Assembly: GCA_963842085.1 (NCBI GenBank)
Contig: CAWJET010000002.1
Location: 1,472,001-1,536,000 of the forward strand
DNA from: an uncultured delta proteobacterium
GTDB lineage: Bacteria; Desulfobacterota; Binatia; Binatales; Binataceae
DNA: 64,000 nucleotides
Direction: 5' to 3'
The translations under genes were made by a program, and so were the position numbers. The notes under the pieces were generated by a model. That model saw only the letters and a list, made by a program, of their open reading frames with translations, did no database searches and was not told the origin of the DNA. Positions within the stretch are counted from its first letter, which is position 1. Each line of letters opens with the position of its first letter. This document shows, piece by piece, positions 1 through 64,000 of this stretch.

Positions 1-423
1 CTCCCGATTCAGGGCAAAGCGGGCTACCACGTCGCGGATTTTCAGCGTTGGGCCAAACGCTACGGCCTTCCCGCCCAGTTCAATCCGCACTTCCCGTTCA
101 ACACGATTCGGGTGCTGCGCGCCGCGATCGCCGCGCAACTGCACGGCCGCTTCCCGGCGTTTCATTCGGCAGCGTTCCGCGCGATTTGGGAACAAGGACA
201 GGACCTCAGCAAGGAAGATGCGCTGCGCTGGCTTCTCGACAAGGCGGAAATCGATTCAGCACTCATCGAGGGCGAGGATATCAAGAATCGGCTCCGCGCC
301 AACGTCGACGAGGCCGTCAGCCGAGGCGCGTTCGGAGCGCCGACGTTTTTCGTCAATGGCGAAATGTTCTGGGGAAACGATCGGCTGGATTTCGTGGAGG
401 AAGCCCTCATGCGGCAGGCCTGA
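1..423 (+). CDS. DsbA-family 2-hydroxychromene-2-carboxylate isomerase-like protein (5' end outside window)
   Basis: Frame 1 is open from base 1 (DFQRWAKRYGLP..NPHFPFNT); C-terminal GAFGAPTFFVNGEMFWGNDRL is typical of NahD/GST-kappa proteins. Confidence 0.85.
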   Translation, partial: LPIQGKAGYHVADFQRWAKRYGLPAQFNPHFPFNTIRVLRAAIAAQLHGRFPAFHSAAFRAIWEQGQDLSKEDALRWLLDKAEIDSALIEGEDIKNRLRANVDEAVSRGAFGAPTFFVNGEMFWGNDRLDFVEEALMRQA

Positions 424-498
424 CGCGAGTTTGTTCGTCGCATAATCCGTGAGATAAATTTGAAAATACTCCCATGCGCCCCGAATGAGGTCAGTCAC

Positions 499-1467
499 AT
501 GAAAGCAATCGTATTTGAAAAGATGGGCGGGCCGGAGGTGATGAAGATCGCCGAGGTTCCGAAGCCCGAAGTGAAACCTGGGACCGTGCTGATCAAAGTG
601 CGCGCAGCCGGAATCAACTTCGCCGACACGCTGTTCCGGCAGGGACAATACCTCATGCAGCCCAAGCTGCCGGACACGCCGGGGCTCGAGACAGCCGGCG
701 AAGTCGAAGCCGTCGGCGCGGGCGTGACGAACGTCAAACCTGGTCAGCGCGTCGCCGCGCTCGGCAGCAAGATGTACGCCGAGTATGCGCTAGCACCGGC
801 GGCGCAGGTGATTCCGATTCCTGAGTCGATCAGCTTCGAACATGCGGCGGCGTTTCCAGTGCAAGTGCTGACGGCATGGCACATGCTGCACACCTCTCAC
901 CAAACCGGACCCGGCCAGACAGTGTTGGTCCATTCCGCGGCCGGCGGCGTCGGGATCGTCGCGGTGCAAATCGCAAAGGCGGCGGGCGCGCACGTGATTG
1001 GAACGGTATCGAGCACGAGCAAGGCCGCGCTGGTGAAAGAGTACGGCGCGGACGACGTGATCAACTATGCAACCCACGATTTCGCGGCCGAGGCGAACCG
1101 CCTGACCGGCGGTCGCGGCGTCGATTTGATTCTGGACGCGGTCGGCGCAACCACGATGGAGAAGGGGCTGACCTGCCTCGCTCCGTTCGGACATCTGATT
1201 CTCTACGGACGCGCCGGCGGCCCGCCCGAGCCGCTTAACTTGTTCAAACTGTTCGAGAAATCAACCAAAGTGAGCGGATTCGTGCTCTACACGGTGGCGA
1301 CCGTGCCCGACGTGATGCGCCGCGGCATCGAGGAGTCGTTCAAGCTGATCGCGGAGCGCAAACTCAAGCTGCTCATCGGCAAATCATTCCCGCTCGCGCA
1401 GGCCGCCGAGGCGCACCGGTTTATGGAATCGCGGCAATCGACGGGCAAGCTGGTGCTTATACCTTAA
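499..1467 (+). CDS. NADPH:quinone oxidoreductase (zeta-crystallin/MDR family)
   Basis: MKAIVF..GGPEV start, GINFAD, AAAGGVG-like NADPH motif (SAAGGVG), ESRQSTGKLVL end; GAGG RBS before ATG 499. Confidence 0.9.
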   Translation: MKAIVFEKMGGPEVMKIAEVPKPEVKPGTVLIKVRAAGINFADTLFRQGQYLMQPKLPDTPGLETAGEVEAVGAGVTNVKPGQRVAALGSKMYAEYALAPAAQVIPIPESISFEHAAAFPVQVLTAWHMLHTSHQTGPGQTVLVHSAAGGVGIVAVQIAKAAGAHVIGTVSSTSKAALVKEYGADDVINYATHDFAAEANRLTGGRGVDLILDAVGATTMEKGLTCLAPFGHLILYGRAGGPPEPLNLFKLFEKSTKVSGFVLYTVATVPDVMRRGIEESFKLIAERKLKLLIGKSFPLAQAAEAHRFMESRQSTGKLVLIP

Positions 1468-1673
1468 CGCCGCGTTTGGGTGCGCTGCGTTCGATTCGCT
1501 CATCCGCATTGCGGCCCGTGCGCAGAACGAAGCATGCGCTCTCGCGCTTCGCCCAAGCCCTGGATTAAGGTCCTCGTAGTAGCAATTTGCAACTCTCTTT
1601 CGCCCTCGCGAACAAGTTTTCCGCGCTCCGCGATGGCGCCTGGCTCCTGGCGCTGCTGATGGACAAAATCCCC

Positions 1674-1740
1674 TTGACTCGCCGCCTGGATGGGCTTAAT
1701 TAACTGATTAGTTAATAGCGCTATTAACTGTACGGTTAAC
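1674..1740 (+). promoter_or_regulatory. Promoter with tandem palindromic operator sites, probably bound by the TetR protein
   Basis: TTGACT at 1674; TTAACT-N4-AGTTAA (1700-1715) and TTAACT-N4-GGTTAA (1724-1739); perfect 20-bp palindrome AGTTAATAGCGCTATTAACT at 1710-1729 just upstream of tetR. Confidence 0.7.
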
Positions 1741-1747
1741 GAAAGCC

Positions 1748-2455
1748 ATGGCTGGTCCGCGCACAACCGTCCGCAACCTCAACCGCACGCGCGAGAAGAT
1801 TCTCGCCGCCGCACTCGCCGAATTTTCGGCCCGCGGCTTCGCCGGCGCGCGGGTCGACGCGATCGCCCGGCGCGCCCGCGTGAACAAGCGCATGCTCTAC
1901 TACTGCTTCGGCGCCAAGCAGGACCTCTACCGCGAAATTCTGCGCCGCAAAATCGCCGAGCGCGCTGAATGGCTCGAATCCACGCCCGACGATTTCGCCG
2001 GCGCGCTGGCACATATCTACCTCGCCGGCGGCGCCGATATCGATTTCGTCCGTCTTATGGAATGGGAGGCGATCGACAGCGGCGGTAGAAAGTGTATGGC
2101 GGAAGAGGAGCGCCGAGCGTTGTTCGAGAAAGCGGTCGCGCGACTCGCTGTGCTGCAGCGCCGGGGATCGATCCCCCGCGGCGTCAATCTGACCCAGCTT
2201 TTCATTTCGATGCTGTCGCTCGCCTTGTTCCCGCTGGTCATGCCGCAACTTATCCGCCTCATCCACGGCATGGAGCCTGGCGACCGGCGCTTCATGCGCC
2301 AGCGCGCGAATTTTTTGCGCTGGCTTGGAGAGCGGCTGGCAACGACCACGGGAGCTGTCCGCGTTCAATCTCGTCGCCGGCGCGATCTTGCGGCGCCATT
2401 GCAAACCGCGCTTCATCGCCGCCGATCGTTGAAAAGGCCCGGCCAACTCGCTTGA
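1748..2455 (+). CDS. TetR/AcrR family transcriptional regulator
   Basis: N-terminal HTH: ILAAALAEFSARGFAGARVDAIARRARVNKRMLYYCFGAK. Confidence 0.9.
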   Translation: MAGPRTTVRNLNRTREKILAAALAEFSARGFAGARVDAIARRARVNKRMLYYCFGAKQDLYREILRRKIAERAEWLESTPDDFAGALAHIYLAGGADIDFVRLMEWEAIDSGGRKCMAEEERRALFEKAVARLAVLQRRGSIPRGVNLTQLFISMLSLALFPLVMPQLIRLIHGMEPGDRRFMRQRANFLRWLGERLATTTGAVRVQSRRRRDLAAPLQTALHRRRSLKRPGQLA

Positions 2456-3444
2456 AGACGCGAATTGTCATTCTGGTTGTGGTTCTGCTGCTTGGAGTTG
2501 GCGCCTGGACCGGCTATTCACTGTTTTTCGAAGCCCGGGGCACTACCGACAGAATGCTCGTTTCCGGCAACATCGAGGCCCACGAAAGTGTCGTCAGTTT
2601 CAAGGCCGTGCAGTCGCGCGTCGTCGAATTGCCGTTCGACGAGGGCCAGTGGGTAAAGGCTGGAACGCTGCTGGCGCGGCTCGACGACGGCGACTATCGC
2701 CAGCAGGTCGCAATCGACGAGGCTGCTCTGCGAGTGCAGCAAGAAATGCTCGCTTCGGCGATGCAAAAGCTCGAAGCCGCGCGCGCGACGCTCACCGACG
2801 ATAACGCCGACCTCGCGCAAAAGAATATCGACTATGTCCGCAGTCAGAAACTCTGGAATCAAAAAATCATCTCCGGCGACCAACGCGACCACACCGAGAC
2901 TGCGCTCAAGCAATCGAAAGCGGCGATGCAACGAGACCTCGCGATGGAACGCAGCGCTCAGCAGGACATCGAGGTCGCCAAGGCGAACATCCGCGACGCC
3001 AGCGCAAGTCTCGAGCTCGCGAAGATAATGCTCGGCTACACCGTTCTGCGTGCGCCGTTCTCCGGCGTCATTCTCACCCGTCAGACCGAGCTCGGCGAAG
3101 TGATGCAACCCGGCACGCCCGTGGTCACGCTGGCCGACCTCGATCACGTCTGGCTGCGCGCTTATGTCGCCGAAACCGACCTCGGCCGCATTCGATGGGG
3201 CCAGGCGGCGACCGTTCACACCGACACCTATCCCGACAAAGCGTATCCGGGACAAATCTCGTTCATCTCCTCCGAAGCCGAATTCACTCCCAAGAGCGTC
3301 GAGACTCACAAGGAGCGCGTGACGCTCGTCTATCGAATCAAAATCGACGTTGAAAATCCGCGTCATGAATTGAAACCCGGGATGCCTGCGGACGCGACAA
3401 TCCATCTCGGGCCACCCGTGCAAAGCGGCAACAGTCGTGGATAA
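2452..3444 (+). CDS. HlyD-family periplasmic adaptor (YbhG-like)
   Basis: TTG start overlaps tetR stop; N-terminal TM, lipoyl-like halves (EGQWVKAGTLLARLD; LRAPFSGVI), AEFTPKSVET motif. Confidence 0.88.
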   Translation: MKTRIVILVVVLLLGVGAWTGYSLFFEARGTTDRMLVSGNIEAHESVVSFKAVQSRVVELPFDEGQWVKAGTLLARLDDGDYRQQVAIDEAALRVQQEMLASAMQKLEAARATLTDDNADLAQKNIDYVRSQKLWNQKIISGDQRDHTETALKQSKAAMQRDLAMERSAQQDIEVAKANIRDASASLELAKIMLGYTVLRAPFSGVILTRQTELGEVMQPGTPVVTLADLDHVWLRAYVAETDLGRIRWGQAATVHTDTYPDKAYPGQISFISSEAEFTPKSVETHKERVTLVYRIKIDVENPRHELKPGMPADATIHLGPPVQSGNSRG

Positions 3445-4378
3445 CAGCACCGTCGTCATCCGCGATCTGGTGAAGGACTTCCCGGGCGTCCGCGCGATCG
3501 ACCACCTGAACTTCGACGCCGCGCCCGGTGAAATCTTCGGCATCGTCGGTCCCGATGGCGCCGGCAAAACCACGATCATGCGCATCCTCGCAGGAGTGCT
3601 GCCGCCGGACGCCGGCACCGCCACCGTGGCGCGATGCGACGTGGTCGCCGATCCTGAAGGCGTCAAGCACCTGATCAGCTACATGCCGCAGCGCTTCGGC
3701 CTCTACGAAGACTTGACGGTTGACGAGAACATCCGATTTTACGCCGACCTGTTCGGCGTTCGCAGACGGGACCGCGAGGCGCGCGCCGCCGAACTGCTCC
3801 GAGCGTGCGGCATGCCGGAGTTCCGCGCCCGCCCGGCCGGCAAGCTCTCCGGCGGAATGAAGCAGAAGCTCGGCCTGGTCTGCGCCTTGATTCACACCCC
3901 GCGCGTGTTGCTACTCGATGAGCCGACCAACGGCGTCGATCCGGTTTCGCGCCGCGAATTCTGGGCGATGCTCTATTCGCTCGCCGGCCAGGGCGTCACC
4001 GTCATCAATTCCACCGCGTACCTCGACGAGGCCGAGCGATGCCATCGGATAGCGCTTCTTCATCAGGGACGTTTGCTCTTCTGCGACGCACCCGCACATC
4101 TCAAGTCGCAGCTCCAGGGCTCGGTCGTGTCGATCGTGTCGTCCGATGCGCGCCGGGTACGGGCTGAACTCGACGCCGCCGACGGCGTCTCGAGTTTGGT
4201 GATGGTCGGCGACGCAGTTCATTTGTTTGTCGATGACGCCGAGCGGCGCATCGCCGAGTTCAGCGCACGGTTGACCCGTGCGCAGATTCCGTTTGACGAG
4301 ATCGTCCGCGTTACACCGACCATCGAAGATCTTTTTGTCGAGGCAGTTCGCGAAGACTCGAGGCACGCGGCGGCATGA
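3437..4378 (+). CDS. ABC transporter ATP-binding protein
   Basis: Walker A GPDGAGKT, LSGGMKQ signature, LLLDEP. Confidence 0.93.
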   Translation: MDNSTVVIRDLVKDFPGVRAIDHLNFDAAPGEIFGIVGPDGAGKTTIMRILAGVLPPDAGTATVARCDVVADPEGVKHLISYMPQRFGLYEDLTVDENIRFYADLFGVRRRDREARAAELLRACGMPEFRARPAGKLSGGMKQKLGLVCALIHTPRVLLLDEPTNGVDPVSRREFWAMLYSLAGQGVTVINSTAYLDEAERCHRIALLHQGRLLFCDAPAHLKSQLQGSVVSIVSSDARRVRAELDAADGVSSLVMVGDAVHLFVDDAERRIAEFSARLTRAQIPFDEIVRVTPTIEDLFVEAVREDSRHAAA

Positions 4379-5337
4379 CGCGCGCCAACGGCAATTCGGT
4401 CGAAGTCGAAAACCTGGTGAAGCGCTTTGGCGATTTCACCGCCGTCGATCGCGTTTCGTTTCAGACCCGCGCCGGTGAAGTCTTCGGATTCCTCGGACCC
4501 AACGGCTCGGGAAAATCGACCACGATTCGAATCCTGTGCGGATTGCTGCTTCCGACCTCCGGCCGCGCTATCGTCGCCGGCTACGACGTTGTCCAATCGC
4601 CCGAGCTGATCCGCCGCAACATCGGCTACATGTCGCAGAAGTTCTCGCTCTACGCCGACCTAACCGTGTTGGAGAATTTGCGATTCTACGCGGGCATGTA
4701 TGGCGTGCCCGCGGCTGAGCTGCGCGGCCGGATCGATTGGGCGCTCGAGATGGCCGGCTTGCGCGGCCGCGAGTCGAGCCTGACCGGCACCCTCGCGGGC
4801 GGATGGAAGCAGCGGCTCGCACTCGGTTGCGCCGTCCTGCATCGCCCGCCAATCCTTTTCCTCGACGAACCGACCTCAGGCGTCGATCCGCTCTCGCGGC
4901 GCCTGTTCTGGGAGTTGATTCAGAGAATGAGCGACGACGGCGTCACCATCTTCGTCACGACGCACTACATGGACGAAGCCGAATATTGCAACCGTCTCGC
5001 ACTTATGAATGGCGGCAGGCTGATCGCGCTGGGCACACCCACCGAACTCAAGTTGGGCTCGATCCAGGGCTCGTTGCTGCTGCTCGAATGCGATCGGCTT
5101 GGCGACGCTATCGAACGCGTGCGCCGTATCGACGGCGTTCGCGACGTCGCCGTCTTCGGCAACGCCCTGCACCTGGTGGTATCCGACGCCGTCGTTACTC
5201 CCGCGATTCGCGCCGCGCTCGAGGCCGGCGCAATCTCGGTGGCCGGCTTGAGAGTGATTCGCCCCAGCCTCGAAGATGCGTTCGTCGCATTGACTACTCG
5301 CCGCAGCGCCGATGCCGCGCCGGAGCTGCCGCCATGA
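4375..5337 (+). CDS. ABC transporter ATP-binding protein
   Basis: Walker A GPNGSGKS, LAGGWKQR, LFLDEP, TTHY H-loop. Confidence 0.93.
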   Translation: MTRANGNSVEVENLVKRFGDFTAVDRVSFQTRAGEVFGFLGPNGSGKSTTIRILCGLLLPTSGRAIVAGYDVVQSPELIRRNIGYMSQKFSLYADLTVLENLRFYAGMYGVPAAELRGRIDWALEMAGLRGRESSLTGTLAGGWKQRLALGCAVLHRPPILFLDEPTSGVDPLSRRLFWELIQRMSDDGVTIFVTTHYMDEAEYCNRLALMNGGRLIALGTPTELKLGSIQGSLLLLECDRLGDAIERVRRIDGVRDVAVFGNALHLVVSDAVVTPAIRAALEAGAISVAGLRVIRPSLEDAFVALTTRRSADAAPELPP

Positions 5338-6467
5338 ACCTTCGCCGGCTGCTCGCCATCTCGCGCAAGGAAGTTTTCCAGGTGCTCCGCGATTCGCGCA
5401 GCCTGCTGATCGTCCTGCTGATGCCGCTGATGCTTATGACGACGCTCGGTTACGGCGTCAATCTCGACACCAAACACATCCGGGTGTTCGCGTACGATCG
5501 CGAAGGCAGCCAGGCAAGCCAGGATCTTCTCAAGCGCTTTCAGTCCTCTGATTATTTTGACCTGGTTGCCACCGTCACTGACTACCGCGCGCTGGCCGCC
5601 GCGCTGGACGACGGCCGATGCCAGCTCGCGATTGTGATTCCGTACGACTTTTCCGCGCGCCTCCACGACGGACGGCCCGTGACCGTGCAGGCGCTTGTCG
5701 ACGGTTCCGACAACAACACTGCCGAGCTCGCGATCGGATACGCGCAAGGCGTGCTTGGCTCTTATAGCGCCGCCGTTCAGGCCGACTACCTTCGTAAGTC
5801 ACACGCGCCCACGGTGAATCCCGTGCTATCGGTCGAAGCGCGAACCTGGTTCAACGAGGATCTCGAAAGCAAGAACTTCATTGTGCCGGGTGTCGCCGCG
5901 ATCGTGATGGCCGTCGTCGGCGTATTGCTCACGTCGCTGACCGTCGCGCGCGAGTGGGAACGCGGCACCATGGAACAACTCATCTCGACTCCGGTAACCT
6001 CGCTCGAGATCATCATCGGCAAGCTGCTTCCCTACTTCGCGCTGGGCATGTTCGACACCGCCATGTGCGCCGCGGTCGCCGTCTGGTGGTTCCGGGTCCC
6101 GTTCCGCGGTTCGCTCGTCGCGCTGTCCGTCGGCTCGGGAATTTATTTGGTCGCGATTCTGGGGCTTGGATTCTGGGTCTCCGTCGCCACCAAGAATCAG
6201 CTCGCCGCGAGTCAGATCGGCCTGGTGACCGCCTTCCTGCCCTCGTTCCTGCTGTCGGGATTCACGTTCCCGATCGACCAGATGCCGCTCGGCGTGCAGC
6301 CCTTCACCTACCTGATCGCGGCACGCTACTACATCGTCATCCTCAAGAGCGTATTTCTGCGCGGCACCGGCCTCGGCCTTCTCACCGAACCTTTGATCGC
6401 ACTAGTTATCTACGCCGTGATCATGGTGTTCCTGGCCAGGCGATCATTCCACAAGTCGCTGGCATGA
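5334..6467 (+). CDS. ABC-2 type permease (YbhS-like)
   Basis: ATG overlaps previous stop; MNLRRLLAISRKE, REWERGTMEQL, LLSGFTFPIDQMP. Confidence 0.9.
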   Translation: MNLRRLLAISRKEVFQVLRDSRSLLIVLLMPLMLMTTLGYGVNLDTKHIRVFAYDREGSQASQDLLKRFQSSDYFDLVATVTDYRALAAALDDGRCQLAIVIPYDFSARLHDGRPVTVQALVDGSDNNTAELAIGYAQGVLGSYSAAVQADYLRKSHAPTVNPVLSVEARTWFNEDLESKNFIVPGVAAIVMAVVGVLLTSLTVAREWERGTMEQLISTPVTSLEIIIGKLLPYFALGMFDTAMCAAVAVWWFRVPFRGSLVALSVGSGIYLVAILGLGFWVSVATKNQLAASQIGLVTAFLPSFLLSGFTFPIDQMPLGVQPFTYLIAARYYIVILKSVFLRGTGLGLLTEPLIALVIYAVIMVFLARRSFHKSLA

Positions 6468-6476
6468 GAGGCTGAC

Positions 6477-7610
6477 GTGATAGAGCGCCTGCGTCAGATT
6501 CTGATCAAGGAATTCATCCACCTGTTTCGCGACCCGCATGCGCGCTTCTCGCTGCTCGTTCCGCCACTGCTGCAAATGCTGATATTCGGTTACGCCGCCA
6601 CCTACGACGTGAATCGCGTTTCGACCGCCGTCCTCGATTTCGACCACAGCCAGGAGAGCCGCGAGTTCCTCGCGCGTTTCAGCTCCAGCAGCCGCTTCCA
6701 GGTGCGCGACGTCCTGCAGAGTGAATCGCAAATCCCGTCTCTGCTCGATCATCGGCGCGTCGTCCTGGTGCTCCAGATTCAGCCGGGCTTCGCCGAACTG
6801 CTGCGCAAGGGGCAGACGGCGCCGGTGCAGGCCGTGCTCGACGGCACCGACTCGAACACCGCATTGATCGCCGTTGGATACATCAATCAGATCGCAAATC
6901 GATTTGCCCAGGACTATCAACTCCAACTCGCCGACCGGCTAAGGCCAAGCCTCGCGACTTTCGCGCCCGACATCGAGCTCCAGGAGCGCCCCTGGTACAA
7001 CCCGAACCTCGAGAGCCGATGGTTTTTCGTGCCCGGCGTGATCGGAACCCTGGTCCTCGTATCGGTGATGACGCTCACCGCCTTTGCCGTGGTGCGAGAG
7101 CGCGAGATCGGCACCCTCGAACAATTGATGGTTACGCCGATCAGCCCTGCCGAATTGATCGTCGGCAAGACTCTGCCGTTCCTGCTGGTCGGGCTCGCCA
7201 ACGTGGTCGTAGTCGGAATCGCGGGAACGCTGCGGTTCCAGGTTCCGTTTCGCGGAGACGTTTTCGTTCTGCTGCTCGGCACCACGCTATTTCTGTCGAG
7301 CGCGCTCGGCGTCGGACTGCTGATTTCGACGGTCTGCCAGACCCAGCAGCAGGCTTTTGCGATCTCCTTCTTTTACATCTCACCGGCGATCATGCTGTCG
7401 GGTTTCGGCTATCCGATCACCAGCATGCCGACGGCTCTGCAATGGCTAACCAATCTCGATGCGCTGCGCTTCTATCTCGTTGTCCTGCGGGGAACTTTCC
7501 TCAAAGGCATCGGGCTGGAAGTGCTATGGCCGCAGATGGTTGCGATGGCTATTCTCGGGGCGGTCACGCTCTCACTGGCAACGCTCAGATTTCGCAAGAC
7601 CCTCGACTGA
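6477..7610 (+). CDS. ABC-2 type permease (YbhR-like)
   Basis: WYNPNLESRWFFVPG, REREIGTLEQL, multiple TM segments. Confidence 0.9.
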   Translation: MIERLRQILIKEFIHLFRDPHARFSLLVPPLLQMLIFGYAATYDVNRVSTAVLDFDHSQESREFLARFSSSSRFQVRDVLQSESQIPSLLDHRRVVLVLQIQPGFAELLRKGQTAPVQAVLDGTDSNTALIAVGYINQIANRFAQDYQLQLADRLRPSLATFAPDIELQERPWYNPNLESRWFFVPGVIGTLVLVSVMTLTAFAVVREREIGTLEQLMVTPISPAELIVGKTLPFLLVGLANVVVVGIAGTLRFQVPFRGDVFVLLLGTTLFLSSALGVGLLISTVCQTQQQAFAISFFYISPAIMLSGFGYPITSMPTALQWLTNLDALRFYLVVLRGTFLKGIGLEVLWPQMVAMAILGAVTLSLATLRFRKTLD

Positions 7611-7614
7611 TTCT

Positions 7615-9885
7615 TCACAGCGGCGGTCGTGTGAGAACCGGTTTGTCGTTGGCCAGGGTTGTCTTGCCGATTCCCTTGACGCCGAATCTCCGGATGACCG
7701 CCGCGAGTTTCGCCGGTGTCTCGATGGGCGTGGCGCAAGCCGTTCCCGCACATACGAATGCGAGCGGAACTCCCTTGGCAGCGCTGGATTCGAACATTGT
7801 GCGCGCCGCGGCCGGCACTTCGGCGCCTCCGTAGTCTGATCCGACCCGCATCACAACTTTCCCCGGACGATAACTCGCCAACGCCATCTTCCATAATGCG
7901 GCCGCGCGCGCGTCGCCGTGCGGCCCGGCTATCGCGACCGTCGCCTGGCCGTTCGCGCGATACTCCAGCGCGAGCCCGACCGTCGCGACCAGGTCGCTCA
8001 TCATCGATCCCGCCATCGCCGGAGCACTCTCCATCAGTTCGTCCGCGATCTTCGAATAACGGTCGTCGCCGGTGATTAGCGCAAGCTTCGCGGTCGCGAT
8101 CGCCATCGTCGCTTGCACGGACGGCATCGACATATCAAGGAACACCTGCCCGCTGGTTTGAGACTGCGCAAGCACCGTGTTCGCGTCTTCGGACTCGCGA
8201 TTCACCAACAAGCTCGAGCCATCGGCACGGAAGTTCTTCACAATGATCGCGACGAGGTTGCGCGCTTCGACCAGGTACTTCTGGTCAGCCGAAAATTGAT
8301 ACGCGTCAATCATCGCATCGAGCAGGTAAACCTGGTCGGCGGCCAGCCCTGCCACCTGCGCGCGTCCATCCGACCAGACATGAAAGAAAGTACCGTCGGA
8401 CGCGCGCATATTCGCCAGGATGAAATCCAGATCGTTGAGCGCGGCGCGTTGAAGACTTTGGTCGGCAAGCGCCGCCGATGCCGACAGGTAAGCGTCCGCC
8501 ATCAGCGCATTCCGATCGGTCATCACGGCGCGATCGACTTGCGGCGCTTTGCGGCGAGCCCGTGCCGCGAGCATCGCGTCCGATGCCCGTTCGATCTTCT
8601 CACGCGCTTGTGCCAGCGGGAGCTTCAGCCTGGCCGCTACCTGCTCCGGGCTCATCGCGCGCCTCAGAACGATTCGTCCGTCGGGCGCGTACGCGGGCGC
8701 GTCTGCCATTCCGTAAAATAAAATCGCGACGCGCGCCTCATCCGGCGGCAGCGCTCGTTTCACTTCGTCGACGGTCCAGGTGTAGTAGCTGCCGTCGTCG
8801 CCCTTGAACGAATCGGCGTCCTGGTGCGAATAAAACGCGCCCGTCTTCGGGTCGAGCAGCTCGCGATTCACGTAGCGAACGATCGACTTCGCCACCCGCG
8901 CGAGGTCGGGGTCGCCGCTCGCTTCGTACGCGTCGCTGTACGCGTGCAATGCCATCGCGTTGTCGTACGCGAGCTTTTCGAAATGCGGCACGCGCCATCG
9001 CGCATCTGTCGAGTAGCGATGAAATCCGCCGCCTAGTTGATCGAACACTCCGCCCGCCGCGATTTTTTTCAGGGTCTCGAGCGCCATCGCCGTATACTCC
9101 GGATGGCCGTAAAAGCCGTGCGCGAGCACGAGCTCCGGCGCCGGGAAATCGCAAAATCGCGGCCCCGGACCCGAGCCGAATCCTCCCGACTCGCGATTGT
9201 ACGATGTCGCCAGTCCCGCCAGTATTTGCGCGCGCAGACCCTCGAGTCCTCCATGCACGGAAGCGTTCCGGCTCGACTCGGATTTCAGCTTCGCCGCAGC
9301 CGCTTTCGCTTCACGCTCAAGCCCTGCACGATCCGCCGCGTACACCTGCGCGATTCGCTTCAGCAACGGCAGCATCGAGGAGTTTTCTCCGCCGCTCCCG
9401 TCAGGTCCGGCGCCCGGCCGCGGTGGCAGATATCCCGCCGCGAAGAACAGCACGCCATCGGGCATCGTGAAACACGTCAGCGGCCAACCGCCCGCGCCGG
9501 TCAGATTCGCCGCCGCATTCTGATAGTACGCGTCGATGTCCGGGCGTTCGTCGCTGTCGACCTTTACCGGCACGAACTCGCTGTTCAGCACCGCCGCCAC
9601 TTCGGGATCGGCGTAAGTCGTCTCGTCCATCACGTGACACCAGTGGCACCACACTGCGCCGATGTCGATCATGAGCGGACGATTCAGCGACCGCGCCAGC
9701 GCGAGCGTTTGCGGGCTCCACGCCTGCCATCGAATCGCGCTCGACGACGCCTCCCGCAGATACATGCTCGGCGACGACTTCAGCGCCCCAGCCGGCAACG
9801 CATTCGCCGGCCCCGCAGCGGCGCCCGCTCTCGCACTGAAGATGCAAAGGATCGCGACTGACGCAAGAATCGCTCGCGTTGACAT
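7615..9885 (-). CDS. YyaL/SPATA20-family thioredoxin-domain protein with apparent signal peptide
   Basis: WCHWCHVM, VKVDSDERPDID, GGWPLT, GGFHRYSTD..W.VPHFEK; start chosen at ATG 9885 (MSTRAILASVAILCIFSARAGA). Confidence 0.85.
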   Translation of the reverse strand: MSTRAILASVAILCIFSARAGAAAGPANALPAGALKSSPSMYLREASSSAIRWQAWSPQTLALARSLNRPLMIDIGAVWCHWCHVMDETTYADPEVAAVLNSEFVPVKVDSDERPDIDAYYQNAAANLTGAGGWPLTCFTMPDGVLFFAAGYLPPRPGAGPDGSGGENSSMLPLLKRIAQVYAADRAGLEREAKAAAAKLKSESSRNASVHGGLEGLRAQILAGLATSYNRESGGFGSGPGPRFCDFPAPELVLAHGFYGHPEYTAMALETLKKIAAGGVFDQLGGGFHRYSTDARWRVPHFEKLAYDNAMALHAYSDAYEASGDPDLARVAKSIVRYVNRELLDPKTGAFYSHQDADSFKGDDGSYYTWTVDEVKRALPPDEARVAILFYGMADAPAYAPDGRIVLRRAMSPEQVAARLKLPLAQAREKIERASDAMLAARARRKAPQVDRAVMTDRNALMADAYLSASAALADQSLQRAALNDLDFILANMRASDGTFFHVWSDGRAQVAGLAADQVYLLDAMIDAYQFSADQKYLVEARNLVAIIVKNFRADGSSLLVNRESEDANTVLAQSQTSGQVFLDMSMPSVQATMAIATAKLALITGDDRYSKIADELMESAPAMAGSMMSDLVATVGLALEYRANGQATVAIAGPHGDARAAALWKMALASYRPGKVVMRVGSDYGGAEVPAAARTMFESSAAKGVPLAFVCAGTACATPIETPAKLAAVIRRFGVKGIGKTTLANDKPVLTRPPL

Positions 9886-10062
9886 ACCACCGATGGCGCG
9901 ATAGCTGGGAATTGGAGCGCGGCGGTGACGGGCAGCCGTCGCGTCGCTGCCGGTGAAAGAGGTGGCGCATGCGAACGCCGTTGGTTTAGACTCCGAGTTC
10001 AATTATGGATGCCGTGCAGAGCAACCTGCGCCGACACCGCCGAATTCCATCGTGAGCCGAAC

Positions 10063-10671
10063 ATGAGCGCAAGATCAGCAACGCGCCGCCGCCCGCCCGG
10101 AACCCGCAATGGACCGGCGAAAGTCATCAGGATGCCAACTCCCACAGTGGTCCGCCGCCGCCGCGCGATCAAGGCGGGACTCGGCCTGCTCGTGCTCTCA
10201 CTGCTCGCCGCGATAATCGCCCGCCTGTACTCGATGCACACAGCGCCCCCGTCGCCCGAAAAGCTCTCCGGTTTGACCGAGCAGGAAACCGAAATCCTTG
10301 GGTTGGTAAACCACGAACGCGCTCGCGCCGGACAGCAGCCGCTGAAATTCTCGCCGCGCCTGGCAGTAATCGCGCGCGGCCACAGCTACGACATGGCGAT
10401 GCGCCACTATCTCGCGCATAACAGCCCCGACGGTGTCGCGCCCGCCGACCGCCTCAGGGGAGTCGGCATCGAATACCGGGCCGTCGGCGAGAACATTTAC
10501 ATGGATGACTCCGCCGATTCGGCCGGTATGCCGCAACGCGCGCTCAACGGATGGCTCAGCAGCCCCACCCATCACGCCAACATCATATCGCGGGAGTTCA
10601 CCGAGACCGGCGTCGGCATCGCTCAATCCGCTGACGGCCACACTTACGTTACGCAGGACTTCATGCGCTGA
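10063..10671 (+). CDS. CAP/SCP-domain protein, membrane-anchored
   Basis: One TM then LVNHERARAG, HSYDMA, GENI, WLSSPTHHANI, GVG. Confidence 0.85.
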   Translation: MSARSATRRRPPGTRNGPAKVIRMPTPTVVRRRRAIKAGLGLLVLSLLAAIIARLYSMHTAPPSPEKLSGLTEQETEILGLVNHERARAGQQPLKFSPRLAVIARGHSYDMAMRHYLAHNSPDGVAPADRLRGVGIEYRAVGENIYMDDSADSAGMPQRALNGWLSSPTHHANIISREFTETGVGIAQSADGHTYVTQDFMR

Positions 10672-10686
10672 AAGGCGGGCGCCGCG

Positions 10687-11685
10687 ATGGACTTCGCCCA
10701 ACTCGCCGCGCTGGCCTCAGGTCACGCCGAAGCGCGCGCGATCCAGACCGCGCTCAAGCTGGGAATTTTCGATATTCTCGAGCCCGCGCCGCTCGACGAC
10801 GCCGCTCTCGCCGCTGCCATCTCCGCCAATCGGCGCGCGACCGCTCTGCTCGCCAACGCGATGGTGGCGCTCGACCTGCTCGACAAGCGCGACCATCGCT
10901 TCGCGCTTAAGGAAACCTCGCGACGCTACCTGCTCCGCTCGTCCCCCGAATATCTCGGCGGCTTGATCCTGTTCGACGAAGCAATCTTTGAAACCTGGAC
11001 GCATCTCGAACAGACCATTCGCACCGGCGCTCCCGCGCGCCCGATCGACATGTTCCAGAGCCGCCCCGCAGAGACCGAACGATTCATCCGCGCCATGGAC
11101 AGCCTGACTCGCGCGCGCGGCGATCCGGCTTACGTCGCCCGCCGGCTTGACCTCAGCCGCGTCTCGAAGCTCGCCGACCTCGGCGGCGGACCGGGTACGT
11201 ACACAGTCGCGATGCTCCACCGATGGCCCCACCTGCGGGCTGCGATTTACGACCTGCCCGCCACTCTCGAGGTCACCCGCAAAATTCTCGCCGAGCGCGA
11301 GCCCGCGGCGTTGGAGCGCATCGAACTGGTCCGCGTCGATTACCTGTACGATGAGCTCCCGGGGCCATGCGGAGCCCTGTTCATGTCGAATATAATTCAC
11401 AGTGAAGATGAAACCGACACCGCCCAACTCCTCCGCAAATGCTTTCGCGCACTCGAACCAGGCGGCATGATGATCATCAAGGACCACATCATGAATGCCG
11501 ACCTGACCGGGCCGAGGGCGGGTGCGATTTTCGCCCTCTACTTGCTGATGGCCTCGCGCGGGCGCGACTATTCGTTTGACGAAGTCTCGCGATGGCTCGG
11601 CGACGCCGGCTTCGTCGACATCGTCCACGAGGCACTGCCAAGCCCTCCGTTCACCTCCTCGATGGTGATAGCGCGCAAGCCGTGA
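10687..11685 (+). CDS. SAM-dependent O-methyltransferase (Methyltransf_2 with dimerisation domain)
   Basis: ALKLGIFD dimerisation region, DLGGGPG, YDLP, SNIIH, LEPGG. Confidence 0.85.
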   Translation: MDFAQLAALASGHAEARAIQTALKLGIFDILEPAPLDDAALAAAISANRRATALLANAMVALDLLDKRDHRFALKETSRRYLLRSSPEYLGGLILFDEAIFETWTHLEQTIRTGAPARPIDMFQSRPAETERFIRAMDSLTRARGDPAYVARRLDLSRVSKLADLGGGPGTYTVAMLHRWPHLRAAIYDLPATLEVTRKILAEREPAALERIELVRVDYLYDELPGPCGALFMSNIIHSEDETDTAQLLRKCFRALEPGGMMIIKDHIMNADLTGPRAGAIFALYLLMASRGRDYSFDEVSRWLGDAGFVDIVHEALPSPPFTSSMVIARKP

Positions 11686-11705
11686 ACCAGTGAAAGAGTG
11701 AAAAA

Positions 11706-12323
11706 GTGAAAAATTTCGGCGTGCGCAGGAGCGCGTCCCTCGCGGTCGTAATCTTGCTCGCGGCCGCATGCTCGGGATGCGTCGCGGGCGGCGCGGTCGG
11801 CATGGTGAGTACAGTTGCCCCAATGGTCGCCGCTGGCAGTGCGCAGGTCATCGGCTCCCAGGTCGCGATGAAAGAGGCCAGCGGAACCGGAGCTTCGAAA
11901 GAAGACAACGCTGACAAGTGCGATCAACTCCTGCGTATTCCGCCGGGCGTCGAGGAAGTCCGCAAGAACAAGGACGGGGTGATCGAATCGCGCCAGTGGA
12001 AAATTGCCGAGACCAGCGGCGACCCGATCTGGATAGTGGCGCGGACCCAGACCGAGAACACGCCGGAGGCCGCCTGGCAGCCGAAGCCCGGCATCACCAA
12101 GCTGCTTTTCAATCCGCCGCTCTACCAGATGCTCAAGCTGGGCGAGCCGCAATATCTCGCCTACGCTCCAGCCGACGTCGTCAATGTGTCCGACAGCGAA
12201 CAGTTTGACTCGATGACGGGAGCGTTCGGCGCAGGCATCGGAACCTTCCAGTGGCACGGTCGCCCCTACAGTTACGTGCTGGTCAAGGAACTCCCGTGCT
12301 TCAAACCTGCGCCGGAGAAGTGA
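11706..12323 (+). CDS. Hypothetical lipoprotein
   Basis: Basic N-terminus, hydrophobic stretch and lipobox-like LLAAAC; co-oriented within the gene run. Confidence 0.65.
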   Translation: MKNFGVRRSASLAVVILLAAACSGCVAGGAVGMVSTVAPMVAAGSAQVIGSQVAMKEASGTGASKEDNADKCDQLLRIPPGVEEVRKNKDGVIESRQWKIAETSGDPIWIVARTQTENTPEAAWQPKPGITKLLFNPPLYQMLKLGEPQYLAYAPADVVNVSDSEQFDSMTGAFGAGIGTFQWHGRPYSYVLVKELPCFKPAPEK

Positions 12324-13288
12324 ATTCGATTCCATCCCATCGGTCGCGCCTGAAGCGTTTCCTCCCGCGACTAATCGGCGCCGCCGCGATTTTTTCGCTG
12401 GCGATGTATCCGGCGAGGTCGTACTCTCAGAACGTGAACGCCGCGCCTGGCCACCCGCAACCAAGCCTCGAGCCTGCATCGTGGCCCGACAACTCGCTCA
12501 CTATCGCAAATCTTGGCCACGCCACCCTGCTTATGAACTTTTTCGGCACTCGCGTAATCACCGACCCGAGCCTGTTCTCGCGCGTCGGCATGTCGATCGA
12601 TTCGATCCTTACGATCGGACCGAAACGATTCGTCGATCCGCCGCTGGCCCCCGCGCAGTTGCAGCAAATCGACCTCATACTGATCACGCACGCGCACATG
12701 GACCATCTCGACATCCCGTCGCTCAAGGCCCTGCCCAAGAGCGCCGTCGTGGTCGCGTGCGACAAGTGCTCGACGCTAATCGCGCCGCTGGGTTTCGGCG
12801 ATGTGCGTGAACTCAAGTGGGGCGAGAGTACTGTCGTCAAAGGGCTCACCATCCGCGCGATGGCTGCGCGGCACTGGGGCCGGCGATGGCCTCCGTTCGG
12901 AGAAGAGTACGGCTTCAACAGTTATGTGCTGGAAAAAAACGGCCGCCGGATGCTGCTCGCGTGCGACAGCGCCGACACCGACCTGTTCGCGAGCCTGGCG
13001 TCGACGCCGCCCGACGTTGCTGCGTTCTCAATCGGCGCCTACGACCCGTGGATTTGGAATCACGCTGATCCCGAACAGGTCTGGGCGATGTTCCAGTCTA
13101 CGCACGCGCGCTACCTCGTGCCCATTCACTGGGGCACGTTCAAGCTGTCGAATGAGCCGATGGACGAGCCGCTCAAGCGGCTGATCGCGGCGGCCGGCGA
13201 TCAACAGGACCGAATCGTGATACGTCAAATCGGCGGCACCTGGACGATGCCCGCGTCGGTCGAAACGCGCCAAGCCGCCGGCCGGTAG
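12320..13288 (+). CDS. MBL-fold metallo-hydrolase (NAPE-PLD/RomA-like), exported
   Basis: LGHATLL, ITDP, THAHMDHLD, PIHWGTF; signal-like N-terminus; GTG overlaps previous stop. Confidence 0.85.
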   Translation: MNSIPSHRSRLKRFLPRLIGAAAIFSLAMYPARSYSQNVNAAPGHPQPSLEPASWPDNSLTIANLGHATLLMNFFGTRVITDPSLFSRVGMSIDSILTIGPKRFVDPPLAPAQLQQIDLILITHAHMDHLDIPSLKALPKSAVVVACDKCSTLIAPLGFGDVRELKWGESTVVKGLTIRAMAARHWGRRWPPFGEEYGFNSYVLEKNGRRMLLACDSADTDLFASLASTPPDVAAFSIGAYDPWIWNHADPEQVWAMFQSTHARYLVPIHWGTFKLSNEPMDEPLKRLIAAAGDQQDRIVIRQIGGTWTMPASVETRQAAGR

Positions 13289-13309
13289 GACTCTCCGACT
13301 ACGCCTCAT

Positions 13310-14119
13310 TTACAAATTTCGAGTTGCCAGGACCTCTCGCGCAGGAGTTCTATCTCCGGTGCAATTGATCATTCGGGGAGCGTTGAGAATCGTGACGGCA
13401 TATCCTAGCTCCCGGTATAGCTGCTGTATTCGGTCGGTAGCTTGATTCGATAGAACGACAGGACCGGAATGGTGCGCCAGCCGTTCGGCCAGTCTTACCT
13501 GTTCGTTCCAGCCAAAGGTCTCCTTCGAGTATTGCCTAAATTCAACGTCATAGGGCGGATCCGCATAGATGAAATCACCGGCCTCCAGTGGGAGCTCTTC
13601 GAAGTCGACACACATAAACTCCCATTGCGCGAAGGCCGAAATGTATTCTGTGAAATCCGTTTTGTAGCTAATCTTCTTGTACTGCCCGAACGGAACGTTG
13701 AACTCGCCCTTACTATTGAACCTGCACAGACCGTTGTAGCAGGTACGATTCAGGTAATAGAAAATACTTGCCGCTTCCTTGCTGTCCGCCTTACCCTCAC
13801 GAACGAGCTGATTGAACCGCGCTCGTTGTGCGTAAAAGTGGGCCTCCTCGTTGCGCATCTTTAGAGAGATACGTAGCCCGCTCTTAAGCCATAGGTAAAA
13901 GTTTATCGCGTGGGGATTGATGTCATTTATGAGGGCTCGATCGGGCACCAAGCCCAGCGATACAGCCAAGCCCCCACAAAGCGGCTCAACCAAGCGAAGA
14001 GAGCGGTGAGGATTCCAGAGGCGAATCAGGTATGGCACAAGCCATCGCTTGCCTCCCGCCCACTTCAAAGGGGGCTTGGGGGCCGCGCGAGACTTCAAGT
14101 ACTCCGCAACGGCTCCCAC
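13310..14119 (-). CDS. dam: Dam/DpnM-family N6-adenine DNA methyltransferase, orphan
   Basis: LKWAGGK, EPLCGG, NDIN, YNGLCRFNSKGEFNVPFG, DPPY; visibly AT-richer than flanks. Confidence 0.88.
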   Translation of the reverse strand: MGAVAEYLKSRAAPKPPLKWAGGKRWLVPYLIRLWNPHRSLRLVEPLCGGLAVSLGLVPDRALINDINPHAINFYLWLKSGLRISLKMRNEEAHFYAQRARFNQLVREGKADSKEAASIFYYLNRTCYNGLCRFNSKGEFNVPFGQYKKISYKTDFTEYISAFAQWEFMCVDFEELPLEAGDFIYADPPYDVEFRQYSKETFGWNEQVRLAERLAHHSGPVVLSNQATDRIQQLYRELGYAVTILNAPRMINCTGDRTPAREVLATRNL

Positions 14120-14129
14120 TTAGCTTAGT

Positions 14130-15743
14130 TCAGACACGCTTGCGCTTCTTCGAGAGATAATCGACCAGCATGTATTCGCCTAGATGGTCGGGGCGGGTGA
14201 ACAGCGCGCGCCCTCGATTGATCTGCGTCATCTTGTCCACAAACGCGCGCAGACTCGGCGAATCGTCGAGCATGAAGGTGTTAATCGTGATTCCCTTGCG
14301 CGTGATCCGCTCGACTTCCTTCAGCGTCTCCTGCGCCGCGCGCATGCTGATGCCGCCGAACGACAGCGGCCATTCGCAGTACAGCCGCTTGTTCAGGAAG
14401 TACGCGGTCGGCTGTCCGTCGGTGATCACGATGATGTGCTGGTTGCGCGACGGATGCCGCGCGAGCAAATCCGAGGCGAGCCGCAGCCCGTCCTGCAAGT
14501 TGGTGAACGGGTCGCCCATGTTCCACGACGCCTCGGGCAGATCCTTGAGCTTCAACTCGACCGCGCGCGTATAAAAGCCGACGATCGAAAAGAAGTCGCG
14601 CGGGAACTTCGAGCGAATCAGCGTCTCCATCGCCATCGCGACTTTTTTGGCCGCCGCAAATCGCCCTTCCCAGCTCATCGACCACGACATGTCCAGGCAC
14701 AGCACCGTCGACGACGAGCTGGCGTAATCGTTTTCGTAAATCTCGAAGTCTTCCGGCCGTAGCTCGAGCGGCACGCCCGCCTTGCGCGACAACGCATGCT
14801 TCAGCGTCGCCACCAGGTTCAGATTCAGCGGATCGCCGAACGCGTACGGCTTGGTCTGTTCCGGACGCATCTCGGTGATGCCGCGATGGTCCGTCAGGTG
14901 GCCGCCCGAACGATCCTTCAACAGGTTCTGGTAGATGTCGCGCAGCGCCAGTTGCCCGATTCGCCGCACGCCCTTGGGCGAGAGCTGGAAATGATCGCCC
15001 TTCGGCACCATGTAGCCCGATTGCGTCAGCAGTACCATCACCTGCTTGAGGTTCTGAAAATCCTTGCTCGCCTGCTGCCCCAAAATCTGCTGCAGGTCTT
15101 CCATCGAGATGGTGTCGAAGTTGCCCGACATCAAGTCCTGCTCGAGCTGGCGCATCCGCTCCATTTCGCGCATCAGCTCGAGCGCGTCGTCGTAGCCGAG
15201 GCTCTTTTGACCGTGGAACATGTGCTGGTTGCGATCGCGAAAATTCTCGAGGTCGCGAATATTTTCATATTCCTCGAGCAGCTCGTCGAAATCCGCCTTG
15301 GCCTGCGCGTCCTCGAACTCGTGGCTCTCAAGCTTGCGCATCGCTTCCGACAGCCGCCGCGGCATGCGCGACAGCGCGCGCTGTTTTTCCTCGATGCCGG
15401 GTTTCTGCCCCTTGAGCGATTCCAGCTTGGCCCGCTCGCGATTCAAAATATCTTCCAGCTTCTGCTCCATCTCGGACAGCGCGTTCTTCAGGTTGAAGTC
15501 GCGATAGCGCTGGCGCATCTCCTGCCGCAGCTGCTCGATAAACTCCTCGAGCCCCATCACGCGCACGCCGTCGAAATCCATCCCCTGCCGCATCATCCAG
15601 TCCATCGCCTGGCGCACGTCGTCGGTGTACGACAGGTACTCCGCCAGCTTCTCGAACACCTTGTCGGCATCGAGCTTGAGCCGCTGCGTGCCGTCCCATT
15701 GCGTGTAGCGGGTGACGACCGCTGCCATTTGCCTGCGCGTCAT
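14130..15743 (-). CDS. VWA-domain protein partnered with the upstream AAA ATPase (Rv0959-like)
   Basis: MIDAS DMSWSM, TNLQDGL, IVITDGQPT. Confidence 0.85.
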   Translation of the reverse strand: MTRRQMAAVVTRYTQWDGTQRLKLDADKVFEKLAEYLSYTDDVRQAMDWMMRQGMDFDGVRVMGLEEFIEQLRQEMRQRYRDFNLKNALSEMEQKLEDILNRERAKLESLKGQKPGIEEKQRALSRMPRRLSEAMRKLESHEFEDAQAKADFDELLEEYENIRDLENFRDRNQHMFHGQKSLGYDDALELMREMERMRQLEQDLMSGNFDTISMEDLQQILGQQASKDFQNLKQVMVLLTQSGYMVPKGDHFQLSPKGVRRIGQLALRDIYQNLLKDRSGGHLTDHRGITEMRPEQTKPYAFGDPLNLNLVATLKHALSRKAGVPLELRPEDFEIYENDYASSSSTVLCLDMSWSMSWEGRFAAAKKVAMAMETLIRSKFPRDFFSIVGFYTRAVELKLKDLPEASWNMGDPFTNLQDGLRLASDLLARHPSRNQHIIVITDGQPTAYFLNKRLYCEWPLSFGGISMRAAQETLKEVERITRKGITINTFMLDDSPSLRAFVDKMTQINRGRALFTRPDHLGEYMLVDYLSKKRKRV

Positions 15744-17149
15744 GCGTGGTAGGCGAAGCGCCCGCCCTGGCGATCCTTGTTGAGTTTCTGATGCAGATGC
15801 AGGCCCTCGAAAATGAACTCGCTCGCGGCAGCCATCAGGCCCGGCGTCTCGAACGGCCCCAGCAGCGTGATCACTTCGCGCAGGCCGGTGACCTCGCGCA
15901 GCGGCTCCATATATTCCGACGACGGCGCGCTGTCGGAAACCTCGACGCCCCAGCCCTGCTCGAAGTAGCTCGAGACTTTCTTCAAATCATCGAGTTTCAA
16001 GTAGGTGTCAAAAACTTTCAGCACCGCGCGATTGATCAGGCGTTCGATCAGATCGTCTTCCTTCTTGTCCTCGCCGACGTACTCGAGCTCGATCTTCCCG
16101 GCGGTCGACGCGTACAGCGAATGCAAGTCCGAAATCCGCGGCACGATCTCGTTCTCCGCGTTGCGCACGGCGCGCTTCTCGGCGTTGGAAATCGCCGATT
16201 CGTAATTGTTGATCGTAACGCGCACCGATACGCCCGACGACTGGTTGATCTCGTTCGAGGCCCGCGCCTCGAAGGTAATCTGCGCCAGGATATCCTTCAT
16301 GAACTGGGGAATCCGCACATCCATGCCCGACCGCGGCGGATGCGCCGCTTCCTGCTCCATTATCGCAATCTCGTGCTCGATCGTCTTGGGATAGTGCGTG
16401 CGAATCTGGACGTCGAAACGGTCCTTGAGCGGCGTGATAATCCGGCCGCGCGAGGTGTAGTCCTCCGGATTTGCGCTCGCCACGAACACCACGTCGACCG
16501 GAAGGCGAATCTTGTAGCCCTTGATCTGGACGTCCTTCTCTTCCATCAGGTTGAACAGCCCTACTTGCACCTTCTCGGTCAGGTCGGGCAGCTCGTTGAT
16601 GGCGAAGATGCCGCGATTGGTGCGCGGAATCAGTCCGTAGTGGATCGTTTCCTCGTCGGCCAGGTAGCGTCCCTCGGCCACTTTAATCGGATCGATCTCG
16701 CCGATCAGGTCGGCCACCGAAACGTCGGGAGTCGCGAGCTTTTCCGCGTAGCGGCTGTCGCGCCCGATCCATCCGATCTCGAGCGCGTCACCCTTTTCTT
16801 CCTTCAGCTTCACGCATCGCCGGCAGATCGGCGCAAAGGGATCGTCGCTGATTTCGCAGCCCGCGACCACCGGCACAAATTCGTCGAGCAACTCGGCCAG
16901 CGATCTTATTATTCGCGACTTTGCCTGCCCGCGCTCGCCGAGAAAAATCATATGATGTCCCGCAAGCACGCCGTTTTCGATCTCCGGGATTACCGTTTCC
17001 TCGTAGCCCACGATTCCCGGCAGGATTTGCTCCTTGCTGCGCAGCCGCTCGAGCAAATTCTTGCGCATCTCCATCCGCACCGGCATGGTCTGGTAGTCTG
17101 CGCTCTTGAGTTCGCCCAGCGTCCGGATTTTCAGCAGTTTTTCATCCAT
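15740..17149 (-). CDS. AAA+ ATPase, Mg-chelatase I-like (Rv0958-like)
   Basis: GERGQAKS Walker A-like, GIFAINELPDL, ASANPEDYT, LKDRF; 4-nt overlap with the VWA gene. Confidence 0.85.
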   Translation of the reverse strand: MDEKLLKIRTLGELKSADYQTMPVRMEMRKNLLERLRSKEQILPGIVGYEETVIPEIENGVLAGHHMIFLGERGQAKSRIIRSLAELLDEFVPVVAGCEISDDPFAPICRRCVKLKEEKGDALEIGWIGRDSRYAEKLATPDVSVADLIGEIDPIKVAEGRYLADEETIHYGLIPRTNRGIFAINELPDLTEKVQVGLFNLMEEKDVQIKGYKIRLPVDVVFVASANPEDYTSRGRIITPLKDRFDVQIRTHYPKTIEHEIAIMEQEAAHPPRSGMDVRIPQFMKDILAQITFEARASNEINQSSGVSVRVTINNYESAISNAEKRAVRNAENEIVPRISDLHSLYASTAGKIELEYVGEDKKEDDLIERLINRAVLKVFDTYLKLDDLKKVSSYFEQGWGVEVSDSAPSSEYMEPLREVTGLREVITLLGPFETPGLMAAASEFIFEGLHLHQKLNKDRQGGRFAYHA

Positions 17150-17179
17150 CGCAAATCCCGCAGATCTGACCGCTCGCTC

Positions 17180-17743
17180 TTAAGATAATTCAGCGCCGAG
17201 ATTTTTGAAAATCGGCCGCAGTTGCCCGTAACTGTCCTCCAAACTCTGTGACAGCACGCGCGTCGAGGCAAGTACCGGCATAAAATTGTTGTCGCCCACC
17301 CAGCGCGGCACGATATGCCAATGCATGTGCTCGGCGATTCCCGCACCCGCCGCGCTGCCGAGGTTGGCGCCGACGTTCAACGCCTGCGGATGCAGCATCT
17401 CGCGCATCATCTTGATCGACCCTGCGACCGCGTCGGCGAGCACCGCGCGCTCCGCTCGCGTCAGCAGCTCCGGCGACGCCACGTGGCTTCGCGGCGCCAC
17501 CAGTATGTGTCCATTGTTGTAGGGATATTTGTTGAGCATCACGAGCACGTCGCGATTCTCGAACAGGAGCAGGCGTTGCCGGCGCTCGGCTTCGGACAGC
17601 TTGCCGAAACAGAAGATGCACGCCATCGGATCGGAGTGGATGGTGCGCAGATACTGGTATCGCCACGGCGCCCACAGCCGGATGCCCTCGGCGGGAACTC
17701 CTTCCGCATCGCGCCGGTTAACGGGCCGCTTCTTCGGCGCCAT
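17180..17743 (-). CDS. HIT-family protein (Ap4A phosphorylase-like)
   Basis: LWAPWR, CIFC, LNKYPYNNGH, AGAGIAEHMHWHIVPRW. Confidence 0.88.
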   Translation of the reverse strand: MAPKKRPVNRRDAEGVPAEGIRLWAPWRYQYLRTIHSDPMACIFCFGKLSEAERRQRLLLFENRDVLVMLNKYPYNNGHILVAPRSHVASPELLTRAERAVLADAVAGSIKMMREMLHPQALNVGANLGSAAGAGIAEHMHWHIVPRWVGDNNFMPVLASTRVLSQSLEDSYGQLRPIFKNLGAELS

Positions 17744-18014
17744 TTACCTCGATTCGGAGTTCCTTGCCCGCCCGGAAGAACGGAATCTTCTTGGCGTCGA
17801 CGCTGACCAACTGGCCGGTCTTGGGATTGCGCCCTTGCCGCGCGCGCCGTTGCTTCACCGCGAAGCTGCCGAAGCCGCGGATTTCGATTCGCTCGCCGCG
17901 GGTCAACGAGTTGGCCATCGCGTCGAACATCGCGTTCACGATCGTCTCCGACTCGCGATGGGTGAACTGATGCCGGCGCGCCAGCAGTTCTTCGATGATT
18001 TCCCGCTTGGTCAT
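17718..18014 (-). CDS. ihfB: Integration host factor beta subunit
   Basis: MTKREII, RIEIRGFGSF, GRNPKTG, PFFRAGKELR; canonical position after rpsA. Confidence 0.9.
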   Translation of the reverse strand: MTKREIIEELLARRHQFTHRESETIVNAMFDAMANSLTRGERIEIRGFGSFAVKQRRARQGRNPKTGQLVSVDAKKIPFFRAGKELRIEVNGAEEAAR

Positions 18015-18063
18015 CGATCTCGCCGCCGTGCGCACCCCGCTTGCCGCCAGCGGCTCTCCTCTT

Positions 18064-19806
18064 CTAGCTGTTTTTGCCGCCGCGCGCCGCGCGCCGCTCG
18101 CCGTCGTCGCGATCGAGCTTGAGCTCTTCCTTAAGGATATCTTCCATCGAGAACCGCGCCGCCTCGTGCTCGCGCTTCAGGTAGGCCTGCATTTCCTCGC
18201 GCTCTTCGTGCTGCTTCACCGCCTTGATCGACAGTCCTATCCGGCGCTCCTTGGGATCGAGCTGCACGACCAACGCATCCAGCTCGTCGTCGACCTTGTA
18301 CAGCGACGACGGCTTGTCCACGCGCTCGTTGCTGAGCTGCGAAATGTGGATCAGCCCTTCGATTCCCTCTTCGATCTCGACGAACACGCCGAAGTCCGCA
18401 ACCGAGCTGACCTTGCCATGAATTCGCGTGTTCAGCGGGTAACGCTCGGCGACGGTGTTCCACGGGTCGGTCGTAAGCTGCTTGACGCCCAGGCTCACGC
18501 GCTCGTTCTCGACGTCGATTCCGAGCACGGTTGCTTCGAGCTCGTCGCCCTTCTTGACCACTTCGCTCGGATGCCGAATTTTCTTGGTCCACGACAAATC
18601 CGATATGTGCACCAGCCCGTCGATGCCCGGCTCGATCTCGACAAACACGCCGAAGTCCGTGATCGACTTGACCTTGCCCTTGACCTGGCTGCCAATCGGA
18701 TGCTTCTGACTGAGCTCTTCCCATGGATTCGCTTCGGTCTGCTTGAGCCCGAGCGAGATTCTGCGATTGGCCTCGTCGACGCCGAGCACCTGCACTTCCA
18801 CCATATCGCCCGGGTTCACGACCTTGGACGGATGCACCGCGCGCTTGCTCCAGCTCATTTCCGAGACGTGGATCAAGCCCTCGACGCCTTTTTCGATTTC
18901 CACGAACGCGCCGTAGTCGGTCACGCTGACGACCTTGCCCTTGATTCGCGTCCCCGGCGGATAGGTTTCCGCCACTTTGGTCCACGGGTCGGGCATGATC
19001 TGCTTCATGCCGAGCGACACGCGCTCGCGCTCAGGATCGTATTTCAGCACGACGACCTTGACCTTGTCGCCGACCTTCAGCACTTCCGATGGATGCTGCA
19101 ATCGGCCCCATGCCATGTCGGTGATATGCAGCAGTCCGTCGATTCCGCCGAGGTCGATGAACGCGCCGTAGTCGGTAATATTCTTCACAGTGCCTTCGAG
19201 GATCACGCCCTCTTCGAGCACTTTAAGCGTCTGCTCCTTCAACGACGCGCGCTCGCGCTCGAGCACGCTGCGCCGCGAGACGACGACGTTGCCGCGCGCG
19301 CGATTGAACTTCAGTATCTGGAAGCGCCCGCGCTGCCCAACGTATCTGTCCAGGTTGCGCGCCGGACGAATATCGACGTGCGATCCCGGCAGGAACGCCG
19401 GCACCCCGATATCGACCTTGAGCCCGCCTTTGACTTTGCCGAGTACCACGCCCTCGACCGGAGTCTCCGCCTGGAACGCCTTGTCGAGCTCGCGCCAGAC
19501 TTTGAACTTCTCGGCCTTCGCGTGCGAAAGCATCACCGTACCGTTCTCGGTCTCGGTGCCTTCGAAGTACACGTCGACCTCGTCGCCCTCCTTGACCGTC
19601 GGATGCCCTTCGTGGTCAAGAAATTCGGCGAGGGGGACCTGCCCTTCGCACTTGTAATTGATGTCGATGATGACGCTGTCGCGCGTGATCAGAAGCACTC
19701 TTCCGACCAGCACGTCGCCGGGACGGGGAGCCTTCAAACTCTCTTCCATCAACGACTCAAAGTCATTTTCTCCTCCGCTCATCTGTTCAGGCAACGCTTT
19801 CTCCAT
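18064..19806 (-). CDS. rpsA: 30S ribosomal protein S1
   Basis: Repeated S1 domains (ITDYGAFIDLGGIDGLLHITD, GLIHVSEMSW, RISLGLKQ). Confidence 0.97.
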   Translation of the reverse strand: MEKALPEQMSGGENDFESLMEESLKAPRPGDVLVGRVLLITRDSVIIDINYKCEGQVPLAEFLDHEGHPTVKEGDEVDVYFEGTETENGTVMLSHAKAEKFKVWRELDKAFQAETPVEGVVLGKVKGGLKVDIGVPAFLPGSHVDIRPARNLDRYVGQRGRFQILKFNRARGNVVVSRRSVLERERASLKEQTLKVLEEGVILEGTVKNITDYGAFIDLGGIDGLLHITDMAWGRLQHPSEVLKVGDKVKVVVLKYDPERERVSLGMKQIMPDPWTKVAETYPPGTRIKGKVVSVTDYGAFVEIEKGVEGLIHVSEMSWSKRAVHPSKVVNPGDMVEVQVLGVDEANRRISLGLKQTEANPWEELSQKHPIGSQVKGKVKSITDFGVFVEIEPGIDGLVHISDLSWTKKIRHPSEVVKKGDELEATVLGIDVENERVSLGVKQLTTDPWNTVAERYPLNTRIHGKVSSVADFGVFVEIEEGIEGLIHISQLSNERVDKPSSLYKVDDELDALVVQLDPKERRIGLSIKAVKQHEEREEMQAYLKREHEAARFSMEDILKEELKLDRDDGERRAARGGKNS

Positions 19807-19863
19807 TAAGTGGGACCTTCCGGGATTCCAGGACTTCGGGGCTGTGCGATCCTTACAACCGGG

Positions 19864-20562
19864 CTACGCTCGTTTCAAGTCCTTGGCGGCGTTGATTCGA
19901 GTGTTAATCTTCGCTTTCATCGCCGCGACCACCGCGTCGATGGAAAGGTTCGTTGAATCGATCACTGTCGCATCGTCCGCGCGCTTGAGCGGCGCAAGCT
20001 CGCGCCCGCTGTCACGGCGGTCGCGCTCGATCAACTGGGCGAGCACTTCGTGCTCGGTGATTGGCGCGCCTTTTTTTTCGAGTTCTTCGAATCTGCGGCG
20101 CGCGCGCGTCTTCACGTCGGCGTCGAGAAAGAACTTGAACTCGGCGTCGGGAAAAATCGCGGTGCCGATATCGCGTCCTTCCATCACCACGCCGCCGTCC
20201 GCGCCCGCCGCGCGCTGCAGCTCGCGCATCCGCGCGCGGACCGCGCCAATCGCGGAGAACCGCGACGCGAGGTCGCCGATTTGCGGCTCGATTATTTTCG
20301 CACTCACATCGCGGCCGTTGAGAAATATATTCTCGCCATCGAACTTTATTTTTATCTTCGCCAGCACCGGTCCCAGCCGTGCTTCGACGTTCGCGTCGTC
20401 CGGACTCACGCCCGCCTCGCGCGCCGCGATCGCGACCGCACGATACATCGCGCCCGTGTTCAGGTAGGCGAAGCCGAGCGCGCGCGCGAGCATGCGCGCC
20501 ACCACGGATTTTCCCGCTCCGACCGGACCGTCGATCGCGATTATTGGCCGGCGGCGCTTCAT
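19864..20562 (-). CDS. cmk: Cytidylate kinase
   Basis: IAIDGPVGAGKS, TGAMYRA, VMEGRDIGT, RDRRDSGR. Confidence 0.95.
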   Translation of the reverse strand: MKRRRPIIAIDGPVGAGKSVVARMLARALGFAYLNTGAMYRAVAIAAREAGVSPDDANVEARLGPVLAKIKIKFDGENIFLNGRDVSAKIIEPQIGDLASRFSAIGAVRARMRELQRAAGADGGVVMEGRDIGTAIFPDAEFKFFLDADVKTRARRRFEELEKKGAPITEHEVLAQLIERDRRDSGRELAPLKRADDATVIDSTNLSIDAVVAAMKAKINTRINAAKDLKRA

Positions 20563-20633
20563 CCGAGCCTTTCCGGAATCCGGAGTCTTGCTTTGCAATA
20601 TGCCGTTCCGGGCGTTGCGCCAGCCCACTTACC

Positions 20634-20904
20634 TGTCATCCCTACCGAACGAGCAGCGCGAGCGCATTCGTCTGTCTTCCTGACGACGCGAGCAACGCGA
20701 GCCGAGGAAGGATCTCGGACAGCTTCGCGCCAGCGAAGCCGGTACCGGTTCTGAAATCGCGAAGCGCTCCTATGCTGAAGTCGTCGCGCAAGCCTCCGGA
20801 TTCTCATTGGCTGCAACAACGCAAAACCGGAACCGGCGGCGCTCACGCCCCGCTGTCCGAGATCCTTCCATCCACTCGCGTTGCTCGCTTCTGTCAGGAT
20901 GACA
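20634..20904. repeat. REP/MITE-like element with ~50-bp imperfect inverted arms
   Basis: Left arm 20673-20723 TGTCTTCCTGAC..GCGAGCAACGCGAG..GGAAGGATCTCGGACAGC; right arm 20852-20904 GCTGTCCGAGATCCTTCC..CTCGCGTTGCTCGC..GTCAGGATGACA; extra partial arm at 20634-20662. Confidence 0.75.
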
Positions 20905-20914
20905 CCAAGGCGAT

Positions 20915-21778
20915 TCATCTGAGTTTTCCCCGCATCGCCCGACCGCGATTAAAAATCTTCTCGACGCCTTCGATGTCGCCGGTTTCGATCGCGCGCTGAA
21001 ATTCTGCGAACGTCCTGCCGTAAAGTTTCAGGGCCGCCCCCAGCGCCTCGCGATTGGTCACGAAAATATCGCGCCACATCTCCCATGACGATGCCGCCAG
21101 TCGCGTAGTATCGCGGAGCCCGCCCGCGCCGTAGTCCGCCGCGAGCTTGTCGCCGACCGTCTCGCCCTCGAGCGCTGCCGCCAGCACGCTCGACACCACC
21201 TGGGGCAGATGACTCGAGCGCGCGAGGAGCGCGTCGTGCGTCGCCGCGTTCATCATCTCGACGCACGCACCGGTCTCGTCCCATAGCTGCTCGACCTTTT
21301 CGATCGCCGCGGGCGTGCTCTTCGCCGACGGCGTGATAATCACGCGCCGGTCCCGGAACAGGCCGGGGTCCGCCGCCGACGCGCCGGTAGTTTCCTTGCC
21401 GGCCACCGGATGCGCCGCGACGAGCGATCGCTTGCCTGTGATCAGCGGCTCCAGCTCGCGCACCACGTATCCCTTCACGCTGCCGACGTCGGTCACGACC
21501 GCGTCCGGCGCCGTGTGCTCGATCATTTTTTCCAGCGTCGAGCGCATCGTCTGTATCGGCACCGCCAACACGATCAGGTCCGCGCCGCGCGCTGCCTCGA
21601 CCGGGTCCCGCGTGGCGATATCGATCATGCCGCGCTCGACCGCCACGTCCAGGTTCGCCTGCGACCGTCCCAAGCCGACGACCTTGCCGACGACACCCGC
21701 GTGCCGCGCGATAAGCGCAAACGAGCCACCGATCAGCCCCACCCCGCACACGGTCATTTGCCGAAATAGCTGCGCCAT
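20915..21778 (-). CDS. tyrA: Prephenate/arogenate dehydrogenase
   Basis: GVGLIGGS, VTDVGSVK, HPVAGKE, HD....SSHLP, GLRDTTRLAAS. Confidence 0.93.
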   Translation of the reverse strand: MAQLFRQMTVCGVGLIGGSFALIARHAGVVGKVVGLGRSQANLDVAVERGMIDIATRDPVEAARGADLIVLAVPIQTMRSTLEKMIEHTAPDAVVTDVGSVKGYVVRELEPLITGKRSLVAAHPVAGKETTGASAADPGLFRDRRVIITPSAKSTPAAIEKVEQLWDETGACVEMMNAATHDALLARSSHLPQVVSSVLAAALEGETVGDKLAADYGAGGLRDTTRLAASSWEMWRDIFVTNREALGAALKLYGRTFAEFQRAIETGDIEGVEKIFNRGRAMRGKLR

Positions 21779-22242
21779 CAGATTCGGATTCCGCCGCCCG
21801 GCGGCACCGTCTTCGCCATCCTGGCCTGCGACGCTCGCAGCAGCAGATTGGCAACCGCGATCATCATAACCGCGAGCAGCGGGAAGAGTACGTAATTCAT
21901 GTTGACGTTGGATCCGCCAGCGTCGGCGACGATCACGCCGAAGACCCCCGCCATCACCAACACATAGGCAAGCCTGAACCACGACAGCGCACTCATCGCT
22001 TTCCCGTCGAAGTTCTCAGGCCGCATAACAGCAATGAATCCGAGAAGCGCGTATCCCGCCAGCGCGATCGGCGGCATCAGCAAGAGCCCGACAAATTTCG
22101 ACCCGTAGCCGTCGATTTGCCCGGCAATGTTCCAGTGGATCGGAATTTGCGCCGGCGCAGATGGCCACGACCATGCCGCGAGCGCGAACATCGCCGCGAT
22201 TAGCACTCGCGCCAGCCATTGTGCATTTCGATTGCCCCTCAC
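21778..22242 (-). CDS. DUF1648/SdpI-like integral membrane protein
   Basis: PAQIPIHWNIAGQIDGYGSK motif plus four TM helices; overlaps both neighbours. Confidence 0.75.
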   Translation of the reverse strand: MRGNRNAQWLARVLIAAMFALAAWSWPSAPAQIPIHWNIAGQIDGYGSKFVGLLLMPPIALAGYALLGFIAVMRPENFDGKAMSALSWFRLAYVLVMAGVFGVIVADAGGSNVNMNYVLFPLLAVMMIAVANLLLRASQARMAKTVPPGGGIRI

Positions 22243-23345
22243 GACTTGGCGCCCATCACTTCACCGAGCGCCGCGACCAGCCGCCGATTCTCCTCGGGCA
22301 GTCCCACGCTGATTCGCACGTGCCGCGGATATCCGTAACCGTTCATCGCCCGCACGATCACGCCCTTGCGCAGCAGCTTGTCGTACACCGCGCGCCCGTC
22401 GCCCACCTCGACCAGGAAAAAATTCGCGTGACTCGGCACGAACGGCAGCTTGAGGCGCGCGAACTCGCCCTCGAGGTAGTCCATCCCCTCGGCGTTGACT
22501 TGCAGCGTCCGCGCTATATGCGCGCGGTCGTCCATCCCCGCGATCGCCGCGACCTGCGCGAGCGACGTGACGTTGAACGGCTGCCGCACGTTATGCAGCA
22601 TCTGAATCATGTCCGGGCGCGCCACCGCGTAGCCGACCCGAATGCCCGCCAGCCCGAAAATTTTCGAAAACGTCCTGAGCGTGATTATCAGCCGGCGGCC
22701 GTCGTGGTCTTCCATCGAGTCCGGGTATTGCGGATCGCGCACGAATTCGAAGTACGCCTCGTCGGCGACGATCACGACGTTCTCCGGCACGCGCCCCAGG
22801 AACCGCTTCCATTCGGCGCGCCGGTAAATCGTACCGGTCGGATTGTTCGGATTGCCGAGAAAGACAATCCGCGTGTTCGCGTCGATCGCCGCCACCATCG
22901 CGTCGAGGTCGTGCGCGAATCCATCGATGGTCTTGACCACGCGATGCTCCCCGCCAGCGGCCGCGGTCGCCAGCGGATAGATCGCGAACGAATGCTCCGA
23001 GTAAACCGAGTTCAGCCCCGGGCGCAAGTATAGGAACGCGAGAAGGTTCAGCACCTCGACCGAGCCCGAGGCCGCAAATACGCGCTCGACTCCAATCTTG
23101 TGGTGCGCCGCGATCTTTTTCCGCAGCTCGTAGCTCGCGCCGTCGGGATATCGATTCAGCTCCGGCAGCGCCGCCTTGATTGCCTCGATCGCGCGCGGCG
23201 ACGGCCCGAGCGGATTCTCGTTCGACGCCAGCTTGACCGGTTCGACGATTCCGAGTTCGCGTTGCAACTCCTCGATCGGCTTGCCCGGCTCGTAAGGAGC
23301 AAGCGCTGCGACCGATGGGAGTACGAGATCTTGAGCTTTGATCAA
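22239..23345 (-). CDS. hisC: Histidinol-phosphate aminotransferase
   Basis: YEPGKP, KLASNENPLG, NPNNPTG, DEAY, RTFSKIFGLAGIRVGY. Confidence 0.93.
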   Translation of the reverse strand: MIKAQDLVLPSVAALAPYEPGKPIEELQRELGIVEPVKLASNENPLGPSPRAIEAIKAALPELNRYPDGASYELRKKIAAHHKIGVERVFAASGSVEVLNLLAFLYLRPGLNSVYSEHSFAIYPLATAAAGGEHRVVKTIDGFAHDLDAMVAAIDANTRIVFLGNPNNPTGTIYRRAEWKRFLGRVPENVVIVADEAYFEFVRDPQYPDSMEDHDGRRLIITLRTFSKIFGLAGIRVGYAVARPDMIQMLHNVRQPFNVTSLAQVAAIAGMDDRAHIARTLQVNAEGMDYLEGEFARLKLPFVPSHANFFLVEVGDGRAVYDKLLRKGVIVRAMNGYGYPRHVRISVGLPEENRRLVAALGEVMGAKS

Positions 23346-23387
23346 AACCGGTGAGCGGCCACTGGAGTACTTTTCAGACTGCCCGGC

Positions 23388-24533
23388 TCAGGCAGCGGCC
23401 GACCTTCCTTCAGGATACGATCCTAAGACCTTCAAGAATAGGGCCTTGCTCGAAAGCGACTTGAGCGCGCGCGCCAGCTTGGGGTCGTCGCGATGCCCCA
23501 TGACGTCGACAAAGAACAGGTATTCCCACGGCCGCGCGCGCAGCGGACGCGATTCGATCTTCGATATATTGATCGCATTGCGCGCAAACAGGTTAAGCGC
23601 CTGGTTGAGCGTGCCCACCCGGTCCGCGACCGCGAACAGCAGCGTGGTCTTGTCCTTCAGCGCCGGTGCCGAGCCCGACCGCTCGACCGGCCGCGTGCCC
23701 ATCACCAGGAATCGCGTCGTATTGTTGGCGACGTCCTGCACGTTCGACGCGATCGTCTTGAGCCCGTAGGCCTCGCCTGCCGCCGCCGACGCGATCGCCG
23801 CGAGCGACCCGTCCGCGGCCGCGCGCTGCGCTGCAAGCGCGTTGGACGCTACCGTCTCGGTCTCGCAACCGGCGAACTTCGCGCTCAAGTATCCGCGACA
23901 CTGCGCCAGGCTTTGCTGATGGGACACGATTCGCCTGACGTCGCCGGCCTTGCCGCTGAGCGACATTAGCGAGTGCCGAATCGGCAGCAGCACTTCGCCG
24001 ATTATCACCAGCGAGGTATCGATCAGGAGGTCGAGCGTCAGGGTCACCGATCCTTCGGTCGAGTTCTCGACCGGCACCACGCCGAAATCGGCACGACCGT
24101 TCTCGATCGCCTGGAACACTGCCGCGAACGACTCCAGCGGCATCAGCTCAACGCTCGAGCCGAACCGGATCCGTGTCGCCTCGTGCGAGTAGGTGTGCTC
24201 GGGGCCGAGGAACGCGACGCGCGGCTCGTGCTCGAGCGCGCGGCAGGCCGAAATTATCTCGACATAAATCCGCTTGAGCTGCTCGCCGGTCAGTGGCCCC
24301 TGGTTCTCGGCGAGCATCTTTTCGATAATTGCGCGCTCGCGCACCGGCTGATAAACCTCGCCGCCCTCATAGTGCTTGAGGCGGCCGATCTCTTTTGCCA
24401 CGCTGGCCCGCGCCGACACCAGCCGCAGGATCTTGAGATTTATCTCGTCCATCCGCGCGCGCAGAGCCTCAATCGACGGCGGCTCAGCGGCGGCGCCGGC
24501 CGGAGCTGATTTTCTGGCAATCCGCGCTGACAT
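23388..24533 (-). CDS. pheA: Chorismate mutase/prephenate dehydratase (P-protein)
   Basis: CM domain (LRARMDEIN), FLGPEHTYS, VPVENSTEG, NTTRFLV, KIESRP ACT domain. Confidence 0.95.
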   Translation of the reverse strand: MSARIARKSAPAGAAAEPPSIEALRARMDEINLKILRLVSARASVAKEIGRLKHYEGGEVYQPVRERAIIEKMLAENQGPLTGEQLKRIYVEIISACRALEHEPRVAFLGPEHTYSHEATRIRFGSSVELMPLESFAAVFQAIENGRADFGVVPVENSTEGSVTLTLDLLIDTSLVIIGEVLLPIRHSLMSLSGKAGDVRRIVSHQQSLAQCRGYLSAKFAGCETETVASNALAAQRAAADGSLAAIASAAAGEAYGLKTIASNVQDVANNTTRFLVMGTRPVERSGSAPALKDKTTLLFAVADRVGTLNQALNLFARNAINISKIESRPLRARPWEYLFFVDVMGHRDDPKLARALKSLSSKALFLKVLGSYPEGRSAAA

Positions 24534-24699
24534 CGAACCAGAATGGCTACCCGATCAACCGTTTCTTTTCAACGATGGTCCCGGCACGGGCATGGGCAGG
24601 CTCGGATGAAGGCAAATCACACCTGGAAGGCGGGTATTTTCCGGTAGGCTTATCGACGCAAGTTTGAATATAATCCGGGTTATCCGGAGGAGCCGAACT

Positions 24700-24837
24700 A
24701 TGGGCGCATTTATCCTCGGTCTGATTATCGGTGCCGGCGGTGCTCTCGCGCTCTTCATCTACGACGAGGGAGAGTTGTTCTTGAGGCTCTCTCGCCAGAT
24801 AAAGCAAACGGCCGAACGCTACCGGCAATCGCCATAG
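24700..24837 (+). CDS. 45-aa single-TM small protein (below the ORF-track cutoff)
   Basis: TATAAT at 24669, GGAGGAG RBS, MGAFILGLIIGAGGALALFIYDEGELFLRLSRQIKQTAERYRQSP. Confidence 0.65.
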   Translation: MGAFILGLIIGAGGALALFIYDEGELFLRLSRQIKQTAERYRQSP

Positions 24838-24870
24838 CCTGAAGGGTCGAGTGGCGTGGTCGATTTCGTC

Positions 24871-26340
24871 ATGCATAGAAGCGGCGCGCGGGTAGCGCGG
24901 AGCGGGTCCGTCCCACGGCTGACTGCCGCGATTGCGGTGCTCGCGATCGTTGCCGTGGTGGTCGGCCAGCGGCAATGCTTCGCACAGGACGCGCAGGCGG
25001 AAGCGCTCGACTTGAGCGACCATGCGTTCGCGATGCTCAACGCAATCAACGCGGCGTCCACCACGGCCGGACCGATCCTGGCTCCGGCCGCCAGCCTGGC
25101 CGGCGATGCGCAAACGTTGTCGACGGCTCTGGGGGCGCATGACAATGCCGGCGCCAGCAGCGCGATGGCGGCGGTGCTGAGCGATCGCGACAAGATAGAA
25201 GCCGCGGCGAAGATTGCGGGCGGGCATTATCCGGAGGAGTGGAGCACTATCCGGCGAACGATCGCGGAGCTGGAAAAGCAGGTTCCGACTGCGAAAGGAC
25301 CTATAGCGCGCAGTGACGTGCCGGAGTCGCACGCATCGGTCGCGCCGCCACCCGGAGAAACGATCCCGGCCGCGCCCAAGATCGAGATCGCCTCGCGGGT
25401 CTTCAAGGGCGGAACGGTGCGGGTGAAGGGCTACCTGGAAGGCACCGACCTCAAGTCGGCTGGAATTTTCGACGGCGACACGAAGAGCAAAGATATCGAC
25501 GTCGCGAGCACGCCGGGTGAGCAGCGGATCAACTTCGATTTTTCGATCGACCAGCCTTCGCCGACACAGTCGATTCGCGTGACCGACTCGTACGGGCGCG
25601 AAGCGCAGGCGATGGTCGCGCCGGACCCGGCGGGAGTCGGCGCAATGAAGGGGAGCGAGGAACTGATCGAGGTCGATCCGGGCGCGACCGCGTCACCGGG
25701 CGAGGCGGGTCCGTTGGCCGAGAGCCCATTGGCGTCGGCGGGTCCCGCGGTTCGTCACAACACGGCCGAGATTCCGCGGCCGGACGATGAACTGTCGCCG
25801 TCGCGCCGTCATATCGACGCAAACTCGTCGGTGGGGCCGCTGACGAATGTGCAGATCAACGTGATCGACGCCGAGGAATTGATGTCGGCGCCGGGAATGG
25901 TCGAAGTAGTCGGGCAGATCGCGGGGCCAGGTGTGCGTCATGCGGGCGTTTACGTCAATGGCCGGCTAGTCAAGCCGATCGGGATAAGCCCAAGCGGCTA
26001 CAGCGCCTTCGACCTGACTTTTCCGATGCCGGCGGGCAGCGACGCGAGGATTCGCGCGTACGGCAACGGCAACGACTTCGTGGAAGCGTCGATTGACACG
26101 GTGGGTGGAGGCAGCGGGATAACGGAGTATCGCAACCCGCCGATGTACGCAGCTCCGTACGGAGCCTACCCCGCGTATCCGGGGGCGCCGTATTACGGAG
26201 CCAATCCATACGCCTACGCGAATCCGTATGCGCCGGGCTACAATCCGTACGCGCCCAATCCGTATCCATATGGATACCCGCCGCCGTACGGCACGACGGC
26301 TCCGGTTAACCGTCCGTGGTACAGCAGACTGTTCCATTAG
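24871..26340 (+). CDS. Exported hypothetical protein with two beta-rich domains and a Tyr/Pro/Asn-rich tail
   Basis: Signal/TM segment, long ORF with coding-like codon usage, NPY/PY repeats at the C-terminus. Confidence 0.7.
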   Translation: MHRSGARVARSGSVPRLTAAIAVLAIVAVVVGQRQCFAQDAQAEALDLSDHAFAMLNAINAASTTAGPILAPAASLAGDAQTLSTALGAHDNAGASSAMAAVLSDRDKIEAAAKIAGGHYPEEWSTIRRTIAELEKQVPTAKGPIARSDVPESHASVAPPPGETIPAAPKIEIASRVFKGGTVRVKGYLEGTDLKSAGIFDGDTKSKDIDVASTPGEQRINFDFSIDQPSPTQSIRVTDSYGREAQAMVAPDPAGVGAMKGSEELIEVDPGATASPGEAGPLAESPLASAGPAVRHNTAEIPRPDDELSPSRRHIDANSSVGPLTNVQINVIDAEELMSAPGMVEVVGQIAGPGVRHAGVYVNGRLVKPIGISPSGYSAFDLTFPMPAGSDARIRAYGNGNDFVEASIDTVGGGSGITEYRNPPMYAAPYGAYPAYPGAPYYGANPYAYANPYAPGYNPYAPNPYPYGYPPPYGTTAPVNRPWYSRLFH

Positions 26341-26425
26341 TGCGCGACCGCGAACTTGCCGCGCGCTACGGGCTTGCGTAGAATTCCCTTCTTAACCTTC
26401 GTTCTTTATCGAGAGTGTCCACACG

Positions 26426-26989
26426 ATGCTGATTCAAGCGACGCAACTGCGCCCGGGTATGATTGTCGAATACAACAACGACCTGTGGCGGATCATGACG
26501 ATCACGCATATCACGCCGGGCAACTGGCGCGGGATGGTGCAAACCAAGCTGCGCAACGTGAAGACGGGGTCGCAAACCGAGAACCGCTTCCGCTCGGAAG
26601 ATCGCGTCGAGCGGATAATCCTGAACCAGAGCAAGATGCAGTTCCTGTACCAGGACGGCGACGATTTCCATTTCATGAACACCGAGAACTACGAGCAGAT
26701 CACGATTCCCAAGGAGCTGATCGAGGACGTGGTCGGATTCCTGACGCCGAACCTGGAAGTCGAAGTCGAGTTCTATGAAACGACGCCGCTCAACGTGACG
26801 CTGCCGAAGACGGTCGCGCTCAAGGTGATGCAGACCGACCCGGGAATGAAGACGGCGGCCGTGAACAATACGCTCAAGCCGGCGACGCTCGAGACCGGGA
26901 TGGTCATCAACGTGCCGCATTTCGTGGCCGAGGGCGACACGATCACGATCAACACCGAAACGCACGAGTACCTGTCACGCTCGAAGTAG
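26426..26989 (+). CDS. efp: Elongation factor P (Asn at the Lys34-equivalent position)
   Basis: LRPGM, HITPGNWRG loop, QFLYQDG, FMNTENYEQ, KPATLETG, VPHF. Confidence 0.95.
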   Translation: MLIQATQLRPGMIVEYNNDLWRIMTITHITPGNWRGMVQTKLRNVKTGSQTENRFRSEDRVERIILNQSKMQFLYQDGDDFHFMNTENYEQITIPKELIEDVVGFLTPNLEVEVEFYETTPLNVTLPKTVALKVMQTDPGMKTAAVNNTLKPATLETGMVINVPHFVAEGDTITINTETHEYLSRSK

Positions 26990-27000
26990 CGGGTTGAGAA

Positions 27001-28164
27001 TTGACTGGCGCGCGCCAGACGTATCGACCTGCCGGGCGCGTCCGCAGGGCTGCGCCAGAGCGCGCGCAGCCGCATCCTGTCCGGTTCGGGCCAAATCTCT
27101 ACATCGCGCATACGCAGCCCGGGTTCGAAGGAATCGCGGCGGACGAGATAGCTGGACGCGTCCCCGGCGCGCGCGAGATCGCGCGGCGCGCGGTGCCCGA
27201 TCGCGCCGGGATGACGCTTTTCTTCGCGCCGGCAGCCGAGAAGCTCGGTGTGATCCGAACGGCTGAGGACCTGTTCGGGCTGGCCGGCTACCGCTCCGGA
27301 ATCGGGCCGGGGAGCGCGGCACTGGACAAGATTCGCGGCGCGGCGCGCGAAGCGCCGCTGGTCGAGGCGGCGATTCAGGCGCGCGTGAAGGTCTCGCCGG
27401 GGGCGCGCGCGGGCCGCAGGCTCAAGTTCCGCGTGATCGCCAGGATGGCGGGAGCGCACGAATTTCGCCGCGTCGATTTCCAGCGCGCGGTCGAGCGCGG
27501 GATTCTCGAGCGGAGCGATCACACCTGGCGGCTGGAAGAAGCGGACGCCGATCTCGAGTTCTGGGCGACGATGATCGACGCCGAGTTCTTTTTTACGGTG
27601 CGGCTCAGCGACGACCGCATGCGGCATCGCGAGTACAAGACTGCCCATCGCCCGGCGTCGCTGCGCGCGTCGAGTGCGGCAGCGCTCGCGTGGCTGTCTG
27701 AGCCGCGCGACGACGACATCGTGCTCGATCCATTTTGCGGCGCGGGCACCATACTGATCGAGCGGGCACACCTGGGACGGTACGCGATGCTGATTGGCAG
27801 CGATCGCGACCAGGCGGCGCTCGCGGCGGCGCGCGTGAATGTCGGCGCGCGCTACAAGCCAATCCGGCTCGAGAACTGGGACGCGGGAGCGCTGCCGCTC
27901 GGCGACGCCAGCGTGAACAAAATCGTCACCAACCTGCCGTGGGGATTGCGCTACGGCTCGCACGGCGAGAATCGAAAACTCTATCCGCTGTGGATGCGGG
28001 AGTTCGCACGCGTGCTCAAACGCGGCGGCGCGATGGTGATGATTACGGCGGAGTGGCGGCTGATGCGCGAGCTCGAGCGCACCCGCAGGATCGCGCCGAG
28101 CAAAATTATTCGCGTGTCGGTACTCGGCAAATCGGCGGCGATTTACGTGTGCCGCAAAGACTAG
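27001..28164 (+). CDS. THUMP-like/UPF0020 amino-methyltransferase (TrmN/Trm14-like)
   Basis: RMRHREY..HRPASLR, LDPFCGAGTILIE, IVTNLPWG; begins 11 nt after efp (TTG start uncertain). Confidence 0.8.
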   Translation: MTGARQTYRPAGRVRRAAPERAQPHPVRFGPNLYIAHTQPGFEGIAADEIAGRVPGAREIARRAVPDRAGMTLFFAPAAEKLGVIRTAEDLFGLAGYRSGIGPGSAALDKIRGAAREAPLVEAAIQARVKVSPGARAGRRLKFRVIARMAGAHEFRRVDFQRAVERGILERSDHTWRLEEADADLEFWATMIDAEFFFTVRLSDDRMRHREYKTAHRPASLRASSAAALAWLSEPRDDDIVLDPFCGAGTILIERAHLGRYAMLIGSDRDQAALAAARVNVGARYKPIRLENWDAGALPLGDASVNKIVTNLPWGLRYGSHGENRKLYPLWMREFARVLKRGGAMVMITAEWRLMRELERTRRIAPSKIIRVSVLGKSAAIYVCRKD

Positions 28165-28169
28165 ACGCC

Positions 28170-29528
28170 CTAGTTTGCCGGGGAGAAAAAGGCGAGCACC
28201 GCGTTTGAGACCTCGTGCGGCGCGCTGCCGTCGATTGGCACGATCCACGCCGACGGCGGAGGCGCATAGCCGAGCGAGTGTTCGGGCGATCCCACCAGGC
28301 GCACCCCCGCGTAGACAAATGACGACGAATCGGGCGCCCAGATGGTGTGCGAGACAGCAAGCTGATCGAAGTAGCGGTACGCGGTCGCCTCGTCGGGCGT
28401 CGCGAGAAAATTGCCGAGCGTTTTTTCGGCGCCAGTCTCAACGTCAACCACCGACCACGTGTAGTACGGTTTCTCCTGGGGGACGCCGATGAACGCGACA
28501 TGGCGCGAGTCGGGCGCAAAGAAAAATGCGGCGACATCGTCCTTGGTCAGCCACTTCGAATTCGCGGTGGCGATGTCTACCAGCTTGATGCCGTGATAGG
28601 TAGGATCCTGCGGGTCGATTGCCGTCGAGTAGGCGAGGTGCGCCGAGTCGGGCGCCCACACAAAGCTGTTCTCTCCCACCGGCAGGCTCACGACGGAGCG
28701 CGGATGGCCGGCGTCGGCGTCGGCGACCACGATGTTCGATTCGGCGTGGTAGTTCGCGACGTAGGCGAGATGCTTGCCGTCCGGCGACCAAACGGGGGTC
28801 TTGAACGGCGTGCGCCCGGTCGAGAGCACCTTGACTACGTTCTGGCTGGTGGGCGTCACGCTCATCAGCGAAACCCGTTCGATGTGATCCGGGTCGAGTG
28901 CGAGCGAGTGAATCGCGACCTCGCCGGGCCGCGGGCCCCAATCGAAGTACAGCGGCATCCCGGTGGCAACGATTCTGACCGGCGTTGATTCCTTGACCTC
29001 GGCCAGCACCAGGGTGAGTCCGCGCTGTTCGCCGAGCAGGAATGAAAGATGCTGCCCGTCGGGCAGCCAAAGCATGTAGACGATACGCTCGGAGCGGCTC
29101 TCGAAGATTTGCGTGGACTGGAGGTGGCCGAGCTCGTAAACCCAAACGGCGAACGAATCCTCGGCTTGCTTGTGAGTCTCGGACGAATACGCGATGCGCT
29201 TGCCGTCGGGCGAGAACGTCGGCCATCCGTAATCGGTGGTGTTGCCGCCCGGGCCCGCGTCGCGGGCGGAGCCGGCAACCCGGACAATCGCAGGTTCGCG
29301 CGCATCGTCGCGCCGGACCTGAATCGCGGCGGCCTTGCACGTGATGCACTTTGGCGCCCGGCATTGGGCATCGCAGTAGTAGATGTTGGAATCGGTGCCG
29401 ACGTAGGCGATCATGCCCGGCGGCGGCGCGCCGTGAGCAATCGAGCGGAGTGCGAATAGAAAAATGGCTGCGGCAGCGGCGGAAATTCGCAGGCTTGCAC
29501 GCACGGAGCGCCTCGCAAATATCCTCAT
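28170..29528 (-). CDS. TolB-like/PD40 beta-propeller exported protein
   Basis: Repeated PTFSPDGKRIAY, WSPDGKHLAY, WAPDS motifs; signal peptide. Confidence 0.8.
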   Translation of the reverse strand: MRIFARRSVRASLRISAAAAAIFLFALRSIAHGAPPPGMIAYVGTDSNIYYCDAQCRAPKCITCKAAAIQVRRDDAREPAIVRVAGSARDAGPGGNTTDYGWPTFSPDGKRIAYSSETHKQAEDSFAVWVYELGHLQSTQIFESRSERIVYMLWLPDGQHLSFLLGEQRGLTLVLAEVKESTPVRIVATGMPLYFDWGPRPGEVAIHSLALDPDHIERVSLMSVTPTSQNVVKVLSTGRTPFKTPVWSPDGKHLAYVANYHAESNIVVADADAGHPRSVVSLPVGENSFVWAPDSAHLAYSTAIDPQDPTYHGIKLVDIATANSKWLTKDDVAAFFFAPDSRHVAFIGVPQEKPYYTWSVVDVETGAEKTLGNFLATPDEATAYRYFDQLAVSHTIWAPDSSSFVYAGVRLVGSPEHSLGYAPPPSAWIVPIDGSAPHEVSNAVLAFFSPAN

Positions 29529-29660
29529 CGAGCTTAGGATTGCGCCTGCAGGGACGCCAAGGCAAGAACGATCCGCGCAGGAACGGACTCTATCCGGATG
29601 CGGCGACAACCGATAGCAGCGTGTTGACACGACCGCGGCCAATCGCGCAAAGTTGACCAC

Positions 29661-30116
29661 ATGCGCCGAGTTGCAATCATTTTATGCGCCGCGCTCTTCG
29701 TCGCGCTCCCGACAATTTCGCACGCGCAGTACAACGACACCGATCAGCAGCATCCCAAGGAATATCACGACGAGGATTCGCAGCCGCTCGCGATAATCGC
29801 CGACCTGCTCTATCCGATTGGATATGGGGCGGAATGGCTGGTCGCGCGCCCGATGCACTGGCTCTCGACCGACAGTCCCGCAGCGCCGGCTTTCAGTCCG
29901 GTGGGCGGCAACGACACAACGCCACCGCCGCCGGTTCCAATTATTCCCGACAACACGATGGACCAGGCGGCGTCGTCGACCACACCGCAGGATTGGTCTC
30001 CGACGCGCAAGCCCATCACGACGAACGCGACCGTGATCAAGCAGTCGGCACCGCCGCAGTCGGCACCGCCGCCGGCCGCGGCATCGGACTCGGGTGGCCA
30101 GCCGGCGCTTCACTGA
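29661..30116 (+). CDS. Exported hypothetical protein with Pro-rich C-terminus
   Basis: Signal peptide ending SHA; central YPIGYGAEWLVARP helix. Confidence 0.65.
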   Translation: MRRVAIILCAALFVALPTISHAQYNDTDQQHPKEYHDEDSQPLAIIADLLYPIGYGAEWLVARPMHWLSTDSPAAPAFSPVGGNDTTPPPPVPIIPDNTMDQAASSTTPQDWSPTRKPITTNATVIKQSAPPQSAPPPAAASDSGGQPALH

Positions 30117-30300
30117 ATTTTCGCGTCCCGCAGAGTAAAGATCATCACTGACGCAATTTCACGGAGCAATCCGGGGTTATTTTCGCTCTTGAATGTTGCG
30201 TGCCTTTAGGTGATAGAATTTTTACGAATCAGATACGTCCAATCCGATATGGATGAGCTAATGCCGGCCCGTCCAGCGCCTGGAGGCTGCGTCATTTAAG

Positions 30301-30912
30301 ATGGCTGTTGCACTCAAAGAGAAGGCTCCGACCGATCCCGCCGAACTTAAGAAGTGGCGCGAAGAGGAGCAGGCAAAAGAGCGCGCGAAGCGCGACAAAG
30401 AGAAATCCGAACTCGGCACATTGTGGAGCCGTCGCGATTTCCTGGGCGTGCTCGGATGGTCGGGTTTCGGCGCATTCTCGCTGATCGGTCTGCTCGCTGC
30501 CGTTCGCTCGGCGTTTCCGCGCGTGCTCTTCCTGCCGCCATCGAAGTTCAAGGCCGGCTTCCCCGACGATTACGTGGTCGGCGAAGTGAGTGAAAAATAC
30601 AAGCAGGATTTCCGTACCTGGATCATCCGCACCAAAGCCGGGTTCTATGCGATCTTTGCCAAATGTACTCATCTGGGATGCACGCCGCGTTGGTTGAAGA
30701 CCGAGCAGAAATTCAAATGTCCGTGCCACGGCTCAGGCTATTACATCAGCGGACTCAACTTCGAAGGGCCGGCGCCACGCCCGATGGATCGATTCAAGAT
30801 TTACCTCGGCGACGACGGACAGCTGGTGGTCGACAAATCGGTCATCTACACGATGGAACCCGGCGTCGATCCCAACGAACAGTATCCCCAGAGCATCCTT
30901 AAGGTCGCCTGA
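30301..30912 (+). CDS. Rieske iron-sulfur protein (PetC/QcrA-like), stand-alone
   Basis: Tat-like SRRDFL plus TM, CTHLGC, CPCHGS, GPAPRPM. Confidence 0.9.
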   Translation: MAVALKEKAPTDPAELKKWREEEQAKERAKRDKEKSELGTLWSRRDFLGVLGWSGFGAFSLIGLLAAVRSAFPRVLFLPPSKFKAGFPDDYVVGEVSEKYKQDFRTWIIRTKAGFYAIFAKCTHLGCTPRWLKTEQKFKCPCHGSGYYISGLNFEGPAPRPMDRFKIYLGDDGQLVVDKSVIYTMEPGVDPNEQYPQSILKVA

Positions 30913-30936
30913 TCGAGGATTTGGATTTTGTACCTG

Positions 30937-30978
30937 GCGGACGCAGCTCGGTAAGGAGCGGCGTCCGTTTTTGTTTTT
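30937..30978 (+). terminator. Intrinsic terminator
   Basis: GCGGACGC/GCGTCCGT stem with inner GCTC/GAGC pairing, followed by a T-rich tract. Confidence 0.7.
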
Positions 30979-31008
30979 CAATTTTCGAACCGGGAGGGAA
31001 TTTTCGCG

Positions 31009-31812
31009 ATGCCACTAATCAAAGCCGGCGACATCAACCTCAACTACGACAGTTACGGCGACGGCGAGCCGCTGCTGCTGATCATGGGATTCGGGATGTC
31101 CGGCGCGGGCTGGATTCCGTCGCTGCCGTTCTTCAACGGTTTCAAGTGCATCTATTTTGACAATCGCGGAACCGGACTCAGCGACAAGCCCGACTGCATT
31201 TACACTGTCGAAGCGATGGCGGATGACGCAAGCAACCTGCTGCGTGCGCTCGGAATCGCAAAAGCGAAAGTGTTCGGCGTATCGATGGGCGGGATGATCG
31301 CGCAGGAACTCACGCTCAGGCATCCCGAGCAGGTCAGCAAGGTGGTGCTTGGATGCACAATGGCCGGAGGACCGACCGCGAAGATGGCGGCGCCGGAGAG
31401 TGTCGAGCGGCTGATCGCGGCGAACAAGATCATGGGCGCCGACGCGGAAAAGGCCTTCGACATGCTGATGCCGCTGCTCATGCCGGAGGAGTTCGTTGCC
31501 GAGCATCCGGAAATCAAACAAATGATGATCGCTGGAGCAAAGATGATGCCGCCGACGCCGCCGGAAACTGCGGACCGCGCGATGGCTGGATTCCAGACAT
31601 TCAACACCTACGACCGGCTCGGGCAAATCAAGTGTCCGGTGCTGATCGTACACGGCGACAACGATGTGCTGGTGCCGGCGGAGAACGCGAACATCATCAA
31701 GAGCAAAATCCCGCAGGCCGAGCTGTATATCATTCCGGGCGCGGGGCACGCGTTCCAAGCGGCCGATCCTGTCGGCATTCACCAGCGAATCGTGGAGTGG
31801 CTGAGGAACTGA
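31009..31812 (+). CDS. Alpha/beta-fold hydrolase
   Basis: FDNRGTGLSD, GVSMGG nucleophile elbow, HGDND, GAGH. Confidence 0.9.
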   Translation: MPLIKAGDINLNYDSYGDGEPLLLIMGFGMSGAGWIPSLPFFNGFKCIYFDNRGTGLSDKPDCIYTVEAMADDASNLLRALGIAKAKVFGVSMGGMIAQELTLRHPEQVSKVVLGCTMAGGPTAKMAAPESVERLIAANKIMGADAEKAFDMLMPLLMPEEFVAEHPEIKQMMIAGAKMMPPTPPETADRAMAGFQTFNTYDRLGQIKCPVLIVHGDNDVLVPAENANIIKSKIPQAELYIIPGAGHAFQAADPVGIHQRIVEWLRN

Positions 31813-31840
31813 ACAAGCTGGCGGAGCCCTTTCGCGCGCC

Positions 31841-34117
31841 CTATTTCCCGGTTCCTTTGAGCTTAACGACCTGCTGGTTGTTGCGCGCGTTGTCTCGAAT
31901 CGTCAGGTTGCCCGACCGCGCGCCGGTGAAGGTCGGCTTGAACATCAGGGCTATCGTGCATTTTTGTCCAGGACTCAGGGTCTCAAACGACCCGCAAGTC
32001 GTAAGTCCCTGGGAGACAGAGAAGTCGCCCGTGGAATTCCATCCTTGTAAGGTGATCGGCAGAGCTTTCTTCTTTATCGGGTTCGATAGCGTGACCATTT
32101 GAACGTTGCTCGACGCACCGGTGTTGACGTTCCCAAACTTCAGCTTCGCCGGCGTGAACTTGAGCGCTGAAGGAACGGGGGTCACAACCGGACTGGGAGA
32201 CTGGGTCGCAGTTGCAGTTGGCGTCGCGGTGGCGGTCGGCGTCGTCGAGGTGGTTGCGGTTGGCGTCGCCGTCGCCGAGGTGGTTGCGGTTGGCGTCGCC
32301 GTCGCCGAGGTGGTTGCGGTTGGCGTCGGATGCGATCCGCTGGTGAATGCGTTCGCGAACTGCGCCATGTCCACGCTGCCCCATCCGGTGACCTGATCGT
32401 ACCCGGTGGCTGCGGTGTAGCCGGTGACGCCGTTGTAAGTATTGTTTCCGGTGACTACGTCCTCGATTCCCTCAGAGGCAATGCCGGCATTGGCAAGGTT
32501 GTAAATCGCGGGGTTGAGAAGACCGAGACGAGCGTTGTCCGCCGCCGCCGCCAGGACGCGCGAATAGCCGGCCCACAGCGGAGAGGAGAGACTGGTGCCG
32601 CCCCAGCAGCACTGGATCTGCGCTTCACCGCTCACGTCGGCACCGATGAACACGTATGGCGCCCATGCGATCATCGCAACGTCGGGGATGTCGCGCGCAT
32701 TGTCGGCCGGCACTCCTGTTCCTGTCTGCCACAGAGGTTTAGGGAAGATTGCACTTGCGCCACCGCCACTGCGATTCCAGCCGCTCTCGATTCCGCCGGG
32801 AGCGACGCCGACCACGCTGATGTCGTTGCCGGACGAATTGAAGTTCGGACTGAAGGTCGTGCCACCAACTGCCGTGACGTGCGGGCTGGTCGCCATCTCG
32901 CTCGGGTTCCTGGTCGTGCCAACGACACAGGTGCCGGCGGAGTACTGCAGACCGGCTGCACCCCAATCGCCCGAGGCGATGAAGACCGATTGTCCCTGGG
33001 TCGCCGCCTCTTGAAACAGCGAATCGAGGCCGGTGTAGAAGCTCGACGACTCGCCGCAAAAGATGAAGCTGATGCTGATTGCACCGCAGACGTTGTCGGT
33101 CACGCTTTGCGAAATCGAATTGTAAAGATCGCCGCTGATGTACGGGTGGATCGGAGTGCCCGGTGCGGTCGCCTGCGCGTAATCGATGTCGAGCAGTGTC
33201 TCGACCTCATCGACGCCTATGCCCGGCGTTTTACCCTCAGGGTAGACGGGAGTGACAGGCGCGGGCGTGAGTCCGAACGTGCTGTCATACAGAGTAACGG
33301 CGGCGGGTAGATAGTCGGAATCTTCATCGAGCGCTATGCAGTCCGGTGAGGGCGTACCGGTGTTTCCGGCGTTGAGAAGCGGCAACTCGTCGTAAAACGT
33401 CTCCACGTCGATTGGTTCAAACGCGGTCGAATCCCCCTCCGTGGCTCCGGGCATCTGCGTGCTGTTCTCGGGGCTGATCCCGGTAACGCCGGCGAGCGCA
33501 AGCATCTCCAATTTGTGCTGCTCATTCGAGCGCGTCGGTGGCGGGCTGCGACGCAATCCCGCGGGCACCGCGGCGTGCATGTTGTCCAGGCCCATAATTG
33601 AAATGACAAGGCCCTCGAACTGCGCGGGAATAGAGGGATCAGTCGTATTGGCAAATGACGCGCCGTCCGACATAAGAGTCGTGGAAAAAGCGCGCTCGGC
33701 TGTCTCGACGTCGCTCCGAGCCTGAATCGTCCGCCGGATGCGATTGACCGAGGTCACCTCGAAGCCCTCTCTTTTGAGCCAGTCTGCGACCAGGCCTGCC
33801 TGTTTGTCGGTTGGTCCGAAGCGGCTGGCGAACTCTTGCGGCGTGAGCCATCGATGGTACCGGGGCGAGGCTGGATTTTGCTGATCGTCGAGCAGTTGCT
33901 TGAGCTTGGCCTGGTGGCGAAGACCCAGCACAAGCGTCAGCTCAAGCGGCATCGTGCGCTCGGCGCGCACCGCCCCAGTTAGAGCCGCAGCTTCAGCCGG
34001 ATGATTGCCCCGAAGCTGGAACGGACCGGCGGACGTGGCTTGACCCATGACGAGCGCGCAGACCATCAGCGCCGCGGCGGCGCCAAGCACTCTCGTCAAT
34101 CCTTGTCCCACGGTCAC
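31841..34117 (-). CDS. S53 (sedolisin-like) peptidase with propeptide, Pro/Thr linker and C-terminal Ig-like (ASH-type) domain
   Basis: Pro-domain SPRYHRWLTPQEF, ETLLD, SGDWG, GGTSLSSP, GYDQVTGWGS. Confidence 0.9.
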   Translation of the reverse strand: MTVGQGLTRVLGAAAALMVCALVMGQATSAGPFQLRGNHPAEAAALTGAVRAERTMPLELTLVLGLRHQAKLKQLLDDQQNPASPRYHRWLTPQEFASRFGPTDKQAGLVADWLKREGFEVTSVNRIRRTIQARSDVETAERAFSTTLMSDGASFANTTDPSIPAQFEGLVISIMGLDNMHAAVPAGLRRSPPPTRSNEQHKLEMLALAGVTGISPENSTQMPGATEGDSTAFEPIDVETFYDELPLLNAGNTGTPSPDCIALDEDSDYLPAAVTLYDSTFGLTPAPVTPVYPEGKTPGIGVDEVETLLDIDYAQATAPGTPIHPYISGDLYNSISQSVTDNVCGAISISFIFCGESSSFYTGLDSLFQEAATQGQSVFIASGDWGAAGLQYSAGTCVVGTTRNPSEMATSPHVTAVGGTTFSPNFNSSGNDISVVGVAPGGIESGWNRSGGGASAIFPKPLWQTGTGVPADNARDIPDVAMIAWAPYVFIGADVSGEAQIQCCWGGTSLSSPLWAGYSRVLAAAADNARLGLLNPAIYNLANAGIASEGIEDVVTGNNTYNGVTGYTAATGYDQVTGWGSVDMAQFANAFTSGSHPTPTATTSATATPTATTSATATPTATTSTTPTATATPTATATQSPSPVVTPVPSALKFTPAKLKFGNVNTGASSNVQMVTLSNPIKKKALPITLQGWNSTGDFSVSQGLTTCGSFETLSPGQKCTIALMFKPTFTGARSGNLTIRDNARNNQQVVKLKGTGK
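32246..32328. repeat. About 2.7 tandem copies of a 30-bp coding repeat (TPTATTSATA linker)
   Basis: Unit GAGGTGGTTGCGGTTGGCGTCGCCGTCGCC starts at 32247, 32277 and 32307 (last copy partial). Confidence 0.9.
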
Positions 34118-34188
34118 AAATTTCTACTATTAGTTATGAAATGGCGAGGCAAGCGCGCCGTCTAATGCCAGGTGTGCGAGGCGAGGTT

Positions 34189-35982
34189 TCAGGCACTTGC
34201 CAGCTGTGAGGCCCGTTCGAGGGATACTGCGTCCGGGTCGAGCAGCGCACTGGTCGCGTCTTCTTCCCAGTCGGAGGCCGGGAGCGACAGCGGATCTTCG
34301 GGGCGCAGGCGATGCTCGACGACCATCCGCGCGAGGATCATGCGGCGGGCGTCGTGGCCGTTGGCGCCGGCCGTCGCACCTTCCCAGGTCATGAGCGCGG
34401 CGCTCGCTACATTATAAAGAGCGTCGGTCGCGAGACGTGCCAAGCGTTCATGCCGCGGCTTGGCCGCAACCTCGGCGGCGAACGCGACCGCGCGCTCGAC
34501 TAGCTGCGCGATTTCCGCGCGAAAGTCCGCAGGAGCCGCGCTTGCGGCCTGGAGTTTGGCTTTCAGAGCGCGCGCGAGCGCCTCGTGACCGCCGGATTTG
34601 GCGACCGCGCGATTGATCACATCGAGCGCGTTGATGTTGCTGGTGCCCTCCCACAGCACTCCGATATGCGCGTCGCGGATGAGCCGCGAGTTGACCCAAT
34701 CCTCGATGTAGCCGTTGCCACCGCGCACCTCCATCGCGCCGGTCGCGACGCGGATATTGTCGCGGCACGCGCGGAACTTCAGCACCGCGGTCAGGATGCG
34801 CATCACGCGCTCGGCTTCCGCGTCGCCGGCGCGCGCGCGATCCATCATCGTCGCGTCGTAAGTGAAGACCGAAAGCGCCTGCTCGGTCGGCACCATCAGT
34901 TTCATCAACTGGCGGCGGAGCAGTGGATGCTCGATGATCGCGCGGCCGAACGCGGCGCGATGACGCGCGACCTGCAGCGACTCGTTGAGGCATCGGCGCA
35001 TCATGCCGGCCGCGCGCGCGCCATGCGACATGCGGCTGAGATTTACCATGTCCATCATCTGGCGAAGTCCGCGGTCGAGCGCGCCAAGCTGGTAGGCGAT
35101 CGCGCCTTCGAGCACGACCTCGCCGCTCGCCATCGAGCGCGTGCCGAATTTGTCCTTGAGCCTGGCGATCCGATAGTTGTTGCGCTCGCCGTTTTCCAAA
35201 CGCCGTGGCATCAGGAAGAGCCCGAGCCCGCGCGAGCCGCTGGGAGCGCCTTCGGGCCGTGCCAGCAGCAACACGACGTCGCCGTCGACCGCCGAGCAGA
35301 ACCACTTGTCGCCGTAGAGCCGCCAGAAGTCGCCCTCGCGTTTCGCAACCAGGGCGCTGTTGGCAAGGTCGGAGCCGCCCGCGCGCTCGGTCATGTATTG
35401 CGCGCCCTTGAAAATCTGGTCCATGTTCTGCGATAGCATGCGGCCGAGGTAACGCGTCTTGAGCTCGTCGCTGCCGTAGTTTTCGACCAGCACCGCGCCG
35501 GTATCGGTCACGCTGATCGGGCACATCAGGCCGAACTCGGCCTGCACGAACAGGTACTGGAACGCGTACTTCGCGATGTAGGGAAGCGGCGCGGGCCATC
35601 CGAGCACGCCGGCCCGATGCGCCATCGCATGAAGGCCGAATTCGCCGAAACCGATCCGCTCCATTTCGCGATAGGCGGGATGGAACTCGACCCAGTCCTC
35701 GTCGCGGCCGAAACGATCGCGCGAATGTAGCACGGGCGGATGCTTGTCGGCGATTTCGGCGAGTTCGTCGAGCCGGCCGCCCGCGAGCTGACCGAGGCGA
35801 TCGAGATACGGCTCCATCGCGGCGCGCAACCGCGGCTCCATGTGGAGATCGAGCAGGTCGCGCAGCCCGCGGTCGATGCGGTAGAAGTTCATGCCGCGGC
35901 AGTCCGGCGCGACCAGGGCAGCCGCGGTGTTGTCGTTCACGGTCTGGCGTGGTGCGAGCTTGTCCGAATTTACGAGTGCCAT
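34189..35982 (-). CDS. Acyl-CoA dehydrogenase, AidB-like
   Basis: AEFGLMCPISVTD, MTERAGGSDL, GDKWFCS, RLKDKFGTRSMASGE, WEGTSNI. Confidence 0.88.
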   Translation of the reverse strand: MALVNSDKLAPRQTVNDNTAAALVAPDCRGMNFYRIDRGLRDLLDLHMEPRLRAAMEPYLDRLGQLAGGRLDELAEIADKHPPVLHSRDRFGRDEDWVEFHPAYREMERIGFGEFGLHAMAHRAGVLGWPAPLPYIAKYAFQYLFVQAEFGLMCPISVTDTGAVLVENYGSDELKTRYLGRMLSQNMDQIFKGAQYMTERAGGSDLANSALVAKREGDFWRLYGDKWFCSAVDGDVVLLLARPEGAPSGSRGLGLFLMPRRLENGERNNYRIARLKDKFGTRSMASGEVVLEGAIAYQLGALDRGLRQMMDMVNLSRMSHGARAAGMMRRCLNESLQVARHRAAFGRAIIEHPLLRRQLMKLMVPTEQALSVFTYDATMMDRARAGDAEAERVMRILTAVLKFRACRDNIRVATGAMEVRGGNGYIEDWVNSRLIRDAHIGVLWEGTSNINALDVINRAVAKSGGHEALARALKAKLQAASAAPADFRAEIAQLVERAVAFAAEVAAKPRHERLARLATDALYNVASAALMTWEGATAGANGHDARRMILARMVVEHRLRPEDPLSLPASDWEEDATSALLDPDAVSLERASQLASA

Positions 35983-36110
35983 AGATAGTGCGGTTGCGTG
36001 GTTTGCAGCATCAGGCTGAGCCTAAAGTTAATCTTTTCGCGACGCACTGGCTACAAACGAGGCGCCGGATGCCGGCCGGGGTAGCCGCCGCACAGAGGAG
36101 AACGTCGCGG

Positions 36111-37097
36111 ATGCACGGAAGCAAACAAAAGCCTCGCGTGCCCGCAAAATTCTGGATCGGTGTCGACATCGGCGGCACGAAGACGGCGATCGTCGTCTCG
36201 GAACGGCTGCCGGAGGTTAGCCAACGTCTCCAGTTCGCAACCTTGCCCGCCAAAGGGCCTGAGCGCGCGCTCGATCTGATCGGCAAAGGAATTGTCACTC
36301 TTCTGAGAAAGCGCGGGCTCTCGCGTTCGGCAATCCGCGGTATCGGCGTGAGTTGCGGCGGCCCGCTCGATCGAGTGCGCGGGATCATCCAGTCGCCGCC
36401 CAATCTCGCGACGTGGGTGGATGTTCCCGTCAAAGCAATCCTCGAGCGGCGGTTCGGTGTCCGCTGCAACGTCGAGAATGATGCGAACGCGGGGGCAGTC
36501 GCCGAGCATCGCTACGGCGCCGGGCGCGGCGTCGGCAACATGGTCTTCCTCACGATGGGCACGGGACTCGGCGCGGGAATCATCGTGGACGGGCGCCTTT
36601 ATCAGGGCACCGGCGATCTCGCCGGAGAGATTGGGCATGTGCGGCTTACCCGCGGCGGCCCCGTCGGCTACCACAAGCGCGGTTCAGCCGAGGGATGGGC
36701 GAGCGGCGGCGGGATCGAGCAGGTCGCGAGGCGCGCGGTGGCGGAGGCGCGCAAGCGCGGAAGCCGCACGATATTGGCGTCGCGTCGCAGCTTGCTCACG
36801 GCGCGCGAGGTTTGCGCGGCGGCGAAACGCGGCGACGCGGTTGCGATGCAAATCGTTCGTTCCACGGGCGAGCGCCTGGGCCAGGTTCTGGCAATCCTGG
36901 TGGACGTCCTCAACCCGGAGCGGATCGTGATCGGTGGGATCGCCATGCGTACCGGCGAGATGATTCTGGGACCCGCGCGCGAGGTGATGACGCGCGAAGC
37001 GTTGCCCGCGTCTGCGGCGGCGTGCCGGGTGGTGCCGGCCGGCTTGGGCGAGCGCATCGGCGATGTTGCAGCGTTATGCGTCGCGGTGGGACTCTGA
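36111..37097 (+). CDS. ROK-family sugar kinase
   Basis: GVDIGGTK, ENDANAGAVAE, GTGLGAG, GEIGH; GAGGAG RBS. Confidence 0.9.
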   Translation: MHGSKQKPRVPAKFWIGVDIGGTKTAIVVSERLPEVSQRLQFATLPAKGPERALDLIGKGIVTLLRKRGLSRSAIRGIGVSCGGPLDRVRGIIQSPPNLATWVDVPVKAILERRFGVRCNVENDANAGAVAEHRYGAGRGVGNMVFLTMGTGLGAGIIVDGRLYQGTGDLAGEIGHVRLTRGGPVGYHKRGSAEGWASGGGIEQVARRAVAEARKRGSRTILASRRSLLTAREVCAAAKRGDAVAMQIVRSTGERLGQVLAILVDVLNPERIVIGGIAMRTGEMILGPAREVMTREALPASAAACRVVPAGLGERIGDVAALCVAVGL

Positions 37098-37115
37098 TCC
37101 CGCGAGGCGCAGTTC

Positions 37116-39893
37116 ATGGACCATCTATACTTCGTCGTTCACACTCACTGGGATCGCGAGTGGTATCAGCCGTTTCAGCGGATGCGGGCGCGGCTGCTCA
37201 CGATGATGGACAAGATGCTCGCGCAGTTGGAGAGCGGCGCCCTCCCCTGCTTTCACTTCGACGGCCAGACGATCGTGCTCGAGGATTACCTCGAAGTGCG
37301 GCCCGACAGCGCGCGCCGAATTGCGAAGCTGGTGAAGGCGGGCAAGCTCCAGATCGGCCCGTGGTATTTGCTCGCGGACAGCTTCCTGGCCAGCGGCGAA
37401 TCGCTGATTCGCAATCTCGAGATCGGCACCCGTATCGCGCGGCGATTCGGCAAGTGCGCCGAGACCGGCTATCTGCCCGATCAATTCGGTCACGCCGCGC
37501 AGCTTCCGCAGATTCTCTCGGGCTTCGGGCTGAAGGCAGGAGCCGTTTTCCGCGGGGTGGGCCGCGAAGTGAATCGCAATCGATTCATCTGGGAGGCGCT
37601 CGACGGCAGCCCGATGTTCATGATCTTTCTGCCGTTCGGTTATTCCAACGGCGCCAGCCTGCCGACAGATTCGGCTGACGCATTGATCGCGCGAGCCAGC
37701 GAGATCGCCGCGCGCGAACGCGAGTTCTCGGCCGGCGCTCGTATCCTTGTGATGAACGGCAACGACCATGCGGAGCCCGATCCAGCGGTCTTCGCGCGCC
37801 TGAAGGAAGCATCCGGGCGCGCGCCGTTCACGGCCGAAGTCGGCACGCTCGACGAATACGCCAAGCGGCTTTCCGAGCTTCCCATCGATGGCACGCCCCA
37901 TGTGCGAGGTGAATTGCGATCGCCGGCGCGCTCGAATCTCACGCCGGGCGTCAGCTCGGCGCGGGCGTGGATAAAGCAGCGTGACTTCCAGAACTCGTAC
38001 CTGCTCGAGCGGATTGCCGATCCGCTGGCCGCGCTCGCTGGTCGACTGGAGCCGGCCGACGACCTGACCGCGCTGCTCGAGCTTGCCTGGCGTACGGAAA
38101 TTCAGAACCATCCGCACGACTCGATCTGCGGATGCTCGATCGACCAGGTCCACCAGGACATGCGCTACCGCTTCGATCAGGCCGCGATGATCGGCGAGAT
38201 CGTCGCGCGCCGCGCAGCGAATGTCGTGCTCTCATCGCGAAACGGCGGCGAGGCTGCGATCGCGGTGTTCAATCCGACCTTCGCCTGCCGCGCGCTCATC
38301 GCGGGCGAGACCGAAGTCGAGGATTCGCACGCGAGCTACGTCGCGCTCGGTAGCGACGGGCGCAGGATCCCTGTCGCGATCGACGTCGCGCGGCCGGCGC
38401 GGCCATTCGAAATCGAGCTCAAGGGCGCGGACTTCAAGGGCTTGATCACCGGCGTTCAAGTTATGGGCCAGTATGTGAACCGGTTCGAACTCGAACGCGC
38501 CGGCGACAACCGGTTCGAGCTCCGCATGTTCGTCAGCCGCAGTCCGGCGGGCGAGCTCGATCCGCACAGCTTTCGCCGGCGAATTCTCGAGGTGCCCGAC
38601 GAGGCGACTATTCGCATCCGCGCTACTGCCGCGGCACGAGCGCAAATTGCGTTCGTCGCCGACGCACTTACGCAGACAGGCTTCAGCCTTTATCGACTCG
38701 TCCGCTCGGACCAACTCGCAAATAGTGCGGCCGGTGCCGGCGAATCGATCGAAAACGAATACTTCAGGCTCAGGCCGTCGCCGCGTGGCTTGAAAATTGA
38801 AGATCTGAAAAACGACAAGGTCCTCGAAATTTATTTCGAAGATGACGGCGATCGCGGCGATGAATACAACTTCGACCCGGTGGCCGATTCGGCGCCAATC
38901 ACGACGCCCGCATCGATTGCCGCGCGCGTAGTCGAACGCGGACCGATGAGAAACCGCATCGCCCTCTCATCGGTTTACAGTCTCCCGAGCGCTCTCAGTA
39001 AAGATCGCAAGACGCGAGCGGCTGAGACCGTCGAGGTTCCGATTGAACTGACGGCCACCGTGTACGCAGGGCTGGAGCGCGTGGACTTCGAGGCAGTGAT
39101 CGACAATCGCGCGCGTGACCATCGCCTTCGCGTCGCGCTGTCCACGCCCATTGCAACTTCCGAATCAGTCTCCGACACGAATTTCGGTATCGTCCGCCGC
39201 TCGCTCGATCAAACCGAGCCGGCGGGCGCGACGGAAGATATTTACCCGACCGCGCCGCATCGGACGTTCACCGCGGCGCAATCCGCGGAGTTTTCGGCCG
39301 CCATTATGAGCCGTGGTATCTACGAGACCGAGGCCAAGCGCGACGCCGGCGGCACGACGATCCTGCTGACACTCCTGCGATGCGTTGGCTGGCTCTCGCG
39401 CGGGGACCTGAAGATGCGACGGGGCGACGCGGGTCCGGAATTCGAAACACCCGACGCGCAGGAAATCGGCGAGCATAGCTTTCAATTTGCCGTCACCACC
39501 TGGCGCGGTTCGTATGCCGACGCCGGCGTCGTCCAGCTAAGCCAGGCGTATGCGTATCCGCCGCGCGTGTTCCAGGCTCGCTCCGCGATGGAAGTGTCCG
39601 AGAATCGACTCTGCGCATGCGACAATCCGAAAGTGGTGTTTTCAACCGCGCGTACAAGCGAACGCGCCGGCGGCTACATCGTGCGCGCCTTCAGCGCTTC
39701 CGAGTCGCCGGAGAGCGCGCGATTTACCTTCGGCTCCGGCCGCAAAGCTCGACTGCTCGATCTCGCCGGCCGTCCGTTGAAGGGGATCAAGCGGAGGCGC
39801 CGCCGCGACGGTTCCATCGAGCTGAACCTGCGCCCCTTTCAGATCGTGACCTTCGAAGTTCGTTGGCCGCCGGCGAAGTCGCGTCAAACCTGA
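37116..39893 (+). CDS. GH38 alpha-mannosidase (MngB-like)
   Basis: HTHWDREWY, DGQTIVLEDY, IGPWY, YLPDQFGH, NHPHDSICGCS. Confidence 0.92.
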   Translation: MDHLYFVVHTHWDREWYQPFQRMRARLLTMMDKMLAQLESGALPCFHFDGQTIVLEDYLEVRPDSARRIAKLVKAGKLQIGPWYLLADSFLASGESLIRNLEIGTRIARRFGKCAETGYLPDQFGHAAQLPQILSGFGLKAGAVFRGVGREVNRNRFIWEALDGSPMFMIFLPFGYSNGASLPTDSADALIARASEIAAREREFSAGARILVMNGNDHAEPDPAVFARLKEASGRAPFTAEVGTLDEYAKRLSELPIDGTPHVRGELRSPARSNLTPGVSSARAWIKQRDFQNSYLLERIADPLAALAGRLEPADDLTALLELAWRTEIQNHPHDSICGCSIDQVHQDMRYRFDQAAMIGEIVARRAANVVLSSRNGGEAAIAVFNPTFACRALIAGETEVEDSHASYVALGSDGRRIPVAIDVARPARPFEIELKGADFKGLITGVQVMGQYVNRFELERAGDNRFELRMFVSRSPAGELDPHSFRRRILEVPDEATIRIRATAAARAQIAFVADALTQTGFSLYRLVRSDQLANSAAGAGESIENEYFRLRPSPRGLKIEDLKNDKVLEIYFEDDGDRGDEYNFDPVADSAPITTPASIAARVVERGPMRNRIALSSVYSLPSALSKDRKTRAAETVEVPIELTATVYAGLERVDFEAVIDNRARDHRLRVALSTPIATSESVSDTNFGIVRRSLDQTEPAGATEDIYPTAPHRTFTAAQSAEFSAAIMSRGIYETEAKRDAGGTTILLTLLRCVGWLSRGDLKMRRGDAGPEFETPDAQEIGEHSFQFAVTTWRGSYADAGVVQLSQAYAYPPRVFQARSAMEVSENRLCACDNPKVVFSTARTSERAGGYIVRAFSASESPESARFTFGSGRKARLLDLAGRPLKGIKRRRRRDGSIELNLRPFQIVTFEVRWPPAKSRQT

Positions 39894-40021
39894 ATCGCCG
39901 ATGCCTTCGCAGTTCCTCAAGTAACTGGGCTGGCACAAGCCGAAACATACAGTCATCCAGGGTCGGAAGAATCGTCGCCATCCCGCAGGTCGGCTACGAT
40001 CGTCCTGCCGCGCGATTCGCG

Positions 40022-41173
40022 TCAGGTGCTGCTGGCAGGCGCGGAGAGCTGCGTTTTGGTGTGCACGTAGCGCGTTACGCCGGTACGCGTGATGAGGCCA
40101 TCCAGCCTGCCCTGATCGACTACCAGCAGCCGTCCGATGTCCGCGGCCGCCATCTGCCGGATTGCATCGATGACGCCGGCGCCGGGAGCAATCTCGATTG
40201 TGCGATCGGCGGGCCGCATAACCTGGCTGATGCGCCTGCTCGCGCGCTCGGACGCGGGACACTCGCGCACCTGCGCAAGTGTCACGACGCCCAACACTTT
40301 TCCATCCGCGGCGACCGGAAAGCCGCCGAAACCGTAGCGCAGGAAATAGTTCTCGATGGCGCCGGCTACCGTTTCGTCGGGGCCGAGCACGATCGGATCG
40401 CGCACCATAATCTCGCGCACGTGCGCGCCGGACAGCGCCTGCTCGACGATCATGCTCTGGTAGCTCGAGGACGCGGCCATGCGCAGGAACAGCCCGATGA
40501 ATATCAGCCACAGCCCGCCGATCAGCGCGCCCGCGAAGATCTCCATCGCGCCGAACACGATCAGTCCCCACGCGATCGTGGTGCCCCAGTTGGCCGCTGC
40601 GGCGGTAGCGCGGCGCAAATCTCCCCAGCGCATCCACAACGCTGCGCGCAGCAGGCGGCCTCCGTCGAGCGGAAATCCGGGCAGCAGGTTGAACAGTGCG
40701 AGGGCGAGATTGATGAAGGCGAGATAGGAGAAGACCGCTTTCCACAGCGTCGTCGCCCCAGCCGCGCCGATCCCACGCGCGATCAGCCAGAAGATTCCCG
40801 CCATCACCAGCGAGCTGAACGGACCCACCGCGGCGATCTTGAGCTCATCGAGCCCGCTCTTGGGCTCGTGCTCCAGCTCCGCCATTCCGCCGAAGATGAA
40901 CAACGTGATCCGGTGCACCTCCTCGCCGAGCCGGTTCCCCATCGCGGCGTGGCACAGTTCGTGGCCGAGCACCGAGCCAAAGAATAGGATGGTCGCAACC
41001 AGTCCCACCAGCCAGTAACTGCCGGTCGAATAGCCGGGATACTGCCCGGGGAAATATCCCGCGGCCAGCGACCACAGGATCAGCGCGAAGATGATCAGCC
41101 AGGAGTAGTCGATGGCGACCTGGATGCCCGCCACCTTGAAGAGCTCGATCGCACCCTTGCGCTCCGCCGCCAT
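40022..41173 (-). CDS. Site-2 protease (M50) with a CBS pair
   Basis: HELCH, FNLLPGFPLDGG, two C-terminal CBS domains. Confidence 0.92.
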   Translation of the reverse strand: MAAERKGAIELFKVAGIQVAIDYSWLIIFALILWSLAAGYFPGQYPGYSTGSYWLVGLVATILFFGSVLGHELCHAAMGNRLGEEVHRITLFIFGGMAELEHEPKSGLDELKIAAVGPFSSLVMAGIFWLIARGIGAAGATTLWKAVFSYLAFINLALALFNLLPGFPLDGGRLLRAALWMRWGDLRRATAAAANWGTTIAWGLIVFGAMEIFAGALIGGLWLIFIGLFLRMAASSSYQSMIVEQALSGAHVREIMVRDPIVLGPDETVAGAIENYFLRYGFGGFPVAADGKVLGVVTLAQVRECPASERASRRISQVMRPADRTIEIAPGAGVIDAIRQMAAADIGRLLVVDQGRLDGLITRTGVTRYVHTKTQLSAPASST

Positions 41174-41359
41174 AGAAACCTCCGCGTGACACCGCGAGCC
41201 TCCTCGCTTGCCGACAGGAGTCTATCGCACGCCATTGTTGGCGGGAAATTATCCAGCTCCCTAACGGTACGAAAATCTCGCGGAGAGGAAGGGACGCGGA
41301 ACAGTCCTGGCTCCGCCCGGCGCGCCGGAATCGACGCGCCGGCCACGGCGTCGCTCGTC

Positions 41360-41647
41360 TTACATCGCCATGGGCGCTTTCTTGCCAACGTGACCGCCCT
41401 TGGCCACGCAGGATTTGACGTCAGTTGTCACGATGTAACCTTTGCCCTTGCACGAATTCTTGCCCTGGCAATCGCTCAGCGCGGTCTTGCATGCGCTCTG
41501 CCCTTTGCACGCGTTCGCACCCAAGCATTTGATTTGTGCCGCCTGCGTGGACGGGCTCGGCACGTCCGCGGCGCTTGCTACGCTGGCGGTGAATGCCAAT
41601 GCGACGGCCGTCGCCAGCACTGCTCCTGCTATCCTCGTCGTCTTCAT
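41360..41647 (-). CDS. Secreted six-Cys peptide, BufA2 (bufferin)-like precursor
   Basis: AGGAGA RBS, Sec signal ending ASA, C-x-G-x-N-x-CKG-x-S-x-CK..C-x-GKNSCKGKG..C...GG. Confidence 0.8.
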   Translation of the reverse strand: MKTTRIAGAVLATAVALAFTASVASAADVPSPSTQAAQIKCLGANACKGQSACKTALSDCQGKNSCKGKGYIVTTDVKSCVAKGGHVGKKAPMAM

Positions 41648-41758
41648 CAGATGGTCTCCTTTCCAGTTTTGCCGGGAAATCCAGCAGTACCATTCCATCC
41701 AACCGATGTCACGAAAACCGAGAGGCGAACGGCGCACTCTCGATTCCTGACCCAGGCG

Positions 41759-42376
41759 TCATTTCCTGGCGATTGCGATGCCACGGTACATCGTGGCGTG
41801 GGTCCTCGGCATTCCCGCGATCACATAGCGGTCGAGCCGCGCGAGCTCGAGTCCGGCATCGGCGATGAGCCGATCGATGCGCCGGGTAAGATGGCATCCG
41901 CGACCGATCACGCGCTGAATGGGATCCAGTCGCCACTGCCACTTCGCGACCATGGGTTCCTCGCTCAGGCCATGCTCGGCGAACAGGAACGAGCCGCCCG
42001 GCTTGAGCACCCGGCGCACCTCGCGCAGCGCCGCCGCCGCGTCGGGAATCGTGCACAAGGCGAAAGTGCTTACCGCGCAATCGAACCTGCTGTCTTCGAA
42101 CGGCAAGTGCTCGGCGCTGAGCTTCGCGCGTTCGACCGGAAAGCGGGCGGCGGCGATACGCTCCGCGACTCGTTTCGGCATCAGGTCTTCGGGATCGACC
42201 ACGGTGAGCCGCTTCACCGCAGCCGGAAAATAAGGAAGGTTCAGCCCGGTGCCGAATCCGAGTTCGACAACGTCGCCGTGCGCGTCTTTCAGGGCCGGCG
42301 GCCGCTCGCGCGCGATTACTTTGGAGCTCATGGTCCAGTCGAGGAAGAAGCCGAATATTTTGTCGGACAGAGCCAT
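41759..42376 (-). CDS. Class I SAM-dependent methyltransferase (METTL7/Methyltransf_11-like)
   Basis: ELGFGTGLN, LPFEDSRFD, LCTIPD, RVLKPGG, GCHLTR. Confidence 0.88.
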   Translation of the reverse strand: MALSDKIFGFFLDWTMSSKVIARERPPALKDAHGDVVELGFGTGLNLPYFPAAVKRLTVVDPEDLMPKRVAERIAAARFPVERAKLSAEHLPFEDSRFDCAVSTFALCTIPDAAAALREVRRVLKPGGSFLFAEHGLSEEPMVAKWQWRLDPIQRVIGRGCHLTRRIDRLIADAGLELARLDRYVIAGMPRTHATMYRGIAIARK

Positions 42377-42497
42377 GCGAGTCTTGTATCAAACGCCAGG
42401 CGCGCAGACTAAACCGACTTCAGCCAACAAACGCCGGTAGTCTGATCGGACGATGCGTCGCAGCCGGCGCGTCGCCACGCTCCGCGCGGAGGACTCG

Positions 42498-42943
42498 ATG
42501 AGCGCCGGCGCCACCACTCCAATTCCCGAAGGCAAGTACGCTCGAACCGACGGCGGGCTGTCGCTCCGATGGACACCGAATCGATGCGTCGGTTACTGAC
42601 GCTGCAACTGCACGATCCGTCGCACATCACAGCGGAGTTGCTCGCCGAACGCGTCGGCGTTTGCGCGACGCAGCCGCGCACGGTGCTATCGACGATGCGC
42701 GTGCCCAACATGGCCGAACGGCTCGGTGAGATCCGCTGCCTGGTGCTGGGCTTCTGGGGAATCAACGATCGTTTCAATCCCGTCGGCGGCGCGATGAAAA
42801 TTCTTGAGCGATGCCCGCAGGCGCGCTTCGTGATCCTGAATCGATGCGGTCACTGGCTGATGGTCGAGAGTTGCGAGCTGTTCAATCGCACTTGCCTCGA
42901 CTTCCTCCGCAACGGCCAGCTCAGTCCGGAAAGCGCACCCTGA
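42498..42943 (+). pseudogene. Internally deleted HsaD/BphD/TesD-like meta-cleavage hydrolase
   Basis: GGAGG RBS plus N-terminus MSAGATTPIPEGKYARTDGGLSL joined out of frame near 42567 to the C-terminal part (WGINDRF, CGHW, FNRTCLDFL); the Ser-nucleophile region is missing. Confidence 0.7.
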
Positions 42944-42980
42944 CTGACGCGCTGTCGGCAATCGCCTGGCACGCCAGTAT

Positions 42981-43330
42981 TCAACCTTGCTTCCGGTGCG
43001 GGGCGAAGTGGCCGGCGGGCGCCCTGACTTCGATCGTGTCGCCCGCTTTGATTCGCTCGCATATCCAGTTGGATACGCGGCCTTGCGCGACGCGCTTGAC
43101 GGTGACGCGTGGCGGCTCGTCGACAAGCGGGCAGCTCGCGAGCGAATAACAGCGCAGCAGGTGGCGCCCGTCATGAGCTTGCGCAGAGTTAGAAACTGTC
43201 CCGGACGATAGCGAAACGCCTCCGCGTGCTCCGGCGGGATTTCAAAAACGATCGACTTCGCATCGGCGGTATCGTCGATCACCTCGCGAACGCGCAGAGA
43301 GTAGTAAGCAGGCTCGGTCACGACGCTCAT
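42981..43330 (-). pseudogene. KshB/PaaE-like ferredoxin reductase fragment
   Basis: YRPGQFLTLR, frameshift near 43178, then RCYSLAS..VTVKRV..GRVSNW..APAGHF; NAD-binding and 2Fe-2S domains absent. Confidence 0.8.
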
Positions 43331-43337
43331 CAAAAGC

Positions 43338-44090
43338 TCAATGCGCGTTCGTGATCCGCAGTTGCGATCCGCTGATGAAACGCGACTCGTCGGAAATCAG
43401 AAAAAGCACCAGGTTCGCGATGTCTCGGGGATCGCAAAAGCGCGACGTCGGGTCGGCGTCGTAGCTCACGCGCGCGGGGTCGGGATTGCCCATCAGCGGG
43501 AGCACCATCGGCGTCAGCACGCCGTCGGGATGGATCGAATTGCAGCGAATCCGGTAGCCGCAACTCTTGCAGTGGACAGCGACACTGCGCGTGAGCGCCG
43601 CCACCGAGCCTTTTGAGCCGCTGTACGACACGGCGAAGGGCAGGCCTTCCGCAGCTACCGACGACATGTTGACGATCGAGCCTCCGCCGCTCGACTTCAT
43701 CGCCGCAACGCCGAACTTGCAACCAAGAAAGTAGCCGTCCGCGTTGACGCGATGCACTTTCTGCCATTGCTCGAGCGTGGCGTCCTCAATCGATCCCATG
43801 ACGAGGACGCCGGCATTGTTGACGAGCCCGTCGAGCCGGCCAAATCGCTCGTGCGTCGCCGCCATCACGGCCTTCCAGTTGTCCTCGCTCGAGATATCGT
43901 GGCGGACGAACATAGCGGCATCGCCGACTTTGCGTGCGAGTGCGCGGCCGCCGTCCTCGTTGAGGTCGGTGATTACAACGCGAGCGCCTTCGCTCGCGAG
44001 CAGGAGCGCATCCTGCATCCCGATGCCGCTCGCGCCACCTGTGACCATCACGACTTTTCCCTGAACGCGTCCCATTCGGTCGGTTCCCAT
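43338..44090 (-). CDS. SDR, 3-beta/17-beta-hydroxysteroid dehydrogenase-like
   Basis: TGGASGIG, LVNNAG, YSGSK, HCKSCGYRIRCNSIHPDG resembling the Comamonas enzyme. Confidence 0.8.
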   Translation of the reverse strand: MGTDRMGRVQGKVVMVTGGASGIGMQDALLLASEGARVVITDLNEDGGRALARKVGDAAMFVRHDISSEDNWKAVMAATHERFGRLDGLVNNAGVLVMGSIEDATLEQWQKVHRVNADGYFLGCKFGVAAMKSSGGGSIVNMSSVAAEGLPFAVSYSGSKGSVAALTRSVAVHCKSCGYRIRCNSIHPDGVLTPMVLPLMGNPDPARVSYDADPTSRFCDPRDIANLVLFLISDESRFISGSQLRITNAH

Positions 44091-44098
44091 CGTGGATT

Positions 44099-44782
44099 CT
44101 AAACCATCGCTTTAACTTTTTTTTCGCTTCGCATTTTGGATGCAGCAGCGGAGCCGGCGCCGGCGGCATGCACGCTCTGGCGCAGCGCGCGAAACAGCGT
44201 CGCTCCCGACAACCCGGCGCCTTTGACGCGATGCTCGCGCGGGGCAGGCGGATGTTTGCCTGCATACTCCTTAATGGTCTCGTTGCCCGAAAAATAAAGG
44301 TAGTAGCTGTCGGCAGGATACGAGGTCTTGCACGGCGGCACGGTGGAATCGAACTCGACGCCATGCGCCTCGAGCCATTCGATCATCTCGACGCTGCGGT
44401 CGCAGAAGTCGCGCAGCGTCGCGCGCTCGACCGCATCGCCGACTTCCATGTACAGGTACTCGTACATCGCTTCGGGCGAGTCGTCGTAGCCGGCGGCCTT
44501 CTGAAATCGCGTGCCACCGCCCGCATACACGACGCCGCCGCTCTTGGCGCTCGCGCCGCCGCCGCCGAAGCGATCAGTTACGATAACGGCGGCGCCCGCA
44601 TTTGCAGCCTCGATCGCTGCGCAAGCGCCCGCGGCGCCGAAGCCGACCACAAGCACGTCGCAGTGATCGTCCCACGCGATAGATTGATCGCCGTCGGCGC
44701 TGATCGGCGCGCCAATCGGGGTCGCTCCCGAATCGCTCGCGTCGATCGATGTGTCAGGTCCGATGCTGGACGTTGGAAGCAC
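44099..44782 (-). pseudogene. 3'-truncated FAD-dependent 3-ketosteroid (delta4-5alpha, TesI-like) dehydrogenase
   Basis: DVLVVGFGAAG, GGASAKSGGVVYAGGGT, KTSYP..YLYFSGNE; similarity ends near 44160, well short of the >500 aa typical of the family. Confidence 0.75.
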
Positions 44783-44788
44783 CCTCTT

Positions 44789-45640
44789 CTATTCGATTAC
44801 TATCGGCGAAAATTCGGTTGGGGGACCCAAATAGCCGCGGCCCGACGGCGGATTGCTGCCATCGATGTCCTTGACGCCATAGCGATCCGCGAGTTCGGCT
44901 GAGAAAAATGTCTGCCCGGTCAATTCCATGCGCCTGGGATCGTTGTAGAGCGCGTCGATGATGCGGCCGCCGAACTCGGGCGACTCGGCGACTGCCAGCA
45001 TCGGTCCGTACTTCGACCGGTTGGCGTCGATCATCATCACCTTCTCGGTCTTCACCAGGCCGAGCCACACGGAGACAACCGCAACGTTGTACGGTTTGAA
45101 GTCGTGCGCCATGTCGTGTGACATCTTGTCGACTCCGGCCTTGGCGGCGCCGTAGGCCGGCCGGTGCACATACGCCTTTGCGCCCGGTGACGACGAGTTG
45201 AACACCACGCCGCCGTTGCGAATGAGCATCGGCGCCGCGAGCCAGGTCGCGACGTAGTTGGAGCGCAGCCCGACATCGAGCACCTTCACAAAATCCAGCG
45301 GCTTGCTCCAGAACGGCCCGGACTCGGTGAGCCCGTTGGGAATCGCGGTGGCGTTGTTGACCAGGATGTCGAGTCGCCCCGACTCATCCTCGATTCGCTT
45401 GAACAGCGCACGCACCTGGTCGTCGTCGCTATGATCGCAGACCACGGCGACTCCACGTCCGCCGCGCTTCGTGACTTCCTCGGCGGTAGCGAACACGGTA
45501 CCGGCGAAGGGATTGTCGCCGGCTTTTCCGCTGCGGCCCGTAATGTAGACGGTCGCGCCGGCCGCGCCCAACGCGATCGCGATACCCTTGCCGACTCCCA
45601 GGCTCGCACCGGTTACGAGCGCAACGCGATCTTTCAGCAT
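44789..45640 (-). CDS. SDR oxidoreductase (DHRS1-like)
   Basis: TGASLGVG, LDILVNNA, YGAAKAGVDK, AESPEFGGR. Confidence 0.88.
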   Translation of the reverse strand: MLKDRVALVTGASLGVGKGIAIALGAAGATVYITGRSGKAGDNPFAGTVFATAEEVTKRGGRGVAVVCDHSDDDQVRALFKRIEDESGRLDILVNNATAIPNGLTESGPFWSKPLDFVKVLDVGLRSNYVATWLAAPMLIRNGGVVFNSSSPGAKAYVHRPAYGAAKAGVDKMSHDMAHDFKPYNVAVVSVWLGLVKTEKVMMIDANRSKYGPMLAVAESPEFGGRIIDALYNDPRRMELTGQTFFSAELADRYGVKDIDGSNPPSGRGYLGPPTEFSPIVIE

Positions 45641-45828
45641 CTTAAACTCCCGTCACGCCGCGAAACCGGCGTCCCGAGAGAGGCAGAATTTTAAATCGCG
45701 CGCGAGAAAAGGTCCGTCTGGCCCTCTGCTGCCGCACGTGCTCGAGGATCGATCTAATAGTTGAGACCGTCTGCTCGACCAGCGAGCAATTTGATCAACG
45801 GGCGCAATGACGGAACCGATCGGCGCAG

Positions 45829-46620
45829 CTAGGCAGTCGCGCTCTCGCGAATCGTAAGCCAGTCGGTGCGCACCTTGTCCCATTCCTGGATGAGCACTCC
45901 GTGCTGCTCGAAGAACTCGCGGACCTGGGTCGGCTCGTAGCCCGCGATGTCCTCGAGAATTGGCACCAGGACACTGAGCGCATCGTCACTGACGACGGTC
46001 CGTTTTGCGATCTGTGCGATGTGTTTGGCCTCCGAGGCGGCCAGCGTGAAGCCGCCGCGATGGTTTACGTGGAGTATCACGTGGATGTCCGAGCTGCCGT
46101 CGCCCACATACACGACGTGATCGCTCGGCAGTTCGAGCGCAACCTGCAGCTCGTCGACCGCGGCGACCTTTCCGTAACCGGCCGGAACACGGACGATCGA
46201 CTCGATCTCGCCCGACTGCTCGTCATACTGGAAGCGGGTTCCAATAATGTTTCCCGGCGGCAGGATCCCCTGCAACGCGGAGCACACCATTTCCTCGGGC
46301 GCGGCCGACACCACGAAAAAATCGAAGTGATATCCCTCGATTCCGCTGTCGAGCAGTTGCGCGAGCAACGCAATGTTTCGCTTGAGGCGAACACGGTGGC
46401 CCACCTCGATCAGGTCCTGCCTACGGACGCGGCGAAATTCGGGATCATGTCGCAACAGGTAGGCGAGTTCGCCGCCCTGCTGCACCAGGTTTAAGCGCGA
46501 AAGACCGGAGACTTTCTCACCGAATCCAGGGATCCCCAGCATTTCGCACAACACGATGCCAGAATCCTTGAAGCTCAACGTCTGATCGAAATCACTCGCG
46601 AGCAGATATTTCTTCGTCAT
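45829..46620 (-). CDS. HAD-superfamily hydrolase
   Basis: DFDQT, VSA, GK, GDGSSD; GAGGAGG RBS. Confidence 0.85.
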
Positions 46621-46713
46621 CTTCCAAGCACCTCCTCAACCGAAACCGCGCCGCCCCACCGGGTTCAGCCGCCATCGAGTTCTCAAGCCCCGCTCCGCGT
46701 TACTGTGGTCGAT

Positions 46714-46730
46714 CGCAATCCGTGGGCCAT
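46714..46730 (-). promoter_or_regulatory. Candidate sigma-54 (-24/-12) promoter of the HAD gene
   Basis: Minus strand ATGGCCCACGGATTGCG, GG-N10-GC. Confidence 0.55.
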
Positions 46731-47154
46731 CTAGTACGGCCCACCAAGGAACTGAGTTGAGCGAGCGTGAGTAATTTGGAAATCCCAACAACCGGTGGCG
46801 GCGAGATTCGCGACTCAGCCCCGTAACGCGGCTTGACGGCCTGCCAACGCGATCGCGACACGTCGTCTGAACGCTCGTGGCGCTGCCGTCATACGAGGCT
46901 TGAATCTATATTAACCATGCATCCGGCCGCCCACTAGCTTCGATAGACCTCGAATCCATTAATAAAACATGCAACTCGAATAAGAATGTCAGCCAGTCGC
47001 GAGGCCGGATCGCACGAGGCAATTGGCCTATTGCGAATATCCAGACAAAGGGGTCGCCATTATCGACGTTAGGCGTGCCCGAGATGTATCGTGAACGGAA
47101 GCCGAGACGACAGCGCCCCTTATGGCCCTGAGATTAAGGCCCGGAGATCGAAAC

Positions 47155-47613
47155 ATGGGCACAAAGGTTTCGTCGCTCCTGAAGCGCAAAGGTCATGATG
47201 TTGTCACCGTCACGCCGCGCCAGACAATCGCGTCGGTGGTCGAAGTGCTCACCCAAAATCGGGTCGGAGCCGCGCCGGTGGTGAACGAGGAAGGTCAACT
47301 CATAGGGATCATCTCCGAGCGCGACATCATCCGCGGGACGTCGGAACATGCGGACGCGGTGCTGACACTCCCGGCCGAGGATCTGATGACCCGCGCCGTG
47401 CTGACCTGCTCGTCCGAGGACGAACTCGTCGAGATCATGCAGGTGATGACACTGCAACGTATTCGGCATTTGCCAGTTGTTCAGAATGGAGCACTTCAGG
47501 GAATTGTCACCATCGGTGACGTCGTGAAGCAGCGTCTCGAAGAGGTCCAGTCCGAAGCGGAGGAACTCGGTCTGAAAAGAGCGCTGGTTCGGTGGTCTGA
47601 AGAAAAAGATTGA
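47155..47613 (+). CDS. CBS-pair protein, copy 1
   Basis: GIISERDIIR, RIRHLPVV..GIVTIGDVVK. Confidence 0.9.
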   Translation: MGTKVSSLLKRKGHDVVTVTPRQTIASVVEVLTQNRVGAAPVVNEEGQLIGIISERDIIRGTSEHADAVLTLPAEDLMTRAVLTCSSEDELVEIMQVMTLQRIRHLPVVQNGALQGIVTIGDVVKQRLEEVQSEAEELGLKRALVRWSEEKD

Positions 47614-47649
47614 GGAGTTTGCTCAGATCTAGAGCCAGGAGGTCGAAAG

Positions 47650-48087
47650 ATGGGAACAAAGGTTTCGTCAGTCCTGAAGCACAAAGGTCATGATGTCGTC
47701 ACCGTCGCACCGCAGCAGACCGTCGCCTGGGTAGTCAAGGTGCTCACCCAAAATCGAATCGGGGCCGTGCCGGTGATCAACGAACAAGGTCAACTCATAG
47801 GGATCATTTCCGAGCGCGACATCATCCGCGGGATGTCGGAGTACGCGGACGCGGTGCTGGCACTGCCGGCCGACCGATTGATGACCCGTGACGTTAAGAC
47901 TTGTTCGTCCGAGGACCAACTCATCGATATCATGGAGGTGATGACGCGGCAGCGTATCCGGCATTTGCCAGTCATTCAGAATGGAGCACTCCATGGAATC
48001 GTCAGCATCGGCGATGTCGTGAAACAGCGTCTCGAGGAGGTCCAGTCCGAAGCGGAAGAACTCCGAAGGTATATTCGCTCGCCGTAG
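47650..48087 (+). CDS. CBS-pair protein, copy 2
   Basis: Close paralogue of copy 1 with canonical ELRRYI end. Confidence 0.92.
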   Translation: MGTKVSSVLKHKGHDVVTVAPQQTVAWVVKVLTQNRIGAVPVINEQGQLIGIISERDIIRGMSEYADAVLALPADRLMTRDVKTCSSEDQLIDIMEVMTRQRIRHLPVIQNGALHGIVSIGDVVKQRLEEVQSEAEELRRYIRSP

Positions 48088-48113
48088 TGGCAAGAAACCG
48101 GACTCGCCCACTC

Positions 48114-49301
48114 TTAGCCGAGCCAGATCACGCTGCTTAGGAGAACGCGCACTAACGTCGTCTGACGAGTTACGCCGATTTTCGAGAATATCGAGCGCAG
48201 GTGTGCCCGGGCTGTGTTCTTGCGGATGTTGAGTCCGTCGGCGGCCTCGTCGAGCGTGAGGCCGTTGGCGAGCGCCAGCACGAGCGAAGCTTCCGCCGGC
48301 GTGAGGTCGAACAATCGGCGCACCATCTCGCGGGAAGCGTCGGGCTTGCGCTCGGCGTCGCGGATGAAAAGCGCAACCGACGGCCGGCGCTTCGCTTTCG
48401 ACGAACCGGTATTGGGCAGGCTGCGGACCAGCACACCGAGCTTGCCGCGCGCCGATTTGCGGGTGATCGAGATCGCGTCGACGACGGCCGGCTTGCCGCC
48501 GGTCTCTCCGCTGAGCGCCTGTTTCACGAGGCGCTGCAGCTCGCGATCCTCCGCGGGTGCGTCGGCGCGCAGTACGCCGTTGACGAGACGCAGGCCGCCC
48601 TCTTTGCGCAGCATTTCATCGGCGACCAAGTTGCTCTTCAGGACCGCGCCGGTCTCGTCGAGCGTTACGGTGCCGACCAGCATGCGATCGACCGTGCCCG
48701 CATAAAGGCGGCGCTCGGAATCTATCAGCTCGAGTTGCGAATGCAGACGCACAGCGCGCTTGAGATGCGGCAGGACAACGGTGCATAGCGCCTTGTCGTT
48801 CTCGGAAAATGGCGGCTCGCGATGCGGACGGGCGACGCGCAGGCGGCATTCGAGGCCGTCTTCGGTGCGGATGTCCGCGCCAAGAGCATGCAGGATGTCG
48901 AGCGGCTTCAGGAACTGCTTGTAGAACTCGCTATCGCGCCAGTTCGCGTCGCCGATCAATTCGTTCACGGTGACGACGCGGTCGGGCGGCAGATCGACGA
49001 AGGGATCGAGCGCGTAGTAGTGCTTGTTGTATTCGGCTTCGCGAGTGATAGGCCAATCGCCGGCCGAGTTCACCATCAGCGCCTCGCGGTCGGCCGAGGG
49101 CGGCCGCAGCATCAGCGTGACGTAGCTGGCGCGCAGATGACGCCGGAGCAAATCGAGCGCGCGATTCCACGGCACCGCTTCGAGCGGACCCTCGTAGATC
49201 GCAGCGAGCAGATCGCTGAGCTCTGCCAGCGACAGTGAGACTGAGTCGTAGGCAGGCGAATCGCTCCGCGCCCGCCGAGCCGCCTTGCGCATCCTCTTCA
49301 T
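48114..49301 (-). CDS. LuxR-family regulator with C-terminal HTH (possibly TesR/TeiR-like)
   Basis: LTPAEASLVLALANGLTLDEAA..NTARAHLRSIFSKIGVTRQ; lies directly downstream of the kshA-like gene. Confidence 0.82.
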   Translation of the reverse strand: MKRMRKAARRARSDSPAYDSVSLSLAELSDLLAAIYEGPLEAVPWNRALDLLRRHLRASYVTLMLRPPSADREALMVNSAGDWPITREAEYNKHYYALDPFVDLPPDRVVTVNELIGDANWRDSEFYKQFLKPLDILHALGADIRTEDGLECRLRVARPHREPPFSENDKALCTVVLPHLKRAVRLHSQLELIDSERRLYAGTVDRMLVGTVTLDETGAVLKSNLVADEMLRKEGGLRLVNGVLRADAPAEDRELQRLVKQALSGETGGKPAVVDAISITRKSARGKLGVLVRSLPNTGSSKAKRRPSVALFIRDAERKPDASREMVRRLFDLTPAEASLVLALANGLTLDEAADGLNIRKNTARAHLRSIFSKIGVTRQTTLVRVLLSSVIWLG

Positions 49302-49383
49302 CTACGCCAAGGCGTCGATTACTGCGATAGGCGGATGAGGTCCCCGCTGGCGGAGACGGAATCCTGAATCGCGCGCCTCGCGG

Positions 49384-50454
49384 CTAGTCTTCGAAGACGT
49401 GATGGGGGAGTGGCGGATTGGACAGGCCGGCGTTCAACTCGATGACCTGGCGCTTGCGCACTTCCTCGGGGACTTCGGCCGCATCAAGGTAGAATTGGCG
49501 ATACCATTCGCGCAGTTGATAAATCGGCCCGTCGCCCTCGCACAGCAGCGGATTGTCGATGCGGACCTTGTTATCCCAGATTGCGACGTCCTGGTAGAAG
49601 CCCTGCTGAATTCCCTTGATGTAGGCGGCGACGATCTGGCGCGACATCTCGTCGCTCAGCCCTTCCATCTTTCGCACTATCATCCCGAAGCGAAGATCGA
49701 AGCACTTCAGATGAATGGGAACGTGGCAGTTGAGCAGGATGGAATCGATCGGAAAGCCGCCCATCTCGCCTTTCATCTCGGTGATCTGATAAGCGGGCCC
49801 GAAGTAGGTCGCGCAGGTCGCCAGGCTACCCTGATTTCCCTGCGTCCCCTTGCCTACCATTATCTGCGTCGCCTTGTGACCCTGGAATATGTTGGCGAAG
49901 TAGTCGACCGGCGCGCCGTGGACGACCGGGAAGTGCGCCATGTCGGCGACGTTGTCGATCAACTCGCGGCAGTTGGTGTTGATGGTCCACTTCTCGATCA
50001 CCCAGTCGCTCCACTTGTCGGAGAAGCATGCGTCGATGCGCGGGATCGAGACCTCGGGCGGCGGCGGATTGTTTTCCGGATCATTCCAGACGAACAGCAG
50101 CTTGTTCTGCTCGCATGTCGACCACGACTTCACCCGCGCCTTGGGCGGGATACGTTTTGAGTAGGGTATGTTGTTGCACTTACCGTCTGCGCCCCAGCTC
50201 CAGTTATGAAACGGGCAGACAACTGAGTTGCCGCGCACTTCACCGCGGCTTAGGTCGGCGCCCATGTGCGGGCAATAACTGTCGAGAGTGTGAACCTAGT
50301 CGTCATCACCCAGATATGCAACGAGGCGGCTGCCGAAAGCGTTGACGGTGTGCGGCTTGCCATCCTTGTAGTCCGCGGCGAGTCCAAGGCAGTGCCATCC
50401 GCGAGCGTAACGATCCGCGATCGGCGATGCCCCAATCATATGTGTCAGCGCCAT
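49384..50454 (-). pseudogene. kshA: 3-ketosteroid 9-alpha-hydroxylase oxygenase with an in-frame amber stop
   Basis: RYARGWHCLG..DGKPH; TAG at 50296-50298; then YCPHMGADL..CPFH Rieske motif and DNVADMAHF..VH in the same frame. Confidence 0.82.
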
Positions 50455-50580
50455 GCCCCGGACCTCCGCCATGTAGCGGCTGTCTATGCTGGCAGTCCGA
50501 TCGACATGCGGCATCGTCTCTTTGGACGATAGCGATCATCGCGCCTTTCCGGGATTGTGTGAGGCTCGGAGGAAACTTCG

Positions 50581-50988
50581 ATGCCATCCGTGACAGGCGG
50601 CTGCGCGTGCGGCGCGGTCCGATACGAATGCTCGGCCGATCCAATCATGGCCGCCAACTGTTATTGCCGAGACTGCCAGCACTCGACGGGCACCGCGATG
50701 GCGTCGGTGCTGTTGGTTCCGAAGGCCGCACTGAAGCTCAGCGGAGAGCTCAAGCAACACGAAGTTACCGGCGATAGCGGGAACAAGGTCAGCCGCGGAT
50801 TTTGCCCGAATTGCGGCTCACCGATCCTTTCGATTCTCCCAGCGATGGCGGACTTCGTCGCGTTGAAGGCGGGCAGCCTCGACGATCCCTCGCAGTTCAA
50901 GCCGATGATGCAGGTATATATGAAGAGTGCCCCGCCGTGGGCTCCGGTCCGCGACGATCTGCCTAAGTTCGACAAGCAACCCGGCTGA
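50581..50988 (+). CDS. GFA/CENP-V family zinc-binding protein
   Basis: GGCACGAVRY, CYCRDCQ, FCPNCGS. Confidence 0.9.
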   Translation: MPSVTGGCACGAVRYECSADPIMAANCYCRDCQHSTGTAMASVLLVPKAALKLSGELKQHEVTGDSGNKVSRGFCPNCGSPILSILPAMADFVALKAGSLDDPSQFKPMMQVYMKSAPPWAPVRDDLPKFDKQPG

Positions 50989-51114
50989 AACTTCGAAAGC
51001 GTTGCGTGAGAGCGGCGGTGAATGGTGCGACGCGCGACCCACTGGTCCACGCGCATCGCCTCGCCCTTTCTCCGCTGAAAGGCTCACGAGCCGGCATCTG
51101 CATGCCGGTGGATT

Positions 51115-52059
51115 TCAACCGTGATGGTCGATTCCGAAGAGCGCCCTGCGAATCGTGGGAAAGAGCCGGCGCTCCTCGTCATCGATTGCATCGTCCAGGT
51201 TGACCGCGAGGCCACTCAACGCTCGTCCCACCTCGCGCGCCTGCGAATCAGTCAGCCGTTCCGCCTCCGCACTGGCCAACGCGCCTACGAGCGTTCGCAG
51301 TCGATCGTGGTATGCGCGGACCTTTCGCCCTGCTTCCGGCGAGAGTCTGCCTTGCTGCTCCAGCCACGGCAGCATCTGGTTGTCTTCGGCACTAAGGTGC
51401 CGGGACAGGATTGGTTCGATCGCCGCCCAAATCCGTGCAGCATCGCGTCTAAGCTCCGGCGACTCCGGATTGCGCGCCAGGCGCAGGCCTGCGAGCGCCG
51501 CATCGAGCAGGCGCGATCTTAGCTGAGAGTCTTCGCGATTGAGTTCCACTGACAGGCGGCGGATTCCCGGGTCAATATGCGCTCGACTCTCGGCGCTCGG
51601 TTCTTCAGGGATTATCTCGGATTTGCCACCTCTTGAATGAGTGGTCTGCCCGTCGGCCTGCTGCGCCCGCAAAAACGATTGCAGCACCTGCCCAAACCGT
51701 TCGGGCGACAATGGCCTGGAGACGTAGTAGTGGGCGCCATTCGCACGCGCCCGTTTCTCGTTGCCATCGCTTTGACTGCCGGCGACGTAGAGCAGCGAGA
51801 CGCCTGAGAAATGTTTGCGAATCTGCGCAAGCAGCCGTTCACGGTCATTCTCATCAACAGCCTGATCGTCGACTATAGCGAGGCGCACATTTGGCTGAGC
51901 GAGCGCCTCGCGAGTCATGTAACGATCAGAGCCCTGCCGAACCAGTTTCCAGGGCCGCTTGACGACCCCGCGCACGAGGTCCACCAACGGCTCGTCATCA
52001 GAGAGCAGCAGCACGCTGGGCGCGAGTCGCACATCTTTCAAATCGGTGTTCACCTTCAA
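51115..52059 (-). CDS. Atypical receiver domain fused to a degenerate hemerythrin-like domain
   Basis: LLLSDD..AIVDD..GAHYYVSRP; HLSAED..LP, H, DEERRLFP. Confidence 0.65.
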   Translation of the reverse strand: MKVNTDLKDVRLAPSVLLLSDDEPLVDLVRGVVKRPWKLVRQGSDRYMTREALAQPNVRLAIVDDQAVDENDRERLLAQIRKHFSGVSLLYVAGSQSDGNEKRARANGAHYYVSRPLSPERFGQVLQSFLRAQQADGQTTHSRGGKSEIIPEEPSAESRAHIDPGIRRLSVELNREDSQLRSRLLDAALAGLRLARNPESPELRRDAARIWAAIEPILSRHLSAEDNQMLPWLEQQGRLSPEAGRKVRAYHDRLRTLVGALASAEAERLTDSQAREVGRALSGLAVNLDDAIDDEERRLFPTIRRALFGIDHHG

Positions 52060-52131
52060 TCGAGCCGTTCCTTGGCTGCATCGTCTTCACCAAAGGTGTG
52101 ATCCCGTTCAAGCAGCCTTGTCGGATGTCAG

Positions 52132-52148
52132 AGCAGCAAACGTGCCAA
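52132..52148 (-). promoter_or_regulatory. Candidate sigma-54 promoter of the receiver-hemerythrin gene
   Basis: Minus strand TTGGCACGTTTGCTGCT, GG-N10-GC. Confidence 0.65.
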
Positions 52149-52376
52149 ACCTGCAGCCGCAGGGCATCGCCCAGTAAAACTGGCTTGAGCAGGCTTCGGA
52201 GAACACACGACCGCGCCTAACCCGGCCTATAGCAAACGCCCGGGCCGCAGTTGCGGACCCCTCTGTGTGTCTCCTTTAGGCCTCGACGAGCAGTCTCATT
52301 GGTGCTTTAGGACACAATCGCCCGAGCTCCGAAACCCCGGACATGAAATTTATCGCATTTGTTGGTCGTGTCGCTT

Positions 52377-52393
52377 ATGGCACAGGTGATGCT
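52377..52393 (+). promoter_or_regulatory. Candidate sigma-54 promoter of the pcm-ere unit
   Basis: ATGGCACAGGTGATGCT, GG-N10-GC, about 40 nt before ATG 52433. Confidence 0.65.
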
Positions 52394-52432
52394 TTTCCCC
52401 TGGGTATCCCGCAACTTTGGGAGGACCCGGTC

Positions 52433-54425
52433 ATGCTTGACCTGACAAACGAACGCCTTCGGATGGTCAGAGATCAAATTGCTGCTCGCGGAGTGCGCAA
52501 CGCTGCGGTGCTCGAGGCCATGCGACGCGTCCCGCGCGAGGCTTTCCTCCCCGATGAACTCGCCGAATTCGCTTACCAGGATACGCCCCTGCCGATCGCG
52601 GCCGGCCAGACCATTTCGCAGCCGTACATAGTCGCGCTCATGATCGAGAGCGTTGTGCCGCGCGCGGGCGATCGCGCCCTGGAGATCGGGACCGGCTCCG
52701 GATATGCGGCAGCCGTGCTTTCCGAAGTGGTGAGCGAGGTCTACACCATCGAGCGGCACGAGCAACTGGCCAAGCTGGCAACGAGACGCTTGGACACTCT
52801 GGGTTACTCGAAAGTCAAGGTTCTTCACGGCGACGGCACTCTGGGCTGGCCCGAGCATGCTCCGTACGACGTGATCATAGTGACTGCCGGCGGTCCGCAG
52901 GTGCCCAAGTCGTTGCTCGAACAACTGGCGATTGGCGGCCGGCTCATCATACCGGTGGGCGAGACCTCACGACTGCAACGCCTGGTTCGAGTCACCCGGA
53001 CCAGCCAGGACCAGTTCGATGACGAAGACCTGGGCGAAGTTCAATTCGTTCCATTGATTGGAGCAGAGGGATGGGACTCGGGCGTCGCCAGACGCGAGCG
53101 CCCGTCCACTCAACGCAGCCGTCCCGGGACGATCGCCAAGCTGATCCGCGAGACTGCCGCGCCCATCGCTGACATCGAGCAGACCGAACATCGACGGGTT
53201 GATGGAGCGGATCGGCGATGCGCGGGTCGTCCTGCTGGGCGAGGCAACTCACGGGACCTCGGAGTTCTACCGGATGCGTGCCCGAATCACCAAGGAACTG
53301 ATCTTGCGGCACGGTTTCAACTTCGTCGCGGTCGAGGCGGATTGGCCCGATGCCGCGCGAATCAACCAATACGTGCGCCATGCTCCGGCGCGGCAGGAAC
53401 AATGGAAGGCCTTCTCCCGGTTCCCGACCTGGATGTGGCGAAACCATGAGGCATTGGAACTGGTTGAGTGGCTGCGCGCCTGGAACGCGGAGACGCGGGA
53501 TCCCGAGCGGCGCGCGAGTTTCCACGGCCTGGACCTATATAGCCTGTTCACCTCGATCAATGCGGTTATCACCTATCTTAGCGGCGTCGATCCGGCGATG
53601 GCCGACGTCGCGCGGCGGCGGTACGCATGCCTTAGCCCTTGGGAACATGATCCCGCGGTTTACGGGCAAGCGGTTCTCAGCGGGCGCTATCGCGACTGCG
53701 AAGGCCCCGTTGTGGCGATGCTGAGCGACATGCTGAATCGGCGGATCGAATACTCCCAGCGCGATGGTGATCGCTTTTTCGACGCCGCGCAGAACGCGCG
53801 CCTGGTGGCTGCGGCGGAGCGCTATTACCGGGTGATGTATTACGGGTCCGTCGAGTCATGGAACCTGCGCGATCAGCACATGTTTGACACGCTCGAGCGT
53901 CTGCTGGATTTCCATGGTCCCGGCAGCAAGGGCATCGTCTGGGAGCACAACTCCCACGTTGGCGACGCAGCGGCTACCGAGATGGGCGCACGCGGCGAGC
54001 TTAACGTCGGACAATTATCCCGCGCACGATTTGCCGAGTCGGCATTCCTGGTCGGCTTCGGCACCGATCACGGCACCGTCGCGGCAGCGTCGAACTGGGA
54101 CGGACCGATGGAGATCAAACACGTACGGCCGTCTCACGAAGCTAGCTATGAACGGCTATGCCACGACTCCGAGGTCAAGGCTTTCATGTTGCATTTCAGA
54201 GACCCGGTGCGACAGGCGGTGCGCGACGAACTGGAAGCCGCGCGTCTCGAACGCGCAATCGGCGTCATCTATCGACCCGAATCCGAACTCCAGAGCCATT
54301 ATTTCCAGGCTTGCTTGCCCCGACAGTTCGACGAGTACATCTGGTTCGATGAAACCCGCGCGGTCTCGCCTCTTCCATCGGTCGCAGCACCTGGCGTCCC
54401 GGAGACTTATCCGTTCGGCGTTTGA
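52433..54425 (+). pseudogene. pcm: Protein-L-isoaspartate O-methyltransferase / erythromycin-esterase-family fusion split by one extra base
   Basis: GQTISQPY, LEIGTGSGY, APYDVI; frame change at 53183-53186; LLGEATHGT, VEADWPD, WEHNSH, ERAIGVIY. Span is 1993 nt (3n+1). Confidence 0.8.
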
Positions 54426-54445
54426 CTCTCCACGAGCGCTGCCGA

Positions 54446-55360
54446 ATGAAGAACGAAATGACCGCGCATGTCAGAAAGGTATTGAGCAAGCTCGACTGGA
54501 TGCGCGAACATCGCATCTGGCCCAACGGCATGCGATACCTGTGGACCGACGCTTTCGGCGTCGTTCTGCTGGTTTCGCTCTACCACGAACTCAAGCAGAA
54601 AAAGTTCCTGGATGAAGCTCAGCGGGTCGTCGCGGACGTCGAGCGCGTGCTCCGACGCCGGCGCGGTTTTCGAATCGGGCAAGCTGCGGATCGCGATGGC
54701 CAGTATTTTCACTATCTGGCGATGTGGGTGTTCGCGCTAACGCGCCTGGGCAGGGTAATTCCTGAATATCGCGCGAAAGCGCTTCAACTGGTGAAGGACA
54801 TCCAACCGGCTTTCCTGATTCCCGGCCGCGGCGTCCACTGGAAAATGCTCGAAGATTTAAGCGCTCCCTACCCCGGTTTCGGACTCGGTTCGCTCGATCC
54901 GTTCCATGGATACGTCGTTTATCGGCTGCTTGATGAAGATGCGCTCGCAGACGAAATCCGGCAGATGAAAACCATCGTCGAACGAAGCTACGAAAACCTA
55001 ATAATCAACCAGGACCTGGGCCTCGGGATGATGCTATGGATGACGTCCTTCTTTCCGGAAGAACGTTGGGCACGAGTTCAGCGCGAGCGGAGTCTCGCGA
55101 TACTCGACCAAATGTGGATTGAGCCGCCGGGCTATTTCTGCCGTGAACTGGGAGCGCCTTCGGTCAAATTTGCGTTCACCAACTTCGGCGTCTCTCTCGG
55201 CCTGCAGGCCGCCGAGGCGTGGCCGGAGCGCGTCGCGCGATTGAACTCGTTTTTCGAAACCTACCGATCAGGAGACGAATACGATACTGAGGCGATCACG
55301 CACGTGATGGCATGCGTCTCGTCCTTTCCGGGCGAGTTCATCCCTGCACCGAAAAGTTAG
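54446..55360 (+). CDS. Uncharacterised protein, possibly alpha/alpha-toroid
   Basis: Long helical ORF with motif-like RYLWTDAF and DRDGQYFHYL; starts 20 nt after the esterase stop. Confidence 0.7.
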   Translation: MKNEMTAHVRKVLSKLDWMREHRIWPNGMRYLWTDAFGVVLLVSLYHELKQKKFLDEAQRVVADVERVLRRRRGFRIGQAADRDGQYFHYLAMWVFALTRLGRVIPEYRAKALQLVKDIQPAFLIPGRGVHWKMLEDLSAPYPGFGLGSLDPFHGYVVYRLLDEDALADEIRQMKTIVERSYENLIINQDLGLGMMLWMTSFFPEERWARVQRERSLAILDQMWIEPPGYFCRELGAPSVKFAFTNFGVSLGLQAAEAWPERVARLNSFFETYRSGDEYDTEAITHVMACVSSFPGEFIPAPKS

Positions 55361-55456
55361 CGCCCACAAGAGCTTGGGGCGAGATCAAATGGGCGACGCG
55401 GCCTGCTGAACGTGCGACAATCTCGAAGACGAGCAGGTCCTCAGTCTGCGGCGTAA

Positions 55457-56950
<1,494 letters not shown>

Positions 56951-56954
56951 TTCG

Positions 56955-57377
56955 GTGAGGCTGATCGTCACAACACCCACCGCGATCGCGGTCAATGAAG
57001 ATTCCGTTGGCTACGTTCGCGCAGAAGATCAAAGCGGCGCCTTTGGGATCGAATCCGGCCATGCGGAATTTCTCACCACCCTTTCGATCTGCGTCGTGAG
57101 ATGGCGCAACGGCGCAAGCGATCACTACGTCGCCGTGCGCGGCGGAGTGCTGCGGGTACGCGAAGGCAAGGTCGTGGAGATAGCTACCCGCGAGGCGGTC
57201 GTCAGCGATGACCTCGAACATTTGCGCCGCGAGATCCTCACCTCTATGGCGCAGAAGGTCGAGGCCGAACGCTCGGCCCGAGCGGGAGCCCTCGGCCTGG
57301 AACAGGCCGCAATTCGGCAAATCTATCGCTACCTGCGGCCGGCGGATCGGCCGTTGAAAGCCGAGCAGATGAAATAA
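56955..57377 (+). CDS. atpC: N-ATPase epsilon subunit
   Basis: LIVTTP, SGAFGIESGHAEF, VRGGVL. Confidence 0.88.
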   Translation: MRLIVTTPTAIAVNEDSVGYVRAEDQSGAFGIESGHAEFLTTLSICVVRWRNGASDHYVAVRGGVLRVREGKVVEIATREAVVSDDLEHLRREILTSMAQKVEAERSARAGALGLEQAAIRQIYRYLRPADRPLKAEQMK

Positions 57378-57392
57378 CCGCGCGGGCTAATC

Positions 57393-57701
57393 GTGGCAAC
57401 CGGGCAAGGACACGACGATCGCGAGTTGAGGACCGACGAACGCGAAATGGAAGAAGCCGTTAAGCGGGCGAATAGCCTGCGCGAGCACTGGCTGAGGACC
57501 GGAGAATGGCCGATGGGCCGCGCGCTCGCGATGATGGGCCGCTTCGGGTGGACGATCGTCGCGCCGATTCTCATCGGGGCCTTCGTGGGACGATGGCTCG
57601 ATCGCACCTTCGATAGCGGCGTGTTCTGGAGCGCGGCGCTGGTCTTTCTTGGCGCCGCATTCGGCTACTGGGCGGTTTGGAAAAGGATGAACAACGAATG
57701 A
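57393..57701 (+). CDS. atpQ: N-ATPase AtpQ (AtpZ/gene-1 family)
   Basis: GRFGWTIVAPILIGAFVGRWLD; position in operon. Confidence 0.85.
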   Translation: MATGQGHDDRELRTDEREMEEAVKRANSLREHWLRTGEWPMGRALAMMGRFGWTIVAPILIGAFVGRWLDRTFDSGVFWSAALVFLGAAFGYWAVWKRMNNE

Positions 57702-57985
57702 TCGAAATAGTCGCCCTGCGTATAGTGCCTTATGCGGCGGTTGGCGCTTTGATCGGCGCGGCTTATTTCGCCGCGCTCGGATGGAACGTCCAGCTTTACG
57801 CTGAGAATGGAGCCGGATGGAACGCGTTGCTGCTGCACCTCGCGCGCGTTGTCGTCGCCGTCGCGGCCTTCACGCTCTGCGCCAGGCAGGGCGCCGCCCC
57901 CTTGCTCGCGAGCTTCGGCGGGTTCCTCATCATCCGGACGATCTCAGTCAATCGCTACCGGCTCGCGCTCGAGAGGCAGCCATGA
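57698..57985 (+). CDS. atpR: N-ATPase AtpR
   Basis: Three TM, YFAALGW, membrane Arg residues (LARV, GFLIIR); position in operon. Confidence 0.8.
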   Translation: MIEIVALRIVPYAAVGALIGAAYFAALGWNVQLYAENGAGWNALLLHLARVVVAVAAFTLCARQGAAPLLASFGGFLIIRTISVNRYRLALERQP

Positions 57986-58650
57986 GCCATTCGCCGCTCG
58001 AGAACGTCATCCTGTTTCACATCAGCATGGTTCCTGTCAGCCGCACCGTCGTAACCACCTGGGGGTTGATAGCGGCGCTGACCGTCGCAAGCTGGCTCGT
58101 CACGCGGAGGTTTCGCGTTGACGCCGGTGGATGGCAGGCGATGATCGAAACGGTTGTACTCGGAATCGAAGAGCAGATAGCCGCGCTGCTGAACCGCGAC
58201 GCGGCCCCGTTCTTGCCGCTGCTCGGAACGCTGTTCATCTTTCTGGTAGTAGCTAACCTTTGCGGCCTCGTGCCCGGAGTCAGGGCGCCGACCGCGTCGA
58301 TCGAAACCCCGGCCGCGCTCGCAGTGATAGTTTTCCTGTCCGTGCACTTCTACGGCGTACGCATTCAAGGGCTCGGCGCGTACTTGAAAGGTTATCTCAG
58401 GCCGAATCCGGTTATGCTGCCGTTCAATATCCTGTCCGAGCTGACGCGATCGTTTTCGCTGGCGATGCGCCTGTTCGGGAATATCATGAGCGAGGAGCTG
58501 GTGGTTGCGATCGTTCTGGCGCTGGCGGGTTTGCTGGTGCCGATTCCGTTCATGGCGTTCGGAATTCTGGTGGGCCTGGTGCAGGCCTACATATTCAGCG
58601 TCCTGGCCGCCGTCTATATCGGCGGCGGCATCGGAGCAATCGAGAAATGA
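57982..58650 (+). CDS. atpB: N-ATPase a subunit
   Basis: LFIFLVVANL, PTA, RSFSLAMRLFGNI, QAYIF. Confidence 0.93.
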   Translation: MSHSPLENVILFHISMVPVSRTVVTTWGLIAALTVASWLVTRRFRVDAGGWQAMIETVVLGIEEQIAALLNRDAAPFLPLLGTLFIFLVVANLCGLVPGVRAPTASIETPAALAVIVFLSVHFYGVRIQGLGAYLKGYLRPNPVMLPFNILSELTRSFSLAMRLFGNIMSEELVVAIVLALAGLLVPIPFMAFGILVGLVQAYIFSVLAAVYIGGGIGAIEK

Positions 58651-58666
58651 TGGAGGACGAAAGTAG

Positions 58667-58909
58667 ATGACGGTTCAAATGCTCAGCATAATCGGCGCGG
58701 TGGTCGCGGTCGCCGTCGGCTCAATCTCGCCGGCGCTCGCCGAAGGCCGCGCGATCACGGCCGCGATGGAAGGTATCGCGCGGCAGCCCGAGGCGGCGGG
58801 CTCGTTGTCGCGTACCCTGTTCGTTGGCCTGGCGATGATCGAGACGATGGCGATCTACTGCCTGGTCGTCGCCCTGCTGCTGCTTTTTGCCAATCCTTTC
58901 GCGCGATGA
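58667..58909 (+). CDS. atpE: N-ATPase c subunit
   Basis: PALAEG, ARQPE loop, MIETMAIY. Confidence 0.95.
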
Positions 58910-59658
58910 ATTTCAGTTGGTGGACTTTCGCGCTGCAGGCGGTCAATTTTCTCATCCTGGTCTGGCTGCTCAGGCGCTTTCTGTTCAAACCGGTCAGTGC
59001 GATCGTCGCCCGGCGCAAGGAGGAGATTGCGCGGGGCATGACAGAGGTATCGGCTGAAAAACAAAAAGCCCTGGCTCTACAGCGCGACCTTCAGGCGCAG
59101 CGGGCGGGAATCGAGGCGGAGCGACAAAAGGCGCTCGAAGAGCAGCGCGCGCAACTGGCCGCCGAACGCAAGAAAATGCTCGACGAGGCCCGCGCCGAAG
59201 TCGAGAAAATCCGTAATCAGGCGACCGCGCAGCTCACCGAAGAACGTGCCGCCGCCGCGCAGGAGCTTTTTTCCCGGACGATCGAGCTCGCCCTGAACCT
59301 CGCGCAGCGGCTGCTTGGCGAGCTGCCCCTGCCTTCGATCGAGCGTGCGTTCCTCACCCGAGTCCTGGGCTATCTGGACCGCCTGCCGGCGACGGAGCGG
59401 GCCGCGCTCGTCCCGCATCCGGGTGAGACCTCGATCGTGGTCACGACCGCTCATCCGCTCGACGCGCGCGAAGAGGCGGAATGGCGCGAACAACTCGCCA
59501 ACCGGATCGGAGCCGCCGCCGGAATCAGGTTCAACGCCGATCCGGCGCTCATCGCCGGCGCCCAAATCACCTTCCCGAACGCAATTCTCCGCTTCAACTG
59601 GCGCGATGCCCTGACCCTCGCCGCCAGCGAGATCAATCGCAATGAGCACGCTGGCTGA
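58906..59658 (+). CDS. atpF: N-ATPase b subunit with delta-like C-terminal extension
   Basis: [19 protein letters not shown], coiled coil, DPALIAG; 250 aa, no separate atpH. Confidence 0.9.
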
Positions 59659-61198
59659 ATCCGTAAAGGATCGCCTCAGCAGGGCGAGCGGGCTTGTTGG
59701 TCAGCTCAAGACCGAGCCGCGGCTCGACATTATCGGCCGCGTCGAACGAATCGGCGACAACGTCGCCAGCGTCCGCGGCCTGCCGGAAGCGCGGCTCGGC
59801 GAACTGCTGCTCTTCGAACGATCGGACGGCGGAGAGCCGGTCGTCGGAATCGTGCTGACGCTCGACCCCGATCTGATCGGATGCGCGATGCTTGGCGACG
59901 ACAGCAGCATCAGGGCGGGCAACCTGGTCCGCGCAACCGGTTCAGTCGCAAGTGTGCCGGTCGGCGACAAGCTGCTGGGCCGGATCGTGAACGCACTCGG
60001 AGTTCCGATGGACGGCGGCGCGGAGATCGAGGCAGCCGCAATCGAGCCGGTCGAACGGGCGGCGCCCGCGATCGTCGATCGCGATTTCATCAACACCGCG
60101 CTCAACACCGGCCTGCTCGTCATCGATGCGATGTTGCCGCTCGGCCGCGGCCAGCGCGAACTGATCATCGGCGATCGCGAGACCGGAAAGACCGCGATCG
60201 TGGTCGACACGATGATCAATCAACGCGATACCGACGTGGTTTGTGTCTACTGCGCGGTCGGGCAGAAGACCTCCTCGGTGAGCCAGGTGATCGATGCGGT
60301 CAAGCGTTACGGCGCGCCGGAGCGATGCATCTTCGTATTCGCGCCCTCGGACGATCCGCCTGGAATCCAATGGCTGGCGCCGTATGCCGCCTGTACCATG
60401 GCCGAGTATTTCTCGGAGCGCGGCGGCAATGCGCTCCTGATCATCGACGACCTGAGCAAGCACGCTGTGATCTATCGGCAGTTGTCGCTGCTGTTACGAA
60501 ATCCGCCGGGACGTGAAGCGTATCCGGGCGACATCTTCTATATCCATTCGCGGCTGCTCGAACGCGCGGCCAAGCTCAACCGCGAGCGCGGCGGCGGGTC
60601 GCTGACCGCGCTGCCGCTGGCCGCGACCGAGGAAGGCAATCTGTCCGCTTACATACCAACCAATCTGATTTCGATCACCGACGGACAGATCGTTCTCGAG
60701 CCACGGCTGTTTCACGAAGGGCAAAAGCCCGCCGTCAATGTCGGCAAGAGCGTGTCGCGCGTTGGGGGCAAGACGCAGTCGCATGCGATGCGCAAACTGG
60801 CCGAAAATCTCCGCCTCGAATACACGCAGTTCCTCGAACTGGAAATCTTCACCCGCTTCGGCGGGATGGTGGATGAGCGCACGCGCGGCATAATCGAGCA
60901 CGGACGCCGAATCCGTGCGGTCCTGACCCAGCCGCAATTCGCCCCGCTGTCGGTCGCGCATCAGGTGGCGTTGCTGGTGGCAATCAACGACCGAATACTC
61001 GACCGGCTGACCCTCGACAAAGTGAGCCAGCTCCAGTCAAAACTCGGCGCCTGGCTGAACCAGCATGCCGCGGAAGCCGTGCGGCGGATCAACGCAGCCG
61101 GAGAATTGGAGCCGGATACGCGCGCGGCGCTCGTCGCGGCCGTCGGCGGGCTGGTGGAACGATTGAAGCAACCGGACGCCGCCCCGCTTAAGCGATAG
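59642..61198 (+). CDS. atpA: N-ATPase alpha subunit
   Basis: GRGQRELIIGDRETGKT, PPGREAYPGD, ISITDGQI. Confidence 0.96.
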   Translation: MSTLAESVKDRLSRASGLVGQLKTEPRLDIIGRVERIGDNVASVRGLPEARLGELLLFERSDGGEPVVGIVLTLDPDLIGCAMLGDDSSIRAGNLVRATGSVASVPVGDKLLGRIVNALGVPMDGGAEIEAAAIEPVERAAPAIVDRDFINTALNTGLLVIDAMLPLGRGQRELIIGDRETGKTAIVVDTMINQRDTDVVCVYCAVGQKTSSVSQVIDAVKRYGAPERCIFVFAPSDDPPGIQWLAPYAACTMAEYFSERGGNALLIIDDLSKHAVIYRQLSLLLRNPPGREAYPGDIFYIHSRLLERAAKLNRERGGGSLTALPLAATEEGNLSAYIPTNLISITDGQIVLEPRLFHEGQKPAVNVGKSVSRVGGKTQSHAMRKLAENLRLEYTQFLELEIFTRFGGMVDERTRGIIEHGRRIRAVLTQPQFAPLSVAHQVALLVAINDRILDRLTLDKVSQLQSKLGAWLNQHAAEAVRRINAAGELEPDTRAALVAAVGGLVERLKQPDAAPLKR

Positions 61199-61202
61199 CT
61201 TG

Positions 61203-62069
61203 ATGGCGCAGGAACGCGAAACCGCTACTCGAATCGCCTCGCTTAACGAGCTGCTCGAGATAGTTACGGCGATTCGGGCGATGGCCGCATCGCAGATGCA
61301 GCAGGCGCTCAGATCGCTCGAAGCAATTCGCGGCTACTCCGGCCAGATTCGCGAGGCCTTGGCCCAGGCCGCAACTCTGCTGCCGCCCACAAGCGCGATC
61401 GAAGCTGCTGCGCGACCGGAAAAATCCGGACTGGTCGTGTTCTGCGCTGAGCACGGCCTGTGCGGAGGCTTCAATGAGCATCCGTTGCGAGAAGCCGAAC
61501 GCGCCAAAGCGGCAAGCGGCGGCGGCGGCGGGCTTGTGCTTATCGTAATCGGAACCCGCGGCGCTCAGATCTGTCGCGAACGCGGATTAAGTCCGGACCT
61601 GGTGCTGCCGATGGCGACTCATTGCGCCGGAGTCACCGGCGCTGCGCGCCGTGTCGCGGCGGAACTGTATCGGATGTTCAGCGCGCGCCGCATCGCCGGC
61701 GTCGAGGTGGTCTACGCGCAGCACGCCGGGGCACAGTTCCCGAGCATCGAGCGCCATCGCCTGCTACCGCTCGAGATGCCGGTTGTGCAGAAAGCATTCA
61801 CCCGGTTGCCGCCGCTGATCAACCTCCGCCCGCAGAGTCTCTTCGACGACATAGTGGGCGAGTATTTCTTCGCCACACTCGAGAACGCCGCGATGCAATC
61901 ATTCTTCAGCGAGAACTCGACTCGCTTCCGCACCATGGAAGCCGCGCATCAGAACATCCAGAACAAATCCAGCGAGCTTACCAAGCTGATGCAACGCCTC
62001 CGCCAGAATTCCGTAACCACTGAAATTCTCGACCTGATCAGCGGCTCCGCCGCGTTAGCCTCACGCTGA
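61203..62069 (+). CDS. atpG: N-ATPase gamma subunit
   Basis: IVTAIRAMA, HGLCGGFN, SENSTRFRTMEAA, RQNSVTTEI. Confidence 0.92.
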   Translation: MAQERETATRIASLNELLEIVTAIRAMAASQMQQALRSLEAIRGYSGQIREALAQAATLLPPTSAIEAAARPEKSGLVVFCAEHGLCGGFNEHPLREAERAKAASGGGGGLVLIVIGTRGAQICRERGLSPDLVLPMATHCAGVTGAARRVAAELYRMFSARRIAGVEVVYAQHAGAQFPSIERHRLLPLEMPVVQKAFTRLPPLINLRPQSLFDDIVGEYFFATLENAAMQSFFSENSTRFRTMEAAHQNIQNKSSELTKLMQRLRQNSVTTEILDLISGSAALASR

Positions 62070-62104
62070 AACTCCCGCAGCGCCAGGACCGGCGTGCTGG
62101 CGAA

Positions 62105-62302
62105 TCAGGACGGAAACCTGTTCAGGCGCAACGAGACTTCGTCGAGGGTCGAGAAGCTGTTTGTACGCGGCCGCCGGGGGCCGAGAAGATGCTCGTTGCG
62201 ATCCAGAAATTCGAGCAACGCCCTCTTGACGTAATGATTCCGCTTGTGCCCCGTTTCGAGCGCGAGGTTCTCAAGGCGTCGGATCGCTTCCTTCTTCGTC
62301 AT
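62105..62302 (-). pseudogene. Ribbon-helix-helix antitoxin-like remnant
   Basis: RLENLALETGHKRNHYVKRALLEFL..TLDEV; the N-terminal beta-strand seems missing and no toxin gene is adjacent. Confidence 0.4.
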
Positions 62303-62449
62303 CTGGCGACGATCATAGAGAATGGAACATTGAGTGCGAAGTCCTGAGCGCCTCTTCTTGTGAACAAACCAACCGATCTGTGGATAAAAGAGCGCCGGCG
62401 AGTTCGGTGGCTCGGGTGGCGCGGCCAATGAATGACTGAGAGGACTGGA

Positions 62450-62863
62450 TTATTTCTCCTGAAGCGATTCGATGTAGTCGACCAGCGCGGAAACTCGGCA
62501 CTTTACATTTGCTTCACTCTCAGTGCTGTATTCCTGGCCTTTCAACTGGAAAACCATTCCCCACAGTGGCATCGGACTGTTCCAATCCTGATGCTCAGGA
62601 AGCCGCTTCCCACCGTCGATTACGTCGTAGACATACTGACGCGGAAACTCTCCGTTGTGATTCTTGCTGATCCGTGTGAGGTCCCGAGCGTGGTATCCCG
62701 CAACCTCGCCAGCGTCGGGCCCATTGCCCTTGCCGTCGTTACCGTGACAACGCGCGCAGTAGCGCAGGTAGTCCGTCCTGGCGGACGATTCGGCGGCGAA
62801 GACGCTTCGCGCGCAGAGCAGAAGCAGGATCACCAGCAAAGATCTGACGGCGTCTTTTGTCAT
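62450..62863 (-). CDS. Monoheme c-type cytochrome
   Basis: Signal peptide, CARCHG, distal MPLWG. Confidence 0.85.
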   Translation of the reverse strand: MTKDAVRSLLVILLLLCARSVFAAESSARTDYLRYCARCHGNDGKGNGPDAGEVAGYHARDLTRISKNHNGEFPRQYVYDVIDGGKRLPEHQDWNSPMPLWGMVFQLKGQEYSTESEANVKCRVSALVDYIESLQEK

Positions 62864-63226
62864 CCGCGTTAAGAAACAAACCGCATGCTGGTTCACGGGC
62901 ACTTCTCCCCTCCGGTGGCGGGGGCTATCCCCCGGGTGGCCACGGTCTCGAGCGTTTCCGGCCGCAGCATTGACCCGGTCTTCGGCGCTGCGATGCACGA
63001 GGTCGACATGATCGAGTTATGCCAAGGCAAAAAGCAAACGCGCGTTTACTAGCGTCCCGCTCTTCAGCGCCTGTTGGAAGATATCCGCTCCAGATTTGAA
63101 GAGGTGCGCCCGAGCACAGGCCGTCGGCGCGTCCGGGCGGCAAGGTGGATGGGTTGCCCAAGGATGGCCGGCTTGTGCCCAGCGCCTGAGTGCGCTAGTC
63201 CCGCAAATTGGTCAAGGAGATCTGCT

Positions 63227-64000
63227 ATGAGCGAAATGAGCGAAGCGAATCGGAAGGAGACGCGGGAATTCAAGACTATCAAGGTCGAGGTCGAGGGACC
63301 TCTCGGGAGACTCGTCCTGAACCGGCCCGAGCGGCTCAACGCGGTCAACGCAACAGTGCTTCTGGAGCTGGCCGAGGCGGCGCGATGGTTCGACGCGCAT
63401 CGCGAGCTTCGAGTAGTGATCGTAAGCGGCGCGGGGCGGGCGTTTTGCGCGGGGGCCGACCTGAAGGATTCGCCCGCCGGCGAGGGCTTTGCAGGTTCGG
63501 GCAAGAGCTGGCTCTACCGGCGCGAGGTCGGGCAGTATGGGCTTCGCGCGGCGGACGCGCTCGAGCAGATGCGCGCGGTCACGATCGCGCAGGTCCACGG
63601 TCACGCGGTCGGCGGCGGCCTCGTGCTGACTGCGGTGTGCGATCTGCGGGTCGCGGCCGACGACACGGTCTTTTTCATTCCCGAGGTAGATATCGGGCTT
63701 CCGCTCGCGTGGGGCGGAATTCCGAGGCTGGTGCGTGAGATCGGCCCCGCGATGACCAAGGAACTCGTCATGACGTGCAGGCGCTTCAGCGCCGGTGAAG
63801 CGAAGGCGATCGGATTCCTCAACCGCGTCGTTGCACCCTCGCGGCTCGAGACCGAGGTCAACCAGCTTGCCGCCGAGTTGATTGCGAAGCCGTCGGTTCC
63901 ACTCGTCGTCACCAAGGATCACGTCAACGCGGTCACGCGCGCGATGGGCGCCGGCCTTACGCCGTTTGCTGACGGCGACGTGTTGCTTGCGGCCGCGGCC
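63227..64000 (+). CDS. Enoyl-CoA hydratase/isomerase (3' end outside window)
   Basis: AAGGAG RBS; LNRPERLNA, FCAGADLK, GHAVGGG, CDLRVA, PEVDIG; missing from the ORF track because it has no stop in the window. Confidence 0.9.
   Translation, partial: MSEMSEANRKETREFKTIKVEVEGPLGRLVLNRPERLNAVNATVLLELAEAARWFDAHRELRVVIVSGAGRAFCAGADLKDSPAGEGFAGSGKSWLYRREVGQYGLRAADALEQMRAVTIAQVHGHAVGGGLVLTAVCDLRVAADDTVFFIPEVDIGLPLAWGGIPRLVREIGPAMTKELVMTCRRFSAGEAKAIGFLNRVVAPSRLETEVNQLAAELIAKPSVPLVVTKDHVNAVTRAMGAGLTPFADGDVLLAAAA

Follow-up and report, generated by a model that had tools for sequence, protein, structure and literature searches.

The present analysis reveals that a Candidatus Binatus genome (family Binataceae) carries, 11 nt downstream of the gene for an EF-P with asparagine at its loop tip, a gene for a methyltransferase of the THUMP and Rossmann-fold build. 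On balance, we think it fairly probable that the two genes make up a two-gene translation operon in which the enzyme is a TrmN/Trm14-like tRNA methyltransferase, and does not serve Asn-tipped EF-P as a general or required activator. The features on which this reading draws are the following, with positions given in the window, that is, the whole 64,000-nucleotide stretch of DNA that was analysed.

26356 to 26384, + strand: promoter-like site, TTGCCG, 17-nt spacer and TAGAAT, some 40 nt before efp (consensus scan)
26426 to 26989, + strand: efp, 187 aa (three EF-P domains, TIGR00038)
26507 to 26533, + strand: EF-P beta3-beta4 loop, H28-I-T-P-G-N33-W-R-G36 (translated ORF)
26990 to 27000, + strand: 11-nt spacer that separates efp from the methyltransferase gene (sequence)
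27001 to 28164, + strand: predicted TrmN/Trm14-like RNA (guanine-N2) methyltransferase, 387 aa, TTG start (PF01170, PDB profiles, fold)
27094 to 27615, + strand: N-terminal THUMP part (NFLD and core), approximately residues 32-205 (structural alignment, model)
27727 to 27750, + strand: SAM-binding motif I, D243-P-F-C-G-A-G-T250 (sequence, orthologue alignment)
27931 to 27945, + strand: predicted catalytic motif IV, N311-L-P-W-G315 (sequence, orthologue alignment)

The product of the first gene, which ends in TAG at 26987-26989, carries all three EF-P domains (KOW-like, OB and OB) above their cut-offs (PF08207, PF01132 and PF09285; scores of 78.5, 78.1 and 74.6 bits) and scores 230.9 bits with TIGR00038 efp against a cut-off of 185.8, which places it in the EF-P family. 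Assignment to EfpL/YeiP was rejected (149.3 against 216 for NF003392; 144.7 against 264.05 for TIGR02178). Since EFP_N matches only once in the whole genome, which was scored as 100% complete, this protein is the sole EF-P of the cell. The usual modifiable Lys or Arg is absent from its tip, and Asn33 stands there instead, encoded by AAC at 26522-26524, just as an earlier note on this DNA had read the loop. The loop H[IV]TPGNWRGMV is unchanged in 80/80 related public loci, where EF-P itself is 76-98% identical; therefore, Asn33 is neither an error nor a chance variant. An Asn tip is already known from a minority of EF-Ps, and the EF-P membership stands. Volkwein et al. 2019 (PMC6544042, used here in excerpts) catalogued Asn-tipped EF-Ps, and Sieber et al. 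2024 (PMC11611912, likewise in excerpts) refer to them. The excerpts of the former report that the Asn tip co-occurs with Pro two residues upstream in 100% of cases. They also report that the K34N variant of E. coli EF-P is inactive (PMC6544042), and therefore the natural loop seen here must work differently. Upstream of efp, the promoter-like consensus scan returned 1 site where shuffled sequences led to 0.3 expected, a pattern match only.

The TTG at 27001 is the first start codon past an in-frame TGA (26995-26997), and the next in-frame ATG of the methyltransferase gene is M71, already within the fold. No terminator-like site was found on the + strand of the 11-nt spacer, and, judging from this layout, efp and the methyltransferase gene are probably read as one transcript. 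The first 30 residues of the enzyme form a poorly conserved extension with low model confidence, the AF2 model as a whole having a pLDDT of 80.7. The protein matches PF01170 at 115.1 bits, and the genome holds one strong UPF0020 enzyme (116.6 bits; runner-up 32.1). The earlier note had seen DPFCGAGT and NLPW in this protein, and both were located, the first at residues 243-250 and the second, as NLPWG, at 311-315. Among 27 orthologues that are 47-100% identical, D243, P244, C246, G247 and T250 of motif I and N311, P313, W314 and G315 of motif IV are invariant, and L312 is kept in at least 90%. The description of the protein as a THUMP-type amino-methyltransferase is likewise upheld by a full-length Trm14/TrmN fold. 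Pfam THUMP is not among the seven families reported for the protein at E<=0.001, and the THUMP label is taken from structure only, that is, from the predicted model, whose secondary structure also gave the approximate domain borders.

In this model, residues 29-387 align with residues 0-335 of TrmN (VIA Z 25.6, rmsd 3.5 A, 325/332 residues) and residues 32-387 with residues 1-367 of Trm14 (VIA Z 26.6, rmsd 3.7 A, 332 residues), and Foldseek gave TM values of 0.71 for Trm14 and 0.78 for TrmN. Such full-length structural alignment places the enzyme within the THUMP and Rossmann-fold methyltransferase architecture of TrmN/Trm14. The THUMP part (residues 25-209) further aligns with residues 1-168 of ThiI, from an RNA complex, at Z 12.4, whereas PrmC-type protein methyltransferases match the catalytic domain only (Z 11.4). 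A profile search of the PDB ranked Trm14 (2.1e-28) and TrmN (4.7e-20) before Trm11 (about 1e-15) and RlmL (2.2e-9). Thus, the closest relatives by sequence and fold are all RNA m2G methyltransferases. Public pipelines label most of the close relatives as 'tRNA (guanine6-N2)-methyltransferase' among the best 120 of 744. According to the excerpts of the structural study used here (PMC3367198), motif IV reads N293-L-P-Y in P. furiosus Trm14 and N260-P-P-H in TrmN, within an amino-methyltransferase consensus D/N-P/L-P-Y/F/H that lines the guanine pocket. The NLPW of our enzyme is near the NLPY of Trm14; its W is aromatic and lies outside that published consensus (PMC3367198). Distant homologues have N-L-P-F at this motif. 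Because the NCBIfam equivalog cut-offs are not reached (Trm14_Arch, 97.4 against 280; Trm14_Thcoccales, 92.4 against 480), strict Trm14 orthology is not established; the NCBIfam match list for the enzyme contains no bacterial TrmN model, and a 23S rRNA model of the EmtA type fares equally well (104.6 against 625). Identification as an RlmL/RlmK 23S rRNA m2G2445 methyltransferase was rejected (54 against 466 for NF008748; Z 20.8-20.9, below TrmN/Trm14).

The linkage of the two genes, for which the earlier note had asked whether synteny and co-occurrence are conserved, holds within Binataceae and fails at the level of the class. The pair is present in 25/25 loci of the genus and in 78/80 public loci, the other two of which run out of sequence, and in 21/22 Binataceae-like metagenome loci. 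Across the family, the enzyme diverges to 47% identity while the 11-nt operon link stays fixed. The methyltransferase gene is a vertically inherited core gene of Binataceae and not a patchy resistance gene. As a separate observation, the locus L244 has a Binataceae-like enzyme gene with no efp within 640 nt upstream; its homology to relatives ends at base 641, pointing to a rearrangement or an assembly join.

The class was surveyed in 151 sampled genomes from 19 families, with Binataceae as family f1. Asn-tipped EF-P occurs in 121 of these genomes and 15 of the families, and the pattern TPGNWRGMVQ in 81/151 (the reversed control gave 0 matches). Full-length orthologues of the enzyme are found in 18/18 Binataceae genomes and in 0/103 Asn-tip genomes outside Binataceae, where the best match (1.8e-17) covers residues 211-321 only. 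The EF-P loop is identical letter for letter in genomes with and without the enzyme. Two of the latter, G032 and G040, are 100% complete, have PGNWRG and show no real PF01170 match (best E 4.6e-4 and 6.6e-4). The UPF0020 protein of other families in the class (148-153 bits) is a different one and shows no tblastn similarity to our enzyme. Hence the presence of the enzyme does not track the EF-P subtype, as that of a dedicated EF-P modification enzyme should. Since 103 non-Binataceae Asn-tip genomes have no full-length orthologue, activation of the Asn tip does not in general run through the enzyme, and the earlier suggestion that it activates this tip is for the most part left without support. 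Moreover, because more than 100 related genomes have the loop without the enzyme, the N-W-R loop most likely works independently of it. A Pfam search of 109 ORFs at 27 efp loci in the other families gave no gene that stays beside Asn-type efp throughout the class; the neighbours vary (acyl-CoA dehydrogenase, aldolase-like, cupin, TrmB-like). As a parallel to the present pair, a TrmB-like tRNA methyltransferase gene comes after Asn-type efp in two other families (L150, L161).

As to the known EF-P modifiers, the best EpmA match in the genome has 41.2 bits against a cut-off of 286.9, and EarP gave no match, a weak negative, as the control of that search gave no signal in any of 14 genomes. The proposal that Asn takes the place of the modifiable Lys or Arg is upheld. 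The genome has a PF01916 (deoxyhypusine-synthase-like) protein; as an Asn-tip partner, an idea from PMC6544042, it was rejected, as PF01916 is found in 147/151 class genomes, Lys-tip families included, and so does not discriminate in this class; nor is its chemistry on Asn obvious. Among the predicted tRNAs, 19/53 have G6, tRNA-Phe being one of them. The three tRNA-Pro genes have none, reading U6, U6 and C6, and therefore tRNA-Pro, which had been suggested as one possible substrate, is an unlikely target at position 6. In the one stem read, that of tRNA-Pro(GGG), the acceptor stem has A at 67; since position 6 is not G and 67 is A, the known sites of Trm14/TrmN are absent from this tRNA.

In the operon that we propose, the first gene supplies the one EF-P that the cell has, and this belongs to the Asn-tipped type (P-G-N-W-R-G) that had been catalogued before. 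The N-terminal THUMP domain of the second product would hold the 3' end of an RNA, and the Rossmann-fold domain would use SAM and the N-L-P-W motif to methylate a guanine at its exocyclic N2. Most likely, the substrate would be G6, or a neighbouring acceptor-stem G, in a subset of tRNAs. W34 and R35 of the EF-P loop may supply contacts to the CCA end. The identities of the genes, the fold, the motifs, the layout of the operon and the distribution are what our data show, and from there we infer the RNA substrate, the position G6 and the unmodified state of EF-P. Of the ideas in the earlier note, its alternative of an N-W-R loop that needs no modification, or of an enzyme with tRNA as its substrate, is the better fit.

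Distant homologues of the enzyme (32-49% identical) bear on how specific the association with efp is. In 6 of 58 metagenome loci, efp lies within about 300 nt of the homologue, in convergent, divergent and co-directional layouts that belong to 4 of the 18 clusters at 60% identity. The five readable loops at these loci are all non-Lys, two being PGNWRA and three KPGRG. Therefore, the gene adjoins efp in several lineages, as would that of a dedicated EF-P modification enzyme, and the adjacency suggests a recurrence beyond what generic clustering would lead to expect, which weighs against our main reading. In favour of that reading, other distant homologues adjoin der (10 loci) or miaB-like genes (3 loci), which are likewise translation genes. 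In a quick IQ-TREE tree, clades with efp linkage fall among those with der linkage, and the NLPFG motif is common to both.

These observations also give some room, though we hold it rather improbable, to the reading that the enzyme methylates an RNA target which acts in concert with EF-P, the linkage being a specific functional partnership in which EF-P is not a substrate. The target could then be the acceptor stem of P-site tRNAs or, close to the peptidyl-transferase centre, a guanine of 23S rRNA, and its methylation would tune the surface touched by short, non-lysine EF-P tips. The adjacency to efp in at least four clades and three orientations, with the other neighbours all differing, agrees with such a partnership, as does an Asn or Arg tip in every readable linked EF-P. 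So does a possible rRNA target: the full-length fold also fits the RlmL-type 23S m2G2445 enzymes (Z 20.8-23.1), the EmtA 23S model is the top NCBIfam match, and the gene most often found beside the homologues elsewhere is der, which encodes a GTPase of 50S assembly. However, 103 Asn-tip genomes do without the enzyme, the tRNA-Pro genes lack the guanine at position 6 and tRNA-Pro(GGG) has A67, efp is absent in 6 of the 8 sister-clade members with both flanks visible, and the number of independent events behind the four clades may be lower than it looks.

A direct link between enzyme and EF-P is a minority possibility. For PrmC and similar enzymes of the N/D-P-P-Y/F type, the methylated group is a Gln amide, and EpmA recognises EF-P through its mimicry of tRNA. 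With these precedents, the enzyme could methylate EF-P itself as a tRNA mimic, at the Asn33 amide, at Arg35, or at the tip Arg elsewhere, and a family-wide 11-nt link that outlasts enzyme divergence, together with an efp adjacency that recurs in distant clades and always with non-Lys tips, is what one would then expect. We nevertheless regard it as highly unlikely: co-occurrence does not extend beyond one family (0/103), the loop has the same sequence with and without the enzyme, and the enzyme keeps a complete THUMP RNA-binding domain and a catalytic motif common to der-linked relatives. Furthermore, the EF-P tip would correspond to the CCA end in a docking as tRNA mimic, and it is with the THUMP domain that THUMP enzymes hold the CCA end, at a distance from the active site, which reaches position 6. 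A complex prediction for enzyme and EF-P, supplied as alignments and run without controls, returned 'no answer' (score 0.00), which speaks neither for nor against binding. Equally slim, in our estimate, are the chances of the broader version, in which a TrmN-like clade was recruited in several lineages as partner of EF-Ps lacking a modifiable Lys and methylates the loop, at the amide of Asn33 in Binataceae and at the tip Arg in the other lineages. If true, loop methylation would add a fifth type to the known EF-P modifications, a chemically minimal one, and the enzyme behind it would be reading EF-P as if it were a tRNA. Least credible of all is an EmtA-like 23S rRNA methyltransferase that protects against an orthosomycin-type antibiotic and adjoins efp incidentally: NF033398 (EmtA family, G2470) is the top NCBIfam match and pairs residues 33-361 with positions 2-309 of a 336-position model, but its 104.6 bits are far under the equivalog cut-off of 625, and the gene is a fixed vertical core gene (18/18, 25/25, 78/80).

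The reading as a translation operon with a tRNA methyltransferase bears on how Asn-tipped EF-Ps relieve polyproline stalling. In the excerpts of Volkwein et al. used here, the published work on these proteins comprises their existence and the loss of activity of K34N in E. coli (PMC6544042). Our analysis removes the enzyme as a general answer, given that most of the class uses the Asn loop without it. The distribution in the class points either to an unmodified loop that acts by way of W34 and R35 or to another modifier yet to be found. In the literature searched, this is apparently the first record of TrmN-like THUMP methyltransferase genes lying repeatedly beside efp genes with a non-lysine tip.

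Among known systems, TrmN (Thermus thermophilus, PDB 3TMA) and Trm14 (Pyrococcus furiosus, PDB 3TLJ/3TM5), both tRNA m2G6 methyltransferases and the best sequence matches in the PDB, resemble our enzyme in the two-domain build from end to end and in motif I. They differ in that identity is only 22-25%, in that they carry Y or H where our enzyme has the W of motif IV, and in the fixed operon of our gene with efp. RlmL-type THUMP enzymes (the N-terminal half of E. coli RlmKL, PDB 3V97, and 3LDU, 3LDG and 3K0B) have the same build and are clearly further away than TrmN/Trm14. With EpmA/EpmB and EarP, the enzyme shares a gene that adjoins efp and the theme of a tRNA-related enzyme beside a tRNA mimic on which those enzymes act. 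No homology to them is seen, and, whereas they track their EF-P subtype closely according to the excerpts used (PMC6544042), our enzyme does not. Two kinds of EF-P, the PGKGP subfamily (10.1101/2023.09.18.558224) and EfpL/YeiP (PMC11611912), are described in the excerpts of these papers as working without tip modification through an altered loop; however, both keep Lys or Arg at the tip, where the present EF-P has Asn. The closest counterparts of the EF-P are the Asn-tipped proteins catalogued in the excerpted survey (PMC6544042), with which it shares the tip Asn, the Pro two residues upstream and, as the authors noted for the Asn-tip taxa, a deoxyhypusine-synthase-like gene in the genome; against that background, the present case offers the full loop P-G-N-W-R-G in an EF-P that serves its cell alone.

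The earlier note had read an Asn-tipped EF-P loop, an 11-nt gap and a methyltransferase with DPFCGAGT and NLPW motifs from the sequence, and all these details are correct. The features are as follows:

26426-26989, + strand: efp, 187 aa, with three EF-P domains (Pfam)
26522-26524, + strand: codon AAC of Asn33 in the beta3-beta4 loop of EF-P, which reads H-I-T-P-G-N33-W-R-G
27001-28164, + strand: methyltransferase ORF (the enzyme), 387 aa, TTG start at 27001, 11 nt past the efp stop codon
Enzyme residues 243-250, + strand: DPFCGAGT, SAM motif I
Enzyme residues 311-315, + strand: NLPWG, motif IV

The EF-P passed the NCBIfam efp equivalog cut-off (230.9 against 185.8 bits) and is the only EFP_N match in its genome, which is scored 100% complete. 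A pattern scan placed a promoter-like site ~40 nt 5′ of efp, and no terminator-like site was seen after efp on the + strand. Directly 5′ of efp, Pfam matches nothing in the 494-aa ORF at 24856-26340 (+), whose C-terminal part is rich in Pro, Tyr, Ala, and Asn. The - strand encodes a PheA-type chorismate mutase/prephenate dehydratase at 23388-24533 and, at 28170-29660, a PD40 beta-propeller protein whose gene is convergent with the enzyme gene.

The efp-enzyme pair is fixed in Binataceae (family f1), since it was seen in all genus loci, in 78 of 80 public loci, and in 18 of 18 f1 genomes of the class sample. Within the genus, all 24 other genomes hold an enzyme orthologue (23/23 without the unpublished G018 and G023), and efp adjoins it in 25/25 loci, including that of the window. 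Among the best 80 of 569 confirmed public stretches, with EF-P 76 to 98% identical, every locus carries H[IV]TPGNWRGMV, and the enzyme gene (45 to 90% identity) lies directly 3′ of efp in all except two, where the sequence ends 197 and 14 nt past efp.

The class sample comprised 151 genomes from 19 families, with EF-P detected in 149. The exact T-P-G-N-W-R-G-M-V-Q pattern occurs once each in 81 of these genomes (reversed control, 0), 63 of them outside f1 in eight families; the wider H-x-T-P-G-N-x-R-[GA] pattern occurs in 121 genomes and 15 families (control, 0). Lys-type loops take the place of Asn-type ones in four families and in part of a fifth. Twenty more class loci (L151-L170) show PGNWRG, PGNKRG, and PGNLRA loops as well as Lys-type ones, including PGKGNA and PGKGHG. 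Full-length enzyme matches were restricted to f1 (18/18 genomes, all E ≤ 1.7e-97); 18 other matches to this query (1.8e-17 to 9.8e-6) cover ~50 to 140 residues each, mostly in the catalytic domain. Because full-length matches are confined to f1, the 103 Asn-tip genomes beyond it all lack an orthologue detectable with this query. Likewise, no enzyme-like gene was found within 1.5 kb of efp in 12 PGNWRG loci of other families. A UPF0020 family search in five non-f1 genomes gave no real match in G032 and G040 (both 100% complete; best E 4.6e-4 and 6.6e-4). The other three (G047, G099, and G055) have a different UPF0020 protein (148 to 153 bits) without tblastn similarity to the enzyme; its gene is separated from efp by ~414 kb or 557 kb or is on a different contig. 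In the class sample, the linkage is conserved within Binataceae but not outside, and the co-occurrence of Asn-tip efp with the enzyme clade, which the earlier note had proposed to examine, breaks down at the class level. As a general mechanism, its suggestion that the enzyme is a new EF-P activation route is unsupported, as Asn-tip genomes outside f1 lack an orthologue that the query could detect.

Neighbours of Asn-type efp differ among the other families of the class. In two of these, a TrmB-like tRNA methyltransferase gene (PF02390, 115 to 120 bits) lies directly 3′ of Asn-type efp (L150:2036-2704 and L161:3194-3790), another instance of a tRNA methyltransferase gene placed after efp. Furthermore, a second and distant EF-P paralogue is present in many genomes of families f6, f7, f9, f10, and f13, as at locus L170 (S-P-S-A-R-G loop, 36% identity).

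The Asn-tipped EF-P type is already known. According to Volkwein et al. (2019, PMC6544042), Asn at the tip is always accompanied by an upstream proline, E. coli EF-P is inactivated by K34N and likewise by A, M, or Q, and a deoxyhypusine-synthase-like protein can occur in taxa whose EF-P tip is Lys or Asn. Sieber et al. (2024, PMC11611912) list Asn among EF-P tip residues and describe EfpL as unmodified, and the PGKGP preprint (10.1101/2023.09.18.558224) describes Lys-tip EF-Ps without modification. In the literature searched, no published link between THUMP enzymes and EF-P was found, nor was relevant work on EF-P methylation, asparagine, or Binatia among the matches listed. One gene outside the window was considered as a partner for Asn-tip EF-P:

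G000:C2:284668-285570 (locus L002 of the same genome): deoxyhypusine-synthase-like gene, PF01916, 317.9 bits

It is non-discriminating because PF01916 occurs in 147 of the 151 class genomes, Lys-tip families included; three of the four genomes lacking it belong to the Lys-tip family f15.

An exhaustive representative search with the enzyme (E ≤ 1e-30) returned 152 clusters, and many of these match over the full length with 30 to 45% identity. Sixteen representatives were aligned with the enzyme, and a distant member of this alignment led a scan of metagenome contigs. Among the best 80 of 570 confirmed stretches, 22 loci are Binataceae-like (NLPWG, at least 56% identity), and efp lies 5′ of the enzyme gene in 21 of them. 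At the exception, L244 (L244:1-711), likeness to relatives starts at base 641, 70 nt ahead of the gene, suggesting a rearrangement or assembly join. The remaining 58 are mostly NLPFG and 32 to 49% identical, and six have a genuine EF-P gene within ~300 nt:

L197 and L219: efp convergent with the homologue, EF-P loop H-H-A-P-G-N-W-R-A
L217 and L232: efp divergent from the homologue, EF-P loops K-P-G-R-G
L224 and L230: efp co-directional with the homologue, loop K-P-G-R-G in L224 and beyond the contig end in L230

Neighbours other than efp are all different among these groups. In a quick IQ-TREE tree, the efp-linked loci fall into distinct clades with good support; the clade sister to the Binataceae enzymes contains the L197/L219 group (97% SH-aLRT), and L224/L230 have a der-linked clade as their sister group. 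Of the 18 non-Binataceae clusters formed by single linkage at 60% identity, 4 include an efp-linked member; in the L197 cluster, eight members show both flanks, and just two of these have efp. At the 52 loci lacking efp, the closest ORF of 100 aa or more was scanned on either side where one existed (77 ORFs); the top neighbours were der/EngA (10), short-chain dehydrogenases (7), creatininase (4), FIST (3), and MiaB-like radical-SAM proteins (3). In the 10 der loci, this EngA GTPase gene is the upstream neighbour, and L198, L205, and L227 share the order der, homologue, MiaB-like gene. At L215, a second UPF0020 methyltransferase gene (L215:4087-5250, 86 bits) directly follows the homologue, giving a tandem paralogue pair.

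The enzyme family lies next to efp more often than pure chance would explain, but as a whole it is placed among translation genes (der, miaB-like, efp); its recurrent efp neighbourhood is a modest new observation. In the tree, efp-linked clades alternate with der-linked ones, and both kinds share an unchanged THUMP domain and catalytic motif. A single class of RNA substrate, with neighbours that vary among translation genes, is more parsimonious than several shifts to methylating a protein. This parsimony, the class-level decoupling, and loops that are identical whether or not the enzyme is present together favor the reading that the enzyme is probably an ordinary TrmN/Trm14-like tRNA m2G methyltransferase in a translation operon. 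That its RNA methylation specifically cooperates with non-lysine EF-Ps seems unlikely to us. Direct methylation of EF-P is very improbable: besides the identical loops and the decoupling, if EF-P docks as a tRNA mimic, its loop tip would take the place of the CCA end, which THUMP enzymes bind in the THUMP domain and not in the active site.

The enzyme is the only strong UPF0020 protein of its own genome (116.6 bits; next best 32.1). ARAGORN, some of whose ends are off by a base, predicted 53 tRNAs, 19 with G at position 6, tRNA-Phe among them; with the same uncertainty in the ends, the three tRNA-Pro genes have U6, U6, and C6. The 5′ ends of tRNA-Pro(GGG) and tRNA-Pro(CGG) read C-G-G-G-G-U-G, giving U6 and G7. 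A tRNA-SeC is also among the 53.

The enzyme belongs to the TrmN/Trm14 family as a new member. Its sole Pfam domain is the UPF0020 (RMKL-like) methyltransferase (115.1 bits), and it scores under every NCBIfam cut-off matched (EmtA, 104.6 against 625; Trm14_Arch, 97.4 against 280; RlmK/L, 54 against 466). A profile of 27 orthologues, 47 to 100% identical, matched PDB sequences in the order Trm14 (2.1e-28), TrmN (4.7e-20), Trm11 (~1e-15), and RlmL (2.2e-9). Several of these orthologues (P0002, L068, L084, and L111) read C-G-A-A-T, not C-G-A-G-T, in SAM motif I; therefore, its second glycine (G249) is not essential in the enzyme's clade. The AlphaFold2 model from this alignment (pLDDT 80.7, pTM 0.81; residues 1-22 of low confidence) had Trm14 (TM 0.71) and TrmN (TM 0.78) as top Foldseek matches. 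By VIA-align, Trm14 (Z 26.6, rmsd 3.7 Å, 332 residues) and TrmN (Z 25.6, rmsd 3.5 Å, 325/332 residues) both align from model residue 29-32 through 387, followed by RlmL-type enzymes (Z 20.8 to 23.1) and Trm11 (Z ~18). Residues 25-209 alone match ThiI, taken from its complex with RNA, over the THUMP part (Z 12.4), and PrmC-like protein methyltransferases match the catalytic domain alone (Z 11.4). Fislage et al. (2012, PMC3367198) give D/N-P/L-P-Y/F/H for motif IV in amino-methyltransferases; it lines the guanine pocket and reads N-P-P-H in TrmN. The N-L-P-W of the enzyme is close to the Trm14 motif, as the published motif IV of Trm14 is N-L-P-Y.
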